Positions 1 to 64,000 of a DNA stretch of 64,000 nucleotides are shown piece after piece; the first letter of the stretch is position 1; each line of letters starts with the position of its first letter. A program made the translations under genes and the position numbers. Origin of the DNA: an uncultured Clostridia bacterium (GTDB lineage Bacteria > Bacillota > Clostridia > UBA1212 > UBA1255); the NCBI GenBank assembly GCA_947625435.1, contig CANQOI010000003.1, positions 1,591 through 65,590 of the forward strand, in the 5' to 3' direction. Below the pieces are notes generated by a model that was not told the origin of the DNA, searched no databases, and saw only the letters and a list, made by a program, of their open reading frames with translations.

Positions 1-1219
1 TGTTGAAGATGCCCTTTATGACCTCGAGCTGATTGCGCCCGCGCTGCGGCTCCTCTCCCGGTATGGATTTTCTCTCGCGGCAGAACACGAGCGCCTTCCA
101 TCCGTCCATATAGTTCATGCCCTCGCTGAAGTAGACAGGCTCGCCCGTAAAATATGAGGTATACGAGTACTTCGAATATGCCTCTATCCCTCCGAGCGCA
201 TCCACTATTTTCTCAAGAGACGTAAAATTGACTCTTATCCAGTGGTCTATGTGTATCCCCTTGTACACATTCTGCTCAAGGGTGGCGATAGAAACGGAGC
301 AGTCGTTGTTGCCGTATATGCCGGCATGCGTGAGCTTGTCATAAGCGTCGCCCGTAACTCCGGGGAACTGAACGTATGCATCTCTCGGTATGGTAACGAG
401 CAATATCTTGTGAGTGTTCGGATTCACGGCCATCACTATGTTGACATCGCTCCTGCTCTTCTGATTTATGCTGCCGGAAACGTCTATGCCGCTTATATAA
501 AGTACAAACGGCCTTTCCGTAAGGGGCCCGTTGGGCGTCGCACCGGTCTGCCCGCTGTCCTGACCGGGATCGGTCTCTATATTTATTTCGACATCAATGT
601 CGTCCAGTATCCTGACATAGTTATCTATATTGTCACCGTTGTCGGCGTAAAAATCCCTGCGCATTCCGAAGAAATTCGTATCCATGAGTATCGCGCGCGT
701 TTCATCGCTGTTCATGAATGCGTTCCACATATCGTCGTAGCTGTCGTACGCGACAATGTTTATTGTGTGGCTCAGTCTTGCGGCGAGTCCGTCCATAGCT
801 TTCTTTATGGCATCAAAATCGTGATTGTTCTCCACGCCTATCTTATCGTTTGCAATGTCTTCTATCTTCTCTGCGCTGTCGTCAAGCTTGACTACAACGT
901 GATATTTGACAATATATGTCGATCCGGGCGTCGTCACTTTGTCTATGCCGCGGTTAAAAGGATTCACGTACTTAAATGACAGTACCGCAAGTACGACCGA
1001 CATGAGCAGTGAAAATACCATGCCTACCGCAACCAGCGGACGCGATCTTGATATGACGAGCACAGCCGATATTATCAACAAGAGCAGAAGTATGAGCACG
1101 ACAAAAAAGATATAAACGCTCCTGAGTATATCTGTTTTTATTATGCAAACGACAGCTGTTATAGAAAAGATCAGCTGGAGCAGAAAACCTATGATACCTG
1201 TTATCTTGATATTTTTCAT
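1..1219 (-). CDS. LytR-CpsA-Psr (LCP) family protein, partial; the C-terminal part runs off the window start
   Basis: Minus-strand translation from ATG at 1219..1217: MKNIKITGIIGFLL... with an N-terminal TM segment. Contains the LCP signature block ...RSDVNIVMAVNPNTHKILLVTIPRDAYVQFPG.... The plus-strand ORF 242..979 is its antisense shadow. Confidence 0.75.
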   Translation of the reverse strand, partial: MKNIKITGIIGFLLQLIFSITAVVCIIKTDILRSVYIFFVVLILLLLLIISAVLVISRSRPLVAVGMVFSLLMSVVLAVLSFKYVNPFNRGIDKVTTPGSTYIVKYHVVVKLDDSAEKIEDIANDKIGVENNHDFDAIKKAMDGLAARLSHTINIVAYDSYDDMWNAFMNSDETRAILMDTNFFGMRRDFYADNGDNIDNYVRILDDIDVEINIETDPGQDSGQTGATPNGPLTERPFVLYISGIDVSGSINQKSRSDVNIVMAVNPNTHKILLVTIPRDAYVQFPGVTGDAYDKLTHAGIYGNNDCSVSIATLEQNVYKGIHIDHWIRVNFTSLEKIVDALGGIEAYSKYSYTSYFTGEPVYFSEGMNYMDGWKALVFCRERKSIPGEEPQRGRNQLEVIKGIFN

Positions 1220-1410
1220 TTGTTATTACCTTCCGTTTCACATCGCGTACACAGGCACGCATGCATAGCTTTGTGCGTGCGTATCAAGACGCAGTGCTTA
1301 GATTAGTCCCATATACATGATTTGTCAAGTTAAAAACAGGTGACGGAAAATCACGATCATGTTTGACCTCTTTAATGTTTTATGTTATATTTCGCGATGG
1401 AGTGATTTAA

Positions 1411-1926
1411 TTGTATTCAAATTGGTATGTTATACAGGTACTTTCTAATAACGAATACAGGCTGTGCAGCAAGATAAACAACCGCATAGACCGCAGTCTG
1501 TACGCGGAATGTTTTGTTCCGCAGGCCGAGTATGTATATAAGTCGAACGGGAACGTCCATACGCGCGTAAGGCCGCTGTTTCCCGGATACATTTTTGTCA
1601 TAACCGATACGGTGGAGGATTTCTACAATCGACTCAGATTGATAGACGGCTTCAAGCGTTTTCTGAAGGACGGGAATTTTTTTACGTCCATAACAAACGA
1701 GGAGGCCGCATTTATCGCGGGTGTGACGGACAATGAGCACAGCGCCAGCATGTCCGAGGGGTATATACTCGATTCAAAGGTTTACATCACATCGGGTCCT
1801 CTCATGGGCAAGGAGGGCGCCATCAAGAAGATCGACCGTCACAAGAGGATCGCCCTCATCGAATTTTCTTTTATGGGCAATCCCGTCCAGATAAGGATGC
1901 CGCTCGAGATCGTGAGCAAGCTTTGA
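1411..1926 (+). CDS. NusG-family transcription antitermination paralog (NGN + KOW domains; LoaP/UpxY-like)
   Basis: TTG start with GGAGTG SD 7 nt upstream. N-terminus WYVIQV... is typical of an NGN domain. C-terminal KOW-like block ITSGPLMGKEGAIKKIDRHKRIALIEF. 171 aa, divergent from the LCP gene. Confidence 0.7.
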   Translation: MYSNWYVIQVLSNNEYRLCSKINNRIDRSLYAECFVPQAEYVYKSNGNVHTRVRPLFPGYIFVITDTVEDFYNRLRLIDGFKRFLKDGNFFTSITNEEAAFIAGVTDNEHSASMSEGYILDSKVYITSGPLMGKEGAIKKIDRHKRIALIEFSFMGNPVQIRMPLEIVSKL

Positions 1927-2013
1927 TACGATGCTGCGCCCGGCGTGCCTCCCCATGCATTTTCATCATAAAATAATATAAATAATGTATGTGAAATGCA
2001 GGAGGTAAAATGT

Positions 2014-2535
2014 ATGCGCACCACTCGCATCTGTCTTGTTGACAAATTTTTATTGGTCTTTTTGTCGGCACTTTTTATATACACGGCTTTCACACTTTTC
2101 ACGGGTACTATCGTAACGGAGAGCACTAAAACTGTCGACATACTGGTAAGAGCTTCATCGGCATCTATCTTCGGTTATTTTATAAGCAGCAATTTTGTAA
2201 AAAGTCACAGCGACAGCGGCATGGGCAGCCCGGAGGCCGCCGGCACCGATCAGGTTGCCGGCTGCGGCAATGACGGCACGGGCAGCAATGAAGGTACAGG
2301 CGGCACCGGCGCTGCGGAGACAGCAGCGCCTGCGCCGCAGGCGCCCGATCAAGTTAAATGCAATTCTCCGCAGGTGATAATCGTATCGCTGATAGGTCTT
2401 GTATCCATGATACTGATGTTCCTGTCAAACAAATACGCCGATGCCGCGCCGCACGCCGCAGCAACTATCGCGCAGCTCAGAGACTTTGTATCGGCGTGCG
2501 TCGGTTACCTCGTGAGCTGCGGCAAGTCTCACTGA
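2014..2535 (+). CDS. hypothetical membrane protein with a Gly/Thr/Ala-rich low-complexity linker
   Basis: ORF 1996..2535. The internal ATG at 2014 has a GGAGG SD 8 nt upstream. Two hydrophobic segments flank the low-complexity stretch GMGSPEAAGTDQVAGCGNDGTGSNEGTGGTGAAETAAPAPQAP. Confidence 0.45.
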   Translation: MRTTRICLVDKFLLVFLSALFIYTAFTLFTGTIVTESTKTVDILVRASSASIFGYFISSNFVKSHSDSGMGSPEAAGTDQVAGCGNDGTGSNEGTGGTGAAETAAPAPQAPDQVKCNSPQVIIVSLIGLVSMILMFLSNKYADAAPHAAATIAQLRDFVSACVGYLVSCGKSH

Positions 2536-2556
2536 CATCAGAATGAAATGCATGTA

Positions 2557-2584
2557 ACGAAGCCTTTTGATCGTTCATAGTATA
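2557..2584 (+). promoter_or_regulatory. sigma-K-like promoter upstream of dpaA (AC, 17 nt spacer, CATAgtaTA)
   Basis: The sequence gtaACgaagccttttgatcgttCATAgtaTAatt matches the mother-cell sigma-K consensus AC-17-CATANNNTA. It is placed about 35 nt before the dpaA start. Confidence 0.3.
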
Positions 2585-2617
2585 ATTAGTGAATTGATTT
2601 TACAAGAGGCTGAGAAA

Positions 2618-3490
2618 ATGGACGCACAAAAGAAATACAGGTTTTCCGTAGCGGGCGGTGATATGAGAAATGCGGATCTTGCGGAGCTGCTCGCGGCGGG
2701 CGGACACGACGCGTACACATTCGCTTTGGGCAATGCCGGTAAAATGAGCGGCCGCTGCTCAAACCTCGGCGAAGCGGCGGCGCTTTGTGATATTTTGATA
2801 TGCCCGATACCTTTTTCGACCGACGGAATATATCTTAACGCTCCTTTTCACACGGAAAAGATCAGTCTTCAGTCCGTTTCAGACATTTTACGTGAGTCCG
2901 GATTCGGAGGATTGCTCATAGGCGGACGCATACCGCAGGAGATCGTATCAACAGGCGTTGATTGCGTTGATATCCTTATGAGAGACGACCTGGCCATACT
3001 GAATTCTGTCCCCACCGCCGAGGGCGCTCTGCAGATCGCCATGGAGGAGCTTCCGTATACTGTTCACGGCATTAAAGCCGTGGTGTGCGGGATGGGGCGC
3101 GTGGGCTCCGCTCTTGCAAGACTGCTCGTAAAAGCGGGCGCGGATGTCACTGTTTCCGTGAGGAGCAGCCGGGACGCGGCTGTCTGCGAAGCGGAATGTA
3201 TCAAAAGTACATCTTATGAGGATCTGGCCGACATTTTGCCGGACGCTATGCTCGTATACAATACGGTGCCGGCAAGGGTGATCGACAGCCGCCTTTTGGA
3301 CGCGGCCAACGAAAATGCTCTTTTTATCGATCTCGCGTCGGCGCCGGGAGGCATCGATTTTGACTATGCCGCTTCCAGACACCTGCGTGTTATACACGCT
3401 CTTTCTCTTCCCGGGAAGGTGGCCCCGGCAGGTGCGGCTCAGATTCTGCAAAAGGTTATATTCAACGTTCTTCGCGAGAAAAATATGTGA
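2618..3490 (+). CDS. dpaA: dipicolinate synthase subunit A (SpoVFA)
   Basis: Start MDAQKKYRFSVAGGDMRNADLAELL with an AAGAGG SD. Rossmann motif VVCGMGRVG. Typical DpaA length (290 aa) and position directly upstream of the flavoprotein subunit. Confidence 0.8.
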   Translation: MDAQKKYRFSVAGGDMRNADLAELLAAGGHDAYTFALGNAGKMSGRCSNLGEAAALCDILICPIPFSTDGIYLNAPFHTEKISLQSVSDILRESGFGGLLIGGRIPQEIVSTGVDCVDILMRDDLAILNSVPTAEGALQIAMEELPYTVHGIKAVVCGMGRVGSALARLLVKAGADVTVSVRSSRDAAVCEAECIKSTSYEDLADILPDAMLVYNTVPARVIDSRLLDAANENALFIDLASAPGGIDFDYAASRHLRVIHALSLPGKVAPAGAAQILQKVIFNVLREKNM

Positions 3491-3514
3491 TTTTTTATAT
3501 GAGGGGTTGGTAAA

Positions 3515-4099
3515 ATGTTCGAATGTTTCGATGGGCTGCGCGTCGGGCTCGCCGTAACGGGCTCGTTCTGCACTCATAAAAATATTGCCGCCGTTGCTGA
3601 CAATCTTGTTAAGCGCGGCGCCGTTGTTTTTCCGATACTGTCATATGCCTCCTCTGAAACGTCTACGAGATTCATGTCAAGAGAGGAGCTGTATGATACG
3701 CTCGTGAGCATCACGGGGCACGAGCCCATTTGCACTATAAAGGAAGCGGAGCCTATCGGTCCCAAGAAGCTGCTCGATGTGGTGGCCGTCGTGCCCTGCA
3801 CGGGCAATACTATTTCTAAGCTCGCAAATTCCATTACCGACACGCCTGTTCTTATGGCGTGCAAGTCGCATCTGCGAAATAACAGGCCGATCGTCATTGC
3901 GGTCTCTACCAATGACGGTCTGTCAGGCAATGCCAAAAACATAGGTACGCTGCTGGCCATGAAGAATTTCTTTTTTGTTCCCTTCAGGCAGGACGACAGC
4001 GTTAAGAAGCCTTTTTCTCTCATGGCCGATTTTTCGCTTGTGAACGAGACTATCGCCATGGCTCTCGAGGGCTCCCAGCTGCAGCCTATCCTGCTGTAG
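3515..4099 (+). CDS. dpaB: dipicolinate synthase subunit B (SpoVFB, flavoprotein family)
   Basis: MFECFDGLRVGLAVTGSFCT... is a flavoprotein-fold N-terminus. 194 aa, GAGGGG SD, 24 nt after dpaA. Confidence 0.85.
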   Translation: MFECFDGLRVGLAVTGSFCTHKNIAAVADNLVKRGAVVFPILSYASSETSTRFMSREELYDTLVSITGHEPICTIKEAEPIGPKKLLDVVAVVPCTGNTISKLANSITDTPVLMACKSHLRNNRPIVIAVSTNDGLSGNAKNIGTLLAMKNFFFVPFRQDDSVKKPFSLMADFSLVNETIAMALEGSQLQPILL

Positions 4100-4180
4100 G
4101 CTGTCGCCGCAGGCTGTTCTTCTGCGGGCTGTTCCGCTAGGGCTGTTCCGCTGCGGGCAGGGCGGGGTAAAATGCAATAA

Positions 4181-4205
4181 GGCGGCCGCTCACGCGCGCG
4201 GCCGC
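4181..4205. terminator. bidirectional GC-rich hairpin between convergent dpaB and the glpQ-like gene
   Basis: The hairpin GGCGGCCGC-tcacgcgc-GCGGCCGCC is flanked by T-rich sequence on both strands. Confidence 0.5.
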
Positions 4206-4225
4206 CCCGGGGTTTATATAATATT

Positions 4226-4975
4226 TTACTCGTGCATGCCGTTTTTACGCAGCATATCCAGCACTCTGTCGGGAACGTTCGTTATTATTCCGGTTACGCC
4301 GAGCTCCATCGCGCGCTCTATGTCCTGCGGTGCGTCGACTGTCCACACGTTCACGTCTATACCGTTTTCACGGCACTTGTCCACTATTTCTTTATCCATG
4401 CAGTTTATCTCGGGATGTATGATATCCGCCTTATAGCTCCTGACAAATGCCACTGTCTCGTCCGGCGTCATTTTATGCCCGTACAGGAGCGCCGTCCTGA
4501 GATCGGGATGTGCTTCTTTGAGTTCTTTAAGCGACTTGTGGTCAAAGCTCGATATTATGGTGCGCTCCACACATGAATGTTTCACAAGTGAGTCGTACAG
4601 ATGATCAAACGCGAACGGCCTGTCGTCTTTCGGCATGAGCGGCTTTAATTCTATGTTTATCACACGCATGCCGTCCACTATATCGAGGAATTCTTCCAAT
4701 GTGGCTATGTGTGTGCCTTTGTATTTTTCGTCTGTACGTACCCCGAAGTCGTACTGCATGAGCTCTTCGTAGGTCATGTCGCATATCTCGCCCGTACCTG
4801 TCGACATTCTGTTTATATTGCCGTCGTGGCTCAGTACGTATATGTTGTCTTTTGTAAGACGTATATCGTTTTCGACACCGTCGGCTCCCATTTCAACCGC
4901 AAGTCTGAATGACGGCGCAGTGTTTTCCGGCGCGTAAGCCGAAGCGCCTCTGTGCGCCTGTACGTTTATCCTCAT
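4226..4975 (-). CDS. glycerophosphodiester phosphodiesterase (GlpQ/UgpQ family)
   Basis: MRINVQAHRGASAYAPENTAPSFRLAVEMGADGVENDIRLTKD... is the GDPD-domain signature (HRG...PENT...E.D). Confidence 0.8.
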   Translation of the reverse strand: MRINVQAHRGASAYAPENTAPSFRLAVEMGADGVENDIRLTKDNIYVLSHDGNINRMSTGTGEICDMTYEELMQYDFGVRTDEKYKGTHIATLEEFLDIVDGMRVINIELKPLMPKDDRPFAFDHLYDSLVKHSCVERTIISSFDHKSLKELKEAHPDLRTALLYGHKMTPDETVAFVRSYKADIIHPEINCMDKEIVDKCRENGIDVNVWTVDAPQDIERAMELGVTGIITNVPDRVLDMLRKNGMHE

Positions 4976-5193
4976 TTCAGCTACCTCCCGTTTAGTTCTT
5001 TTATACGGGACGAATTATAGTCTTTAATACTCATATTATCAAGATTTTTATTCCGCACCGGCGGCGGCGATAAATCAGTTATGGATTTATAAACTAAATA
5101 TTGTAAAATTTTTCTGTGATTTTGCCTTTATAATTTGACAATCCGGTTATAATATGATAGGATAGCAATGTAAAAAAGAGAGGAGATCATTAT

Positions 5194-6402
5194 ATGATCT
5201 GTCAATTTTCATTCAGGAATTTTATGTCATATAAAAATGAGGCTGTATTTGATTTCCAGGCAGCAGCTATTCCCGAGTTGTCCGACAGCGTTATTACGGG
5301 GGATAAGATGTCTGATCTTCTCCCGGCCTGCGTGATATACGGCCCAAACGGAGGCGGAAAGTCTAATCTGCTCAAGGCATTTGCCTGCCTTGTTTGTACT
5401 GTTGTAAAGCCCGTTGCAGATCTCGGAAAGACAAGGGAGGCTTTAATATTGCAGCTTGGGGCAGACTGCATTCCGTTTTTGCTCGATGACAATTCGCGGG
5501 ATGAGAGCACCATGTTCCGAGTTTATTTCCGCACTGACGGCAGCGAATACCGGTACAGCTTGGCTATAAATAAAGACGAGATAGTATCCGAATCTCTTTC
5601 ATGGAGAAATATCGGAGGGAAGAAAACAGGCGTTGTCTTTATAAGAAACTTTAGTGACATAGACCTCGGAGCCAGCATTAATAAGACAAGTGTCAACAAA
5701 CAAGTTAACCCCAAGATGCCTTATCTGTCTTTCCTTGCTATCAATTATGATTTTCCGGTCATAGCAGAGGTAATATCATGGTTTGAATCATGTATTATTC
5801 AAAGTTATGCCAATACGCATGTCGACAGCAGGATATTCTTTACAGATGAGAGCAACAAAAAGTCGATCATCCGAGCTTTGAATGATCTGGATATTGATAT
5901 CGCCGATTACAGATTCAGTGATGACAAGAAGCAAATGTATACTGTCAGAACAGTAAATGAAAAATCATATGAACTGCCTTTCGAATACGAATCCGACGGC
6001 ACAAGAAAGCTGCTTACAGCTCTTCCTATCATACTGATCGCACTTCGTTACGGAAGATTTGTTGTTATAGATGAGCTGGATGCCAAACTTCATCCGAAGC
6101 TCCTTCGTTATATAATCAAGCTCTTTCACAACCCCGAGATCAATAAAAACGGAGCCCAGTTGCTTTACACCTCTCACGATCTGACTACCATGAAGAATGA
6201 TCTGTTCCGCAGAGATGAGATATGGTTTGCATGTGAAAATGATTCTCATGAGAGTGAAATATATTCATTATATGATATTCGCGACGAAAATGACAAACAC
6301 GTCAATAATACCGCCGCATACGATAAGCAGTATATAGAAGGAAGATACGGCGCCGATCCTTACCTGCAGAATATTTTAGGAGGCGAATGGAATGAGTCTT
6401 AA
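5194..6402 (+). CDS. AAA_21-type ABC/SMC-like ATPase (AbiLi/RloC/OLD-family-like), defence-associated
   Basis: P-loop VIYGPNGGGKSNLLKA near the N-terminus. Walker-B-like RFVVIDELDAKLHP and LYTSHD near the C-terminus (split ATPase layout). AT-rich gene with an AGAGGAG SD. Confidence 0.75.
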   Translation: MICQFSFRNFMSYKNEAVFDFQAAAIPELSDSVITGDKMSDLLPACVIYGPNGGGKSNLLKAFACLVCTVVKPVADLGKTREALILQLGADCIPFLLDDNSRDESTMFRVYFRTDGSEYRYSLAINKDEIVSESLSWRNIGGKKTGVVFIRNFSDIDLGASINKTSVNKQVNPKMPYLSFLAINYDFPVIAEVISWFESCIIQSYANTHVDSRIFFTDESNKKSIIRALNDLDIDIADYRFSDDKKQMYTVRTVNEKSYELPFEYESDGTRKLLTALPIILIALRYGRFVVIDELDAKLHPKLLRYIIKLFHNPEINKNGAQLLYTSHDLTTMKNDLFRRDEIWFACENDSHESEIYSLYDIRDENDKHVNNTAAYDKQYIEGRYGADPYLQNILGGEWNES

Positions 6403-7069
6403 GCCGACTAAAAAAACGGATCTTGGCAAGGACTGGCTTAAAGGCCGTGAGGCGCGGTCAACAAGAGTAAGACTCAATCCCGAATATCATCTTATTGTCA
6501 CTGAAGGAATTGATACAGAGCCGAGATATTTTGAAGCTATAAAAAACGAGATAAATAAGAATTTCAAAGACCGTATCAGCTTCGAAATAATCGGTACGGG
6601 AGATAATACAATCAGTCTTTTCAAAAAAGCTAAGTCCATCGTTGACAAAAGTCCCAATGGATTCAAGCACGTTTGGATCGTATACGATACCGACGACTTT
6701 CCACGGGAAAACATAAATCAAACTTTTGAGTTATGTAAGTCAAGCTCCACCGACGAAACAAAGTATCATGCTTTATGGTCTAATCAATGTATTGAACTCT
6801 GGTTCCTGCTTCACTTTGCCTACTATCATTCGGACATACACAGAACTGAGTATTGGCCGAAATTGACTGAACACCTAAAAAAAATCAATGCCGGAGAGTA
6901 TACAAAGGATCGCGATGATATGTATCTGATTTTGAAGCCGTTTGTTGATACTGCAATAAAAAATGCAAAAAAACTTGCATTTAGAAATCAAGGAAAAACA
7001 CCGGCAGAATCAGCCCCAGGCACTGAGGTATATCAGATCATTGAGATGCTTAAACCGTTTCTAAACTAA
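6392..7069 (+). CDS. RloB-like (AbiLii-like, TOPRIM-like) partner protein
   Basis: Overlaps the ATPase gene by 11 nt. HLIVTEGIDTEPRYFEAIK matches the RloB family signature (...IVCEGEKTEPNYF...). Acidic VWIVYDTDDF motif. 225 aa. Confidence 0.7.
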   Translation: MSLKPTKKTDLGKDWLKGREARSTRVRLNPEYHLIVTEGIDTEPRYFEAIKNEINKNFKDRISFEIIGTGDNTISLFKKAKSIVDKSPNGFKHVWIVYDTDDFPRENINQTFELCKSSSTDETKYHALWSNQCIELWFLLHFAYYHSDIHRTEYWPKLTEHLKKINAGEYTKDRDDMYLILKPFVDTAIKNAKKLAFRNQGKTPAESAPGTEVYQIIEMLKPFLN

Positions 7070-7087
7070 ATGGATAGGAGATCACAC

Positions 7088-7267
7088 ATGAATGTAACCT
7101 TTGTAAATCCCGGAGTGGATTATATGATTTCGCGGATCATGGAGTCCCAATCCGAAGGTGAGTCCGCATTTTGGTCAGACCCTTTATTTCATTTCTTTCC
7201 TAAACTCGACAAAGCCCATGTCGACAGTCTTCCTTTTTCAACGATCTGCTGTGTAATGTCACTATGA
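7088..7267 (+). CDS. small hypothetical ORF (59 aa), first of an overlapping pair after the AbiL-like genes
   Basis: The ATG at 7088 has an AGGAG SD 6 nt upstream. It ends in an ATGA overlap with the next ORF. No recognisable family. Confidence 0.3.
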   Translation: MNVTFVNPGVDYMISRIMESQSEGESAFWSDPLFHFFPKLDKAHVDSLPFSTICCVMSL

Positions 7268-7662
7268 ATCCGATCGAACCGCGTTTTCTCAAGGAGCATC
7301 GCTTTGATGTTTTTTATCTGAACAGCGAAAAAGGAGCTATCGGTGAAAGTATACATGAAATCGTGCACTTTATGTGGTTTTATGTATGGAATCAGTTGTT
7401 CGGTGACGATTACGATGAGTACGAGCGACCCTCGCTTAACCGGCTCAGTTCAATCAATCCTTACTTTCCCGGAGAAAACGGAGGATGTATATATCCCTGT
7501 TTCTTTGATATGAAGGTGAACGGTGTGCTGATACCGGATACGCTCAATACCATGTATAAGTCTCAGAGTATTGAAAATTTCATGCGCAACAGTTTTGCTT
7601 ATTGCAAGGAACACGAGACTGAAATCAGAGAGCACATGATCAAATCAAACGGAGCGGTATGA
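7264..7662 (+). CDS. hypothetical protein (132 aa) with an HExxH motif (SIHEIVHFMWF)
   Basis: Translationally coupled to the preceding ORF (ATGA). Carries an HEIVH motif and is followed by a strong hairpin. This could be the C-terminal part of a frameshifted longer gene. Confidence 0.35.
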   Translation: MNPIEPRFLKEHRFDVFYLNSEKGAIGESIHEIVHFMWFYVWNQLFGDDYDEYERPSLNRLSSINPYFPGENGGCIYPCFFDMKVNGVLIPDTLNTMYKSQSIENFMRNSFAYCKEHETEIREHMIKSNGAV

Positions 7663-7674
7663 TAAATTCCCGTT

Positions 7675-7708
7675 AAGGAACGGCATGACCGAGATCATGC
7701 CGTTCCTT
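7675..7708. terminator. hairpin terminator after the islet ORFs, convergent with nifJ
   Basis: AAGGAACGGCATGA-ccgaga-TCATGCCGTTCCTT is a perfect 14-16 bp stem. It is followed by T-rich sequence on the plus strand. Confidence 0.5.
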
Positions 7709-7736
7709 CAGAATTTTATTGATTTTTCTTTACCGT

Positions 7737-10700
7737 TTACGCCTCGTACAGATCTCTCAGCTTGAGCAGATGCTCATACTTAGCCTTGGCGGCATCAGCA
7801 GCCTTGGCAAAGAGCTCCTCTGCCCTCTCCGGGAACGCCTGCTTCAGGCGGCTGTAACGCGTTTCACTCTGTATGAAGTCGATATAGCTCTCCGTAGGAG
7901 CCTTGCAATCGATCGTAAGAGGATTCTTGCCCTCAGCCTTGAGCGCAGGGTTGAAACGGAATGTCTGCCAATATCCGGCGGCAACAGCCTTCTTCATCTC
8001 GGACTGGCAGTTCGTCATGCCGCCCTTGACACCGTGCATTTCACAGGGAGCATATCCTATCACAATGGAAGGACCGTGATAAGCCTCCGCCTCCGTAAGA
8101 GCCTTTATAGTCTGGTTCATATCTGCGCCCATTGCTATCTGAGCCACATAAACGTAACCGTAGGACATGGCGATCTCGGCAAGGTTCTTCTTGCCTATGG
8201 ACTTGCCTGCCGCGGCAAACTGAGCTACCTGACCTATCTGGCTCGCCTTGGACGCCTGTCCGCCGGTATTGGAGTAAACCTCTGTATCAAATACCATCAC
8301 GTTTACATCCTCTCCCGAAGCCAGAACATGGTCGAGTCCGCCGAAGCCTATATCATATGCCCATCCGTCGCCGCCGAATATCCATACGGACTTCTTGGCA
8401 AGATATTCCTTGCTCGCAAGTATCGTCTTGCGCTCCTCACAGTCGCAGTCAAGTGTTTCGAGCTTTGCTATAAGCTTTGCGGCAGGCTCTGCATTCGCCT
8501 TGCCGTCATCCTTTGTATCAAGGAATGCGGTGCAGAGAGCCTTCACTTCATCATCGGAAGTCTTGTCGGCAATACGCTCAACACATGCTATGAGCCTGTC
8601 TCTTATGGCCTTCTGACCTAAGAATATTCCGAGTCCGTGCTCCGCATTGTCCTCAAAGAGGCTGTTGCCCCATGCCGGTCCGCGGCCTGAGTCACGGTTT
8701 ACAGTATAAGGTGTGGCAGGCGCCGAGCCGCCCCATATGGAAGAGCATCCGGTAGCATTTGAAATATACATGCGCTCGCCGAAGAGCTGTGTTATAAGTC
8801 TTGCATATGATGTCTCCGCACAGCCTGCGCAGGAGCCTGAGAATTCAAGCAGCGGCTGGTTGAACTGGCTGCCCTTTACCGAGAAATCGCTGAAGGATGT
8901 GGGCTTCTTCGTGACCGTAGCCACAGTATAATCGAATGCCGCCTGCTGATCCTTCTGAGATTCCTGAGATACCATGCGAAGAGCCTTTTCCTTGGCGGGG
9001 CACACATTTACGCACAGTCCGCATCCCATACAGTCAAGCGGGCTTATCGAAACCGTGAATGTGTATTCCTCGCAGCCCTTGCCCTTCATCTGTACCTTCT
9101 TTGTAGATGCCGGAGCACCGGCTGCCTCCTCCGCGTTCATGACGAACGGACGGATCGTGGCATGCGGGCATACGAAGGAGCACTGGTTACACTGTATACA
9201 ATTCTCGGGTATCCACTCAGGAACGTCCACGGCAACTCCGCGCTTTTCAAATGCGGCGGAGCCCTGCGGGAACGTACCGTCAGCTCTGTCCTTAAATACC
9301 GATACGGGCAGAGAATCGCCCTGCATCATGCCCACGGGCTGAAGTATCTCTTTCACAAATCTGGCAAGCTCCGGAGACTTACTGTTGACATCGCGCTCCT
9401 CTTTTACAACGGGAAGCGTCTTCCATGACTCGGGAACGTCGATCTTAACTATCGCGTCAACGCCCGCGTCTATCGCCTTATAGTTCATTTCAACTACGGC
9501 TTCGCCCTTCTTCATATATGACTTCTTGGCTGCCGCCTTCATATATTCGACCGCCGTATCTATCGGTAAAATGTTAGCGAGCGCGAAGAATGCGGACTGG
9601 AGTATAGTATTCGTCCTCTTGCCCATTCCTATCTCTCTCGCCTTGTCGATAGCATTTACTATATAGAACTTAATGTCGTTTTCCGCGATATATCTCTTGA
9701 CCTCTGCCGGCAGGTGCTTTTCAAGCTCCTCCGGAGTCCACTGACAGTTAAGGAGGAACGTACCGCCCGGCTTAACATCATTTACTATCTTATATCCCTT
9801 GAGCATGTATGACGGATTGTGGCATGCAACGAAGTCGGCCTTTGTTATATAGTACGACGACTTTATGGGCTTATCTCCGAAGCGCAGGTGCGATATAGTA
9901 ACGCCGCCCGTCTTCTTTGAGTCATACTGGAAGTATGCCTGTATGAATTTGTCCGTATGGTCGCCTATTATCTTTATCGAATTCTTGTTCGCGCCCACCG
10001 TTCCGTCTCCGCCGAGACCCCAGAACTTGCAGCTTATTGTGCCTGCGGGAGCCGTATCCGGAGCGGGCTTCTCCGCAAGGGAGTGATGCGTGACATCGTC
10101 CACTATTCCTATGGTGAAATTTCCCTTAGGCTCGTCGGCCTTGAGATTCTCATATACGGCAAATATGCTCGGCGGAGGCGTATCCTTGGAGCCGAGTCCG
10201 TAGCGTCCGCCTACTACCTTGGCATTTACGCCCTTGGAAGCAAGAGCGGCGGCAACATCGAGATAAAGAGGCTCGCCCAAGGAGCCGGGCTCCTTCGTCC
10301 TGTCGAGCACTGCTATCTTCTTAGCTGTTGAAGGTATAGCCTCTATGAGCTTCTCTGCGCTGAAGGGTCTGTAAAGTCTTACCTTAACAAGACCTACCTT
10401 CTCGCCGCGGGCATTCATATAATCTATTACTTCCTCAGCCACATCGCAAATAGAGCCCATGGCAACTATGACCCTGTCGGCATCGGGAGCGCCGTAATAG
10501 TTGAACAGCTTATAATTCGTTCCTATCCTGGCATTTACCTGATTCATATAATCCTCGACCACAGCGGGAAGTGCCTCATAATAGCTGTTGCACGCCTCTC
10601 TGTGCTGGAAGAATATATCTCCGTTCTCTGCGCTGCCTCTTAATACAGGATGCTCGGGATTGAGAGCTCTCTTTCTGAACTCCGCAAGAGCGTCCCTGTC

Positions 10701-11285
10701 TATCATGGAAGCAAGCTCGTCGTAATCCCATGCTTCTATCTTCTGTATCTCATGAGATGTGCGGAATCCGTCGAAGAAATTGATAAAAGGAACTCTGCCC
10801 TTTATCGCGGACAGATGCGCAACGGCGCCCAGATCCATGACCTCCTGAGGATTCGTGCATGCCAGCATCGCAAAGCCTGTCTGACGGCACGCATATATAT
10901 CGGAATGATCTCCGAAAATGTTGAGTGCGTGAGACGCAACGCATCTTGCGGAAACGTGTATAACGCAGGGAAGCAGCTCGCCCGCTATTTTATACATGTT
11001 AGGTATCATAAGAAGCAGTCCCTGGGATGCGGTATATGTCGTTGTAAGAGCGCCCGCCGCAAGGCTTCCGTGAACGGTGCCGGCGGCGCCTGCCTCTGAC
11101 TGCATTTCAATTACTTTAACTTTATCTCCGAAAATATTCTTAAGACCCGTAGCCGACCATGAGTCCGTCAGCTCAGCCATAACACTGGACGGCGTTATAG
11201 GATAAATACTCGCGACCTCTGTAAAAGCATAGCTCACATGAGCGGCGGCTGTATTTCCGTCCATTGATATCTTCTTTCTGGACAT
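7737..11285 (-). CDS. nifJ: pyruvate:ferredoxin (flavodoxin) oxidoreductase (PFOR)
   Basis: 1182 aa. N-terminus MDGNTAAAHVSYAFTEVASIYPITPSS. Two 4Fe-4S ferredoxin motifs (CIQCNQCSFVCPH, CMGCGLCVNVCP). TPP domain GGDGWAYDIGFGG. Confidence 0.9.
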   Translation of the reverse strand: MSRKKISMDGNTAAAHVSYAFTEVASIYPITPSSVMAELTDSWSATGLKNIFGDKVKVIEMQSEAGAAGTVHGSLAAGALTTTYTASQGLLLMIPNMYKIAGELLPCVIHVSARCVASHALNIFGDHSDIYACRQTGFAMLACTNPQEVMDLGAVAHLSAIKGRVPFINFFDGFRTSHEIQKIEAWDYDELASMIDRDALAEFRKRALNPEHPVLRGSAENGDIFFQHREACNSYYEALPAVVEDYMNQVNARIGTNYKLFNYYGAPDADRVIVAMGSICDVAEEVIDYMNARGEKVGLVKVRLYRPFSAEKLIEAIPSTAKKIAVLDRTKEPGSLGEPLYLDVAAALASKGVNAKVVGGRYGLGSKDTPPPSIFAVYENLKADEPKGNFTIGIVDDVTHHSLAEKPAPDTAPAGTISCKFWGLGGDGTVGANKNSIKIIGDHTDKFIQAYFQYDSKKTGGVTISHLRFGDKPIKSSYYITKADFVACHNPSYMLKGYKIVNDVKPGGTFLLNCQWTPEELEKHLPAEVKRYIAENDIKFYIVNAIDKAREIGMGKRTNTILQSAFFALANILPIDTAVEYMKAAAKKSYMKKGEAVVEMNYKAIDAGVDAIVKIDVPESWKTLPVVKEERDVNSKSPELARFVKEILQPVGMMQGDSLPVSVFKDRADGTFPQGSAAFEKRGVAVDVPEWIPENCIQCNQCSFVCPHATIRPFVMNAEEAAGAPASTKKVQMKGKGCEEYTFTVSISPLDCMGCGLCVNVCPAKEKALRMVSQESQKDQQAAFDYTVATVTKKPTSFSDFSVKGSQFNQPLLEFSGSCAGCAETSYARLITQLFGERMYISNATGCSSIWGGSAPATPYTVNRDSGRGPAWGNSLFEDNAEHGLGIFLGQKAIRDRLIACVERIADKTSDDEVKALCTAFLDTKDDGKANAEPAAKLIAKLETLDCDCEERKTILASKEYLAKKSVWIFGGDGWAYDIGFGGLDHVLASGEDVNVMVFDTEVYSNTGGQASKASQIGQVAQFAAAGKSIGKKNLAEIAMSYGYVYVAQIAMGADMNQTIKALTEAEAYHGPSIVIGYAPCEMHGVKGGMTNCQSEMKKAVAAGYWQTFRFNPALKAEGKNPLTIDCKAPTESYIDFIQSETRYSRLKQAFPERAEELFAKAADAAKAKYEHLLKLRDLYEA

Positions 11286-11322
11286 AATTACTCCTCCTTT
11301 GTTTATGAGAGTTAAAACGGTA

Positions 11323-12252
11323 TCACGCTCTTGCCTTTATTATCTTCTCGGCTATCGCCTCGGCCGTAAGGCCGTATTTCTCAAGCAGAGCGGCCGGAGT
11401 ACCGGATTTTCCGAATTTTTCCTCAACACCTATCATTTTAACCTTGCAGGGGTAGTTCTCGGAAAGAGCTTCGCATACGGCTCCGCCGAGTCCGCCTGTT
11501 ATATTATGCTCCTCAACCGTTACTATAAAGCCTGTTTCCTTCGCTGCCTTAACGAGTATATCCTTGTCTATGGGCTTTATCGTATGCATATCTATAACTC
11601 TTGCGTTTATTCCCTTTGAAGCGAGTATATCGGCCGCCTTGAGGGATTCCTGAACCATGAGTCCGGTGGCGACTATCGTAAGATCGTTTCCTTCTCTTAT
11701 CTCCACGCCCTTGCCTATCTCAAATTTGAATGTTGCGGGATCGTGGACTGCCTCAACGGCGAGTCTTCCCAGTCTCACATATACCGGTCCGTCATGATCT
11801 ATCGCGGCTTTGATCGCCTGATTGGTCTCCGCTTCATCGCAGGGGCTTAAAACTACCATGTTGGGAAGCGCTCTCATTATGGCAAGATCCTCGAGGCACT
11901 GATGCGAAGCTCCGTCCTCGCCTACGGTAAGTCCCGCATGCGTAGCGCATACCTTTACGTTAAGCTTCGGATAGCATATCGAGTTTCTTATCTGCTCGCA
12001 TGCACGCTCCGATGCGAAAATAGCAAATGTGCTGGCAAATACTATCTTACCTGTCGTTGCCAGTCCCGCTGCCACGCACATCATGTCGGCTTCGGCTATA
12101 CCCATGTTGAAATGTCTCTCCGGATATACCTTCTTGAATGTATCCGTCTTTGTGGACTTTGATAAGTCGGCATCGAGAACCACTATTCTCTCATCTGCGC
12201 CGTACTGCGCCAAAGCCGCTCCGTAAGCTTCTCTTGTTGCTACTTTACCCAT
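11323..12252 (-). CDS. transketolase, C-terminal (pyrimidine-binding) subunit
   Basis: 309 aa. ...FNMGIAEADMMCVAAGLATTGKIVFASTFAIFA... is typical of split-transketolase subunit B. Confidence 0.85.
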   Translation of the reverse strand: MGKVATREAYGAALAQYGADERIVVLDADLSKSTKTDTFKKVYPERHFNMGIAEADMMCVAAGLATTGKIVFASTFAIFASERACEQIRNSICYPKLNVKVCATHAGLTVGEDGASHQCLEDLAIMRALPNMVVLSPCDEAETNQAIKAAIDHDGPVYVRLGRLAVEAVHDPATFKFEIGKGVEIREGNDLTIVATGLMVQESLKAADILASKGINARVIDMHTIKPIDKDILVKAAKETGFIVTVEEHNITGGLGGAVCEALSENYPCKVKMIGVEEKFGKSGTPAALLEKYGLTAEAIAEKIIKARA

Positions 12253-12257
12253 TTATT

Positions 12258-13118
12258 TCAAGCCTCCTCTGCTATTTCCTTATCTATTTCGGCCATAAGA
12301 GCGTCCAGCTCCGCTATAGCCTGATCGCGCTGCTCCTGATTGGGAGCCGTTCCGTGCCATGCGTAATTGTTTTCCATGAATGAAACGCCCTTGCCCTTTG
12401 TGCACTTGCACACTACCATTGTGGGTTTTCCCTTAACTGTCTTGGCCGTCTCTATGGCGTCCTTTATCTGCTTGTGATCGTGTCCGTCGACAGTTATCAC
12501 ATTCCATCCGAATGCGGCAAATTTATCCGCTATGGGCTCAGGGTTCATTACGTCCGTTATGTTTCCGTCTATCTGGAGTCCGTTATAGTCAACAAAAGCC
12601 GTTAAGTTGTCGAGCTTATAGTGAGCCGCAGCCATGGCCGCTTCCCATACCTGACCTTCTTCAAGCTCTCCGTCTCCCAGTATGGAATAAACTCTGTAAT
12701 CCTTCTTATCTATTTTACCGGCAAGAGCCATGCCTACCGATGTGGATATTCCCTGTCCGAGAGAACCTGTCGACATATCTACGCCCGGCACGTACGTCAT
12801 GCTCGGATGTCCCTCGAGATAGCTGTCGGCTTTACGGAATGTGTAAAGATCCTTCTCCGGGAAAAAGCCCTTGACCGCCAGTGTCGCGTAAAGCGCAGGC
12901 GCGCAGTGTCCCTTTGAAAGCACGAATCTGTCTCTGTTCGGATCCTTCGGGTTCTTGGGATCTACTCTCATCTCGTCGAAATAGAGAACCGTGAAAATAT
13001 CTGTGCACGACAGCGATCCGCCCGGATGCCCTGATTTTGCGGAAAATACTTCTTCAATGATGTATTTTCTGATCTGCGTAGCTTTCTTTCGTAAATCAAG
13101 CTCTTTGCGCTTGTCCAT
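12258..13118 (-). CDS. transketolase, N-terminal (TPP-binding) subunit
   Basis: 286 aa. GHPGGSLS..., ...GDGELEEGQVWEA... and ...GSLGQGIS... are TPP-binding motifs. Confidence 0.85.
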   Translation of the reverse strand: MDKRKELDLRKKATQIRKYIIEEVFSAKSGHPGGSLSCTDIFTVLYFDEMRVDPKNPKDPNRDRFVLSKGHCAPALYATLAVKGFFPEKDLYTFRKADSYLEGHPSMTYVPGVDMSTGSLGQGISTSVGMALAGKIDKKDYRVYSILGDGELEEGQVWEAAMAAAHYKLDNLTAFVDYNGLQIDGNITDVMNPEPIADKFAAFGWNVITVDGHDHKQIKDAIETAKTVKGKPTMVVCKCTKGKGVSFMENNYAWHGTAPNQEQRDQAIAELDALMAEIDKEIAEEA

Positions 13119-13193
13119 AATTTAATCTCCTCCATATTTAAAATTTAACTCTTTATATATTGAGAGCTGCCGGAGTAAAATCCTCCCGCAGCT

Positions 13194-13634
13194 TCAATTT
13201 CTGTTTTCTATGGCTGTTATAGTATCAAGCCTCGCCTGATGTCTGCCACCCTCGTATTCCGCGTCGAACCACGCGTCAACTATCATCTTTGCAAGCTCCG
13301 TGCCCACTACGCGCGCTCCGAAGCAAAGTATGTTGGAATTGTTGTGAACCTTGGACATTTTAGCCGAAAAGGGTTCAGAGCAGCATGCCGCTCTTATTCC
13401 GTGCACTTTATTGGCGGCTATCGATATGCCTATGCCCGTCCCGCATATGAGTATTCCTCTCTCGCATTCACCCGAAGCGACGGCATTCGCAACCTCTTCC
13501 GCTTTCTCGGCATAATTGCTCGCTGTCGTGGACTCTGTACCGAAATCCCTGACCTCTACGCCCTTCGACTCGAGATGTGCTTTGATCACTTCTTTGAGCG
13601 CGACTGCGGTATGATCATTTCCGATCGCATACAT
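13194..13634 (-). CDS. rpiB: ribose-5-phosphate isomerase B
   Basis: The internal ATG at 13634 (MYAIGNDHTAVALKEVIKAHL...) has a GGAGG SD 10 nt upstream. RpiB/LacAB motifs ICGTGIGISIAANK are present. The longer ORF start (13748) lacks an SD. Confidence 0.8.
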   Translation of the reverse strand: MYAIGNDHTAVALKEVIKAHLESKGVEVRDFGTESTTASNYAEKAEEVANAVASGECERGILICGTGIGISIAANKVHGIRAACCSEPFSAKMSKVHNNSNILCFGARVVGTELAKMIVDAWFDAEYEGGRHQARLDTITAIENRN

Positions 13635-13829
13635 GTTTATCCTGCCTCCTGTTGTATAATATCGTAAAATATAAGCGGTTATCTCATATCTAACGCGCCG
13701 TATTTCCCATTTGCTTATTATACACTCCCGGCAAGTAAAATTCAACATAAATACCGCCGCCCGCGGCGCCGCATGTGCCGCGGAGCCGGTATGCGCCTTG
13801 CCTCTGTTACAGTTCCAAAGAATTTTCGT

Positions 13830-14054
13830 CTAACAGAAATTCATACAGACCAAGATGCAGAATGCCTTCATCATCTGTCCAAGGCTTTGCGGGTGTTTTA
13901 GTGATGATGATCTTTTTGAGTCCTTGTTGATCACAAAGTCAATCTCACATTGTTTTTTTGATCGTTTGCCCTCGCGGCTTTCTGAAATTTCAACAACCCC
14001 TACATCGACGGAATACTCGCGACATAAAAGTTCATTGTATATGATGTTCTCCAT
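13830..14054 (-). pseudogene. C-terminal remnant of a DUF4143-type (AAA_14/DUF4143) ATPase gene
   Basis: The 74-aa ORF ENIIYNELLCREYSVDVGVVEI... resembles the conserved C-terminal DUF4143 motif (...ENFV.NEL.RRGY.V.Y...) of proteins that are normally about 400 aa long. No upstream ATPase-domain ORF is present. Confidence 0.3.
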
Positions 14055-14130
14055 GATATGAAGCCTCCTTATACCGATAACTTACGGGTAATTACATATC
14101 ATATACATCGGCATTTCTTCATATTATGTT

Positions 14131-15114
14131 ATGAACAACAATAATAAGGCCGTGTATATAATGATGAGAGAAGGTTATTTTTATTTTATTCCCGCTGCGG
14201 GAGAAAACAGAGAGGAAAATAAAGCTCTCGGATATATTTCAATATCGAAAGCGCCCGGCAGATCGGCATATTCAGTTCAATGCAGCCTGAACAGGAATCT
14301 GCTCAAGCCTCGCGGCGTTCCGGAAATATATTTCAGTCCTGCGCCGCATGCCGATTCGCAGTCGATATCAATAGGCAAAGTACGCGCCGTTTCAGGCACA
14401 TCGCGTCTGTTTATAGATTCATACATTTCATATGACGCCGCGGAAGATCTTGACAGCGATATATATGCGGTCGTTTCATGCTCGGGCAGGACTCTATGCT
14501 ACAGCATGATAAATAAAAAAAGTGTTGAGACCGGCCCGGATCCATATGAAGCCCCGATTTCCGCAGCTAAACAAACGAATCCGCACAACGATCTCGGAGG
14601 CAGAGCTTTCGATCCGTTCGGCACAACCAATGACATGTATAAATGGTATATATACGATATTTTCGGCAATAATACGGTCAATAATGTCGATTCTGTCAAA
14701 AATATGCAGCAGATAGATAAGCTTTTCAAACATTATAATATAAATTACAGTGTTTTTGCCCGTCTGAGTGAAGGTATCGAGAACTCCGCATTCCTTAAAA
14801 TGGCGCATTCATCCGTGCAGATTGCCCTGCATCTGTTGAGAGGCGAATACTCGGATGCGCAGACAGGCAGACGATTTACGATCATAGGACTGCCGGGCTG
14901 GAATCCGACATACGGCAGATCTGTAAAACAGCGTGTAAGGCAGCCGCAGATACATCACAGTATATCAGGCGCGTCGGCCATACGCGGATGCTCCAGATGG
15001 ATGTCTGCCGTAAACAGGCCGCGTTTTGCTTATAACAGTAGCTACAACGGCTATTGGCTTTATTACTTCGACTCCGAAAGCGGTCTTCCCGTGAAAGCTG
15101 TTATGAAGGAATGA
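14131..15114 (+). CDS. hypothetical protein (327 aa), no recognised family
   Basis: A long ORF whose coding-like composition continues to its stop. The N-terminal poly-Asn suggests the true start may be internal (MMREGY...). Its stop is 3 nt from the convergent spmB stop. Confidence 0.4.
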   Translation: MNNNNKAVYIMMREGYFYFIPAAGENREENKALGYISISKAPGRSAYSVQCSLNRNLLKPRGVPEIYFSPAPHADSQSISIGKVRAVSGTSRLFIDSYISYDAAEDLDSDIYAVVSCSGRTLCYSMINKKSVETGPDPYEAPISAAKQTNPHNDLGGRAFDPFGTTNDMYKWYIYDIFGNNTVNNVDSVKNMQQIDKLFKHYNINYSVFARLSEGIENSAFLKMAHSSVQIALHLLRGEYSDAQTGRRFTIIGLPGWNPTYGRSVKQRVRQPQIHHSISGASAIRGCSRWMSAVNRPRFAYNSSYNGYWLYYFDSESGLPVKAVMKE

Positions 15115-15117
15115 TCT

Positions 15118-15615
15118 CTACGAGCATATCAGGCCGGCAGCGACCGCCGATACTAAATTTGCCGTGAGCGCAGCCGGCAGAACCCCCGGCATTTTACGTA
15201 TGCCGGAGCTTCCCGCATACACAGTCATAGTGTAAAATATCGTTTCAGTCGAGCCCATCATGACACATGCCGCCCGCGCCGCCGGTGAGTCCGCGCCGCA
15301 TTTTACGATTATATCTCTCAGCGTGGCAAGCGAAGCGCTTCCCGATACGGGTCTTATCATTATAAGCGGTAAAATATCGGCGCTCGCCCCTATTTTCTCC
15401 ATTATCGGTCTGAAAAGCTCCACTATTATGTCAAGTGCGCCCGACGCTCTGAAAACGCCGATCGCTACTATGAGCCCTATCAGCGACGGTACCAGACGCA
15501 CTATCGTCATTGCTCCGTTTTGAGCGCCTTTTACAAAACTGTCAAAGCACGGCACACCCTTTATAAATCCCACTGTGATTATGATCAGTAAAAATACCGG
15601 TATGATATATATCAT
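15118..15615 (-). CDS. spmB: spore maturation protein B
   Basis: The internal start MIYIIPVFLLIIITVGFIKGVP... is at 15615. Nucleoside-transporter-like membrane protein whose start overlaps the spmA stop. Confidence 0.75.
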   Translation of the reverse strand: MIYIIPVFLLIIITVGFIKGVPCFDSFVKGAQNGAMTIVRLVPSLIGLIVAIGVFRASGALDIIVELFRPIMEKIGASADILPLIMIRPVSGSASLATLRDIIVKCGADSPAARAACVMMGSTETIFYTMTVYAGSSGIRKMPGVLPAALTANLVSAVAAGLICS

Positions 15616-16217
15616 TATTGTCCTTCCTTTGCCTTTCGTTTCATTCTGACTGCGCGCATGCAGTAATATGCTCTTCTGTATACGCTGTATATTATAAGTG
15701 CGGACAAAAGCGATATGCCCGATACTATCCATGTGGGTACAAGTATGTCCGACGGATCCGAAGCTCCCAGTTCCGAGCGCATTGCTATCACTGTTGAGGG
15801 TATGAGCTGTATTCCGGCTGAGTTTATGACAAGGAACAGACATATATCCTTTATACTGTTATTCATTTCACGTACAGCCTCTATACCGGACGGCGTGGCT
15901 CCGTTTCCGAGGCCGAGAAAGTTAGCTGATATGTTGGTTATTATCGCCGATTGTGCTTTTTCGTTATTTTTTGTGCCCGGAAACAGCTTTGTTATAACGG
16001 GCTTTAATATTTTAGATGTGACTTTAAGTACTCCCGCGTCTTCCAATATCTGTATCAGACCGCACCAGAGTGCCACTGCTCCTATAAGCCCGAAAGCGAA
16101 TTTGACGGCCTCATCGGCGGAAGTCATGATACTCGCCGCGACCGAATGTATGCGCCCGGTAAAAATACCTGTTATCAATCCTGCTATAAGCAGTGCTGCC
16201 CATATGATATTAAGCAT
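15615..16217 (-). CDS. spmA: spore maturation protein A
   Basis: The start MLNIIWAALLIAGLITGIF... has a GGAGGAGG SD 7 nt upstream. Membrane protein forming the operon spmA-spmB. Confidence 0.75.
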   Translation of the reverse strand: MLNIIWAALLIAGLITGIFTGRIHSVAASIMTSADEAVKFAFGLIGAVALWCGLIQILEDAGVLKVTSKILKPVITKLFPGTKNNEKAQSAIITNISANFLGLGNGATPSGIEAVREMNNSIKDICLFLVINSAGIQLIPSTVIAMRSELGASDPSDILVPTWIVSGISLLSALIIYSVYRRAYYCMRAVRMKRKAKEGQ

Positions 16218-16309
16218 GATGCATCCTCCTCCGTACGTATCTGTAAAATTATATGAAGTTGTACCTTGCAGTATGTTCATGCATTTGTCGGGAAATATTT
16301 CCCAAACAT

Positions 16310-16338
16310 TTGACATATCTACATTTTTTATGTATTAT
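16310..16338 (+). promoter_or_regulatory. sigma-A-type promoter for abrB (TTGACA, 17 nt, TATTAT)
   Basis: The sequence reads catTTGACAtatctacattttttatgTATTATatattcg. The perfect palindrome GGGAAATATTTCCC (16291..16304) sits immediately upstream. Confidence 0.45.
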
Positions 16339-16387
16339 ATATTCGCATTCAATCGAATGATACTTATATATAAAGGAGATAATACGT

Positions 16388-16645
16388 ATGAGATCTACAG
16401 GAATAGTTAGAAAGGTCGACGAATTAGGAAGAATCGTACTTCCGATAGAACTTAGAAGAGTTTTGAATATTTCATACAAAGATTCTCTTGAAATATTCAC
16501 TGACAACAACATGGTAATTCTGAGAAAATATGAACCGTGCTGCATTTTCTGCGGCAGCGCAACGAACGTCGTTACATATAAAGGCAAAAACATATGCCCC
16601 GAATGCATATCCCGTATGCATGATGACATAAAGATCGCTCAATAG
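16388..16645 (+). CDS. abrB: AbrB-family transition-state regulator (clostridial type with Cys-containing C-terminus)
   Basis: MRSTGIVRKVDELGRIVLPIELRRVLNI... is the SpoVT/AbrB swapped-hairpin N-domain. The C-terminus is CCIFCGS...CPEC. AAAGGAG SD. Confidence 0.8.
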   Translation: MRSTGIVRKVDELGRIVLPIELRRVLNISYKDSLEIFTDNNMVILRKYEPCCIFCGSATNVVTYKGKNICPECISRMHDDIKIAQ

Positions 16646-16690
16646 TATGTCACACATGCATATATATTAATCTTCCTCGCTTTAGTTAAG

Positions 16691-16733
16691 TTTAATGCCG
16701 CTTTACTGTCCAAAGCGGCATTAAACATTTTTC
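16691..16733 (+). terminator. rho-independent terminator after abrB
   Basis: The stem TTTAATGCCGCTTT-actgtcc-AAAGCGGCATTAAA is followed by CATTTTTCT. Confidence 0.5.
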
Positions 16734-16754
16734 TATCATTGTGAATCATAAATG

Positions 16755-16815
16755 TAAAACAAAACCGCCGCATTTCAAAGCCATACTGTTACATACAGCA
16801 TCTGAAATGCAGCGG
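16755..16815 (-). terminator. rho-independent terminator after tuf
   Basis: The minus strand reads CCGCTGCATTTCA...TGAAATGCGGCGG followed by TTTTGTTTTACATTT. Confidence 0.5.
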
Positions 16816-16845
16816 GATTTATTCAGGTCTTATACGATTCCTGTA

Positions 16846-18054
16846 TTATTCTATGATCTTTGTAACCGTACCTGAACCGACAGTTCTGCCGCCTTCACGA
16901 ATAGCGAAACGGAGTCCTTCTTCCATAGCGATAGGAGTAATAAGCTGAACATCCATATCGATGTGGTCGCCCGGCATTACCATTTCCGTTCCCTCAGGAA
17001 GCGTTATAACGCCTGTAACGTCCGTTGTTCTGAAATAGAACTGAGGTCTGTAATTGCTGAAGAAAGGTGAGTGACGTCCGCCCTCTTCCTTTGTCAGTAC
17101 GTAAACCTGACCCTTGAAGTGCGTATGCGGATGGATCGTTCCGGGTTTAACAAGAACCTGTCCTCTTTCCACTTCGTTTCTCTGGATACCTCTGAGAAGC
17201 ACGCCGATGTTGTCGCCTGCTTCTGCCTGATCGAGCTGCTTTCTGAACATCTCAACACCGGTAACAACCGTGCTCTTCTTCTCGTCGCTGAGGCCAACGA
17301 TCTCAGCAGGATCTCCTACCTTTATAACGCCTCTCTCAAGACGACCCGTAGCAACGGTACCGCGTCCTGTGATCGTGAATACGTCTTCAACAGGCATAAG
17401 GAAGGGCTTGTCGATCGGTCTCTCAGGTGTAGGAATGTAACTGTCAACCGCTTCCATAAGCTCATGTATGCACTTATATTCAGGTGCATTAACATCTGTT
17501 GATGTAGATTCAAGAGCTTTAAGAGCAGAACCTCTTATGATCGGGATCTCATCTCCGGGGAATTCATATGAGCTGAGCAGCTCTCTGATCTCCATCTCGG
17601 CAAGGTCAAGTATCTCTTCGTCGCCTTCATCTATCATATCGCACTTGTTCATGAAAACTACGATATAGTGAACGCCAACCTGACGTGCGAGAAGTATATG
17701 CTCTCTTGTCTGAGCCTGCGGGCCGTCAGGACCGGAAACCAGAAGGATAGCACCGTCCATCTGAGCGGCACCGGTGATCATGTTCTTAACATAGTCGGCA
17801 TGTCCGGGGCAGTCAACGTGAGCATAGTGTCTGTTAGCTGTCTGATACTCAACGTGAGCTGTATTGATCGTGATTCCTCTTGCTTTCTCCTCCGGAGCGC
17901 CGTCGATTTCATCGTATGCCTTTACCTCTGCATCACCTGTAAGAGCAAGTACTTTCGTGATCGCAGCTGTAAGAGTTGTCTTACCGTGGTCAACGTGACC
18001 AATGGTACCGATATTTACGTGTGGTTTTGTTCTTACGAACTTAGCTTTTGCCAT
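16846..18054 (-). CDS. tuf: elongation factor Tu
   Basis: [33 protein letters not shown]... Full-length, 402 aa. AAGGAGG SD. Confidence 0.95.
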
Positions 18055-18113
18055 TTTAAAATCCTCCTTAACTTAGATATCATAACGAATTAAATGAAAA
18101 CGTATACTTGCAC

Positions 18114-18142
18114 TATATTACACTTTTCACCGTTATTTTGCA
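18114..18142 (-). promoter_or_regulatory. sigma-A-type promoter for tuf in the fusA-tuf spacer (TTGCAA, 17 nt, TAATAT)
   Basis: The minus strand reads TTGCAAaataacggtgaaaagtgTAATAT, about 60 nt upstream of the tuf start. Confidence 0.4.
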
Positions 18143-18168
18143 AGTATATTTTTGTCATGCAACTTTGT

Positions 18169-20253
18169 TTATGCGTTTTGGGCATTTCTCTGTTTTATGA
18201 CAGCATCCTGTACACTCTTCGGAACTTCCTCGTAGTGACTCGGCTCCATTATAAACGAACCTCTTCCCTGTGTTATGGATCGGAGTGTCGTCGTGTATCC
18301 GAACATCTCGGCCAGAGGACAGAAAGCAGATATCACCTTATTTCCCGCAACATCATCCATGCCCTCTATCTTGCCTCTCTTTGAACTGATAGAGCCTATT
18401 ATGTCTCCGAGATATTCCTCGGGAACATTCACGCTGACTTTCATGATAGGTTCGAGCAGCACGGGATCTGCCTTGCGGCATGCATCCTTTATTGCCATCG
18501 AGCCTGCTATCTTGAACGCCATCTCGGAAGAGTCGACCTCGTGATAAGAACCGTCAACAAGTGTAACTTTAACGTCAACAACAGGATATCCGCCGAGCAC
18601 GCCTGTCTGAAGTGCATCCTGAATGCCCTGATCAACAGGTCCGATATACTCCTTGGGGATCACGCCGCCGACGATCTTGTTGACGAACTCATATCCTTTA
18701 CCTCTCTCAAGCGGCTCTACCTCGATCACGCAGTGACCGTACTGGCCGCGTCCGCCCGACTGACGCACGAACTTTCCTTCCTGACGTACAGCCTTACGTA
18801 TGCCTTCTTTATACGCAACCTGCGGATTACCTACATTAGCCTCGACCTTGAACTCACGCAGGAGTCTGTCTACTATGATTTCAAGATGGAGCTCGCCCAT
18901 TCCCGAAATAATGGTCTGTCCGGTCTCAGAATCAGTATGAACTCTGAATGTAGGATCTTCTTCGGCAAGCTTCTGAAGAGCTATGCTCATCTTCTCCTGA
19001 CCTGCTTTTGTCTTAGGTTCAACGGCTACCGAAATAACGGGATCCGGAAATTCCATTTTTTCAAGAACGATCGGATTCGTTTCATCGCAAAGCGTGTCGC
19101 CCGTCGTAGTATCCTTAAGTCCCACGGCAGCGGCTATATCACCCGCATATACACAGTTGATCTCTTCTCTGTGATTCGCGTGCATCTGAACTATACGTCC
19201 GATCCTCTCCTTCTTACCCTTTGTTGCATTATAAACATATGAACCTGCTTCAAGCGTTCCCGAATACACACGGAAGAAGCAAAGCTTTCCGACAAAAGGA
19301 TCGGTCACAATCTTGAACGCAAGCGCGGAAAACGGCTCACTGTCGCTGGAGTGTCTGAAGGATTCCTCTTCTTCTCCGGGAACGACGCCTTTGATCGAAG
19401 GAATATCAGTCGGCGCCGGCATAAAGTCTACGATCGCATCGAGGAGCTGCTGCACTCCCTTATTTCTGTAAGACGATCCGCAGAGTATGGGTATCATCTT
19501 AACCGATATCGTAGCCTTTCTGATGGCTCTCTTAAGCTCTTCTACAGTGATCTCCTCTCCTTCAAGATATTTCGCCATTACGTCATCGTCCTGATCCGCA
19601 ACAGCCTCGAGAAGCTTATCCCTGTATTCGGCAGCAAGATCGGCCATATCATCGGGTATAGGCTCGATCTCCACTTTTGTTCCGAGTTCATCTTTATAAA
19701 CGTGAGCATCCATGTTTATAAGATCCACAATTCCTACAAACGAATCCTCTTTGCCTATAGGGAGCTGTATCGGAACGGCGTTTGCGCCGAGGCGAGTGCG
19801 TATCATATCAACGCAACGGTAAAAATCCGCACCCATGATATCCATTTTGTTTACATAGCCCATACGGGGAACACCATATTTATCCGCCTGTCTCCAAACT
19901 GTCTCCGACTGCGGTTCAACGCCTCCTTTGGCGCAGAACAGCGTAACACTTCCGTCAAGGACTCTCAGAGAGCGTTCAACTTCAACGGTAAAATCCACAT
20001 GTCCGGGAGTATCGATTATATTTATTCTCGTATTCTTCCACTGAGCCGTCGTGGCAGCGGAAGTGATCGTAATACCTCTCTCCTGCTCCTGTACCATATA
20101 GTCCATTGTAGCCGCGCCATCGTGTACCTCGCCGATCTTATGAGTACGTCCCGTGTAGAAAAGTATTCTTTCCGTCGTTGTCGTCTTACCGGCGTCTATA
20201 TGAGCCATAATTCCTATATTTCTGGTATTCTCCAAACTAAACTTTCTAGGCAT
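18169..20253 (-). CDS. fusA: elongation factor G
   Basis: [35 protein letters not shown]... 694 aa. Confidence 0.95.
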
Positions 20254-20306
20254 ATTTTCTCCATTCTTTCGTAAATAACTATTGCCTTTATGCTCCGTTC
20301 AGTAAA

Positions 20307-20777
20307 TTACCAACGGAAATGAGCAAAAGCTCTGTTGGCCTCTGCCATTTTATGCATATCTTCTTTTCTTCTTACGGCTCCGCCCGCATTGTTAAGAGCA
20401 TCCATGAGCTCGCCCGCAAGACGCTCGGCCATAGTCTTCTCGCTGCGCTTACGTGCAAAGAAAACGATCCAGCGCAATCCGAGTGCCTGACGGCGTTCCG
20501 GCCTTACTTCCATAGGAACCTGATATGTTGCACCGCCGACACGGCGCGCCTTAACCTCTAATTGGGGCATGATATTATTGAGAGCTTCTTTGAAAGCTTC
20601 AAGGGGTTCTTTGCCGGTCTTCTCACGTACGATATCAAAAGCGTCATAGCATATCTTCTGTGCTACGCCCTTCTTGCCGTCGAGCATGATATTATTTATG
20701 AGTTTTGTAACGATCTGATCGTTATATATCGGATCGGGCAGAACCTCTCTCTTCGCAATATATCCCTTTCTAGGCAT
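20307..20777 (-). CDS. rpsG: 30S ribosomal protein S7
   Basis: [28 protein letters not shown]... 156 aa. Confidence 0.95.
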
Positions 20778-20918
20778 TTAACTTCCCTCCTTACTAATGA
20801 TAATCGATCATCTGGTACTCTGCTCTGCTTCAGAGCAGTACATGCCGGTAAAATTCATAAGATATATCACGTTCATGAAATAAAATCTATATGAAACACC
20901 GGCGATCCCGGTATAAAA

Positions 20919-21341
20919 TTATTTTTTCGAACTCTTCGGCACTTTAGCGCCATACTTGGATCTTCCCTGCATACGGTTGTTTACTCCCGCCGTATCAAGC
21001 GTACCTCTTATGATGTGATACCTCACACCGGGGAGATCCTTAACTCTTCCGCCTCTTATAAGAACAACACTGTGCTCCTGAAGGTTATGTCCGATACCCG
21101 GTATATAAGCGGTAACTTCCATACCGTTTGTCAGACGTACCCTCGCTATCTTACGCAGCGCGGAATTAGGTTTCTTAGGGGTAGTTGTTCTTACGACAGA
21201 GCACACACCTCTCTTCTGTGGACTGCTTATGTCTGTGCTTCTCTTTGCAAGGCTGTTAAAACCTTTCTGGAGCGCAGGAGAAGTGGATTTCTTCTCTACC
21301 GTCTGTCTGCCCTTACGAACCAACTGGTTAAATGTCGGCAT
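20919..21341 (-). CDS. rpsL: 30S ribosomal protein S12
   Basis: [13 protein letters not shown]...[10 protein letters not shown]... 140 aa. Confidence 0.95.
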
Positions 21342-21436
21342 TCAATTTCACCTCCGTCTATAAATTAAGATAAATATGATATAACACACAAACACGATTT
21401 GGACGATAAAATCGTCCAAATCGCATAAGCGTTGCT

Positions 21437-21465
21437 ATTTTACAATAATGAATCACGCTTGTCAA
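21437..21465 (-). promoter_or_regulatory. sigma-A-type promoter for the str operon (TTGACA, 17 nt, TAAAAT)
   Basis: The minus strand reads TTGACAagcgtgattcattattgTAAAAT in the rpoC-rpsL spacer. A perfect 13-bp stem-loop (21395..21423) begins within about 10 nt of the predicted TSS. Confidence 0.4.
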
Positions 21466-21514
21466 TAAGACTCATTCCGTAATTTCCCTTCATCTTGCCC
21501 GGATTCCGACTGCT

Positions 21515-24500
21515 CTATTCCTCATCGGGATCACTGTCGTCGTCAAGATAGATATCTCCGTCGATTATATCGTAATCATTTTCATCGATCTCACCGAGAT
21601 CTTCATCCTCGAGCGTTTCGAGAAGCTCCTCGTCTTCATCCGGAGCCACTGCATCTTCGGCTGCATCTTCATCGGAAGCATCTGTCTGCACAGTGCCCGG
21701 AGCTTCCCCAGGTTTACGCTTAAGTGCCTCTACATTTATATCAATATCCTTGTAGCGGCTCATTCCCGTACCTGCGGGTATGAGCTTTCCGATTATAACG
21801 TTTTCTTTAAGTCCGAGGAGCGGATCGCGCTTACTCTTTATCGCAGCCTCGGTAAGCACACGCGTTGTTTCCTGGAATGAAGCTGCGGACAGGAATGATT
21901 CGGTGGCAAGAGATGCCTTTGTTATTCCGAGCAGCGCTCTGCTTCCCGTAGCCTCCTGCTTGCCTTCCTCTCTCATTTTTGCATTTTCGGCTTTGAATGT
22001 TGAAATATCGACCACGCTTCCCGGGAGAAGTGTCGTATCTCCGGCATCGTCTACCTTGATCTTCCTGAGCATCTGCCTTACTATGACCTCAATATGCCTG
22101 TCATTGATCTTAACGCCCTGCATATTGTAGACCTTCTGCACTTCTTCGATTATATAGTTCTGAACACCGGTAACGCCTATTATGCGCAATATGTCATGCG
22201 GATTGACAGATCCGCTCACTATCATATCGCCCTTTTTAACGGTATCCCCGTCCTGAACCTTTATATTCGTGCCTGTCACAAAAGAATAAGAAACACTTTC
22301 TCCGGTTTCGGACGTTACGGTAACTTCCTTCTTCTTTCCTGCATCATTAATTGACACTGTTCCGTCAAGCTCGGATATCGTGGCGTTTCCTTTGGGCTTT
22401 CGTGCTTCGAAAAGCTCTTCTACTCTCGGAAGGCCCTGGGTGATATCGTCGGCTGTGGCAACACCGCCGGTATGGAACGTACGCATCGTAAGCTGTGTAC
22501 CGGGCTCTCCTATCGACTGAGCCGCTATTATTCCGACTGCATCTCCTATATTGCACTCCTCATTGGTCGCCAGGTTCGAACCGTAGCACTTGGCGCATAC
22601 GCCGTGGGCGCACTGACATGTAAGTACCGATCTGATCTTAACCTTTGTATATCCGGCAGCCACTATTTTTTCAGCAAGCTCTTCGGTTATGAGAGTATCG
22701 CGATCGGCAAGGAGCTCACCCGTAACGGGATCTACTATATCCTCCGCAGGATAACGTCCCGAAATACGCGCTTCGAGCGGAACTATGGGTCCCTGCTCCT
22801 TAGCATCACTGTTCTCGATCGCGGATATTTCTATATATTCGTCTGTTCCGCAGTCCGCCTCGCGTATTATCACTTCCTGGCTCACATCCACAAGCCTTCT
22901 TGTAAGATATCCGGAGTCGGCGGTCCTGAGAGCAGTGTCGGAAAGTGTCTTTCTCGTTCCGTGGCTCGATATGAAGAATTCGAGTACGTCAAGACCTTCA
23001 CGGAAGTTGGCCTTTATAGGTATCTCTATCGATTTACCCGATGTATCCGTCATAAGTCCGCGCATTCCGGCGAGCTGCTTTATCTGGTTGATATTACCTC
23101 TTGCTCCCGAGTCGCTCATCATGTTTATAGGATTGTACTCTCCCATGTTCTTCTTGAGAATCGCGGTGAGCTTATCGATCGTTTCGGTCCATGCCTTTAT
23201 AACATTGTTATAACGCTCTTCCTCGGTTATAAGACCTCTTCTGTACTGTTTTACTATTTTATCGACGAGCTTGTCGGTCTCTTCAATGAGCTGCTGCTTC
23301 TCGGGAGGAACTATTATATCCTCTATTCCGACGGTTATGGCGCCCTTTGTCGAATACTTATATCCGAGTGACTTTATCTTATCCAGTACAACGGCCGTTT
23401 CGGTAAGCCCGTGTACCTTTATGCATTTGTCAAGTATCTCTCCTAAGGTTCCCTTCTTGACGAGCATATCGATCTCAAGGACGAGCGCATTTTCGCGTTT
23501 TGTTCTGTCTACGAAACCGAGATCCTGAGGTATCGCCTCGTTAAAGATGAGCTTTCCGATCGTCGTATTTATTATCTGACTTATCGGTTCGCCCTCGAAT
23601 TCTCCGAACCGACGCACCTTTATGGCTGTATGAAGGTCTATGCGTCCCGTGTCATATGCGAGCTTTGCCTCATCGAACGATCCGAAAACAGGCGCGTTCG
23701 TATAATCCTTGTTCTTGTAAAGCGTAAGATAATAGCTTCCGAGTACCATGTCCTGAGTCGGGACCGTTATAGGCTTGCCGTCTTTGGGAGCGAGAAGGTT
23801 ATTCGCAGACAGCATGAGCACCCTCGCCTCAGCCTGAGCCTCCGCGGAAAGCGGCACATGCACTGCCATCTGGTCTCCGTCAAAGTCGGCATTGTATGCC
23901 GTACATACGAGCGGGTGCAGTCTGAGTGCGCGTCCCTCAACAAGCACGGGTTCAAATGCCTGTATGCCGAGTCTGTGCAGCGTAGGCGCTCTGTTGAGCA
24001 GGACAGGGTGTTCCTTTATTATGTCCTCAAGTATATCCCATACTTCCGGACGGACTCTGTCCACCATTTTACGGGCGCTCTTTATATTCTGGGCTTTGCC
24101 GTCATTAACGAGCTTTCTCATAACGAACGGCTTAAACAGCTCAAGTGCCATTTCCTTCGGAAGACCGCACTGATATATTTTAAGCTCAGGTCCGACAACT
24201 ATAACGCTTCGTCCGGAATAATCGACTCTCTTTCCGAGCAGATTCTGGCGGAAGCGTCCCTGCTTGCCGCGGAGCATATCGGAAAGAGATTTAAGAGGTC
24301 TGGTGTTAGGTCCCGTCACCGGGCGTCCGCGGCGTCCGTTGTCGAGGAGCGCGTCCACAGCTTCCTGGAGCATTCTTTTCTCGTTTCTGACAATGATATC
24401 CGGGGCCCTCAGCTCCTGAAGTCTTCTCAGTCTGTTGTTTCTGTTAATCACGCGCCTGTACAGATCATTGAGGTCCGATGTGGCGAATCTGCCGCCGTCG

Positions 24501-25267
24501 AGCTGTACCATAGGACGAAGGTCCGGAGGTATTACCGGTATGACGGAAAGTATCATCCATTCAGGTTTGTTGTGTGACTGTCTGAAAGCTTCAACGACCT
24601 CAAGTCTCTTAACAAGACGCATTTTCTTCTGGCTTATCGTCTGTCCGCCTTTTTCCTTTTCTTTCTGAGTGAGGCGGTCTACCTCTTCCCTGAGTTCTGC
24701 GGAAAGCTCATCGAGATCGACGTCGTGGAGGAGCTTCTGTATCGCCTCGGCGCCCATCTGAGCCTGAAAACGCTGATACCCGTATGTTTCGATCGCCTCT
24801 CTGTACTCACGCTCGGTAAGAACCTGCTTATACGCAAGAGCAGTCGTTCCGGGATCGATGACAACGTATGCGGCAAAATACAATATCTTTTCCAGCGCTC
24901 TCGGAGCCATATCGAGTATGAGTCCCATTCGGCTGGGTATACCTCTGAAAAACCATATGTGGGATACGGGAGCCGCCAGTTCAATATGTCCCATACGTGT
25001 ACGTCTGACCTTTGAGCTTGTTACTTCAACTCCGCATTTGTCACATACGATACCTCTGTATCTGTTTTTCTTATATTTACCGCAGTGGCACTCTCCGTCC
25101 TTTGTAGGTCCGAATATTCTTTCGCAGAAAAGTCCGTCCTTTTCAGGCTTAAGAGTCCTGTAATTTATGGTTTCAGGCTTTTTGACTTCTCCGTGAGACC
25201 ATTTGAGTATGGTTTCAGGCGAGGCAAGACCTATCTGTATTGAATCAAAATTATTAAAATCTGTCAT
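21515..25267 (-). CDS. rpoC: DNA-directed RNA polymerase subunit beta' with an acidic C-terminal tail
   Basis: [38 protein letters not shown]..., NADFDGDQM catalytic motif. 1250 aa. The last ~60 aa are Asp/Glu-rich. Confidence 0.95.
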
Positions 25268-25288
25268 TCTGTCCGCACTCCTTTACAA

Positions 25289-28200
25289 TCACTCCGAATC
25301 GGTCGTATCTGAAATATTGTCAAATACGTCTGCGTCAAGTTCTGCCTCTCCCTCTTCAAAATCAGATATTTCCGGCTCATCCGTGTCGTCAAAATCGTCA
25401 TCGTGAAGTATATCGTCCGACGGATCGGACTCGGCCGAAGCATCGCCCGACATGAATATTCCGCCCGAATCATCCGTAAATGACTGAAAATCGGGATTGT
25501 ATACGTCCTTCTTGGTCCTGTATTTATCGGGATTCTTTATATAATCCTCTTCCGCCTCTTTAAGCGGTATCTCCGTATTGTCTTCCGTAAAGATACGCAC
25601 GTCGAGAGCAAGGCTCTGCAGCTCTTTAACAAGCACCTTGAACGACTCCGGTATGCCGGGTTCGGGAACATTCTCACCCTTTACAATGGCTTCATAAGTC
25701 TTTACGCGTCCTATGGTATCATCGGACTTGATAGTGAGTATCTCCTGAAGTGTATACGCGGCTCCGTAAGCTTCGAGCGCCCATACTTCCATTTCACCGA
25801 AGCGCTGTCCTCCGAACTGTGCCTTTCCTCCGAGAGGCTGCTGTGTAACGAGCGAGTACGGTCCGGTCGAGCGCGCGTGTATCTTATCGTCAACAAGATG
25901 ATGAAGCTTAAGATAATACATATATCCGACTGTTACCGGGTTATCGAAGGGTTCTCCCGTACGGCCGTCGTAAAGTATCGTCTTTCCGTCCGGACTCTTG
26001 CCCGCAAGCTTGAGCGTGTCTATAATGTCATGCTCCGACGCCCCGTCGAATACAGGGGTCGCTATCTTCCATCCCAGTGCTTTTGCAGCGTATCCGAGAT
26101 GCACCTCTAGCACCTGACCTATGTTCATTCGGGAAGGAACGCCGAGAGGATTGAGCACTATTTCAAGCGGCGTACCGTCCGGCAGGAACGGCATATCCTC
26201 TTCCGGTAAAATCCTCGATATAACGCCCTTATTTCCGTGACGACCTGCCATTTTATCTCCGACGGAGAGCTTTCTCTTCTGAGCTATATAAACTCTTACC
26301 ATGCGGTTTACTCCGGGTGCCAGTTCATCGTCATTTTCTCTTGTAAATTCTTTAACGTCAACGACTATTCCGGATTCGCCGTGAGGAACCTTGAGTGATG
26401 TATCTCTTACATCTCTTGATTTCTCGCCGAATATGGCCCTCAGCAGTCTTTCCTCCGCAGTGAGCTCTGTCTCGCCCTTAGGAGTCACCTTGCCTACCAG
26501 TATATCTCCGGCATGAACCTCAGAGCCTACGATTATCACGCCGTTCTGGTCGAGCATGCGGAGCGCGTCCTCTCCCACATGGGGTATCTCGGCCGTTATC
26601 TCTTCCGGTCCGAGCTTTGTGTCTCTTGCCTCGCACTCATATTCTTCTATGTGTATCGAGGTGTATATGTCTTCTTTAACAAGCTTCTCGCTTATGAGGA
26701 CCGCGTCCTCGTAGTTGTAGCCTTCCCATGTCATAAAGCCTATGAGAGCGTTTCTTCCGAGAGCTATCTCTCCTTTGTCGGTGGACGGACCGTCCGCTAT
26801 CACATCGCCCTCTTCCACTCTCTGATCAAATGTCACGACAGGCTTCTGATTTATGCATGTGCCCTGATTGGAGCGCAGGAACTTGAGCAGATTGTACGTA
26901 TCAAACGTACCGTCATCGCGCTGAATGATTATATATTTGCCGGTGACGTCCTTGACTGTTCCGGAATGCTTCGCAAGCACAACGGCGCCCGAATCCTTGG
27001 CCGCTTTATACTCTATTCCCGTTGCTACGATAGGAGATTCGGCACAGAGCAGCGGAACAGCCTGGCGCTGCATGTTCGATCCCATGAGCGCACGGCTCGC
27101 GTCATCGTTCTCAAGGAACGGTATCATGGCCGCAGCCACGGACACTACCTGTTTCGGTGAAACGTCCATATAGTCGACACGTTCGCCTTCAACTTCTATA
27201 AATTCATCTCTGTATCTGCAGACGACCTTACGGTTCTTGAAATGTCCTTCCTCGTCGAGGGGCTCGTTTGCCTGAGCAATTATATATTTGTCCTCTTCAT
27301 CGGCCATGAGGTAGTCGATGTGATCGGTCACGATTTTCTTTTCGGGATCGTATTTTCTATATGGAGCTTCAATGAATCCGTATTCATTGATCCTCGCATA
27401 TGTACTCAGCGAGCCTATCAAACCTATATTCGGACCTTCCGGTGTTTCTATAGGACACATGCGTCCGTAATGCGAATAGTGTACGTCACGTACGTCGAAT
27501 GTCGCCCTTTCTCTGTTGAGTCCTCCCGGTCCCAGAGCGCTGAGCCTTCTCTTGTTGGCGAGCTCCGCCAGCGGATTCGTCTGATCCATGAACTGCGACA
27601 GCTGGCTCGAACCGAAGAATTCTTTGATCGCTGCCGTCACGGGTCTTGTGTTTATGAGCGCCTGAGGCGTTATCACGTCTTTCTCCTGCATCGCCATACG
27701 TTCGCGCACGATTCTTTCCATTCTCGAAAGTCCGATCCTGAACTGATTCTGGAGCAGTTCGCCTACGGAACGTATCCTTCTGTTCCCGAGATGGTCTATA
27801 TCATCCGTGAAGCCTATATCGTACTGCAGGTTCAGTATATAGCTGAAGGACGCTATTATATCGTCAAGCGTCAGATGCTTCGGCTGAAGATCGGGCACTC
27901 TGTTCTGTATCTCCTTCTCGAGCGCCTCGGTATCATCACCGACACGGTCAAGTATGTCTTTGAGCACTGTGTAATTTACACGTTCGGTTATGCCGTATTG
28001 TCTTACATTGAAAGGCACGTACTTCGTGATGTCCACAGTATTGTTTCCGATGATCTTAACAGGTCTGTACGATGTGTTTATGATTACGGTATTTATACCG
28101 CGATCCTGTATATCAACGGCCTTCTCCTCAGTCAGCGTCTCTCCGGCCTGTGCGATCACCTCTCCCGTTTCGGTGTCGATGACATCGGCCGCCAATGTCT

Positions 28201-29116
28201 TTCCTTCTATCTGTGAAAACAGTGAAAGCTTTTTGTTGAATTTATAACGGCCGACCTTGGCAAGGTCGTATCTCTTGGCGTCAAAGAACATTCCGTAAAG
28301 CAGAGAGCGGGCATTCTCAACGAGAGCCGGCTCACCGGGACGGAGCTTCTTGTATATCTCAATAAGCGCTTCGTCCGTATTCTGTGTCGAATCCTTCTGG
28401 AGTGTGTTCAGAAGGCGTTCGTCTACGATGGTATCCTCAACGTTCTCGGCATATGAAGGCGCGAGTTCATCCTTAGACACGGAGAAAAGGCCCAGTATGC
28501 TGCTGCTGTCGCTGTAGCCGAGGGCTCTCAGTAAGATCGTAGCGGGGATCTTTCTGTTTCTGTCTATCCTCACGTATACGATATCGCTGAAATCTATTTC
28601 CGTTTCAAGCCATGCTCCTCTGTTGGGGATGAGAGTTGATGCGGTTATATGCTTACCTTTGATCTTATCGTAATTCTTTTCAAAATATGCTCCGGGGGAA
28701 CGCACCAGCTGACTTACGATAACACGTTCGGCTCCGTTCATTATGAATGTTCCGTTATCCGTCATGAGAGGAAACTCTCCGAAGTATATAACGTCCTCCT
28801 TCATAAGTCCCGTTTCTTTATCTACAACACGTACGCGAACCTTAAGAGGAGATGCGTATGTCGCGTCTCTTTCCTTGCATTCCTCTATTGAATAATTGGT
28901 TTTGTTTTCGAGATAATAATCTACGAATTCCAGCATCAGATTTCCCGAATAATCGGTGATCGGGGAAATATCCTTAAAGACTTCTTTCAGGCCCTCGTCC
29001 AGGAACTGCTTATATGAGCTCTTCTGAACTGCTATGAGATTAGGCATTTCCAATATTTCCTGTATACGGGAATAGCTCTGTCTCTCATTCTGACCGTACA
29101 TTACCGAATGCACCAT
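25289..29116 (-). CDS. rpoB: DNA-directed RNA polymerase subunit beta with an acidic C-terminal tail
   Basis: 1275 aa. ...[15 protein letters not shown]... is the conserved N-terminus. GAGGTG SD. Confidence 0.95.
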
Positions 29117-29312
29117 TGATAATCACCTCATGTTTTCTTCCTGCAAAGCTGTCTCAGCAAGGCTTGTCCTGAAACTATTGCGCACCGTATGATTTCATGC
29201 TATAATCCGCACATCAGGACGGGCAACAGTTGATATTGGTACTACGCACGGCGCGTTTTGCGTGCGCCAATGCACCGTTGTAATCAATCAGGCGATTACA
29301 ACGCAGTTTGTT

Positions 29313-29341
29313 ATTGTATCACGAAGCAGTCAACGCGTCAA
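29313..29341 (-). promoter_or_regulatory. sigma-A-type promoter for rpoB (TTGACG, 17 nt, TACAAT)
   Basis: The minus strand reads TTGACGcgttgactgcttcgtgaTACAAT, about 190 nt upstream of rpoB. The perfect hairpin GTTGTAATC-aatcaggc-GATTACAAC (29278..29303) sits just downstream of the predicted TSS. Confidence 0.4.
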
Positions 29342-29516
29342 GACGGTGATAAGGTATCTCATAAAATTAATAATTTTCACATTTTGGTTATATTGGCGGC
29401 GGTGCGATCCGGCGTTTTATATGAGAATTCGTCGAATTATATATCTTCGTATTTTATATCTTCCTATTTCATTTCAATGATGTATAATACTACCCGTGAA
29501 GGAAGGAGCGGCAGTA

Positions 29517-30221
29517 ATGAACACAGCATTGATCCTGGCCGGCGGGAAAGGCACGCGCATGGGGGCTTCCGTGCCCAAACAATATATTTTACACAACGGT
29601 AAGCCCATACTCATACACACGTTGGAAGCATTTGCCGGACATGACGGTATAGATGACATATATATAGTATGTCCGCGGGACAGTATAGATCTGACGAGAG
29701 AAATGACCGTAAAATATAACGTGTCTAAGATAGCGGGCATTTTACCGGGAGGCGCGACGAGACGCGAATCGTCTCTTGCGGGCATACGCGCCATATCGGA
29801 GGATCACGGACGCGGTGACATAGTGCTCATACACGATGCGGCAAGACCGAATGTGTCCGCACGCATCATCTCGGAGAATATATCTGCGGCGGGCAGGTAC
29901 GGCGCGTGTGAAACGGCAGTAGCCGTATGCGACACGATAGCGGTATCCGAGGACGGGCTCAGGATAAAAAATATACCCGACAGAAGGTGCCTGTACAACG
30001 TGCAGACTCCTCAGTCGTTCAGGCTCGGGGTTATATATGACGCTCACACGGCGCTTGACGATAAACTCACGGAAAGCCCCGACGCCGCAAAAGACGTAAC
30101 GGACGATGCCGCTCTCATTTTACGGAACGGCGGCGATGTTTTTATTGTGGAGGGCGACAAATTGAACATCAAGATCACAACGGAGGAGGACCTCAGAATA
30201 TTATACAATATAATGATTTGA
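29517..30221 (+). CDS. ispD: 2-C-methyl-D-erythritol 4-phosphate cytidylyltransferase (IspD/TarI family)
   Basis: MNTALILAGGKGTRMGASVPKQYI... GGAGCGG SD. 234 aa. Confidence 0.75.
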   Translation: MNTALILAGGKGTRMGASVPKQYILHNGKPILIHTLEAFAGHDGIDDIYIVCPRDSIDLTREMTVKYNVSKIAGILPGGATRRESSLAGIRAISEDHGRGDIVLIHDAARPNVSARIISENISAAGRYGACETAVAVCDTIAVSEDGLRIKNIPDRRCLYNVQTPQSFRLGVIYDAHTALDDKLTESPDAAKDVTDDAALILRNGGDVFIVEGDKLNIKITTEEDLRILYNIMI

Positions 30222-30241
30222 TATTCGGGAGGTGTTGTGAA

Positions 30242-30463
30242 ATGTCCGGATGCTTGTGTATAGCAGGTTCTCAGAATCAGGCTTCGGCTATCGTTTCGAT
30301 GCTCAGGCGCGCGGGCGTAAGAAGTGAGATCGTTCCGACGCCGCGCCGCCTCGCGGAAGGCGAAGGCTGCTCGTACAGCGTGGAAATACCGCAAAAATAT
30401 GTTTCTGCCGCAATGGACATGCTGCGCCGTTCAGGCATGGACAACAGGATAGTGTGCCCGTAA
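30242..30463 (+). CDS. DUF3343-family small protein
   Basis: MSGCLCIAGSQNQASAIVSMLRRAGVRSEIVPTPRRLAEGEGCSYSV... resembles the DUF3343 pattern (...LIPTPRE...CG.S...). Its start overlaps the ispD stop. Confidence 0.5.
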   Translation: MSGCLCIAGSQNQASAIVSMLRRAGVRSEIVPTPRRLAEGEGCSYSVEIPQKYVSAAMDMLRRSGMDNRIVCP

Positions 30464-30796
30464 CGGAAAAATTTTACACTTGCTTTTTGTACGGTAAAAA
30501 TATATAATCCCGCCATGGAATGTCCGGGTGTATTCCTGGGGTGTTCGACAAGAACCTGTATTTTGAACCTACATCACAAACACGGGAATCCCATGCAAGA
30601 TGTTTTTAGACCGGGCCGCAAGCTAATTCCGGACTTTTGTCCGGCAGCGGAAGGTCGATATTACACGCAGGATACCCACCTAGCTCGGCTAGGTGTCAAA
30701 ATATTGGGGCGGCATCCCGGGTATCCCGGATTTTTTGCAGCAGCAACCGGAGACAGTTGCTGCTGCGTTCATTTGACGCCCCTCAGCGTCCGCCGT

Positions 30797-33274
30797 TTAT
30801 CTCACGGCCTTTACCTTGTAATCCTGAGCTTCTACTGCCTTCCTGAGGATATCGTCCCCGACTTCCTTTTCGAGTGTTACGACAGCGGTGCCGTCCGTGT
30901 GGCTTACGATTGCCTCTTTCACTCCGTCAAGCGCTTCAAGCGCCTTTTTTACGCGTGCTTCGCAGTGACCGCACATCATACCTTCGATCTCAAGAGTTCT
31001 TTTCATTCCGACAACTTCCTTTCCTTTCTTTTTTTTCATGTTGTTTTTGCGTTTTATTCTGTGATCCTTTCCGGGATCATGTATGCGTACAAAATTGAGT
31101 CTCAGAGCATTCGTAACGACACAGAAGCTTGAAAGGCTCATGGCAGCCGCGCCGAACATGGGGTTCATCTGCCACCCGAACAGATTTATAAAAACGCCGG
31201 CCGCGATAGGTATTCCTATAGTATTATATATGAACGCCCAAAACAGGTTCTCGTGTATGTTCCTGAGGGCCGCGCGGCTCAGCCTTATGGCCGCGGGCAC
31301 ATCGGACAGGCGGCTCTTCATCAGAACTACGTCTGCGGCGTCTATGGCAACGTCCGTTCCGGCGCCTATGGCAATGCCTATGTCCGCGGCGGTGAGCGCC
31401 GGAGCGTCATTTATCCCGTCTCCCACCATCACCACGGTGCCTTCCCGCCCAAGCTCACGTATCGCGCGTTCCTTGCCTTCCGGAAGCACGCCGGCTATCA
31501 CGGTGTCGGCTCCCGCCTGAGCCGCTATGGCATCTGCGGTGCGTTTATTGTCTCCCGTAAGCATCACGACGCGTATGCCCATATTTTTCAGCTCGTTTAC
31601 GGCCTCCCGACTGTCGGGTTTTATCACGTCCGCCACTGCGATTATACCGCAGAGCTCCCCTCCCCGTGAAAAATACAGGGGCGTCTTCCCTTCTCCCGAG
31701 AGGGCATCGGCTTTAAGCCTCATCTCTTCGGGTATTTCGGCAGTGCTCTTTATAAAGCTCTCGTTCCCGCCGCACAGCCGTATTCCGCCCGCGTCCGCCG
31801 TGAGGCCGTTTCCGGGGAGCGCTTTAAAACCGGTGACATCCTCCGCCTCAATGCCGCGTTCCTCCGCGCGCATGTTCACTGCTCCCGCGAGGGGATGTTC
31901 GCTCCTTTTCTCAAGCGTGTAAGCAATGCCCAGCAGTGCTTCCTCAGTATATCCTTCCGCCGGTAAAATGTCGGTGACCTGCGGTCTTCCCTCAGTGACT
32001 GTGCCCGTTTTGTCAAGTACGACAGTCTGCGCCCTGCCTGTCTTTTCAAGAGAAGCGGCAGTTTTAAACAGTATCCCGTTTCTCGCGCCCACTCCGCTTC
32101 CCACCATTATGGCGACAGGCGTGGCAAGTCCCAATGCGCACGGGCAGCTTATTACCAGCACGGATATGCCCCTTGCCAGTGCGAATCCCACCGTCCTGCC
32201 TGCTATGAGCCATATCAATGTCGTTAAAACGGCGATCGCCATCACAGCGGGAACAAATATTCCGGATACCTTATCCGCTACCTTAGCTATAGGCGCTTTT
32301 GTAGCCGCGGCATCGCTCACGAGGCGTATTATATTGGAAAGGGTCGTGTCCTCTCCGACTTTTAGTGCCTCGCAGCGTATAAAGCCCGATCGGTTCAGTG
32401 TTCCCGCGGAAACAGTCGAGCCCTCAGCTTTATCCGCAGGTATGCTCTCTCCCGTAAGAGCCGATTCATCCACCGCGCTGCTTCCTTCTGTTACCACTCC
32501 GTCAACGGGTATGTGTTCCCCCGGGCGCACGACAAATATATCGCCCTTTACGATCTGTTCTGCGGGCACCGTTATCTCGACGCCGTCCCTGATCACTGTG
32601 GCTGTTTCGGGCGCGAGCTTCATAAGGCTCTTAAGCGCGTCGGTCGTTTTACCCTTTGAGCGAGCCTCGAGCATTTTACCCAGAGTGATGAGCGTAAGTA
32701 TCATGGCCGCGGACTCAAAATAAAATTCGTGCATGTGCTCATCCGGCTGCATGCCCGTCATGGCAAACAGCGAGACTGTGCTGTATATGAATGCCGCCGA
32801 TGAACCGAGCGCCACGAGCGCATCCATATTGGGAGCACGATTTATGATGCTTTTGAAGCCGCTTATGAAAAACTTTCTGTTTATCACCATTATGATCTCG
32901 CACAAAAGCAGCTGCGCAAGTCCTGTCGCCATGTGATTTCCGCTGAAAAACGGCGGCAGCGGCCATCCCCACATGGCATTACCCATCGAGATGTACATGA
33001 GGGCGGCGAGGAATACGAGAGATATTATGAGACGCCGCCTGAGCGCGGGCGTTTCACGGTCTTTGAGCGTATCCCCTCCTTTAACGGACGCGCCGTAGCC
33101 TGCCCCCTGTACGGCGGATATCACGGCTTCATCCGTCGCGCTGCCCTCTACTCCCATTGAGTTTGTGAGCAGGCTTACGGAGCATGATCTCACTCCGGGC
33201 ACCTTTGATACTGCCTTCTCTATGCGCGCACTGCACGCGGCGCAGCTCATTCCCGTAATATTATACTGTCTCAT
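30797..33274 (-). CDS. copA: copper-translocating P-type ATPase with an N-terminal HMA domain and an in-frame C-terminal CopZ-like HMA domain
   Basis: N-terminal GMSCAACSARIEK, CPC motif CPCALGLATP, DKTGT phosphorylation motif, GDGINDAP hinge. The C-terminal 69 aa MKRTLEIEGMMCGHCEARVKK... form a second HMA domain fused after the ATPase. 825 aa. Confidence 0.9.
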   Translation of the reverse strand: MRQYNITGMSCAACSARIEKAVSKVPGVRSCSVSLLTNSMGVEGSATDEAVISAVQGAGYGASVKGGDTLKDRETPALRRRLIISLVFLAALMYISMGNAMWGWPLPPFFSGNHMATGLAQLLLCEIIMVINRKFFISGFKSIINRAPNMDALVALGSSAAFIYSTVSLFAMTGMQPDEHMHEFYFESAAMILTLITLGKMLEARSKGKTTDALKSLMKLAPETATVIRDGVEITVPAEQIVKGDIFVVRPGEHIPVDGVVTEGSSAVDESALTGESIPADKAEGSTVSAGTLNRSGFIRCEALKVGEDTTLSNIIRLVSDAAATKAPIAKVADKVSGIFVPAVMAIAVLTTLIWLIAGRTVGFALARGISVLVISCPCALGLATPVAIMVGSGVGARNGILFKTAASLEKTGRAQTVVLDKTGTVTEGRPQVTDILPAEGYTEEALLGIAYTLEKRSEHPLAGAVNMRAEERGIEAEDVTGFKALPGNGLTADAGGIRLCGGNESFIKSTAEIPEEMRLKADALSGEGKTPLYFSRGGELCGIIAVADVIKPDSREAVNELKNMGIRVVMLTGDNKRTADAIAAQAGADTVIAGVLPEGKERAIRELGREGTVVMVGDGINDAPALTAADIGIAIGAGTDVAIDAADVVLMKSRLSDVPAAIRLSRAALRNIHENLFWAFIYNTIGIPIAAGVFINLFGWQMNPMFGAAAMSLSSFCVVTNALRLNFVRIHDPGKDHRIKRKNNMKKKKGKEVVGMKRTLEIEGMMCGHCEARVKKALEALDGVKEAIVSHTDGTAVVTLEKEVGDDILRKAVEAQDYKVKAVR

Positions 33275-33287
33275 ATGGAACGCTCCT

Positions 33288-33596
33288 TTATTTCATAAGC
33301 TTCTGAAGTATGGCAACAAGCTCGTCGATCACGTCGTCCTTTCCCTCTCTTATATCGCGCACGACGCACGTGCGAAGGTGGCTTGCTATAAGATCCTTAT
33401 TAAATGAATTCACAGCCGCGTTTACGGCCGCTGACTGAACAAGTATGTCGGCACAGTACGCATTTTTCTCTATCATACCTTTTATGCCCCGTATCTGGCC
33501 TTCTATGCGGCTGAGTCTGTTCATGAGCTTTTTTTGTTCTTCTCCGCTTCGCACCGTTGTCTTTGCGCAGCACTCACATTTTTCCTTTTTTGCCAT
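33288..33596 (-). CDS. csoR: CsoR-family copper-sensing transcriptional repressor
   Basis: The start MAKKEKCECCAKTTVRSGEEQKKLMNRLSRIEGQIRGIKGMIE... has a GGAGA SD. DUF156 fold. 13 nt upstream of copA. Confidence 0.75.
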   Translation of the reverse strand: MAKKEKCECCAKTTVRSGEEQKKLMNRLSRIEGQIRGIKGMIEKNAYCADILVQSAAVNAAVNSFNKDLIASHLRTCVVRDIREGKDDVIDELVAILQKLMK

Positions 33597-33642
33597 GTTT
33601 TTATCTCCCGGTGTTACATGATCTGTTTTATTATATGTTAAA

Positions 33643-33685
33643 ATACCCCCATAGGGTATACATATTGTATACCCTATGGGGGTAT
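33643..33685. promoter_or_regulatory. CsoR-type operator: 43-nt perfect palindrome upstream of csoR-copA
   Basis: ATACCCCCATAGGGTATAC-atat-TGTATACCCTATGGGGGTAT. Each half is itself a TACCC-N4-GGGTA type CsoR box. Confidence 0.5.
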
Positions 33686-33728
33686 CGGTCAAGAGCTTTT
33701 TTAAAAACTTCTCAAAATTTTTAAGCGG

Positions 33729-35405
33729 TCACTTGCCCTTGTTCATTTTCTTCCAGCTGTCTTTGAGTGAAACTGTCCTGTTGAATACGGGCTTTTCTCT
33801 CGTATGGTCGTCGTCGGCGCTGAAGAAACCGTTCCTTAAGAACTGGAAATGAGCGTTTTTATCGCAGTTTGCGACATACGGCTCCACAAAAGCATTTTTG
33901 CAGACCGTAAGCGAATCGGGGTTCAGCTTCTCCGTGAAATCCCTTCCGTCCGAGTCATCCATGGGATCCGGGTCGGCAAAAAGCTGATCGTAGAGCCTTA
34001 TTTCCGCAGGGACTGCGTCACGCGCCGAGACCCAGTGTATTGTGCCCTTTACTTTTCTGTCCGGCAGCCAGCCGCCCCTCGATGCCGGGTCATACGTGCA
34101 GTGAACGACGGTCACATTGCCGTTTTCATCTGTCTCATAGGACGTTGCCCTTACGTAGTACGCATATTTGAGGCGCACCTCGTTGCCCGGGAACAGGCGG
34201 AAATATCCCTTTACGGGCTCCGCCATGAAGTCCTCTCTTTCTATATACAGCTCTCTCGAAAAGCTTACCTTGCGCATTCCCATTTCGGGATTTTCGGGAT
34301 TTACCTCCGCATCGAATTCCTCCGTGGTATCCTTGTCATAGTTATCTATAACAAGTTTTATGGGATCCAATACGGCCATGCCGCGGGGCGCGATCTTATT
34401 AAGATCCTCGCGTATACAGTATTCCAGCAGACCGTAATCCGCCACACTGTTGCTCGTTGAAACGCCCACCGCATCTATAAAATTCCTTATTGATGCCGGC
34501 GTATAGCCTCTGCGTCTGAGCCCGCAGAGGGTCGGCATGCGCGGATCGTCCCAGCCGCTCACCGTGCCCGACTCAACCATTTTACGGAGATATCTCTTGC
34601 TCATCATGGTATACGTTATATTGAGCCGCGCGAATTCGTTCTGACAGGGCGCGGGATCGAACGGCCCGCATTTTTCAACAACCCAATCGTAAAGCGGTCT
34701 GTGATCCTTAAAGCCGAGATCGCACAGTGAATGCGTTATACCTTCAAATGCGTCCTCGAGCGGGTGCGCGAAATCGTACATGGGGTAGATGCACCACGCG
34801 TCGCCCGAATGGTGATGTGTCGCGTGGACTATCCTGTATATGACAGGGTCTCTCATGTTTATATTAGGCGACGCCATGTCTATCTTCGCCCTCAGCACGC
34901 GGCTCCCGTCCGTGAACTCTCCCGCTTTCATCCTGCGGAACAGATCGAGATTGTCATCTATGCTGCGCTCCCTGTAGGGGCTGTTTATACCCGGCTCCGT
35001 GAGCGTGCCGCGGTAATCTCTTATTTCGTCCGCGTTAAGGTCGCACACATACGCAAGGCCCTTCTTTATGAGCTTTTCCGCACATTCATACATGCGCGGG
35101 AAATAATCCGACGCGTAAAATACATTTTTCCACGAGTAGCCGAGCCATTTCACGTCATTCATTATGGCGTCCACATACTCTGTGTCCTCCTTGCTCGGAT
35201 TGGTGTCGTCGAACCGCAGATTGCAGTACCCGCCGTATTTTTCAGCCGTGCCGAAGTCGATGCATATGGCCTTTGCATGTCCTATGTGGAGATAGCCGTT
35301 CGGCTCGGGAGGGAAACGCGTATATACCGTCTTGCCGTAATATCTTCCGCCTTCTTTTATATCGTTTTCTACTATATCGTGAATAAAATTGCTGCTCGCT
35401 TCCAT
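33729..35405 (-). CDS. glnS: glutaminyl-tRNA synthetase
   Basis: ...[23 protein letters not shown]... is the class I HIGH motif. Length (558 aa) and C-terminal anticodon-binding region are consistent with GlnRS. Confidence 0.85.
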
Positions 35406-35423
35406 TATATGTCAGCTCCTTTC

Positions 35424-36890
35424 TCAGCCCTCAAGCTCTTTTTCAAGCTTTGATATTCCCGCTTCTATCCTTTTCATCGTCTCGCCTCGCCCCAATATCT
35501 CCGCAAGCTCCGTGGCGCCTCCGGGGCTTACTTCCCTTCCGCTGAGAGCCGTTCTCACGGGCCAGAGTATCTGACTGTTCTTCATTTCGTTTTCCGATGC
35601 GAGCAGGCAGAACGCCTCGTAGAGTTTGGGAGACGTCCATTCATGCTCAAGCTCATCATTCCGTAAAATGAGGTCGCGTGTCAGTTTAAGGGCTCTTAGC
35701 GATATCTCGCGGTCGGTCTTCATTTTCTTATGGCAGTATATCTCGCTGCTGTATTCGGGAAGCTCCCTGAAGAAGCTTATCTTATCCGGTATGTCGGTGA
35801 GTATCTCTGTTCTCTGCTGTATCAGCGCCGATATTTTACCGATATCGCAGGCGCTGTTTCCGAGCGCCTCCTCTATATACGGCCTTGCAAGGGCTGTGAA
35901 ATCCTCCGGGGAGAGCTTCCTTATATATTCGGCGTTCATCCACTTGAGCTTCTCCGTGTCGAAAATGGAAGGGGATTTGTTGAGCCCTTCTATCGTAAAA
36001 TCCTCCTCGAGCTCTTTAAGGGTGTAAAACTCTCTCGTCCCTCCCGGACTCCATCCGAGGAGCGCTATATAATTCAGTATCGCCTCCGGCAGATAGCCTT
36101 TCTTTACGAGATCCTGGAAGGATGCGTCGCCGTTTCTCTTGGAGAGCTTGTTGTGAGCGTCCTTCATTATGCTCGGAAGATGGATGTATACCGGTATGTC
36201 CCATCCGAACGACTGATAGAGTATATTGTATTTCGGAGTGGAAGAAAGGTATTCGTTGCCTCTTACCACATGCGTTATCTTCATGAGATGGTCGTCTACG
36301 ACGTTCGCGAAATTATACGTAGGCATTCCGTCGGATTTTATGAGTATCTGGTCGTCAAGTGTGTCATTGTCGACCGTTATGTCCCCGTATACCACATCGG
36401 TAAATGTCGTTCTGCCCTCGCGCGGCACCTTCTGTCTTATCACGAACGGCTTGCCTTCGGCGAGGTTCCTCTCCACCTCCTCTTTTGTAAGGGAAAGGCA
36501 GTGTCTGTCGTATGTGAAGGATGCGCCCTCGGATTCTCTTAATGAATCAAGACGTTCCTTCGTGCAAAAGCAGTAATACGCGGCGCCTTTTTCTATCAAT
36601 TGTCGGGCATATTCCATATATATGCCGCGTCTTTCGCTCTGTATATACGGGCCGTAGTCTCCTCCCACGCCGGGGCCTTCGTCATATGATATCCCGGTTG
36701 CTTTAAGCGTATCGTATACGACGTCCATAGCGCCCTCTACGTAGCGCTCCTGATCCGTGTCTTCGATCCTCAATATAAATTTACCGCCCTGAGATCTTGC
36801 TATCAGGTACTCATATAAAGCTGTTCTTAAATTTCCGATATGCATAAAGCCCGTCGGGCTCGGAGCAAACCTTGTTCTGACTTCTCCCAT
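35424..36890 (-). CDS. gltX: glutamyl-tRNA synthetase
   Basis: The internal start [29 protein letters not shown] is at 36890. KLSKR motif present. The 43 codons upstream in the ORF are hydrophobic nonsense. Confidence 0.9.
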
Positions 36891-37012
36891 ACGTCTTGTC
36901 CTTTCTCTGCAGTGCAGTATGATGATCATGTAAAGGCAAAAACCTTTGTAAATAATAAAGCCAAAAATGAATAAAGTCAATAATACGCACTGTTCATGCG
37001 CAATATTATACG

Positions 37013-37600
37013 TTGACACAGCGGGCGCGATACATTATCATGGCAGGAGCGAAGGTGCTTCTGATATATGTATTTTACAGGCGGGACGGGAATCGGTCAT
37101 GGACATTAAACATAGTATATGCCGTCGATACGCGAGGTCACGGCGGCACGCCCCGCGGCAGCGCGCCGTTTACAATACGCGTATTTGCACACGATCTTTA
37201 TGAATTCATGAATGAGCATGAGATCCGGAAGGCACATATACCGGGGTTTTCGGACGGTGCGAATACGGCCATGATATTTGCGTTAAAATATCCCGATATG
37301 GTAAATAAGCTCATTTTAAACGGAGGGAATCTGTACCCCGCCGGTTTGAGATTCGGGGTCAGGCTTCAGATCGAACTCGGTTACTTTATAGCGAAGCGCT
37401 TTGATACTATGAAGCGCCGTGCCGAAATGCTGAGACTCATGGTAAAGGATCCTGACATAAGGCCCGAGGAGCTCATAGCGGGCAGCATACCGGGCTCTGT
37501 TCTCGTTTTCGTAAAAGGCTCGCATTTTGCGGCAAATGAGAATCCGGAGGATTTCAACAAAGCGGTGCTGGACTTTCTCGCGCAAGACCCTCTGTCTTAA
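37013..37600 (+). CDS. alpha/beta-hydrolase-fold protein, N-terminally atypical (possibly degenerate)
   Basis: GFSDGA nucleophile elbow and DTRGHG are present. There is no HG oxyanion motif upstream. An alternative frame (36967..37203) overlaps the 5' end. Confidence 0.45.
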
Positions 37601-37610
37601 GTCTCTTATA

Positions 37611-37892
37611 TCAGAGATACATGTTTTTGTATTCCATCCTCTTTTTTATCTCGCTTCTTTTTTTAAAATCCGAGATCGAACGTATGTTATATTTATAGCA
37701 GCAGTCGCGGCATATGGATATGTCGCCCTTTCTCGTAAGGCGCATGCTTACGGGCGTATGGTATCTGAAATATGTACGGAATTTTACCCTGCCGCAGCAG
37801 CCGCATCTCGGGAAAATGAGTGGTTTGAATATCACGGCGCCGAGCGCGGCGGATGCCGATATGAAAATGAGTATTTTGATCGCTGCGGTCAT
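37611..37892 (-). CDS. small hypothetical Cys-rich membrane protein (uncertain)
   Basis: 93-aa ORF with an N-terminal hydrophobic helix and the motifs RCGCCGRVKF and CRDCCYKYN. No SD was checked. It overlaps an antisense plus-strand ORF of similar quality. Confidence 0.25.
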   Translation of the reverse strand: MTAAIKILIFISASAALGAVIFKPLIFPRCGCCGRVKFRTYFRYHTPVSMRLTRKGDISICRDCCYKYNIRSISDFKKRSEIKKRMEYKNMYL

Positions 37893-38009
37893 AATGTTAC
37901 CTCTTCTTTGTCATAATGTTTCTCCGTATCTGTTCTTTATATGATATGCGCCCGGCGCAGGATATATTCATAAGCCGTGCTCCGGGCGCAGGATGCTAAA
38001 CAACCTTTA

Positions 38010-38207
38010 TCACTGATTCTGTGAACCTGTATAATAGTTGTTTCCTGTATAGCTTTCAAATACCTTACGGACTATATTTCCGCCGATCGTTCCCGCTTCT
38101 TTCGAAGTCAGATCGCCGTTATAGCCATCCTTAAGGTTTACGCCTGTTTCTTTTGCTATTTCATATTTAAGCTTATCAAAAGATGTTTTACTTTTACTGT
38201 TAGACAT
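38010..38207 (-). CDS. alpha/beta-type small acid-soluble spore protein
   Basis: DKLKYEIAKETGVNLKDGYNGDLTSKEAGTIGGNIVRKVFE matches the SspA/SspB germination-protease site and DNA-binding motifs. 65 aa, GAGGAGG SD. Confidence 0.85.
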   Translation of the reverse strand: MSNSKSKTSFDKLKYEIAKETGVNLKDGYNGDLTSKEAGTIGGNIVRKVFESYTGNNYYTGSQNQ

Positions 38208-38313
38208 AACTGTTACCTCCTCATCCGTATTTTACCGCAGTCGGAAGGAATACGGCGCCGCGCCATGCGCGGCAATATTATTATTATTCATATCCGATTA
38301 TATATTCCGGTAA

Positions 38314-38529
38314 TTATTCCCTTATTGCTTCGTGATTTCTGAAAAGCAGACTTATCGAATAAATTCCCGCGACTCCTACCAGTGAATATATTATCCTGCT
38401 CACTGTAGAAGAAGCGCCGCCGAACAATGCGGCAACAAAGTCAAATCGGAACAAACCGACAGAAAGCCAGACTATCGCGCCTACTATCACAAGTATGAGC
38501 GCTATCCTGTCCAAACCGTTTCTTGCCAT
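38314..38529 (-). CDS. DUF378-family small membrane protein
   Basis: ALILVIVGAIVWLSVGLFRFDFVAALFGG...SRIIYSLVGVAGIY is the typical DUF378 two-helix pattern. Confidence 0.7.
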   Translation of the reverse strand: MARNGLDRIALILVIVGAIVWLSVGLFRFDFVAALFGGASSTVSRIIYSLVGVAGIYSISLLFRNHEAIRE

Positions 38530-38663
38530 AGGGATTCAGCTCCTTTCCGCATTTTTGCCGAACATAACAGTTTCACAACTGTCGGTATTAGGGTGACCAA
38601 AAAAATAAAAATTATTACACGGTATTGCAAATTAAAAAATTTTAGATTAGTATTCAGTCCGCT

Positions 38664-39398
38664 ATGAAGACATATATCTTAAACGGAAGCAACGACATAT
38701 CCTGCACGCAAGCCTGTGAAAATCTTTCCGGGAACATTTCACCTGGTTCGTACGTCCTGCGTCTGCCGCCGTGCAGCCATCTTCCCGAGCCCGAGCAATA
38801 TCACGCGGACATGCGTTTCTGCAAGATATCGGAGGATCTTCTCGTCTGTTCTCCGGAGGATTTTAAAAGTGATATTACGCGTCAGCTTGAGCGGCGCGGC
38901 ATACGCGTCGTGTCCGGCGTCACTGACATTAAAGGTCCGTACCCGCACAATATCGCGTACAATGTACTCCGTGCGGGCAGCGTTTCTTTTCACAATACGA
39001 GATATACGGATCCCCGTCTTAAGGAATTCCTGTGCGCCTCTTCGTATTCTTTATTGCACGTAAATCAGGGCTATGCCGGCTGCTCGTCCGTGGCCGTGCC
39101 CGTAAGTGCGGGCGGCATGCTTGTGATATCGTCGGATATGGGGATCGTGTCCGCAATAAAAAAGGCGGATATCCCCGCCCTTTATACCGAATATTTTACC
39201 GATACGGACAGCATTTTACTCGAAGGCCTCGATCACGGCTTTATAGGCGGCTGCTGCGGCTACGACCCGGACGCCGGTCTTCTCGTGTGCGGTAAAATAA
39301 ACGGACAGTTCAGGAAGCTGTCCGCGGTCTACGGTTTTGATGTTGTTTCTGTTTATGACGGTCCTCTTACCGATATAGGCGGCATACTTATTATGTAG
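38664..39398 (+). CDS. uncharacterised protein (244 aa) with a C-terminal HGFIGGCCG motif; possible GME-fold (amidinotransferase/DDAH-like) enzyme
   Basis: Long ORF with a coding-like pattern. Conserved-looking His (HADMRF) and C-terminal Cys pair (GGCCGYD). Confidence 0.45.
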
Positions 39399-39777
39399 CG
39401 CCTGTTCCCATATCTATGAGCCCCAAGCTTATTTTGAGCGCATAGTCTATTTTACCCATGCTCTGCGGCCCTATATGGCACACCTTTTCTCTCAGGCGCC
39501 GTTTATCTATCGTGCGGAGCTGTTCGAGAAGTATTACTGAATCCTTGGCTATACCGAATTTATCGGCGTTTATTTCAAGATGTGTGGGGAGCTTCGATTT
39601 ATTTATCTGCGATGTTATTGCCGCTACTATCACAGTCGGACTGTATTTATTTCCTATATCGTTCTGAATTATCAGCACCGGCCGTATGCCGCCCTGCTCC
39701 GAGCCGACTACGGGGCTGAGATCGGCATAATATATATCGCCACGCTTTACTGAAAGCACAAAACCACTCCGTTTCAA
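39391..39777 (-). CDS. mazF: type II toxin MazF/PemK-family endoribonuclease (EndoA-like)
   Basis: [60 protein letters not shown]... is near-identical in pattern to B. subtilis EndoA. The true start may be an internal GTG (VLSVKRGD). Confidence 0.85.
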
Positions 39778-39786
39778 TTCATTCTG

Positions 39787-40050
39787 TCATTCTGCAAACC
39801 AGAGCTCCTGTTCGGCTGCGTAAAATTCTTCTGATATTTTCAGGTTTATATCAGCCATTTCACGATATCCGCCTATCATCTGCTCGCGCAGCTTTCTCTT
39901 TTCGGCGTCGCTTAAGGCGCAGTCCCGCGATCTGTCAGCGGCATCGCTTCCGGTTTTGCTTTTTTTATTTTTTACGGTATTCGCCGTATTATCCTGTTTA
40001 CGGCGGTCATCCGCGGGAATAGGCCCGACTCTTCTGTCTGCCGCTGCCAT
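39787..40050 (-). CDS. MazE/EndoAI-like antitoxin with an atypical low-complexity N-terminus
   Basis: The C-terminus MIGGYREMADINLKISEEFYAAEQE matches the EndoAI toxin-binding tail (MRRGYEEMAKINLNLSEAF). The N-terminal 45 aa are basic/Asp-rich and do not resemble a ribbon-helix-helix. Confidence 0.55.
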   Translation of the reverse strand: MAAADRRVGPIPADDRRKQDNTANTVKNKKSKTGSDAADRSRDCALSDAEKRKLREQMIGGYREMADINLKISEEFYAAEQELWFAE

Positions 40051-40164
40051 ATAAACCCTCCTATCACATTGTATCCATTTTTCCGAAGTAAATTCACCTG
40101 ATATCGCCGACTTTGTAAAATAAATTTTACACCGCCCCGTACTGCCCTGCGCCGATCTACACTC

Positions 40165-41361
40165 CTATACTAACCTGTTCATTGTTTCTATTATGCTCCC
40201 GTCTTTTATGTAAAGGCGCGGCACACGTCTCCCTACCGCGCATATGACTTCATAATTCACTGTCCCCGCGATCGATGCTATCTCATCTGCGTCCGGGACT
40301 CCTTCTCCTTTGCCGAACAGTATCACGGTATCTCCTACCGAAACCTCCCCGTGTTTTCCCGCGTCCGTTACGTCTATCATCATCTGATCCATGCATACTC
40401 TGCCTGTGATGCGCGCCCGCATGTGCGTTTTCTCATGGCACACGGAAGCGCCGTTTCCGAGTACTCTGAAATAGCCGTCCGCATACCCCGCCGGCACCGT
40501 GGCTATAAGCTTTCTTCCGTCTGACCGATATGTGCGGCCGTAGCTTATGAAACAGCCTTCTTCAACTGTTTTCAGGTATGAGATTGCCGATCTGAGCGTC
40601 ATGGCCGGCACGAGCTCCGTGCCCGCGCTCATTTTACGCACTTCCTCCGAGGGCCAGAGCCCGTACATTATTATACCGGCGCGCACCATGTCCATGTGCA
40701 TATCCGGAAAACGTATTATCGCGGCGCTGTTTGCGGCATGTCTGTAGGGCACGCGGCGCCCGGTCGCTTCTTCGATCAGTCTGCATGTTTCGCAAAATTC
40801 TCTGTATTGCATTTTCGTATATTCATCCGCGTCCTCCGTGCATTCGTCGGCGGAGGCGAAATGCGTAAAAATACCTTCTGTTTCTATTCCTTTGAGCGAC
40901 GCTATTTTTGCGGCCTCCGCAGGCGCGTTTTTACGCGTAAAACCTATACGCCCCATTCCCGTGTCTATTTTCAGGTGTATTTTTGCTTTTGTGTTCAGCC
41001 TTTCGGCGGCTTCCGACAGGGTGCGCGCCATTTCATACGAGTATACGGACTGCCTTATGTCGTTTTTAACGATCGCTTCAGCGTATTCCGGTTCATTGTC
41101 GCTCAGTATCAGTATGGGCGCGCTTATGCCTGCGTTCCTGAGCTCGAGCGCCTCCTCGAGCATTGACACTCCGAGCCATGATGCTCCGTTTTCGAGAGCT
41201 GTTTTCGCCGCCTGCACCGCTCCGTGCCCGTAAGCATCTGCCTTTACGACGCTCATCACGCACGCCGATCTTTCGGTCATTGCCCGTATCCTGCGCATAT
41301 TGAGGGCTATCGCGTCAAGATCTATTTCAGCCCACGTCCTGCGCGTATATTCACATCCCAT
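40165..41361 (-). CDS. alr: alanine racemase
   Basis: ...SVVKADAYGHGAVQAAKTALENGASWLGV... is the PLP-lysine motif. 398 aa. Conserved alr-mazEF synteny. Confidence 0.9.
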   Translation of the reverse strand: MGCEYTRRTWAEIDLDAIALNMRRIRAMTERSACVMSVVKADAYGHGAVQAAKTALENGASWLGVSMLEEALELRNAGISAPILILSDNEPEYAEAIVKNDIRQSVYSYEMARTLSEAAERLNTKAKIHLKIDTGMGRIGFTRKNAPAEAAKIASLKGIETEGIFTHFASADECTEDADEYTKMQYREFCETCRLIEEATGRRVPYRHAANSAAIIRFPDMHMDMVRAGIIMYGLWPSEEVRKMSAGTELVPAMTLRSAISYLKTVEEGCFISYGRTYRSDGRKLIATVPAGYADGYFRVLGNGASVCHEKTHMRARITGRVCMDQMMIDVTDAGKHGEVSVGDTVILFGKGEGVPDADEIASIAGTVNYEVICAVGRRVPRLYIKDGSIIETMNRLV

Positions 41362-42337
41362 ATCTGTGTACCTCTTTCAGCATTTCGATCAGATCTCCGG
41401 CAGTTACGGCTCTCTGACCGTATCTTTGCGCTGCGATATCTCCGCATAAGCCGTGTATGTACGCACCGCACCGTGCCATGTCGTACAGCGGCGTTCCCGA
41501 TCTGTCCGACGCCGCTATGCCCGCTATGATGCCTGCCAGAACATCTCCGCTTCCGCCCGTAGCCATTCCCGGATTACCGCTCGTGTTCACGTGGCATATT
41601 TTATCCCCCGTATGTAAAATCTCCGCTGTCAGCGTTCTGTTTCCTTTGAGCAGTGTCACGGCTCCCGTCATGCCGCAGGCCTTAAACGCGGCTTCTTCTC
41701 TGTTTTCGTTTATATATTTTATATTCATTCCGGTAAGGCGTGAAAGCTCCGCAGCGTGCGGCGTTATCACGAGACGCGCCCTGTTATCGGGCGCGCCGGA
41801 TACAAGGCCGCACGCGTACCTTTTTAGTGCAGCGCTGTCGCCCGTAAATGCATTCAGTCCGTCTGCATCGAGAACTACTGTCACTCCGCTTCCTTCAAGC
41901 TCCGAAAGCACCTCATACACGAACTGCTTTGTCTGTATGCGACGCCCTATTCCGGGGCCTATCACGGCGACGCTTTTGGCCGCCGCTCCCGCGCGCGCCC
42001 CTTCAAGATCGGCTCTTATCATATCTGCCGCGCGCGCCGCATGCTCTTCTGTAAAATATTCCGATTCTCTGTCAAGTTCTGTTTTGACTGCCTCCGGGCA
42101 GAGTATTTCGTACGTGCTCATGAGCTTCCCGGGTGCGAGCATATACACAAGCCCCGCTCCGGCCCTCAGCGCCGCTCTTGCACACATGACTGCGGCGCCG
42201 GTCATTCCGTATGAGCCCGCAAGAATATATACGCGGCCATAGTCGCCTTTATGAGTATCGGGCTTCCTGGCCGCATTGTAATAGGCAAGCATCTCTGCCT
42301 GTCCCGTATATTCCATGTCAGCGTCTTCTCCAATCAT
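41351..42337 (-). CDS. ADP-dependent NAD(P)H-hydrate dehydratase (YjeF C-terminal domain type)
   Basis: ...HKGDYGRVYILAGSYGMTGAAVMCARAALRAGAGLV... and ...GSGDVLAGIIAGI... are the dehydratase motifs. The start may be M8 (42316). Confidence 0.8.
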   Translation of the reverse strand: MIGEDADMEYTGQAEMLAYYNAARKPDTHKGDYGRVYILAGSYGMTGAAVMCARAALRAGAGLVYMLAPGKLMSTYEILCPEAVKTELDRESEYFTEEHAARAADMIRADLEGARAGAAAKSVAVIGPGIGRRIQTKQFVYEVLSELEGSGVTVVLDADGLNAFTGDSAALKRYACGLVSGAPDNRARLVITPHAAELSRLTGMNIKYINENREEAAFKACGMTGAVTLLKGNRTLTAEILHTGDKICHVNTSGNPGMATGGSGDVLAGIIAGIAASDRSGTPLYDMARCGAYIHGLCGDIAAQRYGQRAVTAGDLIEMLKEVHRYGM

Positions 42338-42791
42338 CTTCCGGATTTACATATGTCTGTTTTTTCTTTCTGAGCCAATGAACGATCCCTTCTATGATAA
42401 AGAAAAGACATACGAGAAATATTATGAGCATAAATGCTATCTGTCCGCCGCTGTTGCCTGTTCCGTCGGGCGTTGCATCGAATGCCTGCGCGTTGTCATC
42501 GTGTGGCGTGGGCGCAGGCGTTTCACCGTCTGAAGGCGACGGAACCGCATCCGTGCCTGATATTTCCTCCGTCGGTGATATGACAGACGGCGTTGTAACA
42601 GGGACTGTGCTGCCTTCGTCGGCGCTGTCATGCGCAGCAGACGGCGCCGCAGCCGCGATCGACGCGGAAACAGATGTCATTACAAGTGCGAATGCTATTA
42701 TGAACAGTATAAATATTTTACAGTATGATCTTCGCAAGGGATCACCGCTTTCTGAGATTATTGTGTGTATTTTACACGAATTTATTTGCAA
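42318..42791 (-). CDS. hypothetical bitopic membrane protein with a Pro/Thr/Ser/Asp-rich central linker
   Basis: 157-aa ORF with a signal-peptide-like N-region, the low-complexity stretch TVPVTTPSVISPTEEISGTDAVPSPSDGETPAPTP, and a C-terminal TM helix with a basic tail. Overlaps the ecfT stop. Confidence 0.4.
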   Translation of the reverse strand: MQINSCKIHTIISESGDPLRRSYCKIFILFIIAFALVMTSVSASIAAAAPSAAHDSADEGSTVPVTTPSVISPTEEISGTDAVPSPSDGETPAPTPHDDNAQAFDATPDGTGNSGGQIAFMLIIFLVCLFFIIEGIVHWLRKKKQTYVNPEDDWRRR

Positions 42792-43569
42792 TTACAACTG
42801 CGGCAAGCAGCGCGCAGGTTATCACGGACAGCACGGCATCTATATATGTGAATCTGAGCATCCTGTATTTCGTACGGCCTTCCCCGCCTCTGTAACACCT
42901 TGCATTCATTGCCATTGCGAGCTCATCGGCCTTTCTCCAGGCGCCCACGAACATAGGCACTATTATCGGTATATAGCTTTTTATTTTTTTTATTATATTT
43001 TTGCTGTCAAAATCGGCTCCCCGCGCTGTCTGAGCTTTTATTATACGTTCTGTTTCTTCCGAGAATGTTGGTATGAATCTGAGTGCGATGCTCATTATCA
43101 TGGCTATCTCATGCGCCGGAAAATGTATTTTTTTCAGCGGCGACATAAGACTTTCCAAGCCGTCCGTCATCATAACGGATGTTGTCGTATACGTGAGTAC
43201 GGACGATGCCAACACGAGCAATATCACTCTGAGCAGCATTTTCAGCGCAAAATACACTGATTCTTTATAAACGGTTATCTTCCAAAAGCTGACAAGCACC
43301 GTGGTGCCTCCGTAGAAAAAAATATTCAGCACGACGGTCATCGCCATCATTATGATGAGCGGTCTGAGGCTTCTGAGTATCTTGCATATATTTATATGCG
43401 CGCATATAAATGCTGCCGCCAGAAGGGCTGCGGATGCAATGTACGACACATAGCTTTTCGACATGAGCACCGCGACCATATAGACAAGTGTTAAAATAAA
43501 TTTTGTGCGCGGATCCGCTTTATGGAGCGCAGAGTTTCCGGGAACGTACTGTCCTATCGCTATCTTCAT
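42772..43569 (-). CDS. ecfT: ECF transporter transmembrane component
   Basis: MKIAIGQYVPGNSALHKADPRTKFILTL... is the CbiQ-family pattern. 4-nt overlap with ecfA2. Confidence 0.85.
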   Translation of the reverse strand: MKIAIGQYVPGNSALHKADPRTKFILTLVYMVAVLMSKSYVSYIASAALLAAAFICAHINICKILRSLRPLIIMMAMTVVLNIFFYGGTTVLVSFWKITVYKESVYFALKMLLRVILLVLASSVLTYTTTSVMMTDGLESLMSPLKKIHFPAHEIAMIMSIALRFIPTFSEETERIIKAQTARGADFDSKNIIKKIKSYIPIIVPMFVGAWRKADELAMAMNARCYRGGEGRTKYRMLRFTYIDAVLSVITCALLAAVVIANKFV

Positions 43570-44453
43570 TTTTCCGCCTCCGCCGCTTGTCCGCATGCGG
43601 TTCCTTTATCGATCACGCGCAGCACCTCGCACGCCGCTTCTTCCACTGTAAGTATGTCCCTGCGTATGCCTGCTTCGGGGAAACGTTCCGCAAGGCGGCT
43701 GAATACATCTGTCATCAGAGGTACATCAAGACATATTTCTCTGAGCCTTTTCACATTTTTGAATATTTCACGCGGCGTCCCCGTCATTTCGACGCCTCCG
43801 TCATTCATGACTATTATATTATCCGCAAGCTCCGCTATATCCTCCATGCTGTGTGACACAAGTATCACCGTCACTCCGTTTTTATCGCACAGATCTTTTG
43901 TGAGCTTCAATATCTCCTTCCTTCCCTCCGGATCAAGACCGGCGGCCGGTTCGTCGAGCACAAGTATGTCGGGATTCATTACCGTTATTCCCGCTATTGC
44001 CACGCGCCTTTTCTGTCCTCCCGAGAGCTCGTAAACAGATCTGTCAAGCGTATCATGCGTAAGTCCCGTTTTTCGTGCCGCATCTTCTACGCGCCTGCGT
44101 TCCTCTTCTTCGGTAAGCTTTTCGCCCCTCAGCCCGAAGGCTATATCACGGTAAACGGTTGATTCAAACAGCTGATATTCGGGATACTGGAAAACGAGTC
44201 CTACCTTTTTTCTCATTTCCTTCACATCGCTGCCTTCGGTAAGCTTCCCGTTTATATATATCTTGCCGCTGTCAGGGCGCAGAAGTCCGTTAAAATGCTG
44301 TATAAGTGTCGATTTGCCGCATCCCGTATGACCTATAATTCCCGTAAAAGTTCCCGCCTCTATCTGAAAGCTCACGTTATCCAGGGCTTTTTTCTCAAAC
44401 GGCGTTTTTTTCATATATGTGTATGATATGTTCTCAACCTTAAGTGCAGTCAT
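43566..44453 (-). CDS. ecfA2: ECF transporter ATPase A2
   Basis: The start MTALKVENISYTY... has a GAGGTG SD. GHTGCGKST is the Walker A, LSGGQKRRVAIA the signature, and ILVLDEPAAGLD the Walker B. Confidence 0.85.
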   Translation of the reverse strand: MTALKVENISYTYMKKTPFEKKALDNVSFQIEAGTFTGIIGHTGCGKSTLIQHFNGLLRPDSGKIYINGKLTEGSDVKEMRKKVGLVFQYPEYQLFESTVYRDIAFGLRGEKLTEEEERRRVEDAARKTGLTHDTLDRSVYELSGGQKRRVAIAGITVMNPDILVLDEPAAGLDPEGRKEILKLTKDLCDKNGVTVILVSHSMEDIAELADNIIVMNDGGVEMTGTPREIFKNVKRLREICLDVPLMTDVFSRLAERFPEAGIRRDILTVEEAACEVLRVIDKGTACGQAAEAEK

Positions 44454-44463
44454 ACGCATCACC

Positions 44464-45339
44464 TCACGCAAAGCTTTCCCCGGTAAAATGCAAGTCAGAC
44501 AGCAGTTCCGACAATGCTTCGAAGCATTCATCGCCGGTCAATACCGTGCCGCGTACAGGAACACCCTTATCTCTTAATACCTCTGCCAGCTCCGCTGCCT
44601 TAGGCAATTCAAGACCGGCTTCTTCCACAAGCCTTCTGTTCCTGAAAAGCTCTGACGGAGCCGTATCGGCAATGATTTTACCGCTTTCGATCAATATGAC
44701 CCTGTCTGCGCAGCATACCTCTTCCATATGGTGTGTTATATCGACTATCGTTATGCCGTTTTCTTTATTGAGTCTGTGCGCGAGCTCCATGACCTCTCTG
44801 CGCCCGGACGGATCCAGCATGGCCGTAGCTTCGTCAAATACGATACACTCCGGCCGCATGGCAGTTATTCCGGCTATCGCGCATCTTTGTTTCTGCCCTC
44901 CTGACAGTAAATGAGGCTGCGTACTTCTTTCTTTTTCAAGCCTCACAGTCAGAAGCGCTCTGTCAATTCTCTCATGCATTTCATCACGCGAAAGTCCGAT
45001 ATTCTCAAGTCCGAATGCTATATCATCTTCTACTGTGGCTCCTACGATCTGACTGTCCGGATTCTGGAATACCATGCCTACCGTTCTTCTTATATCCCAC
45101 ACTTCAGATTCATCCGATGTATCTTTGCCGTTTACATATACTTTACCGTATGTGGGTATAAGAAGTGCATTCATCAGTTTCGCGAGAGTGGATTTACCGG
45201 AACCGTTTCTTCCTGCTATCGCCGTGAATTCACCTTTTTTTATTGTTAAATCCGCGTTTTCTATTGCATATTTTATATTATCCGCGTCACTCGTATAGCT
45301 GTACGAAACATTTTCAAATCTGATAAAATCATCCGTCAT
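44464..45339 (-). CDS. ecfA1: ECF transporter ATPase A1
   Basis: The start MTDDFIRFENVSYSY is at 45339. GRNGSGKST, LSGGQKQRCAIAG, IVFDEATAMLD. Confidence 0.8.
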   Translation of the reverse strand: MTDDFIRFENVSYSYTSDADNIKYAIENADLTIKKGEFTAIAGRNGSGKSTLAKLMNALLIPTYGKVYVNGKDTSDESEVWDIRRTVGMVFQNPDSQIVGATVEDDIAFGLENIGLSRDEMHERIDRALLTVRLEKERSTQPHLLSGGQKQRCAIAGITAMRPECIVFDEATAMLDPSGRREVMELAHRLNKENGITIVDITHHMEEVCCADRVILIESGKIIADTAPSELFRNRRLVEEAGLELPKAAELAEVLRDKGVPVRGTVLTGDECFEALSELLSDLHFTGESFA

Positions 45340-45377
45340 TGCCGTGCTTACCCCAAAAATATTTATGTGCCTTGTCA

Positions 45378-45413
45378 AAAGCGGGAACCATCAGTAAAGA
45401 CGGTCCCCGCTTT
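45378..45413 (-). terminator. hairpin terminator after rplQ (end of the alpha operon)
   Basis: AAAGCGGG-20 nt loop-CCCGCTTT. On the minus strand the stem runs into UUUUGAC. Confidence 0.4.
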
Positions 45414-45463
45414 AAAATCTCTTAATATTTACCTGCTCACATCATATGCATCATGCAATATGG

Positions 45464-45988
45464 TCATACAAGCTCGATTATGGCCATCGGCGCAGCATCG
45501 CCGCGTCTTGCACCGGTCTTGTATATACGTGTATAACCGCCCTTGCGTTCCTTATATTTCGGAGCTATCTCATCAAAGAGTTTGTTGACAACGTTTACAT
45601 TATTGCCTTCGACATCTTTTACTTTATACACCCACTCGATCACCTGTTTTCTGGCAGCAAGTCTCGACGGATTATCTATACGCACAAGCTCCGTCTTGAT
45701 CTCACGGTCAGCAAACTTTGTATATTTCTTACCGTTTTTGGATGTAACGACTGTCGTATTTCGCTTACCCTTTGAATCTGTAGGTACCTTACTGACTTTA
45801 GCCTGCTTCGTTGTGAAATTATCGGCTTCACGCACAGCTTTGGCTATTATTCTTTCTGCAATACTCTGCACTTCTTTTGCTCTTGTCTCCGTTGTTACAA
45901 CAGAGCCGTTCTGCAAAAGTGCCGTAACAAGACCTCTGAGCATTGCCTTTCTTTGGTCCGATGTCCGGCCAAGCTTTCTATATGCCAT
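45464..45988 (-). CDS. rplQ: 50S ribosomal protein L17 (with internal insertion)
   Basis: [40 protein letters not shown]... 174 aa. Confidence 0.9.
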
Positions 45989-46030
45989 TTCAATTATCCT
46001 CCTGTCTAATACTGTTATCGCGTATGAACA

Positions 46031-46990
46031 TCATACATCATCTTTTTTGAGAGAGAGTCCCAGTGATTCCAGCTTTTGAATTACCTCTTCAAGAGACTTT
46101 CTTCCGAGATTCCGAACCTTCATCATTTCTTCTTCCGTCTTGTCTGCAAGGTCGCCTACTGTATTTACCGCAGCACGCTTAAGACAATTGTAAGAACGCA
46201 CTGAAAGATCCAGATCTTCAATATTCATCTCCAATACTTTTTCGGTCTTACAAGGATTGTCCTTCTCGATAACAACCGGCTTTTCTTCTTCCTCTTCATC
46301 AAGATTCAGGAAGAGAGAGAAATGATCTATCAATATTTTTGCACTCTCACTGATAGCCTCTTTAGGAGTCAGCGCACCGTTTGTCCAGACCTCGATCGTG
46401 AGCTTGTCATAGTCCGTAACATTGCCGACACGCGTATTCTCCACCTGATAATTCGCCTTTTTTATAGGTGAGAAAAGCGAATCTACGGGAATTACGCTGA
46501 AAGGCATATTCGGGGTTTTATTCTTGTCTGCAGATCTCCATCCTCTTGACGTGCCGACTTCGATCTCAACGGAAAATTCAGCATCGCCGTTAAGCGTCGC
46601 TATATGCTGTTCCGGATTCAGAACCTCTATATCGGAATCGCATATAATATCGGCAGCTGTAACCTCACCTTTGTCCGATTTGTTTATCATCACGACTTTA
46701 GTCACATCCGGGTCGTCATCATAAATCTTAAATGCAACAGACTTTATATTTAATATAATCTCCGTAACATCTTCTACGACACCGGGTATTGCAGTAAATT
46801 CATGACACGCGCCCTTAACTTTAATACTGGTAGCGGCCGAACCGGGCAAAGACGAAAGAAGAATTCTCCTGAGTGAATTTCCTAACGTAGTTCCGTATCC
46901 TCTTTCAAGGGGTTCTATGACGAATTTTCCGTATCTTTCGGATTCGTCTGTTTCCACGCATTCTATCCTCGGCTTTTCAATTTCAATCAC
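46031..46990 (-). CDS. rpoA: DNA-directed RNA polymerase subunit alpha
   Basis: [50 protein letters not shown]... 319 aa. Confidence 0.95.
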
Positions 46991-47028
46991 GGTAATCCCT
47001 CCTTAGACTTCCGATACACTCAACGAAA

Positions 47029-47661
47029 TTACTTACTGTACAACTCAACGATCAAGTGCTCCTGTATCGGCAGATCAATGTCTTCACGTTTCGGAATCGC
47101 AAGCACTGTGCCTTCCATCGTCTCTTCATTTAACGAAAGCCACTCCGGTCTTGTACGTCCTCCCGTTACCTCAAGTATCTGTCCTATTCTTTCATTCGAC
47201 CTGCTCTTCTGGCATACAGCGATCACGTCATTTGCGGATACGAGATAGGACGGAATATTAACCCGCTTTCCGTTTACCGTAAAATGTCCGTGCAATACCA
47301 GCTGTCTCGCTTCGGCTCTCGATGTTCCGAGTCCGAGGCGGTATGCCACATTGTCAAGTCTTCTTTCAAGAAGAGTAAGCAGATTTTCACCCGTAACGCC
47401 CTTCTTTTTATTGGCAAGCTCATAATATGTGTGGAACTGCTTTTCAAGCAGACCGTAATATCTCTTTACCTTTTGCTTTTCTCTGAGCTGCAAACAATAC
47501 TCAGACTGTTTCTTCCTTCCCTGTCCGTGCTGTCCGGGAGCATACGCTCTCTTGGGCTTAGACACGGGGCATTTTTCTGTATAACACTTTGTGCCTTTGA
47601 GAAAAAGCTTTTCACCCTCTCTTCTGCAAAGTCTGCACGATGCGTCATTATATCTCGCCAT
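47029..47661 (-). CDS. rpsD: 30S ribosomal protein S4
   Basis: The start [23 protein letters not shown]... is at 47661, with a GGAGGTG SD 8 nt upstream. The upstream ORF extension lacks an SD. Confidence 0.9.
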
Positions 47662-47678
47662 CTGATTACACCTCCGAA

Positions 47679-48077
47679 TTAAACTCTTCTTCTCTTGGGC
47701 GGCCTGCATCCGTTGTGCGGTATCGGGGTCTCGTCCTTAATGAGAGTAACGTCAAGTCCTGCAACCTGCAGTGCTCGTATAGCTGACTCTCTACCTGCTC
47801 CGGGACCTCTTACATATACTTCAACAGATTTAAGTCCGTGTTCCATCGCTGCCTTTGCTGCAGTCTCTGCGGCTGACTGTGCCGCAAACGGCGTACTCTT
47901 TTTTGAACCTCTGAATCCGAGTCCGCCCGCACTTGCCCATGAGATCGCGTTTCCGGATTTATCTGTTATTGTTACGATCGTATTATTAAAAGTGGAACGA
48001 ATATGTGCCTGACCGTATTCAATGTATTTACGTTCTTTTCTCTTACCTTTGACAGTCCTTTTGGTCTTAACAGCCAT
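47679..48077 (-). CDS. rpsK: 30S ribosomal protein S11
   Basis: [39 protein letters not shown]... Confidence 0.9.
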
Positions 48078-48089
48078 AATCAAACCTCC

Positions 48090-48458
48090 TTATTTCTTCT
48101 TGCCTGCTACAGTTTTGCTCGGGCCTTTTCTCGTACGGGCATTGGTCTTAGTCCTCTGTCCTCTTACCGGAAGTCCCATCTTATGGCGTCTGCCCCTGTA
48201 GCAGCCAATTTCCATCAGACGTTTGATATTGAGTGAAACCTCTCTGCGTACGTCTCCCTCAACTACATATTCTCTGTCTATTATATCTCTCAACTTTCCG
48301 ACCTCGTCGTCAGTCAGATCTCTGACTCTTGTATCCGGATTGATACCGGTTTTGGAAAGTATCTCATTTGATTTTGATCTGCCTATACCGTAAATGTATG
48401 TCAGTCCGATCTCTACACGTTTTTCTCTCGGCAAGTCCACACCTGCAATTCGAGCCAT
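48090..48458 (-). CDS. rpsM: 30S ribosomal protein S13
   Basis: [26 protein letters not shown]... Confidence 0.9.
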
Positions 48459-48607
48459 TCGCAAAAACACCTCCGTAAAATGTTCATTCTAATTTTTGCT
48501 TTATAGTAAATAAAATATATATCAACATTCCGAAGCTCATGTTATACATGCAGCCGCACTCCGAAACGATAATGATCTATGCTTCTCAAAGAGAAGCAGT
48601 ACAACAC

Positions 48608-48724
48608 TTATCCTTGCTTTTGCTTGTGCTTCGGATAAGCATCACATATAACCATCACTTTACCTTTTCTCTTTATAACCTTGCATTTATCGCATATCGG
48701 CTTTACTGACGGTCTTACTTTCAT
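48608..48724 (-). CDS. rpmJ: 50S ribosomal protein L36 (zinc-binding C3H form)
   Basis: Not in the ORF track (38 aa). Manual translation gives [38 protein letters not shown] with a stop. Confidence 0.85.
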
Positions 48725-48738
48725 GGCACAAACCTCCT

Positions 48739-48954
48739 TCACTTTCTCCATACGATCCGACCGCGATCGAGATCATACGGTGACAATTCCAGGGTGACAT
48801 GGTCACCCTTAACTATCTTGATATAATTAGTCCTGAGCTTACCGGATATATGAGCGATCACTATATGTCCGTTGGCAAGCTCAACCTTAAAAACACAGTT
48901 CGGAAGCACTTCGGCTATAACGCCTTCAACTTCAATCAGGTCTTCTTTAGACAA
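48739..48954 (-). CDS. infA: translation initiation factor IF-1
   Basis: [41 protein letters not shown]... 71 aa. Confidence 0.95.
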
Positions 48955-48974
48955 GCTTTCATCCTCCCTAAATC

Positions 48975-49736
48975 CTAAATCGTTAAGATCTGAGGCTCAT
49001 CATCCGTCACGATAACAGTGTTCTCATAATGTGCGGACAATTTGCCGTCTTTTGTATATACAGTCCACTTGTTCGCAGCGATCTTCACTGCATACGAGCC
49101 TTCGTTGATCATCGGCTCTATGGCAAGCGCCATTCCTGCGACAAGACGGTGACCGCGCCTGTTTGTGCGAAAATTCGGTATCTCCGGATCCTCATGCAGA
49201 TCACGGCCGACACCATGACCTGTATAATCGCGAACAACAGAATAACCAAACGATTCTGCATAGTCCTGAATGGCTCCTGATATATCGGATATGCGACAAT
49301 TCGGCTTAACGAATTTCAGTCCTTCAAAAAAGCTCTGCCGAGTCACATCGATGAGCTTTCTCGCTTCTGCGGAAATGCTGCCTACCGGGAAGGTCCTCGC
49401 AGCATCACTGTGAAATCCTTCGTAATAGACACCCGCATCAATACTTACAATATCGCCGTTTCTGAGTTTTCGCTCATCCGGTATACCGTGGATCACTTCA
49501 CTGTTTACAGAGGCACATATCGCTCCGGGGAATTTAATTCCGCCGTAATAATTGGGAACTCCCAGGAAAGACGGCGAAGCGCCACTCTTTATTATATATT
49601 CTGAAGCAATTCTGTCAAGTTCTTTTGTCGTTATACCCGGTAAAATATTCTCTTCTATCTTCCTCAGCACTTCTGATAATATCTTACCCGAATCCCGCAT
49701 CTTTTCTATTTCGGATTTTGATTTTATATTTATCAT
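48975..49736 (-). CDS. map: type I methionine aminopeptidase
   Basis: ...[20 protein letters not shown]...HGVGRDLHE... are the metal-ligand motifs. 253 aa. Confidence 0.9.
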
Positions 49737-49742
49737 AACAAA

Positions 49743-50390
49743 TCAAATACCTTTCAGACCGAGAGCGTACAATGTATTCTGTAAGGATTCGGAAATAGAA
49801 TTCTCACTGCGTACATTAAGAAGCTTTCCCCTGTGTCTGTAAAATTCCACGAGCGGTTCCGTTGTTTTGTGGTATTCCTCGATCCTATGCCTGATCACAT
49901 CTGCCCTGTCATCATTACGCTGAACAAGCTGTGAACCGCATTTACACATATTCCCTTCAGCCGGATTGAATTTCAGATGATAAGTATCTCCGCAAGCAGG
50001 ACAAACTCTTCTGTAGGAAAGGCGTTCAACGATTATGTCATCATCTACGACGATATTTATTATCCAATCGATCTTACGCCCGGATTCCCCGAGCATCCTT
50101 TCAAGCGCTTCCGCCTGAGGGATAGAACGGGGAAATCCGTCTAATATAAAGCCTTTATCGCAATCTGCCTGTGACAGACGATCTCTGACGATACCGATCG
50201 TTATTTCATCGGGAACAAGCTCTCCCTTTGAAATATATGAATTCGCTATCGCTCCGAGTTCAGTATTACGCTTGATATTATCTCTGAAAATATCACCGGT
50301 GGAGATGTGAGGAATCTGCAATATTTTTGAAAGTTCAAATGCCTGCGTGCCTTTGCCGGCTCCCGGCGCTCCCAATAATATTAAATTCAT
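49743..50390 (-). CDS. adk: adenylate kinase
   Basis: The start MNLILLGAPGAGKGTQA is at 50390. Zn-lid Cys motifs CPACG...CKCG. Confidence 0.9.
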   Translation of the reverse strand: MNLILLGAPGAGKGTQAFELSKILQIPHISTGDIFRDNIKRNTELGAIANSYISKGELVPDEITIGIVRDRLSQADCDKGFILDGFPRSIPQAEALERMLGESGRKIDWIINIVVDDDIIVERLSYRRVCPACGDTYHLKFNPAEGNMCKCGSQLVQRNDDRADVIRHRIEEYHKTTEPLVEFYRHRGKLLNVRSENSISESLQNTLYALGLKGI

Positions 50391-50410
50391 CATAACCTCC
50401 GACAGACCGA

Positions 50411-51742
50411 TCAATCCAGGAATCCCTTGTAGTTTCTCATGAGGAGCTGGGATTCGAGCTGTCTTACAGTCTCAAGCGCAACACCCACGAGGATCAAAAC
50501 GGTCGTACCGCCGAACCACAGATTAACATTGCCTATGTCTTCCTGAATGTAGGAAGCGATCTTCTGAAGCAAGGACGGTCCGACGGCGAGGATCGCAAGG
50601 AATATAGCACCGAACCATGTGATCCTGTGCGATGTCTTTTTGATGTAATCCGCTGTAGGCGCGCCCGGCCTCAATCCGGGGACGAATCCTCCGTTTTTCT
50701 TAAGGTTATTTGCTATATCTACCGGATCAAAATATACTATGTTATAGAAGAATGTGAATCCTACTATAAGAAGAGCATATATTATAATGTACAGCCATCC
50801 GCTTCCGTTAGAAAAAGATGTTATCGCCTTTGATATACTGCCGTTCGTACCTATAAATGATACTATCGTGACAGGGAACTGCAGCATTGACATAGCAAAT
50901 ATTATAGGAAGCACTCCCGATGAGTTTACTTTGATCGGAATATTTGTGCTCTGTCCGCCATATATCTTTCTGCCGACTACGCGCTTTGCATACTGAACCG
51001 GAATACGTCTTTCACCGCTTTCCATCCAGACAACTGCAACTATTACAGCGAGGAAAACGAGAAGCACTGCAACCACAAATATAATTCTTATATACAAAGC
51101 TATATTCATGGCCTCGCCTGTCAGTATGGCGTAAAGCGATACCGCGGCACTGGGCGCTCCTGCAACAATACCGGCAAAAATGATTATCGAAATTCCGTTT
51201 CCTATTCCGAGTTCCGTTATTTTGTCACCCAACCACATAAGGACCATAGTACCGGCCATAAAAGACAAAATAGCGAGCAGGAATGAAAATACATCAAAGC
51301 TGCCGGGATCGGCAAAGAGATTTATCATCATGCCGCTGTTGTTTATATTAAGGTACATCATTACCGACTGGAAAAGAGCCAGACCGAGCGTTATGAAACG
51401 CGTGATCTTTGTGAGCTTTTTTCTGCCCTCGGGGCCCTCTTTCTGCATTCTCTCGAGTGCCGGGATAGCCACCGTCAGGAGCTGAACAATAATGGACGCA
51501 TTGATATACGGACTTATTGTCATTGCAAAAAGTGATACATTCTTAAATGCGCCGCCTGAAAACATATTGTATACATTGAATATGCCGTTTTGCGCAAAAC
51601 TGTCAAATGCACCCGAAGAAAGTCCGGGAACCGGTACAAAACATCCTATTCTGAAGATGAGAACGAGCATGAGCGTCATAAACATTTTCTTTCTTAAGTC
51701 TTTGACTTTAAAAGCGTTAATGACAATGTCCTTAAAGTTCAT
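50411..51742 (-). CDS. secY: preprotein translocase subunit SecY
   Basis: 443 aa, ten-TM pattern. N-terminus ...KDLRKKMFMTLMLVLIFRIG... Confidence 0.95.
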   Translation of the reverse strand: MNFKDIVINAFKVKDLRKKMFMTLMLVLIFRIGCFVPVPGLSSGAFDSFAQNGIFNVYNMFSGGAFKNVSLFAMTISPYINASIIVQLLTVAIPALERMQKEGPEGRKKLTKITRFITLGLALFQSVMMYLNINNSGMMINLFADPGSFDVFSFLLAILSFMAGTMVLMWLGDKITELGIGNGISIIIFAGIVAGAPSAAVSLYAILTGEAMNIALYIRIIFVVAVLLVFLAVIVAVVWMESGERRIPVQYAKRVVGRKIYGGQSTNIPIKVNSSGVLPIIFAMSMLQFPVTIVSFIGTNGSISKAITSFSNGSGWLYIIIYALLIVGFTFFYNIVYFDPVDIANNLKKNGGFVPGLRPGAPTADYIKKTSHRITWFGAIFLAILAVGPSLLQKIASYIQEDIGNVNLWFGGTTVLILVGVALETVRQLESQLLMRNYKGFLD

Positions 51743-51743
51743 C

Positions 51744-52187
51744 TCAGATCACCTCTGCCTTTCCTCCTGCATTTTCAATCTTTTCAGCTGCACTTTTTGT
51801 AAAACGCGTAGCTTTAACTGTTAATTTCTTGTTCAAGTCACCGTTGCCGAGAATTTTAACACCGTCATACAGCTTCCTGATAAGTCTCGCGTTCACAAGT
51901 GCCGCTGCATCGATAACAGCGCCGTCTTCGAAAATATTGAGATCCGAAACATTTACTTCGGCATATACATCTGCAAATATCTTATTGTTAAAACCTCTTT
52001 TAGGCATTCTTCTGTATAAAGGTGTCTGTCCACCTTCAAAGCCGGGTCTTACCCCGCCACCTGAACGCGCCTTCTGTCCTTTGTGTCCTCTGCCGGCGGT
52101 TTTACCGTTCCCGGATCCGTGGCCTCTGCCCTTTCTGTATGCTTCACGGCTTGAACCCGCCGCGGGACGTAATTCATCAAGCTTCAT
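51744..52187 (-). CDS. rplO: 50S ribosomal protein L15
   Basis: [43 protein letters not shown]... Confidence 0.9.
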
Positions 52188-52201
52188 GGAAACACCTCCT
52201 G

Positions 52202-52381
52202 TTATATTTCTTCTACTTTAACCAGATGTGCGACTGTTCTGATCATTCCTCTTATCTGAGGGTTGTCGCTGTGCTCTACAGTGCTGCCTATCTTTTTAAG
52301 ACCAAGCGCCTGAACTGTAGCCTTCTGTCTCTGAACAACTTTATTGGTACTTCTTATAAGAGTTATCTTCAATTTTGACAT
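52202..52381 (-). CDS. rpmD: 50S ribosomal protein L30
   Basis: Not in the ORF track (59 aa). Manual translation gives [59 protein letters not shown]. Confidence 0.85.
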
Positions 52382-52393
52382 TGCGCTTCCCCC

Positions 52394-52894
52394 TTATTCC
52401 AGTATCTCTTCAACAGTCTTACCGCGAAGCTTTGAAACTTTCTCGGCAGTCATAAGTGAAGTAAGTCCGTCTATTGTGGCACGCACCATATTTATAGGAT
52501 TATTTGACCTGAGTGATTTTGTTCTTATGTCACGTATTCCGGAAAGCTCAATGACCGCTCTTACAGGTCCGCCTGCTATAACTCCGGTACCTTCGGCAGC
52601 CGGCTTAAGGAGAACTTCGCCTGCACCGTACTTGCCTATTATCTCGTGAGGAATCGTAGTGCCCACCATAGGAACATTTATGATGTTCTTTTTGGCGTCT
52701 TCCACACCTTTTCTTATTGCCTCTGTCACTTCGGCGGCTTTGCCGAGTCCTACGCCAACCTGACCGTTTTCATTGCCTACAACAACCAAAGCGCTCCATC
52801 TGAAATTACGTCCGCCCTTTACAACTTTAGTAACTTTGCCGAGGTTAACGACTTTCTCTTTAAATTCTGATGTATTGGAATTATTATGATCCAT
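52394..52894 (-). CDS. rpsE: 30S ribosomal protein S5
   Basis: ...[39 protein letters not shown]... Confidence 0.95.
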
Positions 52895-52913
52895 GTTATA
52901 TCCTCCTTACGCC

Positions 52914-53282
52914 TTAGAAGTTAAGACCGGCTTCACGGGCAGCGTCTGCGAGCTCTTTTACTCTTCCGTGGTACACATACCCGCCGCGATCGAACACAAC
53001 CTCTGTTATCCCTGCGGCAGCAGCTCTCTCGGCTATAAGCTTTCCGACTTCCTTTGCCGCCTCAATATTGCCACCGTAGCTTAACTTCTCGCGTATTGCT
53101 TTATCAAGCGTTGATGCAGATACGAGCGTATTACCGGTTGTATCATCTATTACCTGTGCATAAATATTGGAAAGGCTCCTGAATACATTAAGTCTCGGAC
53201 GTTCAGGTGTTCCGCTGATATGCTTTCTTACACGTACGTGTCTTCTCTGACGAATCTGATTCTTACTTAATTTTTTTGCCAT
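52914..53282 (-). CDS. rplR: 50S ribosomal protein L18
   Basis: ...[31 protein letters not shown]... Confidence 0.95.
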
Positions 53283-53300
53283 ATTGCGTCACTCCCTTTC

Positions 53301-53852
53301 TTATTTCTTGCCTGCGCCGCCTGTTTTACCTTCTTTACGGCGTACAAATTCATCAACATATTTAATGCCTTTGCCCTTATACGGCTCGGGAGGCTTCTTG
53401 CTTCTGACTTTTGCGGCAAATTCTCCGACCATCTGTTTATCGGTTCCTTTAATTATTATCTTGTTCTGAGCAGGTACTTCTATCGTTATTCCTTCCGGCG
53501 GATCCATATTGATCTGATGTGAAAAGCCGACATTCAGGACCAACATCTTGCCCTGAAGCGCAGCTCTGTAACCTACGCCGTTAATCTCAAGCTCTTTAAC
53601 ATATCCCTTCGTTACCCCGTCCACCATATTCTGTATGAGAGAACGTGTAAGTCCGTGAAGCGAACGATCCTCTTTATCATCGCTCTTCCTTGTAACTACT
53701 ATAGAACCGCCATCTATGTTTATGTCGATCCTTGAATGAAACTGCTCAGTGAGCGTTCCTTTTGGTCCCTTCACCTGCAGCTTATGACCGTCTAAAAGCT
53801 CTACTGTTACGCCTTCAGGAATCACAACAGGTTTTTTACCTATTCTGGACAT
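53301..53852 (-). CDS. rplF: 50S ribosomal protein L6
   Basis: [38 protein letters not shown]... Confidence 0.95.
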
Positions 53853-53944
53853 TTTACTATTTCCTCCAATCTTAAAATTCTGTACTGCCTCTCATATCCG
53901 GCAATACTTTTCAGATCATTTATATATTTCTGTTGGCATACCGA

Positions 53945-54343
53945 TCACCAAACGTAGGCCATTACTTCTCCGCCGATGCCGAGGCTTCTCGCCTTTTTAT
54001 CGGTCATTATACCGCTCGATGTCGATATGATAGCCACACCGAGTCCGCCGAGAACCTTCGGGAGCTCATCTTTTGATGCGTACACGCGGAGTCCCGGCTT
54101 TGATATACGCTTAATGCCGGATATTACAGGCCTCTTGCCCTCAGTATATTTAAGATACAGTCTGAGGACACCCTGCTTGCCGTCATCTATCGTCTGAACT
54201 TCCTTGACATATCCTTCTTCTTCCAAAATACGCGCGATAGCACTCTTCACATTCGAAGCAGGCACATCAACCGTTTCGTGTTTTGCTGTTCCCGCATTTC
54301 TTATACGCGTCAACATATCGGCTACAACATCAGTAATTTGCAT
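53945..54343 (-). CDS. rpsH: 30S ribosomal protein S8
   Basis: [46 protein letters not shown]... Confidence 0.95.
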
Positions 54344-54370
54344 AATGCTAACCTCCTTTACTCTTATCTG

Positions 54371-54556
54371 TTACCAGCTGGCTTTCTTGACACCGGGTAT
54401 CTGTCCCTTATAAGCCAATTCTCTGAAACAAATACGGCAGATGCCATACTTTCTGATATATGCATGAGGACGTCCGCAGATCTTACATCTGTTGTATGCT
54501 CTCGTAGAATACTTAGGTGTCCTTTGTTGTTTTATTTTCATTGAAACCTTTGCCAT
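54371..54556 (-). CDS. rpsZ: 30S ribosomal protein S14 type Z (zinc-binding)
   Basis: 61 aa. [23 protein letters not shown] is a C4 motif. Confidence 0.95.
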
Positions 54557-54570
54557 GGTCTACCTCCTTA

Positions 54571-55110
54571 TTACGAGTCAAACGGCATACCCATCATCTT
54601 GAGCAGCGCTTTTGCTTCTTCATCAGTCTTTGCCGTTGTGACAAAGATGATATCCATGCCTCTGACTTTATCAATCTTATCATATTCTATTTCAGGGAAA
54701 ATGATCTGCTCTTTAAGTCCGAGTGCGTAATTTCCGCGGCCGTCAAATGAATTTCCGGGTATTCCGTGAAAATCTCGAATACGGGGCAATGTAATGTTTA
54801 TAAGCTTATCCGCGAATGCATACATCCTTACGCCTCTGAGCGTTACCTTGCAGCCTATGTTCATTCCCTCACGTACCTTAAATGCGGCAACGGATTTTTT
54901 TGCCTTAGTTACGACCGGCTTTTGTCCGGTGATAAGAGAAAGATCGCTCACTGCGGATTCGATAGCCTTCGGGTTCTCCTTTACCTCTCCGAGTCCCATG
55001 TTTATGACTATCTTCTCAAGCTTAGGTATTTCCATTACATTCTTGTATTTGAACTGCTCCTGAAGAGCCGGCGCTATTTCTTTTTCATATTTTTCTTTAA
55101 GCCTTAACAT
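54571..55110 (-). CDS. rplE: 50S ribosomal protein L5
   Basis: [42 protein letters not shown]... Confidence 0.95.
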
Positions 55111-55130
55111 TTATTATCCTCCATTCGAAA

Positions 55131-55505
55131 TCACTTCGTATAATCGGTGGTAGGAATTACGGCTCCGCAACCCTTCCTCTTACAAACACGCACCTTGATC
55201 TGCTTACCGTTTTCTTCTATGACCTTGTGTCCGGTCCTCGTAGGTTCTCCGCACTTAGGGCAGATCACCATGACATTAGACACATGTACGGGAGATTCCT
55301 TCTTTATGATTCCTCCCTGTTCCGTACGGCCCTTCGGCTTCTGGTGCTTGCTCACCATATTGTAGCCTTCAACGATTACCTGCTCCTTATCCGGAATAAC
55401 CGCGAGTACTTTGCCTGTAACGGTTCTGGGCTTGCCGTTTTTATCTTTCTGACGACGTGTGTTCAGAACTACTACTTTATCGCCCTTCTTAATATTCATA
55501 CTCAT
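55131..55505 (-). CDS. rplX: 50S ribosomal protein L24 with a Cys4 (zinc-ribbon-like) C-terminal region
   Basis: KOW N-terminus NIKKGDKVVVL. The C-terminus VICPKCGEPTRTGHKVIEENGKQIKVRVCKRKGCGAVI carries CxxC...CxxxC where typical L24 has no Cys. Confidence 0.9.
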   Translation of the reverse strand: MSMNIKKGDKVVVLNTRRQKDKNGKPRTVTGKVLAVIPDKEQVIVEGYNMVSKHQKPKGRTEQGGIIKKESPVHVSNVMVICPKCGEPTRTGHKVIEENGKQIKVRVCKRKGCGAVIPTTDYTK

Positions 55506-55520
55506 AATATTATCCTCCGA

Positions 55521-55889
55521 TCAAATAACTTCGGGAGCAAGCGAGACGATCTTCATAAAATCATTCTCTCTGAGCTCTCTTGCTACAGGTCCGAAAATAC
55601 GTGTTCCTCTCGGATTCATGTCATCCTTTATAAGAACAGCAGCGTTCTCGTCAAATCTTATATATGTTCCGTCTTCACGGCGAACTCCGCGCTTCGTGCG
55701 AACTATCACGCATTTAACGACATCGCCCTTCTTGACCATACCGCCCGGAGCGGCAGCTTTAACAGAGCATACTATTATATCTCCTATATTCGCATAACGG
55801 CGCCTGCTTCCGCCTATAACTTTGATGCACATCAATTCTTTAGCGCCGGTATTGTCTGCAACTTTAAGCCTAGTCTGTACTTGTACCAT
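55521..55889 (-). CDS. rplN: 50S ribosomal protein L14
   Basis: [40 protein letters not shown]... Confidence 0.95.
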
Positions 55890-55910
55890 AACTTTTGCCT
55901 CCTATATTCG

Positions 55911-56168
55911 TTAGCGAGCCTTCTCTATGATAGAAGCCAGTCTCCACCGTTTGTCTTTACTGAGAGGCCGGGTTTCCATTACCTCAACGGTATCCCCCAC
56001 CTTCGCCTCGTTTGCTTCGTCATGGGCCTTTAATTTATATGTGGTCTTAACGACCTTCTTGTAGAGCGGATGCTTCACACTGTCGACCACCGCAACTACG
56101 ATAGTCTTATCCATCTTATCGCTGATAACCTTACCAACTCTTGTTTTTCTTAAATTTCTGTCTGCCAA
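55911..56168 (-). CDS. rpsQ: 30S ribosomal protein S17
   Basis: ...[34 protein letters not shown]... Confidence 0.95.
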
Positions 56169-56194
56169 ATTAAACTACCTCCTTCCGAAGCTTC

Positions 56195-56410
56195 TCATTT
56201 CTGCTCAGAAGCAAGTTCTCTTGCTCTGATGGCAGTCTTCACACGCGCGATGTCACGCTTTAAAAACTTTAATTTCATAGGGTTATCTATCGGGCTGGTA
56301 GCATTCTTGAAACGGAGCTTAAAAAGCTCTTCTTTCAGGGATGCTTCTTCCTTTTTCAATTCTTCAATCGACATTTTACTTAAATTATCATTGAAATCCT
56401 TAGCCTTCAT
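56195..56410 (-). CDS. rpmC: 50S ribosomal protein L29
   Basis: 71 aa. ...[24 protein letters not shown]... Overlaps the rplP stop. Confidence 0.9.
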
Positions 56411-56840
56411 TTACATCACCCTCCGTTTCTGTCTGTTCGCGAGCGATTATCTTGCATTTTACGGGAAGCTTATGCATCGCAAGGCGCAGTGCTTCTCTGC
56501 AAAGATCTTCGCTTACGCCTGCCACCTCGAAAAGAACTCTGCCGGGTTTAACTACAGCTACCCAATACTCGGGATTACCTTTACCGGAACCCATTCGTAC
56601 TTCCGCAGGTTTCTTTGTAACAGGTTTATCGGGGAATATTTTGATCCAAACCTTACCGCCTCTTTTGATAGAACGCGTCAGTGCGATACGGGCAGCTTCT
56701 ATCTGATTGCTTGTTATCCAACCGCACTCGGTGGACTGGAGGCCGAACTCACCCTGAGAAACAACATTGCCTCTCGAGGCTACGCCTTTCATTCTGCCTC
56801 TCTGCACTTTTCTGTGCTTGACTCTTTTAGGCATTAACAT
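56400..56840 (-). CDS. rplP: 50S ribosomal protein L16
   Basis: [25 protein letters not shown]... Confidence 0.95.
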
Positions 56841-56842
56841 AA

Positions 56843-57517
56843 TTATTCCTCGCTCCCTTCTGAATTCGCCGCACCTGCGTTTTTAGCTGCAGGCAGGACT
56901 TCTCCTTTGTAAATCCAGACTTTAACACCGATCTTGCCGTATGTGGTATTAGCTTCCGCAAATCCGTAATCTATATCGGCTCTCAGTGTCTGAAGCGGTA
57001 TCGTACCCTCGTGATAATGTTCGCTGCGTGCGATCTCGGCGCCGCCGAGTCTTCCGCTGCATGCGGTCTTGATACCGAGTGCTCCCGCGCGCATTGTTCT
57101 GAGCATTACCTGCTTCATCGCTCTTCTGAATGTTATACGCTTTTCAAGCTGAGCTGCTATGTTCTCGGCGCAGAGCTGCGCATCGAGATCGGGATTCTTC
57201 ACTTGGAAAACATTTATCGAAACTATCTTGCCCGTCATTTTCTCGAGCTCATTCTTAAGCTCATCTTTTATCGCGCCGTTCTTGCCGATAACGAAGCCGG
57301 GCTTTGCGGTTTCTATATTTACGAGAACTTTATTCGCCGTTCTCTCTATCTTTATCCTTGATATTTCAGCCGTATAAAGCTTCTTCTTGACATAAGTCCT
57401 TATCTTGTTATCTTCCACGAGGAAATCCGCAAAATTCTTTTTATTTGCGTACCATTTGGAATCCCAGTCCTTTATTACTCCCACTCTGAGTCCGTGAGGA
57501 TTAACCTTCTGTCCCAT
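56843..57517 (-). CDS. rpsC: 30S ribosomal protein S3
   Basis: [29 protein letters not shown]... The ATG at 57517 has an AGGAGG SD 7 nt upstream. The first two codons of the ORF as listed are TTG-Ser. Confidence 0.95.
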
Positions 57518-57532
57518 ACTCAACCTCCTCCA

Positions 57533-58009
57533 TTAGTCTCTTTCTTTCAGTACCACGGTAATGTGGCTTGTTCTCTTGTTTATACGCGTTCCGCGCCCTC
57601 TGGCTACCGCGCGCATACGTTTGAGAGTCGGTCCCTGATTTGCGTAGCAATCGGCAACATATAACTTATCGCTGTCAAGTTCAAAATTATTTACCGCATT
57701 TGCTTCAGCCGAATGCAGAAGCTTGTATATAAGCTCGGAGGCGGCCTTAGGCGTAAATCTTACGATAGCGTATGCTTCTTGAAGATCCTTACCTTTGATA
57801 AGATCAAGCACGATCTTAACCTTCCTGGCTGAAATCCTCGCATAATTCAGCGTTGCCTTACCCTGATCTCTGCCGATACCCAGCACCTTACGTTCACGCT
57901 TTGAAAGAATGAAAGGTTTGTTGTTCTTGCCCGACTGAGAGTTATATTGTTTTATCAGTTCTTCTCTTCTTGACAGAAGTTCAGATTCGCTCAAAATTTT
58001 TCTTTCCAA
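57533..58009 (-). CDS. rplV: 50S ribosomal protein L22 with a ~45-aa N-terminal extension (TTG start)
   Basis: The L22 core ...ATLNYARISARKVKIVLDLIKGKDLQEAYAIVRF... begins about residue 50. The TTG at 58009 is preceded by a perfect AAGGAGG SD at 7 nt spacing, directly after the rpsS stop. Confidence 0.85.
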   Translation of the reverse strand: MERKILSESELLSRREELIKQYNSQSGKNNKPFILSKRERKVLGIGRDQGKATLNYARISARKVKIVLDLIKGKDLQEAYAIVRFTPKAASELIYKLLHSAEANAVNNFELDSDKLYVADCYANQGPTLKRMRAVARGRGTRINKRTSHITVVLKERD

Positions 58010-58027
58010 AGAAATTCCTCCTTTACA

Positions 58028-58315
58028 TCAGCGCTTTACGGAGCTGGATTTTTCACTCTTGTTTGCATGGCCTCTGTAAGTTCTCGTAGGAGCAAATTCA
58101 CCAAGCTTATGTCCGACCATTTCTTCTGTTATATATACAGGCACATGCTTGCGTCCGTCATGAACAGCTATCGTGTGACCTACCATCTGCGGGAAGATCG
58201 TAGATGCTCTCGACCACGTTTTGATGACGATCTTCTCGTTCTTTTCATTCATAGCTTCTATTCGCTTTAAAAGTTTCTCCTGTACAAAAGGCCCTTTCTT
58301 AACAGATCTACTCAT
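58028..58315 (-). CDS. rpsS: 30S ribosomal protein S19
   Basis: [61 protein letters not shown]... Confidence 0.95.
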
Positions 58316-58333
58316 GCTGCAACCTCCTTAAGA

Positions 58334-59167
58334 TTACTTACTGTTCCTTCTTCTGACGATATACTTATCAGAAGCTTTATTCTTCTTCCTTGTCTTGTAT
58401 CCGAGGGTTGGCTTACCCCAAGGAGTAACAGGACTCGGCATACCGACAGGAGACTTGCCTTCGCCGCCGCCGTGAGGGTGGTCGCACGGGTTCATTACTA
58501 CACCGCGTACCGTAGGACGTATTCCCATCCATCTTTTTCTTCCGGCTTTACCTATCGTAATATTCTCGTGGTCAAGGTTGCCTACCTGCCCGATCGTTGC
58601 CTTGCAGAGCTGCGGTATGAGACGAACCTCTCCGGAGCCGAGGCGGACCTGCGCAAATCCGTTTTCCTTAGCCATGAGCTGAGCGGACGAGCCTGCGGAT
58701 CTTACAAGCTGAGCTCCCTTTCCGGGCTTCATTTCTATGTTGTGGATTATAGTACCTATCGGTATATCCTTAAGTGCGAGAGCATTTCCCGGTAAAATGT
58801 CGGCTCCTTCTCCCGACAGTACCTTATCTCCCACTTTAAGTCCGTCCGGATGAAGTATATATCTCTTCTCTCCGTCGGCATAAACGAGCAATGCTATGTT
58901 GGCGGATCTGTTAGGATCGTACTCCACAGATACAACCTTTGCGGGTATACCCTCTTTATCTCTCTTGAAGTCAATTATTCTGTACTGTCTCTTAGTGCCG
59001 CCGCCCTGATGACGAACGGTAATCCTTCCGTATGAGTTTCTGCCTGCGTTCTTCTTGACAGGAGTCATGAGCGACTTAACGCTGCTCTTAGCGGTTATCT
59101 CCTCAAAAGTCGAGACCGTCATCGTTCTTCTGGAAGGTGTTGTCGGATTATATTTCTTAATACCCAT
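58334..59167 (-). CDS. rplB: 50S ribosomal protein L2
   Basis: ...[28 protein letters not shown]..., 277 aa. Confidence 0.95.
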
Positions 59168-59185
59168 TTCACTGTCCTCCTAAGC

Positions 59186-59539
59186 TTACTGAGCGAATCC
59201 GAAGTCTTCGATCGAATTCTTATACTTCTTTGTTTTCTTCTCTCCGCCGACAGTATATTCAACAGCCTGGGGATCGGTATCGATCGTAATGACTGCCTTC
59301 TTCCACTTCGGAGTATATCCTACTGCCATTCCCGAATTCTGCCTGCGGCTTCTTTTCTTACCGTCATAGCGCATCGTGTTCACTGCCAGCACTTTGACTT
59401 CAAAGATCTTCTCTGCGGCTTTCTTTATGTCGATCTTTGTGGCGTTTACATCAACAACAAAAGTATATCTGCCCTCTGCCGCGGCTTCGGTGCTTTTTTC
59501 TGTTATGTGGGGACGAATAATTATATCATATGCGTTCAT
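59186..59539 (-). CDS. rplW: 50S ribosomal protein L23 (with C-terminal extension)
   Basis: [50 protein letters not shown]... 117 aa. Confidence 0.9.
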
Positions 59540-60174
59540 GCGTACACCTCCGAAATTTTACTTAAAGCGTCTTTGGTTACGATGAATTTGCCGTGACGCA
59601 GTATGTCGTATACGTTGATTGTATTTACGTATGCCGTATCCACACCCTTGATATTGCTCGCCGATTTAACAACATTGATATCCTTCTCCGGTATTACCAC
59701 GAGAGCGCTTCCGTTAGTGCGTCCGTCGGAAACTCCGAGATTCCTGAGAACTTCCACCATGTTCTTTGTCTTGATTCCTTCAAATCCGAGCGTATCGAGA
59801 ACTATTATGTCGCCGTCATTCGCCTTGCTTGTAAGTGACGACTTGATCGCCAGTCTCTTTACTTTCTTAGGTATGGTATAACTGTAATCTCTCGGTTTGG
59901 GTCCGAACACGATACCGCCGTGTATCCACTGCGCGGATCTCGTACTTCCCTGTCTCGCACGGCCTGTGCCCTTCTGTCTGTAAGGCTTCTTGCCGCCTCC
60001 GCTCACTTCGCTCTTTACGAGCGTTGAGTGCGTTCCCTGACGCTTATTCGCAAGATTGTTCACAACCGCAGCGTGCATGCAGTATGTGTTGACCTCCACG
60101 CCGAATATATTGCTGTCGAGTTCTATCTCCTCAACAACTTCTCCCTTCATATTATAAACATTTACTTTTGGCAT
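59536..60174 (-). CDS. rplD: 50S ribosomal protein L4
   Basis: The start [29 protein letters not shown]... is at 60174 with an AGGAGG SD 8 nt upstream. Confidence 0.9.
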
Positions 60175-60194
60175 GATTTCTTCCTCCTTCCGCG

Positions 60195-60827
60195 TCACGC
60201 TTTAACCGATTCTCTTATCTCAAGGAGTCCGCCCTTGGGGCCCGGAATTGCGCCTTTTATAAGAAGAAGATTCCTGTCACCGTCAACCTTAACGACAGTC
60301 AGGTTTTGTACTGTCACTCTCTCTGCTCCCATATGTCCCGGCATGTTCTTTCCTTTGAAGACCTTGCCCGGATCCGTGTTGGCGCCCATGGAACCTACAC
60401 CTCTGTGATACTTGGAACCGTGAGACTTCGGTCCTATCTTCTGTCCGTGTCTCTTGATGGCACCCTGGTATCCTTTACCTTTTGATGTGCCGCTCACGTC
60501 TACGCTGTCTCCGTCCTTGAACATGTCCGTTACGGTGATCGTCTGTCCGAGCTCATACGTATCGGCATTCTCGGGTTTGAATTCTCTGAGATACTTGAAG
60601 CCGCTCATTTCGAGCTTATCGAAAAGGCCCTTCTCGGGTTTGTTGAGCTTCTTCTTGTCTACTTCGCCGTAAGCTATCTTAACAGCGCTATAGCTGTCTG
60701 TTTCTTCAGTCTTCTTCTGCACGACAGTGCAGGGACCTGCAAGCACTACAGTGATCGGCGTACATTTGCCGTCAGCGTCAAAAATCTGAGTCATTCCGAT
60801 TTTTGTTCCTAAAATAAAATTCTTCAT
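60195..60827 (-). CDS. rplC: 50S ribosomal protein L3
   Basis: [28 protein letters not shown]... AGGAGG SD. Confidence 0.95.
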
Positions 60828-60922
60828 TTACTGCTTTACCTCCTGATTGGTTATTGGTTCCCGAGGGAACTTGACCGGTTCCACGCCCTGCAGGGCGGAA
60901 CCCGGGTAACGCGATCAAAGTA

Positions 60923-61240
60923 TCACTGTTTAACTTTGATCTCTATATCCACGCCTGCCGGCAGATCGAGACGCATGAGTGCGTCAACAGTCTTGGGCGA
61001 AGGCATAAGGATGTCTATGAGCCTCTTGTGTGTCCTCATTTCAAACTGTTCGCGCGAATCTTTATATTTATGAGGAGCACGAAGTATCGTTACGACTTCT
61101 CTGTCTGTCGGGAGCGGTATCGGACCTGAAACCACGGCATCCGTGCGTTTTGCAGTGTCGACGATCTTCTGAGCCGCCTGATCGAGCAGCTGGAAATCGT
61201 AAGCCTTTAATTTGATTCTGATTTTCTGTTTGTTTGCCAT
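60923..61240 (-). CDS. rpsJ: 30S ribosomal protein S10
   Basis: [77 protein letters not shown]... Confidence 0.95.
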
Positions 61241-61337
61241 ACATAATCCTCTTTCTTTAGATGTTTTGTTACGTATAACAGCTTGCGCACCTTTTCTGTT
61301 TTTCTGTCACCGTGCCGTGTGTTTCACGTTTTGGGCA

Positions 61338-61386
61338 ATAAAAAAACCAAATTGAAATATCCTTCTTCGGAAGGATTCCAAGTTGG
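61338..61386 (-). terminator. terminator-like hairpin with U-run inside the S10 operon leader (candidate attenuator)
   Basis: The minus strand reads CCAACTTGGAATCCTTC-cgaa-GAAGGATATTTCAATTTGG followed by TTTTTTT. It lies about 100 nt upstream of rpsJ and downstream of the predicted promoter. Confidence 0.45.
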
Positions 61387-61560
61387 GCATAAAATCTGAA
61401 ACATACAGCAGAATAACATCTATACAGTATTCAGTGCATGACTTGTCGCCCGGTTTCACGAATCGGACATTCTCCACATGAGTTACCTGCCCATGCACGG
61501 TTGATCATCCGCGCGGCAGCAATCTCCTGCTTCATCGTCTGTCAAGTCGCAACAGGCGAA

Positions 61561-61589
61561 TTATACTCTATACGATATGAGATGGCAAG
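61561..61589 (-). promoter_or_regulatory. sigma-A-type promoter for the S10 operon (TTGCCA, 17 nt, TATAAT)
   Basis: The minus strand reads gggcTTGCCAtctcatatcgtatagagTATAATtcg, about 310 nt upstream of the rpsJ start. Confidence 0.45.
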
Positions 61590-61828
61590 CCCTTTTTACC
61601 GGGCGCAGCGGGCTTTGGATTGTAAACTTTTTGTGAACAAACGGCGTTTCAAAATAAAGAAAGGGAGCGGCACCCTCACGTGAATTATTAGGGGAGAGAT
61701 TCACAATCGATAAAAAAGAGGTATGCACGAACTCCCATGGGCGTATGATACATCACGAATATGAATTAAAAACACTTATTAAGCTAACGAAATGTTAACT
61801 AAAACCGCTCTGTTTACGGGCATTATAT

Positions 61829-62689
61829 TCAGTCGTGCAGTCCCTTCGTTTCCCTGACCTCATTTACTATTATGAAAGCGTTCGGGTCGCACTTATCTAC
61901 TATCTTCCTTATCTGCGGGAGCTGCCTGTTATATACGATGCACCAGAGTATAGAAACGGATTTTCCTGTGTACATTCCCTCTCCCGTGAGCTTTGTGACG
62001 CCTCTTTTCATATGTTCGAGTATCTCCTGCGCCATTTCGTCCGGGTTCTCGGTGACTATATAAAGCTCCTTTGCGTAGTTGACGCCCGCTTCCACCACAT
62101 CTATTATTTTCGAAGATACGAACACTGCTATCCCGCTGTACAGCGCCGCTATGGCCGATCTGAACGTCACTGTGACTATCACGAGGAAAAGTATGTCAAA
62201 AAACAGCACGAGCTGTCCGAGAGTGAGCCAGCTCATTTTACGTTGGAGGAGACGCGCACCTATATCGGTTCCTCCCGTCGTGGCGCCGCCCCTGAATATC
62301 ATGCCGTAGCCTATCCCTATGAAAAGTCCTCCCCATATCGCGTACAGCATCGTATGTGATTCTCCCTCCGCGTAAAATATTTTATAAACACTCCGGGGAA
62401 GGTGCGTGCACAGATCTACCATGACGGAGAAGAGGAATGTGCCCACGAAGCTTTTTATCGTAAACTCCTTGCCGAGAACTTTATAGCCAAGAATAAAAAG
62501 CGGCACATTGAGTACGAGCGTCATGAGACCTACAGGGAGCAGTCCTTTCGATACGGTGTTTATTATAACGGCAAGTCCGGATATGCCTCCCGGCGCTATG
62601 TTGTTTGGCTCCAGGAACAGATTGAGCCCTACGGCCGATATAAAAGAGCCGAACAGTATCATGGCTGTTTTCATTATCTTTTTTTTCAA
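61829..62689 (-). CDS. YitT-family (DUF161/DUF2179) membrane protein
   Basis: TTG start with a GGGAGG SD at 8 nt. ...GLNLFLEPNNIAPGGISGLAVII... is the YitT pattern. The C-terminal DUF2179-like region is present. Confidence 0.75.
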   Translation of the reverse strand: MKKKIMKTAMILFGSFISAVGLNLFLEPNNIAPGGISGLAVIINTVSKGLLPVGLMTLVLNVPLFILGYKVLGKEFTIKSFVGTFLFSVMVDLCTHLPRSVYKIFYAEGESHTMLYAIWGGLFIGIGYGMIFRGGATTGGTDIGARLLQRKMSWLTLGQLVLFFDILFLVIVTVTFRSAIAALYSGIAVFVSSKIIDVVEAGVNYAKELYIVTENPDEMAQEILEHMKRGVTKLTGEGMYTGKSVSILWCIVYNRQLPQIRKIVDKCDPNAFIIVNEVRETKGLHD

Positions 62690-62847
62690 AAAAACGCCTC
62701 CCGGTACATCATCTTTTCATTCTCTATTATACATCGCGGTAAAATGCAATATGCCGCGTACGCTGTGTTATATTTTACATTAAGCGGGAGCATTTTTAAA
62801 GTAAAAATTTATTCATCAAACTGCTTTTTATTTTGCCAAAAGACAAG

Positions 62848-62876
62848 TTGCAATTAAAGTAAAACTATGCTATAAA
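62848..62876 (+). promoter_or_regulatory. sigma-A-type promoter (TTGCAA, 17 nt, TATAAA) upstream of the GH36-like gene
   Basis: The sequence reads aagacaagTTGCAAttaaagtaaaactatgcTATAAAaagacc, about 40 nt before the ATG at 62918. Confidence 0.35.
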
Positions 62877-62917
62877 AAGACCGTTGTAAAAATACTCCGA
62901 AGGATGGTAAACCCATA

Positions 62918-64000
62918 TGATCACGAAACGAGTTACCCATGTGTGTACGACCGATAAAGAAAAGCAGCTTGCAAAGGACCGTCTGTCCGAGCTGTTCGGA
63001 TCGTACGACAGACTTCCGTTTTCCTTTAAAATAGGTGATAAGGCCTATCACGGTTTCGATGACGATTTCACCTATGTTTCACGAGAGACATCGGAAGAAC
63101 ATATTACGAAAAAGCACGCATCATACTCTGTAAAGAAAACGCTTATCACCGCGCGGCACACGAGCGGCACGGAGGTAACCTGCGAATGCTCCTACTATCA
63201 TGATTATGCTGTTTTTGAATGGGTGCTGCATTTCAGGAACACGGCGGACGTGAATTCTCCCTATATAAGCTGCGTGAATGCGGCGGATACGGATTTTACG
63301 GGAGCGTCGCCTGTGCTCGAATACTTCTTCGGAGATGACTGTTCCGATCAGAAGGCTATGAAGCCCTGCACTGCCGACCTTAATACGGGTCTTGCGATGG
63401 AATTTGAGCCCTTCGGAGGACGCCCCACCAATTTTCAGCTGCCGTTTTACCGCCTTTACTGCGGCGACACGGGTGCTGTCATTTCTGTGGGCTGGGCAGG
63501 CCAGTGGAGAGCCTGTTTTGATGCCCGGAACAGGATGGGAAGCGTTCATTTTACCGCCGGTCAGGCCGAGCTCTGCGGTTATCTGAAGCCGGGTGAGGAT
63601 ATACGCACGCCACTTATAACCGTGCTGAATTTTACGAGCTGTCCGGGATACAAGGTGACTGAGATGCGCGCGCTGAACCTCTGGAGAAGATGGCTTATAG
63701 ACTGCAATCTCAAAACGATAAACGGTGAGCTGTTCCCGCCCCGCTGCGCTGCGAGCACTTCATGGATATACGGTGAAATGCGCGATGCTACAGACCGCAA
63801 TCAGGTAGAGGCGTTTGATACATATATAAACAACGGACTCGATCTCGACTTCTGGTGGATGGACGCCGGATGGTATGTGAAGGACCCTGACGGCACGCCT
63901 ATCTCAAGCTGGGTGGAAACGGGCTCGTGGTACATCGATAAGAACCGGTTCCCTAGTGAAATGTCGGATGTTTCGAAGCACTGCGCGGAGCATAACGCAA
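62918..64000 (+). CDS. glycoside hydrolase family 36-like protein (putative alpha-galactosidase), 5' partial; continues past the window end
   Basis: Manually translated open frame MITKRVTHVCTTDKEKQLAKDRLSELFGSYDRLPFSF... with no stop to position 64000. Motifs ...HFRNTADVNSPYIS..., ...EFEPFGGRPTNFQLPFY... and ...DLDFWWMDAGWY... resemble GH36 N- and catalytic-domain blocks. It is not in the ORF track because it lacks a stop. Confidence 0.5.

Follow-up and report, generated by a model that had tools for sequence, protein, structure and literature searches.

The gene loaP, at positions 1411–1926 on the + strand of a 64,000-nt stretch of DNA from an uncultured Clostridia bacterium (GCA_947625435.1 CANQOI010000003.1:1591-65590; this whole stretch is hereafter called the window, with positions counted from its first letter), encodes a LoaP-family protein, a probable paralogue of NusG, and not a housekeeping NusG, a UpxY or an RfaH. 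Together with the divergently transcribed gene of an LCP (LytR-CpsA-Psr) glycopolymer transferase, loaP makes up a module that is conserved on the chromosomes of a clade of uncultured gut Clostridia, and it is under strong purifying selection. As a system, the locus departs from every described LoaP setting, being devoid of the hairpin, the terminator and the long operon and having the LCP gene head-to-head with loaP. The product would be a working LoaP whose most likely target, reached in trans, is a cell-envelope polysaccharide operon not linked to loaP, with the LCP gene co-expressed, a reading in which our confidence stands at about the midpoint. To our knowledge, recruitment by a hairpin in nascent RNA is known for no NusG paralogue other than LoaP, which has been studied in one organism only. 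LCP ligases, for their part, attach polymers of the capsule and of the teichoic type to the cell wall.

Family identity and structure of the protein

The open reading frame begins with TTG and encodes 171 amino acids, with a Shine-Dalgarno sequence, GGAG, at 1399–1402, 8 nt upstream of the TTG; in the orthologues both the position of the start and the Shine-Dalgarno sequence are conserved, and either TTG or ATG is found at the same site. Pfam matches place an NGN domain (NusG/NGN, E 1.3e-12) at residues 4–100 and a KOW domain (E 1.4e-6), which contains the motif KKIDRHKR, at residues 122–147. An earlier note on this DNA had described a 171-residue NGN and KOW protein with a TTG start and a good Shine-Dalgarno sequence, and the reading frame, the GGAG and the Pfam matches all agree with that description. 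The note had also taken the protein for a specialised NusG paralogue of the LoaP/UpxY kind, which is upheld both by curated family models and, as set out below, by the best-matching structure. Indeed, NCBIfam NF033641 (antiterminator LoaP) scores the protein at 169.8 bits, above its cut-off of 125, whereas the models for housekeeping NusG (TIGR00922; 60.9 bits, cut-off 135.7), UpxY (NF033644; 52.8 bits, cut-off 100) and RfaH (TIGR01955; 34.4 bits, cut-off 144.5) all fail. The LoaP model is also the top match for each of the 20 aligned clade members (20/20). In other words, the protein itself is, on these scores, an ordinary member of a known family, and an annotation based on NF033641 would give it the name ‘antiterminator LoaP’.

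When known structures are searched by sequence, the best match in the PDB is 8f5g, a LoaP–RNA complex (E 6.9e-20), as against only 3.4e-7 for the best NusG. An AlphaFold (AF2) model of LoaP made from the clade alignment (pLDDT 78, pTM 0.68) has an alpha/beta NGN domain and a KOW beta-barrel of five strands. In a Foldseek comparison of this model with the PDB, three chains of 8f5g rank first (TM 0.68, rmsd 4.3 Å over 168 columns), whereas most full-length NusG chains fit the model domain by domain only, with whole-chain rmsd values of 13–17 Å. The compact NGN–KOW packing seen in the LoaP–RNA crystal structure is thus reproduced in the predicted model of the window protein.

These results weigh on the alternative that 1411–1926 is the housekeeping NusG of the organism, displaced from the secE-rplK cluster, which we hold to be of vanishingly small probability. 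What speaks for it is that no second NusG-like ORF occurs within the 64-kb window, despite the presence there of rpoB, rpoC, rpsL, rpsG, fusA and tuf (identified solely by the size and order of their ORFs) and of the S10 operon. Clustering with housekeeping NusG, together with the lack of another nusG next to secE/rplK, had been named beforehand as the refuting outcome; on the first point, what was found is that the nusG model falls far short of its cut-off and that LoaP is the best-scoring family, and the housekeeping identity was rejected on this basis. In addition, the nearest structure is that of a LoaP, and the relatives all lie in LCP or polysaccharide contexts, never beside secE or rplK. 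In the window, too, the gene stands outside the secE-nusG-rplK position, as the earlier note had observed, its neighbours being the LCP gene and dpaAB.

Selection and clade-specific residues

The strength of selection on loaP is apparent from nucleotide comparisons. Between the window gene and its relatives pN is 0.14–0.15 and pS is 0.76, the latter at saturated synonymous sites; among those relatives where dS is measurable, the synonymous sites being unsaturated, dN/dS is 0.07–0.12.

The KOW motif KKIDRHKR is identical in the window LoaP and in the LoaPs that are associated with an RNA hairpin in more distant genomes (see below). The NGN domain carries two changes that are specific to the clade. 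Firstly, in the RTG loop, ‘QVRTGxE’ has become ‘QV(L/Q)(S/P)(N/K)(N/S)E(Y/H)’ and, secondly, the basic patch ‘(K/R)(K/R)(Y/F)xGxW’, which comes before the beta-hairpin, has become ‘(Y/F)Kx(N/D)G’. Since the NGN domain differs in this way from those of the hairpin-associated LoaPs, a shift may have occurred in the RNA specificity of the clade, or even in whether it needs RNA. In this regard, hairpin binding by the LoaP of Bacillus velezensis needs residues E40, R41 and I143 (PMC12691694). The E/R pair likely corresponds to Y43/K44 of the window LoaP, although this correspondence was mapped through an alignment to 8f5g and is uncertain; the equivalent position is also variable among the hairpin-associated LoaPs themselves.

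The divergent LCP gene

The LCP gene occupies positions 2–1219 on the − strand, starting at 1219, with 406 codons visible before it continues past the window start. Its product matches the LytR_cpsA_psr domain (E 4.8e-31), and its top NCBIfam match is to a CpsA-type model, below that model's cut-off. Orthologous loaP loci were taken from metagenome and genome collections and the relatives were searched over ±10 kb; among the relatives that have names, the nearest are uncultured Clostridia of the gut, Candidatus Egerieisoma being one of them. The head-to-head arrangement with an LCP gene that had been pointed out for the window is confirmed by the domain match and recurs, with the two genes 130–250 bp apart, in 14 of the 16 distinct lineages whose LoaP is at least 56% identical. 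In the other two, the place upstream of loaP is taken by an RHS toxin gene (L007/L015) or by transposase debris (L103). No neighbour of loaP apart from the LCP gene is conserved.

In most of the 14 lineages the LCP gene is one of a tandem pair of paralogues, sometimes accompanied by one more gene, and a convergent SpoIID gene closes the LCP operon wherever the upstream sequence suffices (L002, L006, L101 and L104). The window LCP is 74% identical to the loaP-adjacent LCP of L101. Compared with L002, it is 67% identical to the distal and 46% to the proximal LCP, and it is 58–69% identical to the distal LCP of the tandem pairs in other relatives; judged by these identities, it is the ‘distal’ paralogue. 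In L105 and L005 it is the ‘proximal’ paralogue that stays beside loaP. With the distal gene kept in the window and the proximal one kept in those two loci, adjacency to an LCP gene is maintained whichever paralogue survives. The LCP operon is predicted to be short, with one to three genes (one or two LCP genes and sometimes one extra) in 1.5–4.5 kb, its extent beyond the window start being deduced from the orthologues.

Between the two genes lie back-to-back promoters, both of them sigma-A-like. The loaP promoter, found by consensus scan, spans 1363–1391 on the + strand (TTGACC, a 17-nt spacer and the extended −10 element TGnTATATT); both of its boxes are conserved across orthologous intergenic regions, and their positions predict a loaP 5′ UTR of only some 12–14 nt. 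A putative LCP promoter spans 1300–1328 on the − strand (TTGACA at 1328–1323, 17 nt, TAATCT at 1305–1300), with a conserved GGGAC preceding. In this promoter region ACTTGACAAA and GGGAyTAAyCTA are conserved across the clade loci, and the −35 and −10 boxes probably do act as a promoter.

The 5′ leader of the LCP gene would then run over 1220–1293 on the − strand, that is, about 74 nt. In most relatives the leader has about 30–40 nt and is unconserved except for the Shine-Dalgarno sequence; the longer leaders of the window and of L101 (about 115 nt) fit the loss of a proximal LCP gene. Within the window leader a hairpin, GCACGCA/TGCGTGC at 1255–1280, was considered as a LoaP element and rejected, having a stability z of 0.24 against shuffles, no conservation and no UNCG-type loop. 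Neither a T-run nor a terminator-like site nor a dfn-type hairpin was found in the LCP leader by consensus scan and with the covariance model R1 described below. Intrinsic terminators within the LCP genes are about as frequent as in shuffled sequence (9 against 10.1 expected in L002, and 11 against 9.0 in L012), and the terminator-like sites in the window are weak, coming from a consensus scan only.

This conserved pairing favours the main rival reading, in which LoaP would work in cis and, by way of a non-canonical signal, raise elongation through the one to three genes of the divergent LCP operon. Conserved adjacency usually points to a cis relationship, and here the LCP gene is the sole conserved neighbour, retained in 14 of 16 lineages irrespective of which paralogue survives. 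The signal could be the conserved promoter-proximal GGGAC-TAAyCTA region, the non-template DNA or a lineage-specific RNA, and there is indeed a conserved block just upstream of the −10 box; that block, however, is adequately explained as promoter sequence. The NGN residues unlike those of hairpin-associated LoaPs would agree with a non-canonical signal, and a precedent for the DNA-based recruitment that this reading needs is provided by other NusG paralogues, RfaH using the ops element and UpxY the roughly 40-bp opsX (PMC11685472). Against it stand the transcribed leaders, which are short and, their Shine-Dalgarno sequence apart, unconserved, the lack of a leader terminator and of any excess of terminators within the LCP genes, and the small size of the operon, which at 1.5–4.5 kb would not obviously call for processive antitermination. 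Action in cis on the LCP operon is somewhat unlikely, though it is the leading alternative.

The LoaP hairpin in distant relatives

More distant LoaPs, 35–50% identical to that of the window, are encoded in or beside polysaccharide operons and are accompanied by a covarying RNA hairpin. In loci L018–L100 (LoaP 35–46% identical, mostly from the human gut) loaP lies within long polysaccharide operons on the same strand. In L060, for example, the order is LCP, Polysacc_synt_2 (CapD-like), hairpin, loaP, PglD-like acetyltransferase, initiating sugar transferase, epimerase, GT1, GT2 and Wzy.

The hairpin has the form AAUCGUCGC-NNN-GYCGCGUU and is found about 70–200 nt from the distant loaP, before the gene and sometimes after it. 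Its flanks and length are the same as those of the dfn hairpin of B. velezensis (oligonucleotide GGCCAAUCGCGUCUUCGGCACGUUGCC), to which it is homologous. In an alignment of 23 hairpin sequences 91.6% of cells pair, compared with 70.1% in shuffles, and there are 78 double-sided changes as against 28.8; the signal collapses when the pairing partners are slid. A second conserved box, GGCGAAGCNURYC, follows 40–90 nt downstream of the hairpin in 36 loci.

A covariance model, R1, was built on the covariation-supported hairpin alignment. In the related loci it gives 56 matches at 38–52 bits, all of them on the loaP strand; variants score 19–33 bits, with those that have a short loop at 19–23 bits. 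The nearest outgroups of the core clade, L106 and L023, still have the short-loop variant of the hairpin. In L106 (LoaP 50% identical) loaP is followed by a promoter, the hairpin (21.4 bits) and a Polysacc_synt_2 gene, and in L023 (45% identical) a promoter, the hairpin and the box lie directly 5′ of loaP.

Absence of the element around the window gene

When R1 was run across the 64-kb window with filters off, its best match reached 14.8 bits (E 0.68) and lay within an unrelated ORF, lacking the conserved core, and the model has zero matches in the core-clade loci, about 323 kb in total including the window. When the two variants of the hairpin and the box were searched for as patterns, with as many as 3 mismatches tolerated, the window and the core-clade loci gave no matches, or matches at chance level. 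The window contains 20 UNCG tetraloop hairpins, none of which is on the relevant strand in the loaP/LCP region. A relaxed scan (AUYG...CRUU with an outer stem) gave only scattered, non-syntenic matches in the clade; one of these, antisense inside the loaP of L005, was judged to be a by-product of the coding sequence. Nor was an ops-like element identified. Rfam scans of the window at the gathering threshold and of 900–2700 at E values up to 10 returned nothing relevant, which is uninformative since Rfam has no family for the LoaP leader. The negative results with R1 and the patterns, in contrast, mean that the canonical cis apparatus is absent around loaP and around the loaP genes of its close relatives. 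There is, in addition, no glycosyltransferase cluster in the 64-kb window, and no long polysaccharide or polyketide operon adjacent to the gene. The earlier remark that the target of this LoaP is not obvious therefore still stands after a direct search for the LoaP element in the window and the core-clade loci.

Such an accumulation of absences might be taken to mean that the protein has left classical antitermination and is now a conserved RNA- or RNA polymerase-binding regulator with a different role, for instance as a second general elongation factor or in post-transcriptional control connected with the physiology of the envelope or of sporulation. The hairpin, the second box, the leader terminator and the long operon are all missing locally from a gene that is under strong purifying selection and whose NGN domain has clade-specific substitutions, and sporulation genes (SpoIID, GerA-type, dpaAB) recur in the vicinity. 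Sporulation genes are, however, abundant in Clostridia genomes, such that their proximity may mean nothing, both promoters are sigma-A-like, and the fold, the domain packing and the basic motif of the KOW domain are those of a LoaP. A change of role of this kind is decidedly unlikely.

Alternatively, the core clade could be a LoaP lineage that no longer uses the dfn-type hairpin, that is recruited to RNA polymerase in a new way, for example through the shared divergent promoter region, through DNA transcribed early in the LCP operon or through a different RNA, and that controls the attachment of glycopolymers to the wall instead of a long biosynthetic operon. We regard this combination as unlikely.

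Genes downstream of loaP

On the same strand as loaP, and 69 nt beyond it, is an ORF for a membrane protein of 179 amino acids (1996–2535, +) with no Pfam or NCBIfam match, which has at least two hydrophobic segments (residues 9–41 and 122–147) and a linker rich in Gly, Thr and Ala. It is followed by dpaA (+; ORF 2567–3490, matching the NCBIfam DpsA model, with the ATG at 2618 as the probable true start, about 82 nt beyond the preceding gene) and dpaB (+; 3515–4099, matching the NCBIfam DpaB model), which together are the spoVF unit. This succession of a Gly/Thr-rich membrane protein and then dpaAB had been noted before and is confirmed by the ORFs and the NCBIfam matches, but neither part of it is conserved with loaP: a homologue of the 179-residue protein, of dpaA or of dpaB is found in none of the related loaP loci. 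What lies downstream of loaP in the relatives is variable: many loci have a convergent gene there (PALP, GerA-type or nad), and the four relatives nearest to the window encode a protein of 626 amino acids without a family match. Furthermore, dpaA has a sigma-K-like promoter of its own by consensus match (+ strand; AC at 2557–2558, 17 nt, CATAGTATA at 2576–2584), the sigma-K consensus of Bacillus subtilis promoters being AC, 16–17 nt and CATAnnnTA. Given the absence of dpaAB from related loci and this separate promoter, its place beside loaP is incidental; a tie of loaP to the 179-residue protein or to dpaAB was rejected on synteny, and these genes are almost certainly unrelated to it.

That LoaP should drive read-through of its own transcript into the 179-residue gene and dpaAB is accordingly very improbable. 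The shared strand, the shortness of the gaps and the lack of a significant or otherwise convincing terminator between loaP and the 179-residue ORF would all allow it. Nevertheless, those gaps contain neither hairpin nor terminator, dpaA has its sigma-K-like promoter, and the three genes have no counterpart next to any related loaP, where the downstream gene is convergent or encodes another protein.

Proposed mode of action

The reading that we favour, action in trans on an unlinked envelope polysaccharide operon, would proceed as follows. LoaP would be made from the sigma-A-type promoter that stands back-to-back with that of the LCP gene. By analogy with the known LoaP, its NGN domain would ride on RNA polymerase, and the NGN and KOW domains would jointly bind a small hairpin in the nascent leader RNA, after which the hairpin-bound protein would cancel NusA-stimulated intrinsic termination such that a terminator-containing operon could be read through. 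We infer that the recruitment site lies elsewhere in the genome, 5′ of the unlinked envelope polysaccharide operon. The LCP gene would be co-expressed by way of the shared divergent promoter region, and the LCP protein would attach the product of that operon to the wall; the 179-residue membrane protein and dpaAB would not be targets.

A site in trans is proposed because no hairpin, leader terminator or long operon is present locally, and this local absence of the element is the only basis for it. There is a precedent in B. velezensis, whose LoaP acts in trans on mln: dfn and mln are both LoaP-dependent and LoaP that is supplied ectopically works, the UNCG-type leader hairpin of dfn/mln is required, and LoaP antagonises NusA at intrinsic terminators (PMC12691694). 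The link to glycopolymers comes from the distant LoaPs, which belong to operons of the LCP, Polysacc_synt_2, loaP, sugar transferase, GT and Wzy type.

Comparison with known systems

The window LoaP resembles those of B. velezensis and Thermoanaerobacter pseudethanolicus (8f5g) in its curated-HMM family, its two-domain size, its NGN–KOW packing and its KKIDRHKR-type motif. Like the B. velezensis protein, it is encoded beside a cell-envelope or secondary-metabolite locus and, by that analogy, could in principle act in trans (PMC12691694). Unlike the LoaPs of these two organisms, it has no nearby dfn-type hairpin and no leader terminator, and it differs from known LoaPs also in that the neighbouring operon has one to three genes instead of extending over tens of kilobases and in that the RTG loop and the basic patch of its NGN domain are altered.

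With the LoaPs of L018–L100, to which it is 35–46% identical, the window LoaP shares an association with LCP genes. In those loci, however, loaP is co-oriented with the LCP gene inside a long operon, whereas here the two are divergent, and the window locus has neither the hairpin nor the GGCGAAGCNURYC box. More widely, the protein is comparable to UpxY of the Bacteroides capsule operons and to RfaH of the Proteobacteria, which are specialised NusG paralogues that promote the expression of envelope polysaccharide genes. Unlike upxY, the loaP of the window is not the first gene of an operon.

Implications

The hairpin-plus-box leader of the distant relatives offers a practical probe for LoaP-controlled polysaccharide loci in gut genomes. 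Should the core clade indeed have exchanged the dfn-type hairpin for another means of recruitment, this would be a third recruitment mode among bacterial NusG paralogues in Gram-positive bacteria. Since the protein has been kept under strong selection while the adjacent hairpin, terminator and biosynthetic operon have been shed, the clade allows one to ask, in a natural setting, whether that hairpin is indispensable to LoaP and whether action in trans is routine for it. The loaP/LCP pair would, moreover, link the control of transcription elongation to LCP ligases in gut Clostridia.

Gene neighbourhoods of loaP

In its four nearest relatives (loci L005, L101, L102 and L105), whose LoaP proteins are 75-77% identical, loaP is followed 26-80 nt to its 3' side and on the same strand by a gene for a conserved protein of 626-634 aa (L005:1578-3482, L101:5535-7415, L102:767-2647 and L105:1756-1920), for which there is no match in Pfam. 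The window has in this position a 179-aa membrane protein instead, which is unrelated to the conserved protein. On the other side of loaP, one lineage (L007, positions 3-5294, and L015) has, in place of the divergent LCP genes, an RHS-repeat toxin gene (1764 aa, DUF6531 and RHS) with a leader of 271 nt. At L103, loaP is surrounded by transposase fragments and mobile-element-like genes.

At two loci the loaP coding sequence itself contains, antisense within the codons for KIDRHKRS, the palindrome CGACCGCTTATGGCGGTCG, which is perfect and, with a run of seven or eight T after it, terminator-like (L002:6466-6484 and L012:10423-10441, both on the minus strand). Since the convergent downstream gene of L002 ends exactly at the loaP stop codon, the palindrome there may be the terminator of that gene, embedded in the coding sequence of loaP. 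The palindrome is absent from the window.

Further features of the window

A sigma-K-like promoter (AC, 17 nt, CATAGTATA) lies upstream of dpaA, in the region 2557-2618. The NCBIfam alignment begins only at residue 22 of the 307-aa dpaA ORF, which suggests that the true start is ATG 2618 and not TTG 2567. At 5194-7069, an AAA_21 ATPase gene (402 aa) overlaps a gene for an RloB-like protein (225 aa), a pair which we take to resemble toxin-antitoxin or abortive-infection defence modules. Putative rpoB-rpoC genes were assigned by ORF size and order (region 25289-33274); upstream of them the usual rplK-rplA-rplJ-rplL/nusG cluster is missing, and an IspD-like cytidylyltransferase (29496-30221) and a heavy-metal P-type ATPase (30797-33274) are found, with a 6S RNA (30530-30727, 56.7 bits) between them. 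An S10-Clostridia leader is located at 61443-61544 on the minus strand.

Leader RNAs of loaP operons

In the polysaccharide operons of gut Clostridia (the more distant loci L018-L100), loaP is adjoined by a two-part leader RNA which is absent from Rfam 15 (for example L060:9887-9985, L036:9838-9963 and L057:9782-9911). Its first part is a hairpin, AAUCGUCGC-NNN-GYCGCGUU, like the dfn leader element of Bacillus velezensis, with a covarying outer stem and scores of 38-52 bits with R1, the covariance model of the LoaP hairpin. The second part, 40-90 nt further 3', is a conserved GGCGAAGCNURYC box; a second stem, which is variable, has this box at its 3' side. Some loci carry two hairpins, one 5' of loaP and the other immediately 3' (L038, L040 and L041, at 9887-9931 and 10554-10598), and at L059, L061, L064 and L094 the sole copy is 3' of loaP. 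In the nearest outgroup, L106 (LoaP 50% identical), loaP is followed within 2160-2410 by a promoter close to the consensus, then by a variant of the hairpin with a short loop (2223-2266, 21.4 bits), which also occurs in L023, L080, L089 and L096, and then by a Polysacc_synt_2 gene. The variant hairpin of L106 is, in other words, in the leader of the operon adjoining loaP.

What the first reader, a model, noticed from the sequence alone, without database searches (positions are those of the whole stretch)
5194..7069. AbiL-like two-gene defence module (split-Walker AAA_21 ATPase + RloB/TOPRIM-like protein) in an AT-rich islet
Gene 1 (402 aa) has an N-terminal P-loop (GPNGGGKSN) and C-terminal Walker-B/H-loop-like motifs (FVVIDELDAKLHP, LYTSHD). 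That is the ABC/SMC-like split ATPase layout of AbiLi, RloC and OLD-family ATPases. Gene 2 (225 aa) overlaps it by 11 nt and carries HLIVTEGIDTEPRYF, matching the RloB/AbiLii family signature, plus an acidic VWIVYDTDDF motif that fits a TOPRIM-like metal site. The architecture is also close to PARIS (AriA/AriB), so the exact family is unresolved. The pair sits between the housekeeping genes glpQ and nifJ in a region whose composition is visibly AT-richer than the flanks, which suggests horizontal acquisition.
Basis: partly seen in the sequence, partly recalled or inferred. Interest (0 to 1): 0.6.

Follow-up and report, generated by a model that had tools for sequence, protein, structure and literature searches.

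The report
AbiL-type two-gene phage defence cassette
This is an intact, apparently horizontally acquired copy of a well-known two-gene bacterial anti-phage module (AbiL/RloAB type: a Rad50-like ATPase plus an RloB/Toprim nuclease); it is an ordinary new member of a very large family, and how that family works has still not been tested directly.

Summary

- **Family:** ORF1 matches Pfam AAA_21 (2.6e-29) and PADLOC AbiLi (1.5e-79). ORF2 matches Pfam RloB (3.7e-40) and PADLOC AbiLii (5.9e-27). ORF2 has no DUF4435/AriB match, so this is AbiL, not PARIS.
- **Folds:** the ORF1 model resembles Rad50/SMC heads and the defence ATPase PtuA, not transporter ABC domains. The ORF2 model places the conserved Glu38 after strand 1 and Asp99-x-Asp101 after strand 3, as in Toprim. 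Fold searches alone did not single out Toprim.
- **Pairing:** the two genes are adjacent in 24 of 26 metagenome loci and 23 of 23 viral loci. abiLi is under strong purifying selection (dN/dS about 0.05).
- **Mobility:** a self-contained cassette (5085-7069: conserved promoter plus both genes) recurs at 70-80% nt identity in integrative, conjugative and viral elements. Here it sits in the lowest-GC stretch of the window, fused to a decayed unrelated gene.
- **Mechanism (inferred):** the ATPase sensor holds the nuclease inactive; phage infection releases it, it probably cleaves tRNA, and the infection aborts.

New member of a known kind; low interest.

The parts
5085..5193 (+). Conserved cassette leader. 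It holds a sigma-A/sigma-70-type promoter (-35 TTGACA 5135-5140; extended -10 TGaTAGGAT 5155-5163) and the abiLi Shine-Dalgarno GAGGAG at 5180-5185.
   Evidence: blastn homology to the mobile-element copies starts at 5085. The promoter hexamers and spacing are conserved in four independent contexts. The promoter scan scores 10/12 with TG. Promoter function is inferred, not shown.
5194..6402 (+). abiLi: 402-aa Rad50/SMC-type ABC ATPase (AAA_21). Motifs: Walker A G50-K56, signature-like E266-S-D-G-T270, Walker B D293-E294, D-loop D296, H-loop H328. Inferred to be the sensor and antitoxin.
   Evidence: Pfam AAA_21 2.6e-29 and PADLOC AbiLi 1.5e-79. The motifs are invariant or nearly so in 41 homologues. 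Foldseek gives Rad50 1.1e-8 plus PtuA and SMC heads. dN/dS is 0.05 against L003.
6392..7069 (+). abiLii: 225-aa RloB-family (Toprim-superfamily) protein, the inferred nuclease effector and toxin. It overlaps abiLi by 11 nt; its Shine-Dalgarno AGGAGG lies at 6378-6383.
   Evidence: Pfam RloB 3.7e-40 and PADLOC AbiLii 5.9e-27. G39, T42, E43, D99, D101, N131, E135 and W137 are invariant, and E38 is at least 90% conserved, across 29 family members at 27-54% identity. In the AlphaFold model (pLDDT 85.9), E38 follows strand 1 and D99xD101 follows strand 3.
5086..5099 (+). Left copy of a 14-nt imperfect direct repeat (TTTATAAACTAAAT), at the left homology breakpoint of the cassette.
   Evidence: Only 0.5% of random 60-nt windows match the leader this well. 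Its significance is uncertain.
7058..7071 (+). Right copy of the direct repeat (TTTCTAAACTAAAT). It overlaps the last codons and the stop codon of abiLii, at the right homology breakpoint.
7073..7669 (+). Not part of the defence system. This is a degraded copy of an unrelated two-ORF module that carries an HExxH motif (ORF3 7088-7267, 59 aa; ORF4 7264-7662, 132 aa). It is now probably co-transcribed with abiL.
   Evidence: The stretch is 89% and 82% nt identical to L158 but has a 158-nt frameshifting deletion and a deletion of about 45 nt (protein comparison). Homologues elsewhere are never next to AbiL. No Pfam, PADLOC or NCBIfam match.
7675..7708 (.). Perfect 14-bp hairpin between ORF4 and the 3' end of nifJ. 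It is the probable terminator for the abiL transcript and for convergent nifJ.
   Evidence: Inverted repeat I3 is 100% complementary. The RNA fold gives -25.1 kcal/mol with z = -6.2. The cassette's own terminator, present in L003, L010, L102 and L104, is missing here.

Best explanation
Window 5085-7069 is an intact AbiL-type (RloA/RloB-type) two-gene anti-phage module.

**What is shown:**
- Gene 1 is a Rad50/SMC-like ABC ATPase of the AAA_21 family with all nucleotide-binding motifs.
- Gene 2 is an RloB-family protein with the conserved acidic residues of a Toprim metal site (E38; D99-x-D101).
- The two genes are translationally coupled and almost always adjacent across the family.
- Both show far fewer amino-acid-changing than silent substitutions (dN/dS about 0.05 for abiLi).
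- The pair travels as a roughly 2-kb cassette with its own promoter between integrative elements, conjugative elements, prophages and chromosomes.

**What is inferred** by analogy with the solved relatives PARIS (AriA/AriB) and P2 OLD, and from the toxin-antitoxin behaviour of an RloB/AAA pair from Clostridium algidicarnis:
- In uninfected cells an AbiLi oligomer binds AbiLii and keeps it inactive.
- A phage-made protein or replication product is sensed by the ATPase, and ATP binding or hydrolysis releases or activates the nuclease.
- The nuclease cuts host nucleic acid, most probably tRNA. That stops translation and aborts the infection.

The trigger and the substrate are unknown.
For: **Family assignment:**
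- Pfam AAA_21 and RloB.
- PADLOC AbiLi 1.5e-79 and AbiLii 5.9e-27. These scores equal or exceed those of a lactococcal prophage pair annotated 'abortive phage resistance protein'. The window proteins align with that pair end to end for the ATPase (27% identity) and over residues 23-164 for RloB (32% identity).

**Motifs and folds:**
- ATPase motifs are conserved, and the fold neighbours are Rad50, SMC and PtuA.
- RloB acidic residues are invariant at 27-54% identity and sit after strand 1 and strand 3 of a four-unit beta-alpha core.
- hhalign places RloB residues 29-71 on the EGxTE motif inside the OLD-like Toprim domain of P2 Old.

**Pairing and selection:**
- The pair is conserved in 24 of 26 metagenome loci and 23 of 23 viral loci.
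- dN/dS is 0.05 for abiLi. For abiLii pN is 0.095 with synonymous sites saturated.

**Mobility:** the cassette is 70-80% nt identical in integrase/recombinase elements and in a T4SS element, occurs on viral contigs, and lies in the lowest-GC stretch of the window.

**Literature:**
- RloB is a Toprim-superfamily member with Glu after beta1 and DxD after beta3 (PMC12065111).
- AbiL is grouped with PARIS as ABC ATPase plus Toprim (PMC11464382, PMC13064643).
- An RloB-like toxin is neutralised by its AAA partner (PMC10440598).
- AriB and P2 OLD are tRNases (PMC12409363; bioRxiv 10.64898/2026.07.10.737580).
Against: - No experiment exists for this locus or its close relatives, and the mechanism of AbiL itself has never been determined (PMC13064643).
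- The RloB and AriB predicted structures superimpose poorly according to PMC13064643, so the PARIS analogy may not extend to assembly or substrate.
- GajA, another ABC+Toprim relative, cuts DNA rather than tRNA.
- The cassette here has lost its own terminator and abuts a decayed gene, so altered expression cannot be excluded.
Confidence: 0.75

Rival explanations
1. Same module, different effector chemistry. AbiLii would be a DNA nickase or DNase, as GajA of Gabija is, that degrades phage (or host) DNA rather than tRNA.
For: Toprim domains act on DNA in topoisomerases, primases and GajA, which is described as a sequence-specific DNA endonuclease in PMC10440598. Nothing discriminates between RNA and DNA substrates. 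RloB superimposes poorly on AriB (PMC13064643).
Against: The two ABC+Toprim relatives whose in vivo targets were examined most directly, AriB and P2 OLD, both cleave tRNA (PMC12409363; bioRxiv 10.64898/2026.07.10.737580). Lactococcal AbiL is tabulated as acting after transcription (PMC13064643).
Confidence: 0.2
2. The pair is primarily a toxin-antitoxin addiction module that stabilises the mobile elements carrying it, with no significant anti-phage role in this host.
For: The closest copies sit inside integrative and conjugative elements. An RloB/AAA pair behaves as a toxin-antitoxin pair in E. coli (PMC10440598).
Against: In this window the cassette is not inside any recognisable mobile element: there is no integrase, recombinase or transfer gene between glpQ and nifJ. 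Even so, both genes remain intact with their key motifs conserved, and abiLi shows strong purifying selection. The founding member, AbiL, was defined by phage resistance (Deng 1999, cited in PMC13064643). The two roles are not mutually exclusive.
Confidence: 0.12
3. It is a PARIS (AriA/AriB) system.
For: It has the same two-gene ABC ATPase plus Toprim-superfamily layout. Gene 1 hits a PADLOC AriA model at 1.8e-34.
Against: That AriA hit covers positions 3-302 of a 304-position model over the same residues as the Pfam AAA_21 hit, and it scores 118 bits against 265 for AbiLi. Gene 2 has no DUF4435 or AriB match at E <= 0.1 and a strong RloB match instead.
Confidence: 0.03
4. It is an RloA/RloB accessory pair of a type I restriction-modification locus, acting with Hsd subunits.
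For: Pfam RloB is named after the R-linked ORFs of Campylobacter hsd loci (PMC10440598, PMC13064643).
Against: No hsdR, hsdM or hsdS gene lies near it. The neighbours are glpQ, dpaAB, PFOR and transketolase. Most related loci also lack adjacent hsd genes.
Confidence: 0.03
5. It is a housekeeping repair ATPase/nuclease pair or a transporter ABC protein (a core gene pair, not an islet).
For: There are weak SMC_N, RecF and SbcC-like P-loop matches.
Against: All NCBIfam hits are far below their cut-offs. The nearest related genome keeps dpaA-dpaB-glpQ but has no such pair within 10 kb. The pair lies in the lowest-GC stretch of the window, and its homologues are on mobile and viral elements.
Confidence: 0.01

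Closest known systems
AbiL (AbiLi/AbiLii) of Lactococcus lactis plasmid pND861, and the RloA/RloB pairs of Campylobacter
   Same: Two overlapping genes in the same order: an AAA_21 Rad50-like ATPase followed by an RloB-family protein. Both PADLOC AbiL models match strongly. The ATPase aligns over its full length and RloB over residues 23-164 with a lactococcal prophage AbiL-like pair. The pair is carried on mobile elements.
   Different: Identity to the lactococcal proteins is only about 27-32%. The host is an uncultured gut Clostridia bacterium. The location is chromosomal, between housekeeping genes, rather than on a plasmid or in an hsd locus. The phenotype is untested.
PARIS (AriA/AriB)
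   Same: An ABC ATPase sensor plus a separate Toprim-superfamily effector in a two-gene operon. It is the likely model for sequestration and release of the nuclease, and it is often carried on mobile elements.
   Different: The effector is RloB (PF13707), not DUF4435 (PF14491), with no detectable sequence similarity. The ATPase is about 100 aa shorter than AriA (53-55 kDa according to PMC11464382). No trigger of the Ocr type is known.
OLD-family nucleases (P2 Old; GajA of Gabija)
   Different: In OLD and GajA the ATPase and Toprim domains are fused in one polypeptide, and GajA works with a UvrD-like helicase. Here they are two proteins with no helicase.
Septu / retron-associated PtuA-PtuB
   Same: The ATPase fold is among the best structural matches (PtuA), and the logic of an ABC ATPase paired with a nuclease is the same.
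   Different: The partner nuclease there is HNH (PtuB), not RloB/Toprim. PADLOC PtuA hits are weak, at 1e-6 to 1e-8.

Membership tests
AbiL (PADLOC/DefenseFinder-type definition) | AbiLi-type AAA_21 ATPase | tested here: met
   PADLOC PDLC02335 AbiLi 1.5e-79 (265 bits); Pfam AAA_21 2.6e-29.
AbiL (PADLOC/DefenseFinder-type definition) | AbiLii / RloB-family partner | tested here: met
   PADLOC PDLC02337 AbiLii 5.9e-27; Pfam RloB 3.7e-40, covering model positions 2-195 of 195.
AbiL (PADLOC/DefenseFinder-type definition) | The two genes are adjacent, on the same strand, with the ATPase first | tested here: met
   11-nt overlap on the + strand. The same order is seen in 24 of 26 metagenome loci and 23 of 23 viral loci.
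AbiL (PADLOC/DefenseFinder-type definition) | Direct similarity to lactococcal AbiL proteins | tested here: inconclusive
   The window proteins align with the L. cremoris prophage proPhi7 pair annotated 'abortive phage resistance protein' (27% identity, E 5e-27; 32% identity, E 9e-15). That pair itself scores as AbiLi/AbiLii.
AbiL (PADLOC/DefenseFinder-type definition) | Abortive-infection phage resistance that requires both genes | not testable with these tools
   Needs cloning and plaque assays.
Toprim superfamily (for gene 2) | Conserved Glu directly after strand beta1 and a DxD motif after strand beta3 | tested here: met
   In the model, beta1 is 31-37 followed by E38, and beta3 is 93-99 ending in D99-T-D101. 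D99 and D101 are invariant and E38 is at least 90% conserved at 27-54% identity. The criterion is taken from PMC12065111.
Toprim superfamily (for gene 2) | Three-layer alpha/beta fold with sheet order 2-1-3-4, recognisably similar to solved Toprim domains | tested here: inconclusive
PARIS | AriB effector with a DUF4435 domain | tested here: not met
   No DUF4435 or AriB match at E <= 0.1 in Pfam or PADLOC.
PARIS | AriA-type AAA_15/21 ABC ATPase | tested here: inconclusive
   The hit to PADLOC AriA model PDLC02980 (1.8e-34) spans positions 3-302 of a 304-position model over residues 47-332, the same ranges as the Pfam AAA_21 hit, so I read it as generic. AbiLi scores more than twice as high.
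OLD-family nuclease (classes 1-3) | ATPase and Toprim domains in one polypeptide | tested here: not met
   There are two separate ORFs. P2 Old, by contrast, has AAA_15/21 plus OLD-like_TOPRIM in a single 586-aa protein.
RloAB of type I R-M loci | Embedded in or adjacent to hsdR/M/S genes | tested here: not met
   The neighbours within 8 kb are NusG-like, DpaA, DpaB, GDPD, PFOR and transketolase genes.
Transport-type ABC ATPase | ABC_tran (PF00005) nucleotide-binding domain and a permease partner | tested here: not met
   No ABC_tran hit. NCBIfam transporter hits score 12-17 bits against cut-offs of 190-430. The structural neighbours are Rad50, SMC and PtuA.
Septu | PtuA ATPase with an HNH nuclease PtuB | tested here: not met
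   PtuA models hit only weakly, and the partner is RloB, not HNH.

The most novel reading that the evidence does not exclude
The roughly 2-kb AbiL unit (conserved promoter plus two genes) may be a discrete, independently exchangeable 'defence cassette' with defined ends.

Its homology to copies in an integrative element, a conjugative element and this chromosome starts and stops at the same points. In this window, both breakpoints carry a 13-of-14-nt direct repeat (5086-5099 and 7058-7071). The left copy has diverged from the family consensus towards the right copy. A weaker repeat (11 of 12) flanks the copy in the conjugative element L010.

If real, this would be a scar of a specific end-to-end recombination route, through a circular or tandem intermediate or by microhomology-mediated capture, for moving small defence operons between replicons. 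Separately, the RloB clade could have a trigger or substrate unlike PARIS or OLD.
Probability: 0.07. Interest if true: 0.5.

Novelty: new member of a known kind. Interest (0 to 1): 0.2.

Why it matters
On its own this adds one more AbiL/RloAB pair to a family with thousands of members, so little changes.

It has modest value in three ways:
- It documents that gut Clostridia carry a compact, promoter-containing AbiL cassette that recurs on integrative, conjugative and viral elements and has landed between core metabolic genes.
- It gives precise cassette boundaries and a list of invariant residues (K56, D293/E294, H328; E38, E43, D99, D101, N131, E135). These would guide mutagenesis.
- The mechanism of AbiL is still untested, although its relatives PARIS and OLD were recently shown to be tRNases. 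Any well-behaved, small representative is therefore a reasonable experimental entry point.

Tried and rejected
- **Sequence searches of the PDB.** Neither protein, nor an RloB profile, found a solved relative.
- **hhalign of the RloB profile against P2 Old.** It aligned the correct motif but without significance. I had no searches left to build a proper OLD/AriB profile.
- **NCBIfam.** No family reached its cut-off.
- **Empty-site test.**
  - The only close genome (GlpQ 74% identical) keeps dpaA-dpaB-glpQ, but it has different genes upstream of glpQ and no nifJ within 10 kb, so the junction cannot be compared.
  - Same-species metagenome contigs (L001, L002, L011, L012) are 99.8-100% identical to the window. 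L011 and L012 cross the glpQ-to-cassette junction and L001 crosses the junction with nifJ. No empty site was seen.
- **ORF3/ORF4 as third and fourth components.** Rejected. They are a decayed copy of an unrelated module that is never linked to AbiL elsewhere.
- **Terminal direct repeats as a general feature of the cassette.** Not supported. Of 21 loci, only the window (0.5% of null windows match as well) and L010 (3.5%) stand out.
- **Naming the organism.** The cluster look-up gave no names.
Full report
**Observation**

Every quoted peptide motif is present in the translations. Each gene has a good Shine-Dalgarno sequence 8 nt upstream of its ATG.

The left neighbour is a GDPD-family glycerophosphodiester phosphodiesterase. 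The right neighbour is an 1182-aa pyruvate:ferredoxin oxidoreductase. Further out lie dipicolinate synthase A/B, a NusG paralogue and a split transketolase. The setting is therefore housekeeping genes of a spore-forming Clostridia bacterium.

The stretch 4976-7736 has GC 0.403 against a window mean of 0.475. It is the lowest of all 2.76-kb windows in the 64 kb.

**Family assignment**

| Gene | Pfam | PADLOC | Other |
|---|---|---|---|
| 1 | AAA_21 (2.6e-29); weaker AAA_15, SMC_N, AAA_23 | AbiLi, 1.5e-79, 265 bits | AriA model hit, 118 bits |
| 2 | RloB (3.7e-40, whole model) | AbiLii, 5.9e-27 | no DUF4435/AriB match |

- The next-best PADLOC hit of gene 1, an AriA model, covers positions 3-302 of a 304-position model over residues 47-332. 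Those are the same ranges as its Pfam AAA_21 hit, so I read it as generic.
- NCBIfam gives nothing near any cut-off, and the few transporter and RecF hits are P-loop noise.
- A pair annotated 'abortive phage resistance protein' in Lactococcus prophage proPhi7 scores no better on the same AbiL models. It aligns with the window proteins over the whole ATPase (27% identity, E 5e-27) and over residues 23-164 of RloB (32% identity, E 9e-15).

**Catalytic equipment and folds**

*ATPase.* Across 41 ATPase homologues these motifs are invariant or nearly so: Walker A (G50-P-N-G-G-G-K56), the signature-like E266-S-D-G-T270, Walker B D293-E294, D296 and H328. The AlphaFold model (pLDDT 73; the C-terminal 70 residues are poorly modelled) finds Rad50 heads first with Foldseek (1.1e-8). 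Retron and Septu PtuA and SMC heads follow. This is the Rad50/SMC-type defence ATPase class, not a transporter nucleotide-binding domain.

*RloB.* An exhaustive search found 3,464 clusters at 50% identity. In 29 members that are 27-54% identical to the query, G39, T42, E43, Y46, D99, D101, N131, E135 and W137 are invariant, and E38 is at least 90% conserved. The model (pLDDT 85.9) has four beta-alpha units plus a helical C-terminal part. E38 follows strand 1 directly, and D99-x-D101 ends strand 3. That is the arrangement PMC12065111 gives as defining Toprim domains, and that paper assigns RloB to the superfamily.

My own structure searches were only weakly confirmatory:
- Foldseek finds nothing significant.
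- hhalign against P2 Old is not significant, although it aligns RloB 29-71 with the EGxTE motif inside Old's Pfam OLD-like Toprim domain.

**The pair is a functional unit under selection**

In loci recovered through the ATPase, an RloB gene follows immediately in 24 of 26 cases where the contig has room. The gap ranges from an overlap to 4 nt, and this holds down to 27% ATPase identity. In loci recovered through RloB on viral contigs, the ATPase precedes it in 23 of 23.

Against the closest copy (L003), abiLi has dN/dS of about 0.05. abiLii has pN 0.095 with saturated synonymous sites. Both window genes are intact.

**Anatomy and origin of the islet**

blastn shows that window 5085-7069 is about 80% identical to the pair in elements carrying tyrosine and serine recombinases (L003-L009). 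It is about 70% identical to the pair sitting between T4SS genes of a conjugative element (L010).

- Homology begins 109 nt upstream of the abiLi ATG. That leader contains a promoter (TTGACA-17-TAGGAT with an extended TG) conserved in all four contexts.
- Homology ends exactly at the abiLii stop codon. In the other contexts a hairpin terminator follows the stop; here it is missing.
- Instead, 3 nt after the stop begins a stretch (7073-7669) that is 82-89% identical to an unrelated two-ORF module with an HExxH motif (L158). In the window this module carries a 158-nt frameshifting deletion and a second deletion of about 45 nt.
- Elsewhere that module is never next to AbiL, so it is not a component of the system.
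- The composite transcript probably ends at a perfect 14-bp hairpin, 7675-7708.
- No integrase, transposase or tRNA gene lies between glpQ and nifJ.

The nearest genome available (a human-gut Clostridia MAG, GlpQ 74% and DpaB 92% identical) keeps dpaA-dpaB-glpQ. It has other genes beyond glpQ and no AbiL pair within 10 kb. Same-species metagenome contigs reproduce the window's arrangement.

Horizontal acquisition is thus well supported by composition and by the mobile-element contexts of the relatives. A direct empty site was not found.

**Mechanism**

*Shown here:* the domain identities, conserved catalytic residues, gene coupling, selection and mobility.

*Inferred from relatives:*
- In PARIS, an AriA hexamer sequesters AriB until a phage protein triggers ATP-dependent release. 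AriB then cleaves tRNA (PMC11464382, PMC12409363).
- P2 OLD is likewise an abortive tRNase (bioRxiv 10.64898/2026.07.10.737580).
- An RloB-like protein from Clostridium algidicarnis is toxic in E. coli and is neutralised by its AAA partner (PMC10440598).
- Lactococcal AbiL is tabulated as acting after transcription (PMC13064643).

I therefore propose that AbiLi is the sensor and antitoxin, and that AbiLii is a metal-dependent Toprim nuclease released on infection. It most likely cuts tRNA, with translation arrest and abortive infection as the outcome. A DNA-nicking effector, as in GajA, is the main mechanistic rival.

My confidence is about 0.9 that this is an AbiL-family defence or toxin-antitoxin module. 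It is about 0.5 for the sequestration-release tRNase mechanism.

**Comparison and novelty**

The locus meets every sequence-level criterion for AbiL. It fails the defining criterion for each of these:
- PARIS (no DUF4435);
- fused OLD nucleases;
- hsd-linked RloAB;
- Septu;
- transport ABC proteins.

AbiL has been known since 1999, is in PADLOC and DefenseFinder, and has thousands of relatives. This is therefore a new member of a known kind, and a specialist would not be surprised.

The only mildly unusual points are:
- the sharply bounded cassette;
- the 14-nt direct repeat at both breakpoints, which did not generalise to other loci;
- the fusion to a decaying gene.

Interest is low (0.2).

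Noticed in passing
window 5086-5099 and 7058-7071: A 13-of-14-nt direct repeat (TTTATAAACTAAAT / TTTCTAAACTAAAT) sits exactly at the two points where homology to AbiL cassettes in other elements starts and stops. The left copy differs from the family consensus (TATAAATCGAA) in the direction of the right copy. Across 21 loci only the window (null frequency 0.5%) and L010 (3.5%) show such a repeat. It is either a recombination scar or chance.
   Followed up: partly
window 7073-7669 (ORF3 7088-7267, ORF4 7264-7662): A degraded copy of an uncharacterised family with an HExxH motif (HEIVH). It has no Pfam, PADLOC or NCBIfam match. In other genomes the family appears either as one protein of about 213 aa (P0288) or as two overlapping ORFs (76+183, 67+149 or 107+161 aa). 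The recurrent split at about the same place in independent genomes is unexplained; it could be a natural bicistron or a programmed frameshift.
   Followed up: partly
L003 12157-19170 and L008 12059-16306 (loci with the 89%-identical AbiLi): In the integrase/serine-recombinase elements that carry the closest AbiL copies, the pair is followed by a Fic protein (in L003; in L008 a Fic gene lies upstream instead), then in both by two metallophosphatases and an RNA ligase (PF09414/PF21189). A phosphatase plus an RNA ligase looks like an RNA heal-and-seal (tRNA repair) set. That is suggestive, given that relatives of AbiL are tRNases, but nothing was tested.
   Followed up: no
window 7069-7088 compared with L003 11877-11950, L010 9852-9930, L104 2044-2110: The AbiL cassette normally ends with its own hairpin-plus-T-run terminator. 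In the window this is deleted, and the operon runs into the neighbouring pseudogene and a hairpin shared with convergent nifJ (7675-7708).
   Followed up: yes
window 5194-7069 versus L003: Against the same partner locus, abiLi has a synonymous difference of 0.57 while abiLii has 0.82 (saturated). The two genes of the pair may therefore have different histories, for example module shuffling between ATPase and nuclease lineages.
   Followed up: no
L121 and L131 (ATPase 27% identical): These are the only two loci where the AbiLi-like ATPase is not followed by an RloB gene although the contig continues. They may pair the ATPase with a different effector.
   Followed up: no
window 1411-1926: A stand-alone NusG/KOW paralogue (171 aa) lies upstream of the dpaA-dpaB genes. 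It may be a specialised antiterminator of the LoaP/UpxY type.
   Followed up: no

What the first reader, a model, noticed from the sequence alone, without database searches (positions are those of the whole stretch)
7070..7662. Two translationally coupled small ORFs with an HExxH motif directly downstream of the AbiL-like pair; candidate extra component or a frameshifted gene
ORF 7088..7267 (59 aa) and ORF 7264..7662 (132 aa) overlap by ATGA. They share the islet's AT-rich composition and are closed by a strong hairpin (7675..7708). The second carries SIHEIVHFMWF, an HExxH motif suggestive of a zincin-like/ImmA-like metallopeptidase core. I do not recognise a family. They could be a third component of the defence module, or two halves of one gene broken by a frameshift.
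Basis: seen in the sequence. Interest (0 to 1): 0.55.

Follow-up and report, generated by a model that had tools for sequence, protein, structure and literature searches.

The report
Decayed zincin-like gene beside AbiL
The two small overlapping ORFs are what is left of one ~260-residue gene for an uncharacterised zinc-hydrolase-like protein that lost two internal pieces, and it only happens to lie next to the AbiL phage-defence gene pair.

Summary
ORFs 7088..7267 and 7264..7662, the ATGA overlap, the HEIVH motif and the hairpin at 7675..7708 are all present.

They are not two coupled genes or a third AbiL component. About 640 database homologues are almost all single proteins of ~259-260 aa. 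Alignment with the closest intact genes shows two deletions in the window copy:
- 166 nt between two TTTTCAA repeats, which shifts the frame at 7235-7241.
- 45 nt in frame at 7438-7440, which removes a helix carrying invariant glutamates.

The "start" of ORF2 is an internal Met codon, so the ATGA overlap is accidental. Three other metagenome assemblies carry the same allele.

Intact homologues never sit near AAA_21/RloB genes (0 of 80 genomes), and the closest RloB loci never carry this family (0 of 80). AbiL homology ends at 7074 or earlier, and family homology starts at 7072.

Verdict: a young pseudogene. Interest is low. The unannotated family is AT-rich, apparently horizontally transferred and repeatedly decaying, which makes it a minor curiosity.

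The parts
7072..7669 (+). Whole pseudogene: the span that is homologous at nucleotide level to intact family genes in other genomes
   Evidence: blastn against L028/L029/L030/L001/L024 gives two blocks, 7072-7244 and 7235-7669/7678, at 75-92% identity. Alignments A1 and A3.
7088..7240 (+). Fragment A: codons 1-51 of the ancestral ~260-codon gene, preceded by its RBS (GGATAGGAG, 7073-7081)
   Evidence: Translation MNVTF...DSLPFS aligns with residues 1-51 of P0001. The family profile hits positions 1-51 at E = 1e-23.
7235..7241 (+). Junction of deletion 1 (166 nt, i.e. 1 mod 3, hence a frameshift), lying inside a TTTTCAA microhomology
   Evidence: In the intact gene L029, TTTTCAA occurs at 566 and 732, exactly 166 nt apart. 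The window keeps one copy.
7241..7267 (+). Out-of-frame tail of 'ORF1' (TICCVMSL, then stop TGA at 7265-7267). It is the wrong-frame reading of codons 107-116 of the ancestral gene.
   Evidence: Three-frame translation and DNA alignment.
7237..7437 (+). Fragment B: ancestral codons 106-172. It includes the 'start' of ORF2 (ATG 7264, the internal Met115) and the HExxH motif.
   Evidence: FNDLLCNVTMNPIEP...YERPSL aligns with P0001 residues 106-172.
7354..7368 (+). HEIVH, the HExxH motif (H145, E146, H149 of the intact protein)
   Evidence: These columns are invariant in 44 of 44 aligned homologues. They sit on predicted helix 136-160 of the model.
7438..7440 (+). Junction of deletion 2 (45 nt, in frame). 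Ancestral residues 173-188 are replaced by a single Asn codon.
   Evidence: Alignments A1 and A3. The lost columns include invariant K173, W174, S177, E178, M179, V181, E182 and M185.
7441..7662 (+). Fragment C: ancestral codons 189-260 plus the stop codon
   Evidence: RLSSINPYFP...SNGAV aligns with the C-terminus of P0001.
7675..7708 (.). Strong hairpin between the pseudogene and the convergent pyruvate:ferredoxin oxidoreductase-like gene (7737..11285, minus strand). It lies outside the family homology, so it belongs to the local flank and is probably a shared terminator.
   Evidence: The fold of 7660-7730 is -25.1 kcal/mol, z = -5.5. Homology with other family loci ends about 10 nt after the stop codon.
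5194..7069 (+). Neighbouring AbiL-type pair, which is context and not part of the feature: AAA_21/AbiLi 5194..6402 and RloB/AbiLii 6392..7069
   Evidence: Pfam and PADLOC. Nucleotide homology with 80 other AbiL loci spans 5081 to at most 7074.

Best explanation
Positions 7072..7669 are a recently inactivated copy (pseudogene) of a single ~260-codon gene. The gene belongs to an unannotated family found in gut Clostridia (Oscillospiraceae, Lachnospiraceae, Christensenellaceae and others).

Shown: the intact protein has a confidently predicted fold that distantly resembles zincin domains. It has three short beta strands, an active-site helix with an invariant HExxH, and a following helix with invariant glutamates.

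Inferred: it is a cytoplasmic zinc-dependent hydrolase of the gluzincin type. Its substrate is unknown.

Shown: the window copy suffered two deletions. One is a 166-nt deletion between two TTTTCAA repeats, typical of slippage or microhomology-mediated deletion. It removes codons 52-105, including the long helix 50-98, and shifts the frame. The other is a 45-nt in-frame deletion that removes residues 173-188, which form most of the candidate glutamate helix. The first deletion makes the original frame stop at 7265-7267. An internal Met codon (Met115) at 7264 then opens a 132-codon ORF in the original downstream frame, and this produces the apparent ATGA 'coupling'.

Inferred: neither piece can form the ancestral active site, so no function is expected.

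The gene is juxtaposed to the AbiL (AAA_21 + RloB) pair but does not belong to it. The AbiL block ends at the RloB stop codon, 3 nt before the family homology begins. The AbiL block also replaces about 45 nt of the 5' leader that the closest intact copies share.
For: - About 640 homologues are almost all 257-265 aa and cover 95-97% of the concatenated ORFs. Their sequences show both missing segments.
- DNA alignments with intact genes L001 and L029 show gaps of 166 and 45 nt. The TTTTCAA repeats lie 166 nt apart in L029.
- The deletions remove 28 of the 122 columns that are at least 95% conserved, including E178 and E182.
- Three other ENA metagenome assemblies (L003, L004, L005) are 99.7-100% identical to the window over 5139-8576 and carry the same 59 + 132 aa split. 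A 59-aa variant with the same junction also exists (P0272).
- dN/dS of the retained codons against L029 is 0.115 at dS 0.29, which is about the same as the intact-versus-intact pair L029/L030 (0.139). The lesions are therefore young relative to that divergence.
- In 80 GTDB genomes with the intact gene, phmmer finds no AAA_21 or RloB homologue of the window proteins within 8 kb on either side. Five further species examined by gene context show none either.
- In 80 loci with the closest RloB homologues (77 of which also hold AAA_21), the family HMM and tblastn find nothing.
- AbiL homology ends at 7074 or earlier, and family homology starts at 7072.
- Related copies show other, independent lesions: a 464-nt deletion in L190/L191 and a 1-nt frameshift in L028.
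Against: - The retained codons show no relaxation of constraint (omega 0.115). Deviations at conserved columns (Q39K, R199G, L220P, D224N) fall within the range seen in intact members. The sequence alone therefore cannot exclude some residual use of ORF2.
- The supporting assemblies are low coverage (about 2x) and their accession numbers suggest they come from one study. Reads were not inspected.
Confidence: 0.93

Rival explanations
1. The two ORFs are a functional third (and fourth) component of the AbiL-type defence module. They would be translationally coupled to each other and co-transcribed with AAA_21 and RloB.
For: They lie on the same strand, 18 nt downstream of the RloB stop, with no terminator in between. 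GC content is similarly low. The ATGA overlap is real. The arrangement is identical in three other assemblies.
Against: The other assemblies are the same strain (at least 99.7% identity), so they say nothing about conservation. None of 80 loci with the closest RloB homologues carries the family, and none of 80 genomes with the intact gene has AAA_21 or RloB nearby. Nucleotide homology of the two blocks breaks exactly at 7070-7074. There is no PADLOC hit. Low GC is typical of the family wherever it sits. The ORF boundaries are explained by a deletion in a 260-codon gene.
Confidence: 0.02
2. The split is an assembly or sequencing artefact, and the organism really has an intact 260-codon gene.
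For: The source contigs are low-coverage metagenome assemblies (about 1.7-2.6x in L003-L005).
Against: The lesions are clean deletions of 166 and 45 nt, not single-base indels. The same allele appears in the window record and in three separately assembled samples with no difference inside 7072-7669. A further sample holds a 59-aa variant with the same junction. A deletion between 7-nt direct repeats is a normal biological event.
Confidence: 0.03
3. The truncated products, especially the 132-aa ORF2 that retains HExxH, are expressed and keep or have gained a function, making this a split or miniaturised zincin.
For: The retained codons show omega of about 0.12. HExxH and E166/E168 are retained. 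Minimal zincins of about 110 aa exist: selecase and Wss1 are among the fold hits.
Against: The low omega is explained by recent deletion. ORF2 lacks the first beta strand, helices 10-105 and most of helix 172-185, which carries four invariant residues including E178 and E182. ORF2 has no RBS of its own other than coding sequence. No homologue with this architecture is conserved; the other short forms have different, independent lesions.
Confidence: 0.02

Closest known systems
Gluzincin metallopeptidases of clan MA (M1 aminopeptidase / LTA4H catalytic domain, thermolysin-like)
   Different: There is no sequence-profile match to any Pfam or NCBIfam peptidase family and no PDB sequence match. Foldseek is not significant. 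The protein is a ~260-aa stand-alone domain with a distinctive 50-residue helix (50-98). Activity and metal binding are untested. The window copy lacks the candidate glutamate helix.
Minimal zincins (Wss1/SprT-like, selecase, ImmA/IrrE M78)
   Different: There is no Pfam hit to Peptidase_M78 or SprT-like for the family. Only 3 of 140 immediate neighbours have an HTH_3 domain, so there is no regular Xre-type repressor partner as ImmA has. The protein is about twice the size of those domains.
AbiL (AbiLi ABC-ATPase + AbiLii RloB/TOPRIM-like) two-gene abortive-infection system
   Same: The only link is physical adjacency in this strain. The upstream genes match AbiLi and AbiLii strongly. [quoted passage not shown]
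   Different: The feature is not homologous to either AbiL protein. It does not co-occur with them elsewhere. It lies outside the AbiL homology block.
Ordinary bacterial pseudogenes formed by deletion between short direct repeats
   Same: There is a frame-disrupting deletion flanked by a 7-nt microhomology plus a second internal deletion. Full-length homologues exist elsewhere, and the residual ORFs are mis-called as genes (P0004 and P0271 are in the databases as separate proteins).
   Different: Nothing material differs. The parent family is itself unannotated.

Membership tests
Pseudogene (decayed copy of a single gene) | Homologues exist as one uninterrupted ORF covering both fragments | tested here: met
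   About 640 hits, nearly all 257-265 aa, covering 95-97% of the concatenated ORFs. All 80 GTDB loci match across query residues 1 to ~255-260.
Pseudogene (decayed copy of a single gene) | Frame disruption and/or loss of conserved segments relative to intact relatives | tested here: met
   A 166-nt out-of-frame deletion and a 45-nt in-frame deletion. They remove 28 of the 122 columns that are at least 95% conserved.
Pseudogene (decayed copy of a single gene) | The lesion is real and not an assembly error | tested here: inconclusive
   The allele is identical in three other assemblies and a variant occurs in a fourth sample. Reads were not available for inspection.
Pseudogene (decayed copy of a single gene) | Relaxed selection on the remnant | tested here: not met
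   Omega is 0.115 against L029, the same as for intact pairs. This is expected if the inactivation is recent, and it does not contradict the structural lesions.
AbiL / AAA_21+RloB defence module (as an accessory component) | Co-occurrence with AAA_21 + RloB genes in other genomes | tested here: not met
   None of 80 genomes with the intact gene, none of 80 loci with the closest RloB homologues, and none in five species' gene contexts.
AbiL / AAA_21+RloB defence module (as an accessory component) | Match to a known defence-protein model | tested here: not met
   PADLOC gives no hit for P0001 or ORF2 at E <= 0.1.
Zincin / gluzincin metallohydrolase fold (intact family) | Conserved HExxH on a helix | tested here: met
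   H145, E146 and H149 are invariant in 44 of 44 sequences. They lie in helix 136-160 of the model. The motif is retained in the window at 7354-7368.
Zincin / gluzincin metallohydrolase fold (intact family) | Third metal ligand (Glu) on a downstream helix | tested here: inconclusive
   Invariant E166, E168, E178 and E182 are candidates. E178 and E182 are deleted in the window.
Zincin / gluzincin metallohydrolase fold (intact family) | Overall fold similarity to solved zincins | tested here: inconclusive
Zincin / gluzincin metallohydrolase fold (intact family) | Metal-dependent hydrolytic activity | not testable with these tools
   This needs biochemistry.
ImmA/IrrE (Peptidase_M78) | Profile match to PF06114 and pairing with an Xre-type HTH repressor | tested here: not met
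   No Pfam hit at E <= 1 for the window ORFs, P0001 or five divergent single-domain family members. HTH_3 occurs in only 3 of 140 immediate neighbours.
Programmed frameshift / translationally coupled gene pair | The overlap or shift site is conserved among homologues | tested here: not met
   Homologues read straight through. The ATG at 7264 is an internal Met codon, and the TGA is an out-of-frame reading of ATGAAT.

The most novel reading that the evidence does not exclude
The parent family could be a previously undescribed, horizontally mobile single-gene cassette: roughly 60 nt of leader, a 780-nt ORF and about 10 nt of trailer. It is AT-rich relative to its hosts. It would encode a new kind of gluzincin-like enzyme that gut Clostridia gain and lose quickly. 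Its role might lie in some conflict or detoxification process such as defence, anti-defence or resistance. Its position next to an AbiL pair would then reflect a shared hotspot for accessory genes.
Probability: 0.15. Interest if true: 0.5.

Novelty: new member of a known kind. Interest (0 to 1): 0.15.

Why it matters
For the scan, this removes a false lead. The AbiL-like islet in this window is a plain two-gene system, and the "extra component" is a gene remnant. ORF callers have already deposited the remnant as two hypothetical proteins (P0004, P0271).

The wider point is modest. The work uncovers a family of a few hundred 50%-identity clusters that no profile library covers. Three features make it a reasonable minor candidate for annotation and biochemical characterisation:
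- a confident model that distantly resembles zincin folds;
- strong purifying selection (omega about 0.06-0.14);
- a compositional and contextual signature of horizontal transfer, with repeated decay.

It does not bear on any long-standing question.

Tried and rejected
- Pfam, NCBIfam, PHROGs and PADLOC scans of both ORFs, their concatenation, the intact homologue and divergent or fused family members gave no family assignment. The one real hit was a separate C-terminal Peptidase_MA_2 domain in a 488-aa fusion protein, P0254.
- An HMM of the family against all PDB sequences found nothing meaningful.
- Foldseek against PDB and BFVD found nothing significant. The afdb50 library was unavailable.
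- tblastn of P0001 against PLSDB plasmids and INPHARED phages gave no match. IMG/VR gave one hit, at a contig end. The family is therefore not typical phage or plasmid cargo.
- I looked for a conserved operon partner among the immediate neighbours in 80 genomes. They are heterogeneous; GNAT acetyltransferases are the most frequent, at only 12 of 140.
- tRNA adjacency as an integration signature was seen in only a few loci.
- I tried to find an islet-free sister strain through exact matches of the neighbouring GDPD protein. Only two contigs of about 1 kb came back, which was uninformative.
- I looked for a second, intact copy in the 64-kb window. There is none.
- I rejected the '+1 frameshift near 7264' model, because the shift is at 7235-7241 and is a 166-nt deletion.

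Full report
**1. The observation**

The region reads as the first-stage reader described.
- An ATG at 7088, preceded by GGATAGGAG, opens a 59-codon ORF that ends with TGA at 7265-7267. An alternative ATG at 7070 would give 65 codons.
- A 132-codon ORF starts at 7264 and ends at 7662. The two ORFs overlap by ATGA.
- ORF2 contains GESIHEIVHFMWF, with HEIVH encoded at 7354-7368.
- GC is 0.42 for both ORFs, 0.39-0.42 for the two upstream genes, and about 0.50-0.52 for the flanking housekeeping genes.
- The inverted repeat at 7675-7708 is a perfect 14-bp stem. The 71-nt stretch 7660-7730 containing it folds at -25.1 kcal/mol (z = -5.5), and none of 200 shuffles folds as well.
- The upstream pair is AbiL-type: Pfam AAA_21 2.6e-29 and RloB 3.7e-40, PADLOC AbiLi 1.5e-79 and AbiLii 5.9e-27.

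**2. What the ORFs are**

Neither ORF matches any Pfam or NCBIfam model. A search of the 5.8-billion-protein collection with the two ORFs concatenated gave about 640 hits. Almost all are single proteins of 257-265 aa that cover 95-97% of the query. The one 132-aa hit, P0004, is ORF2 itself as already deposited.

Comparing the best hits with the window by eye shows two missing stretches:
- about 54 residues between ...DSLPFS and LFNDL...;
- about 15 residues (KWILSEMVVESVMKE) after ...YERPSL.

DNA alignments with the closest intact genes confirm this (L001; L029, about 92% identical).
- There is a gap of 166 nt, which is 1 mod 3, so the frame shifts.
- There is a second, in-frame gap of 45 nt.
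- In L029 the heptamer TTTTCAA occurs at both edges of the first gap, exactly 166 nt apart. The window retains one copy at 7235-7241. That is the signature of a deletion between short direct repeats.
- The second junction is the AAC codon at 7438-7440.

The ATG of ORF2 corresponds to the internal Met115 of the intact protein. The TGA that ends ORF1 is an out-of-frame reading of ATGAAT. The 'translational coupling' is therefore an accident of the frameshift. A profile built from 44 intact homologues hits the ORF1 frame over profile positions 1-51 and the ORF2 frame over positions 103-259. It finds no other copy in the 64-kb window.

**3. Whether the lesion is real**

- Three other separately assembled metagenome samples (L003, L004, L005) are 99.7-100% identical to the window over 5139-8576. 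They carry the same 59 + 132 aa arrangement, with no difference inside the pseudogene.
- A 59-aa variant with one substitution and the same junction exists in a further sample (P0272).
- Deletions of this size are not homopolymer errors.
- Read-level confirmation was not possible, and the contigs are low coverage. I therefore keep a small probability for an artefact.

**4. How old the lesion is**

Over the 183 retained codons, dN/dS against L029 is 0.115 at dS 0.29. This is about the same as the intact-versus-intact comparison L029/L030, at 0.139. The window deviates at four of the 94 retained highly conserved columns. Three of these (R199G, L220P, D224N) are absent from the closest intact homologues. 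This is within the range of 0-5 seen in intact members. The inactivation is therefore recent relative to the divergence from the nearest intact copies. The deletions themselves remove 28 of the 122 highly conserved columns.

**5. Relation to the AbiL pair**

The tests were run in both directions.
- *From the intact gene.* In 80 GTDB species genomes that hold the intact gene, phmmer with the window's AAA_21 and RloB proteins finds nothing within 8 kb on either side. Gene contexts with Pfam labels in five further species show unrelated housekeeping or accessory neighbours.
- *From RloB.* In 80 metagenome loci holding the closest RloB homologues (60-84% identity; 77 also hold the AAA_21 partner), neither tblastn nor the family HMM finds any trace of the family.
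- *At nucleotide level.* AbiL homology with those loci spans 5081 to at most 7074. Family homology with intact-gene loci begins at 7072.

The two blocks simply abut. The closest intact copies (L028, L029, L030, L190) share about 60 nt of leader. The window keeps only the last ~17 nt of that leader, including the RBS. The AbiL block therefore replaces most of it.

The shared AT-richness is not evidence of common origin. The family gene has lower GC than its flanks in 64 of 74 genomes, by 6.7 points on average. In L030 the gene is 0.44 and the flanks are 0.63.

**6. What the intact family is**

- A profile search of 1.84 billion cluster representatives finds 612 clusters at E <= 1e-3 and 376 at E <= 1e-10, typically about 250 aa. 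All names given by the sources are 'hypothetical protein'.
- AlphaFold2 with the 44-sequence alignment gives a confident model, with pLDDT 88.3 and pTM 0.86. It has strands at 3-6, 109-114 and 127-131, a very long helix at 50-98, helix 136-160 carrying the invariant H145-E146-x-x-H149, and helix 172-185 carrying invariant S177, E178 and E182.
- Foldseek finds nothing significant in PDB or BFVD. The afdb50 library was unavailable.

I infer a cytoplasmic gluzincin-like metallohydrolase of unknown substrate. The metal, the third ligand (E166, E168, E178 or E182) and the activity are all unproven. Whichever glutamate is the ligand, the window copy lacks both the long N-terminal helix and most of helix 172-185, so a working enzyme is not expected.

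**7. Side observations on the family**

- Copies that are 89-93% identical at nucleotide level sit in genomes whose flanks range from about 0.43 to 0.63 GC. Homology is confined to roughly -62 to +10 around the ORF. This points to recent horizontal transfer of a single-gene unit by an unknown route.
- The family is absent from sequenced plasmids and phages.
- Immediate neighbours are heterogeneous. GNAT acetyltransferases are the commonest, at 12 of 140.
- Other close copies carry different lesions: a 464-nt out-of-frame deletion in L190/L191 and a 1-nt frameshift in L028. The gene appears to be lost easily.

**8. Verdict**

The feature is a young pseudogene of an unannotated zincin-like family. 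It lies next to an AbiL two-gene system but is not part of it. Its 'extra defence component' and 'coupled ORFs' reading is not. Interest is low (0.15). The residual novelty lies in the parent family, not in this locus.

Noticed in passing
L030:7942-8794, L029:357-1208, L028:1602-2438, L190:400-784 (relatives of window 7072-7669): Copies of the family gene that are 89-93% identical in nucleotides lie in genomes with very different flank GC (L030 gene 0.44 against flanks 0.63). Homology is confined to about -62..+10 around the ORF. Across 74 genomes the gene has lower GC than its flanks in 64. It looks like a single-gene unit spread by horizontal transfer, with no visible mobility gene.
   Followed up: partly
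L190:462-692 and L191:356-586 (P0273, 76 aa); L028:1646-2427 (P0106, 232 aa): These are independent inactivating lesions in close relatives. L190/L191 (one MAG and one separate sample) lack 464 nt, corresponding to L029 587-1050. L028 has a 1-nt frameshift near codon 36, on a low-coverage contig. The gene seems to decay repeatedly.
   Followed up: partly
window 4976-5193 and 5081-7074: The intergenic stretch upstream of the AAA_21 gene is very AT-rich (GC 0.32). It holds a good sigma-70-like promoter match at 5135-5163 (TTGACA-17-TAGGAT with an upstream TG). Nucleotide homology with other AbiL loci starts at 5081-5194 and ends at 7074 or earlier, which delimits the AbiL block.
   Followed up: partly
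window 6857-6931 (inside the RloB gene): All seven differences between the window and the otherwise identical contigs L003 and L005 cluster in this 75-nt stretch of RloB. There are none in the pseudogene or elsewhere. This could be a small recombination patch or a hypervariable spot.
   Followed up: no
P0254 (488 aa), P0245 (396 aa), P0144 (597 aa): A few distant family members are fusions. P0254 carries the family domain (32-251) plus a separate C-terminal Peptidase_MA_2 domain (E = 8e-10). P0245 has a weak N-terminal ART-PolyVal-like match (E = 0.08). P0144 has about 320 extra residues with no match.
   Followed up: no
L030-L108, genes immediately flanking the intact family gene: GNAT acetyltransferases are the most frequent direct neighbours (12 of 140, and also in L028). 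NUDIX, methyltransferase, esterase and DUF6061 genes occur now and then. There is no fixed partner. A few loci sit directly downstream of tRNA genes (L030, L068, L078).
   Followed up: partly
window 7675-7708: The strong hairpin lies between two convergent genes, the pseudogene and the PFOR-like gene that ends at 7737, and it is outside the family homology. It is probably a bidirectional terminator belonging to the host flank rather than to the cassette or the AbiL block.
   Followed up: partly
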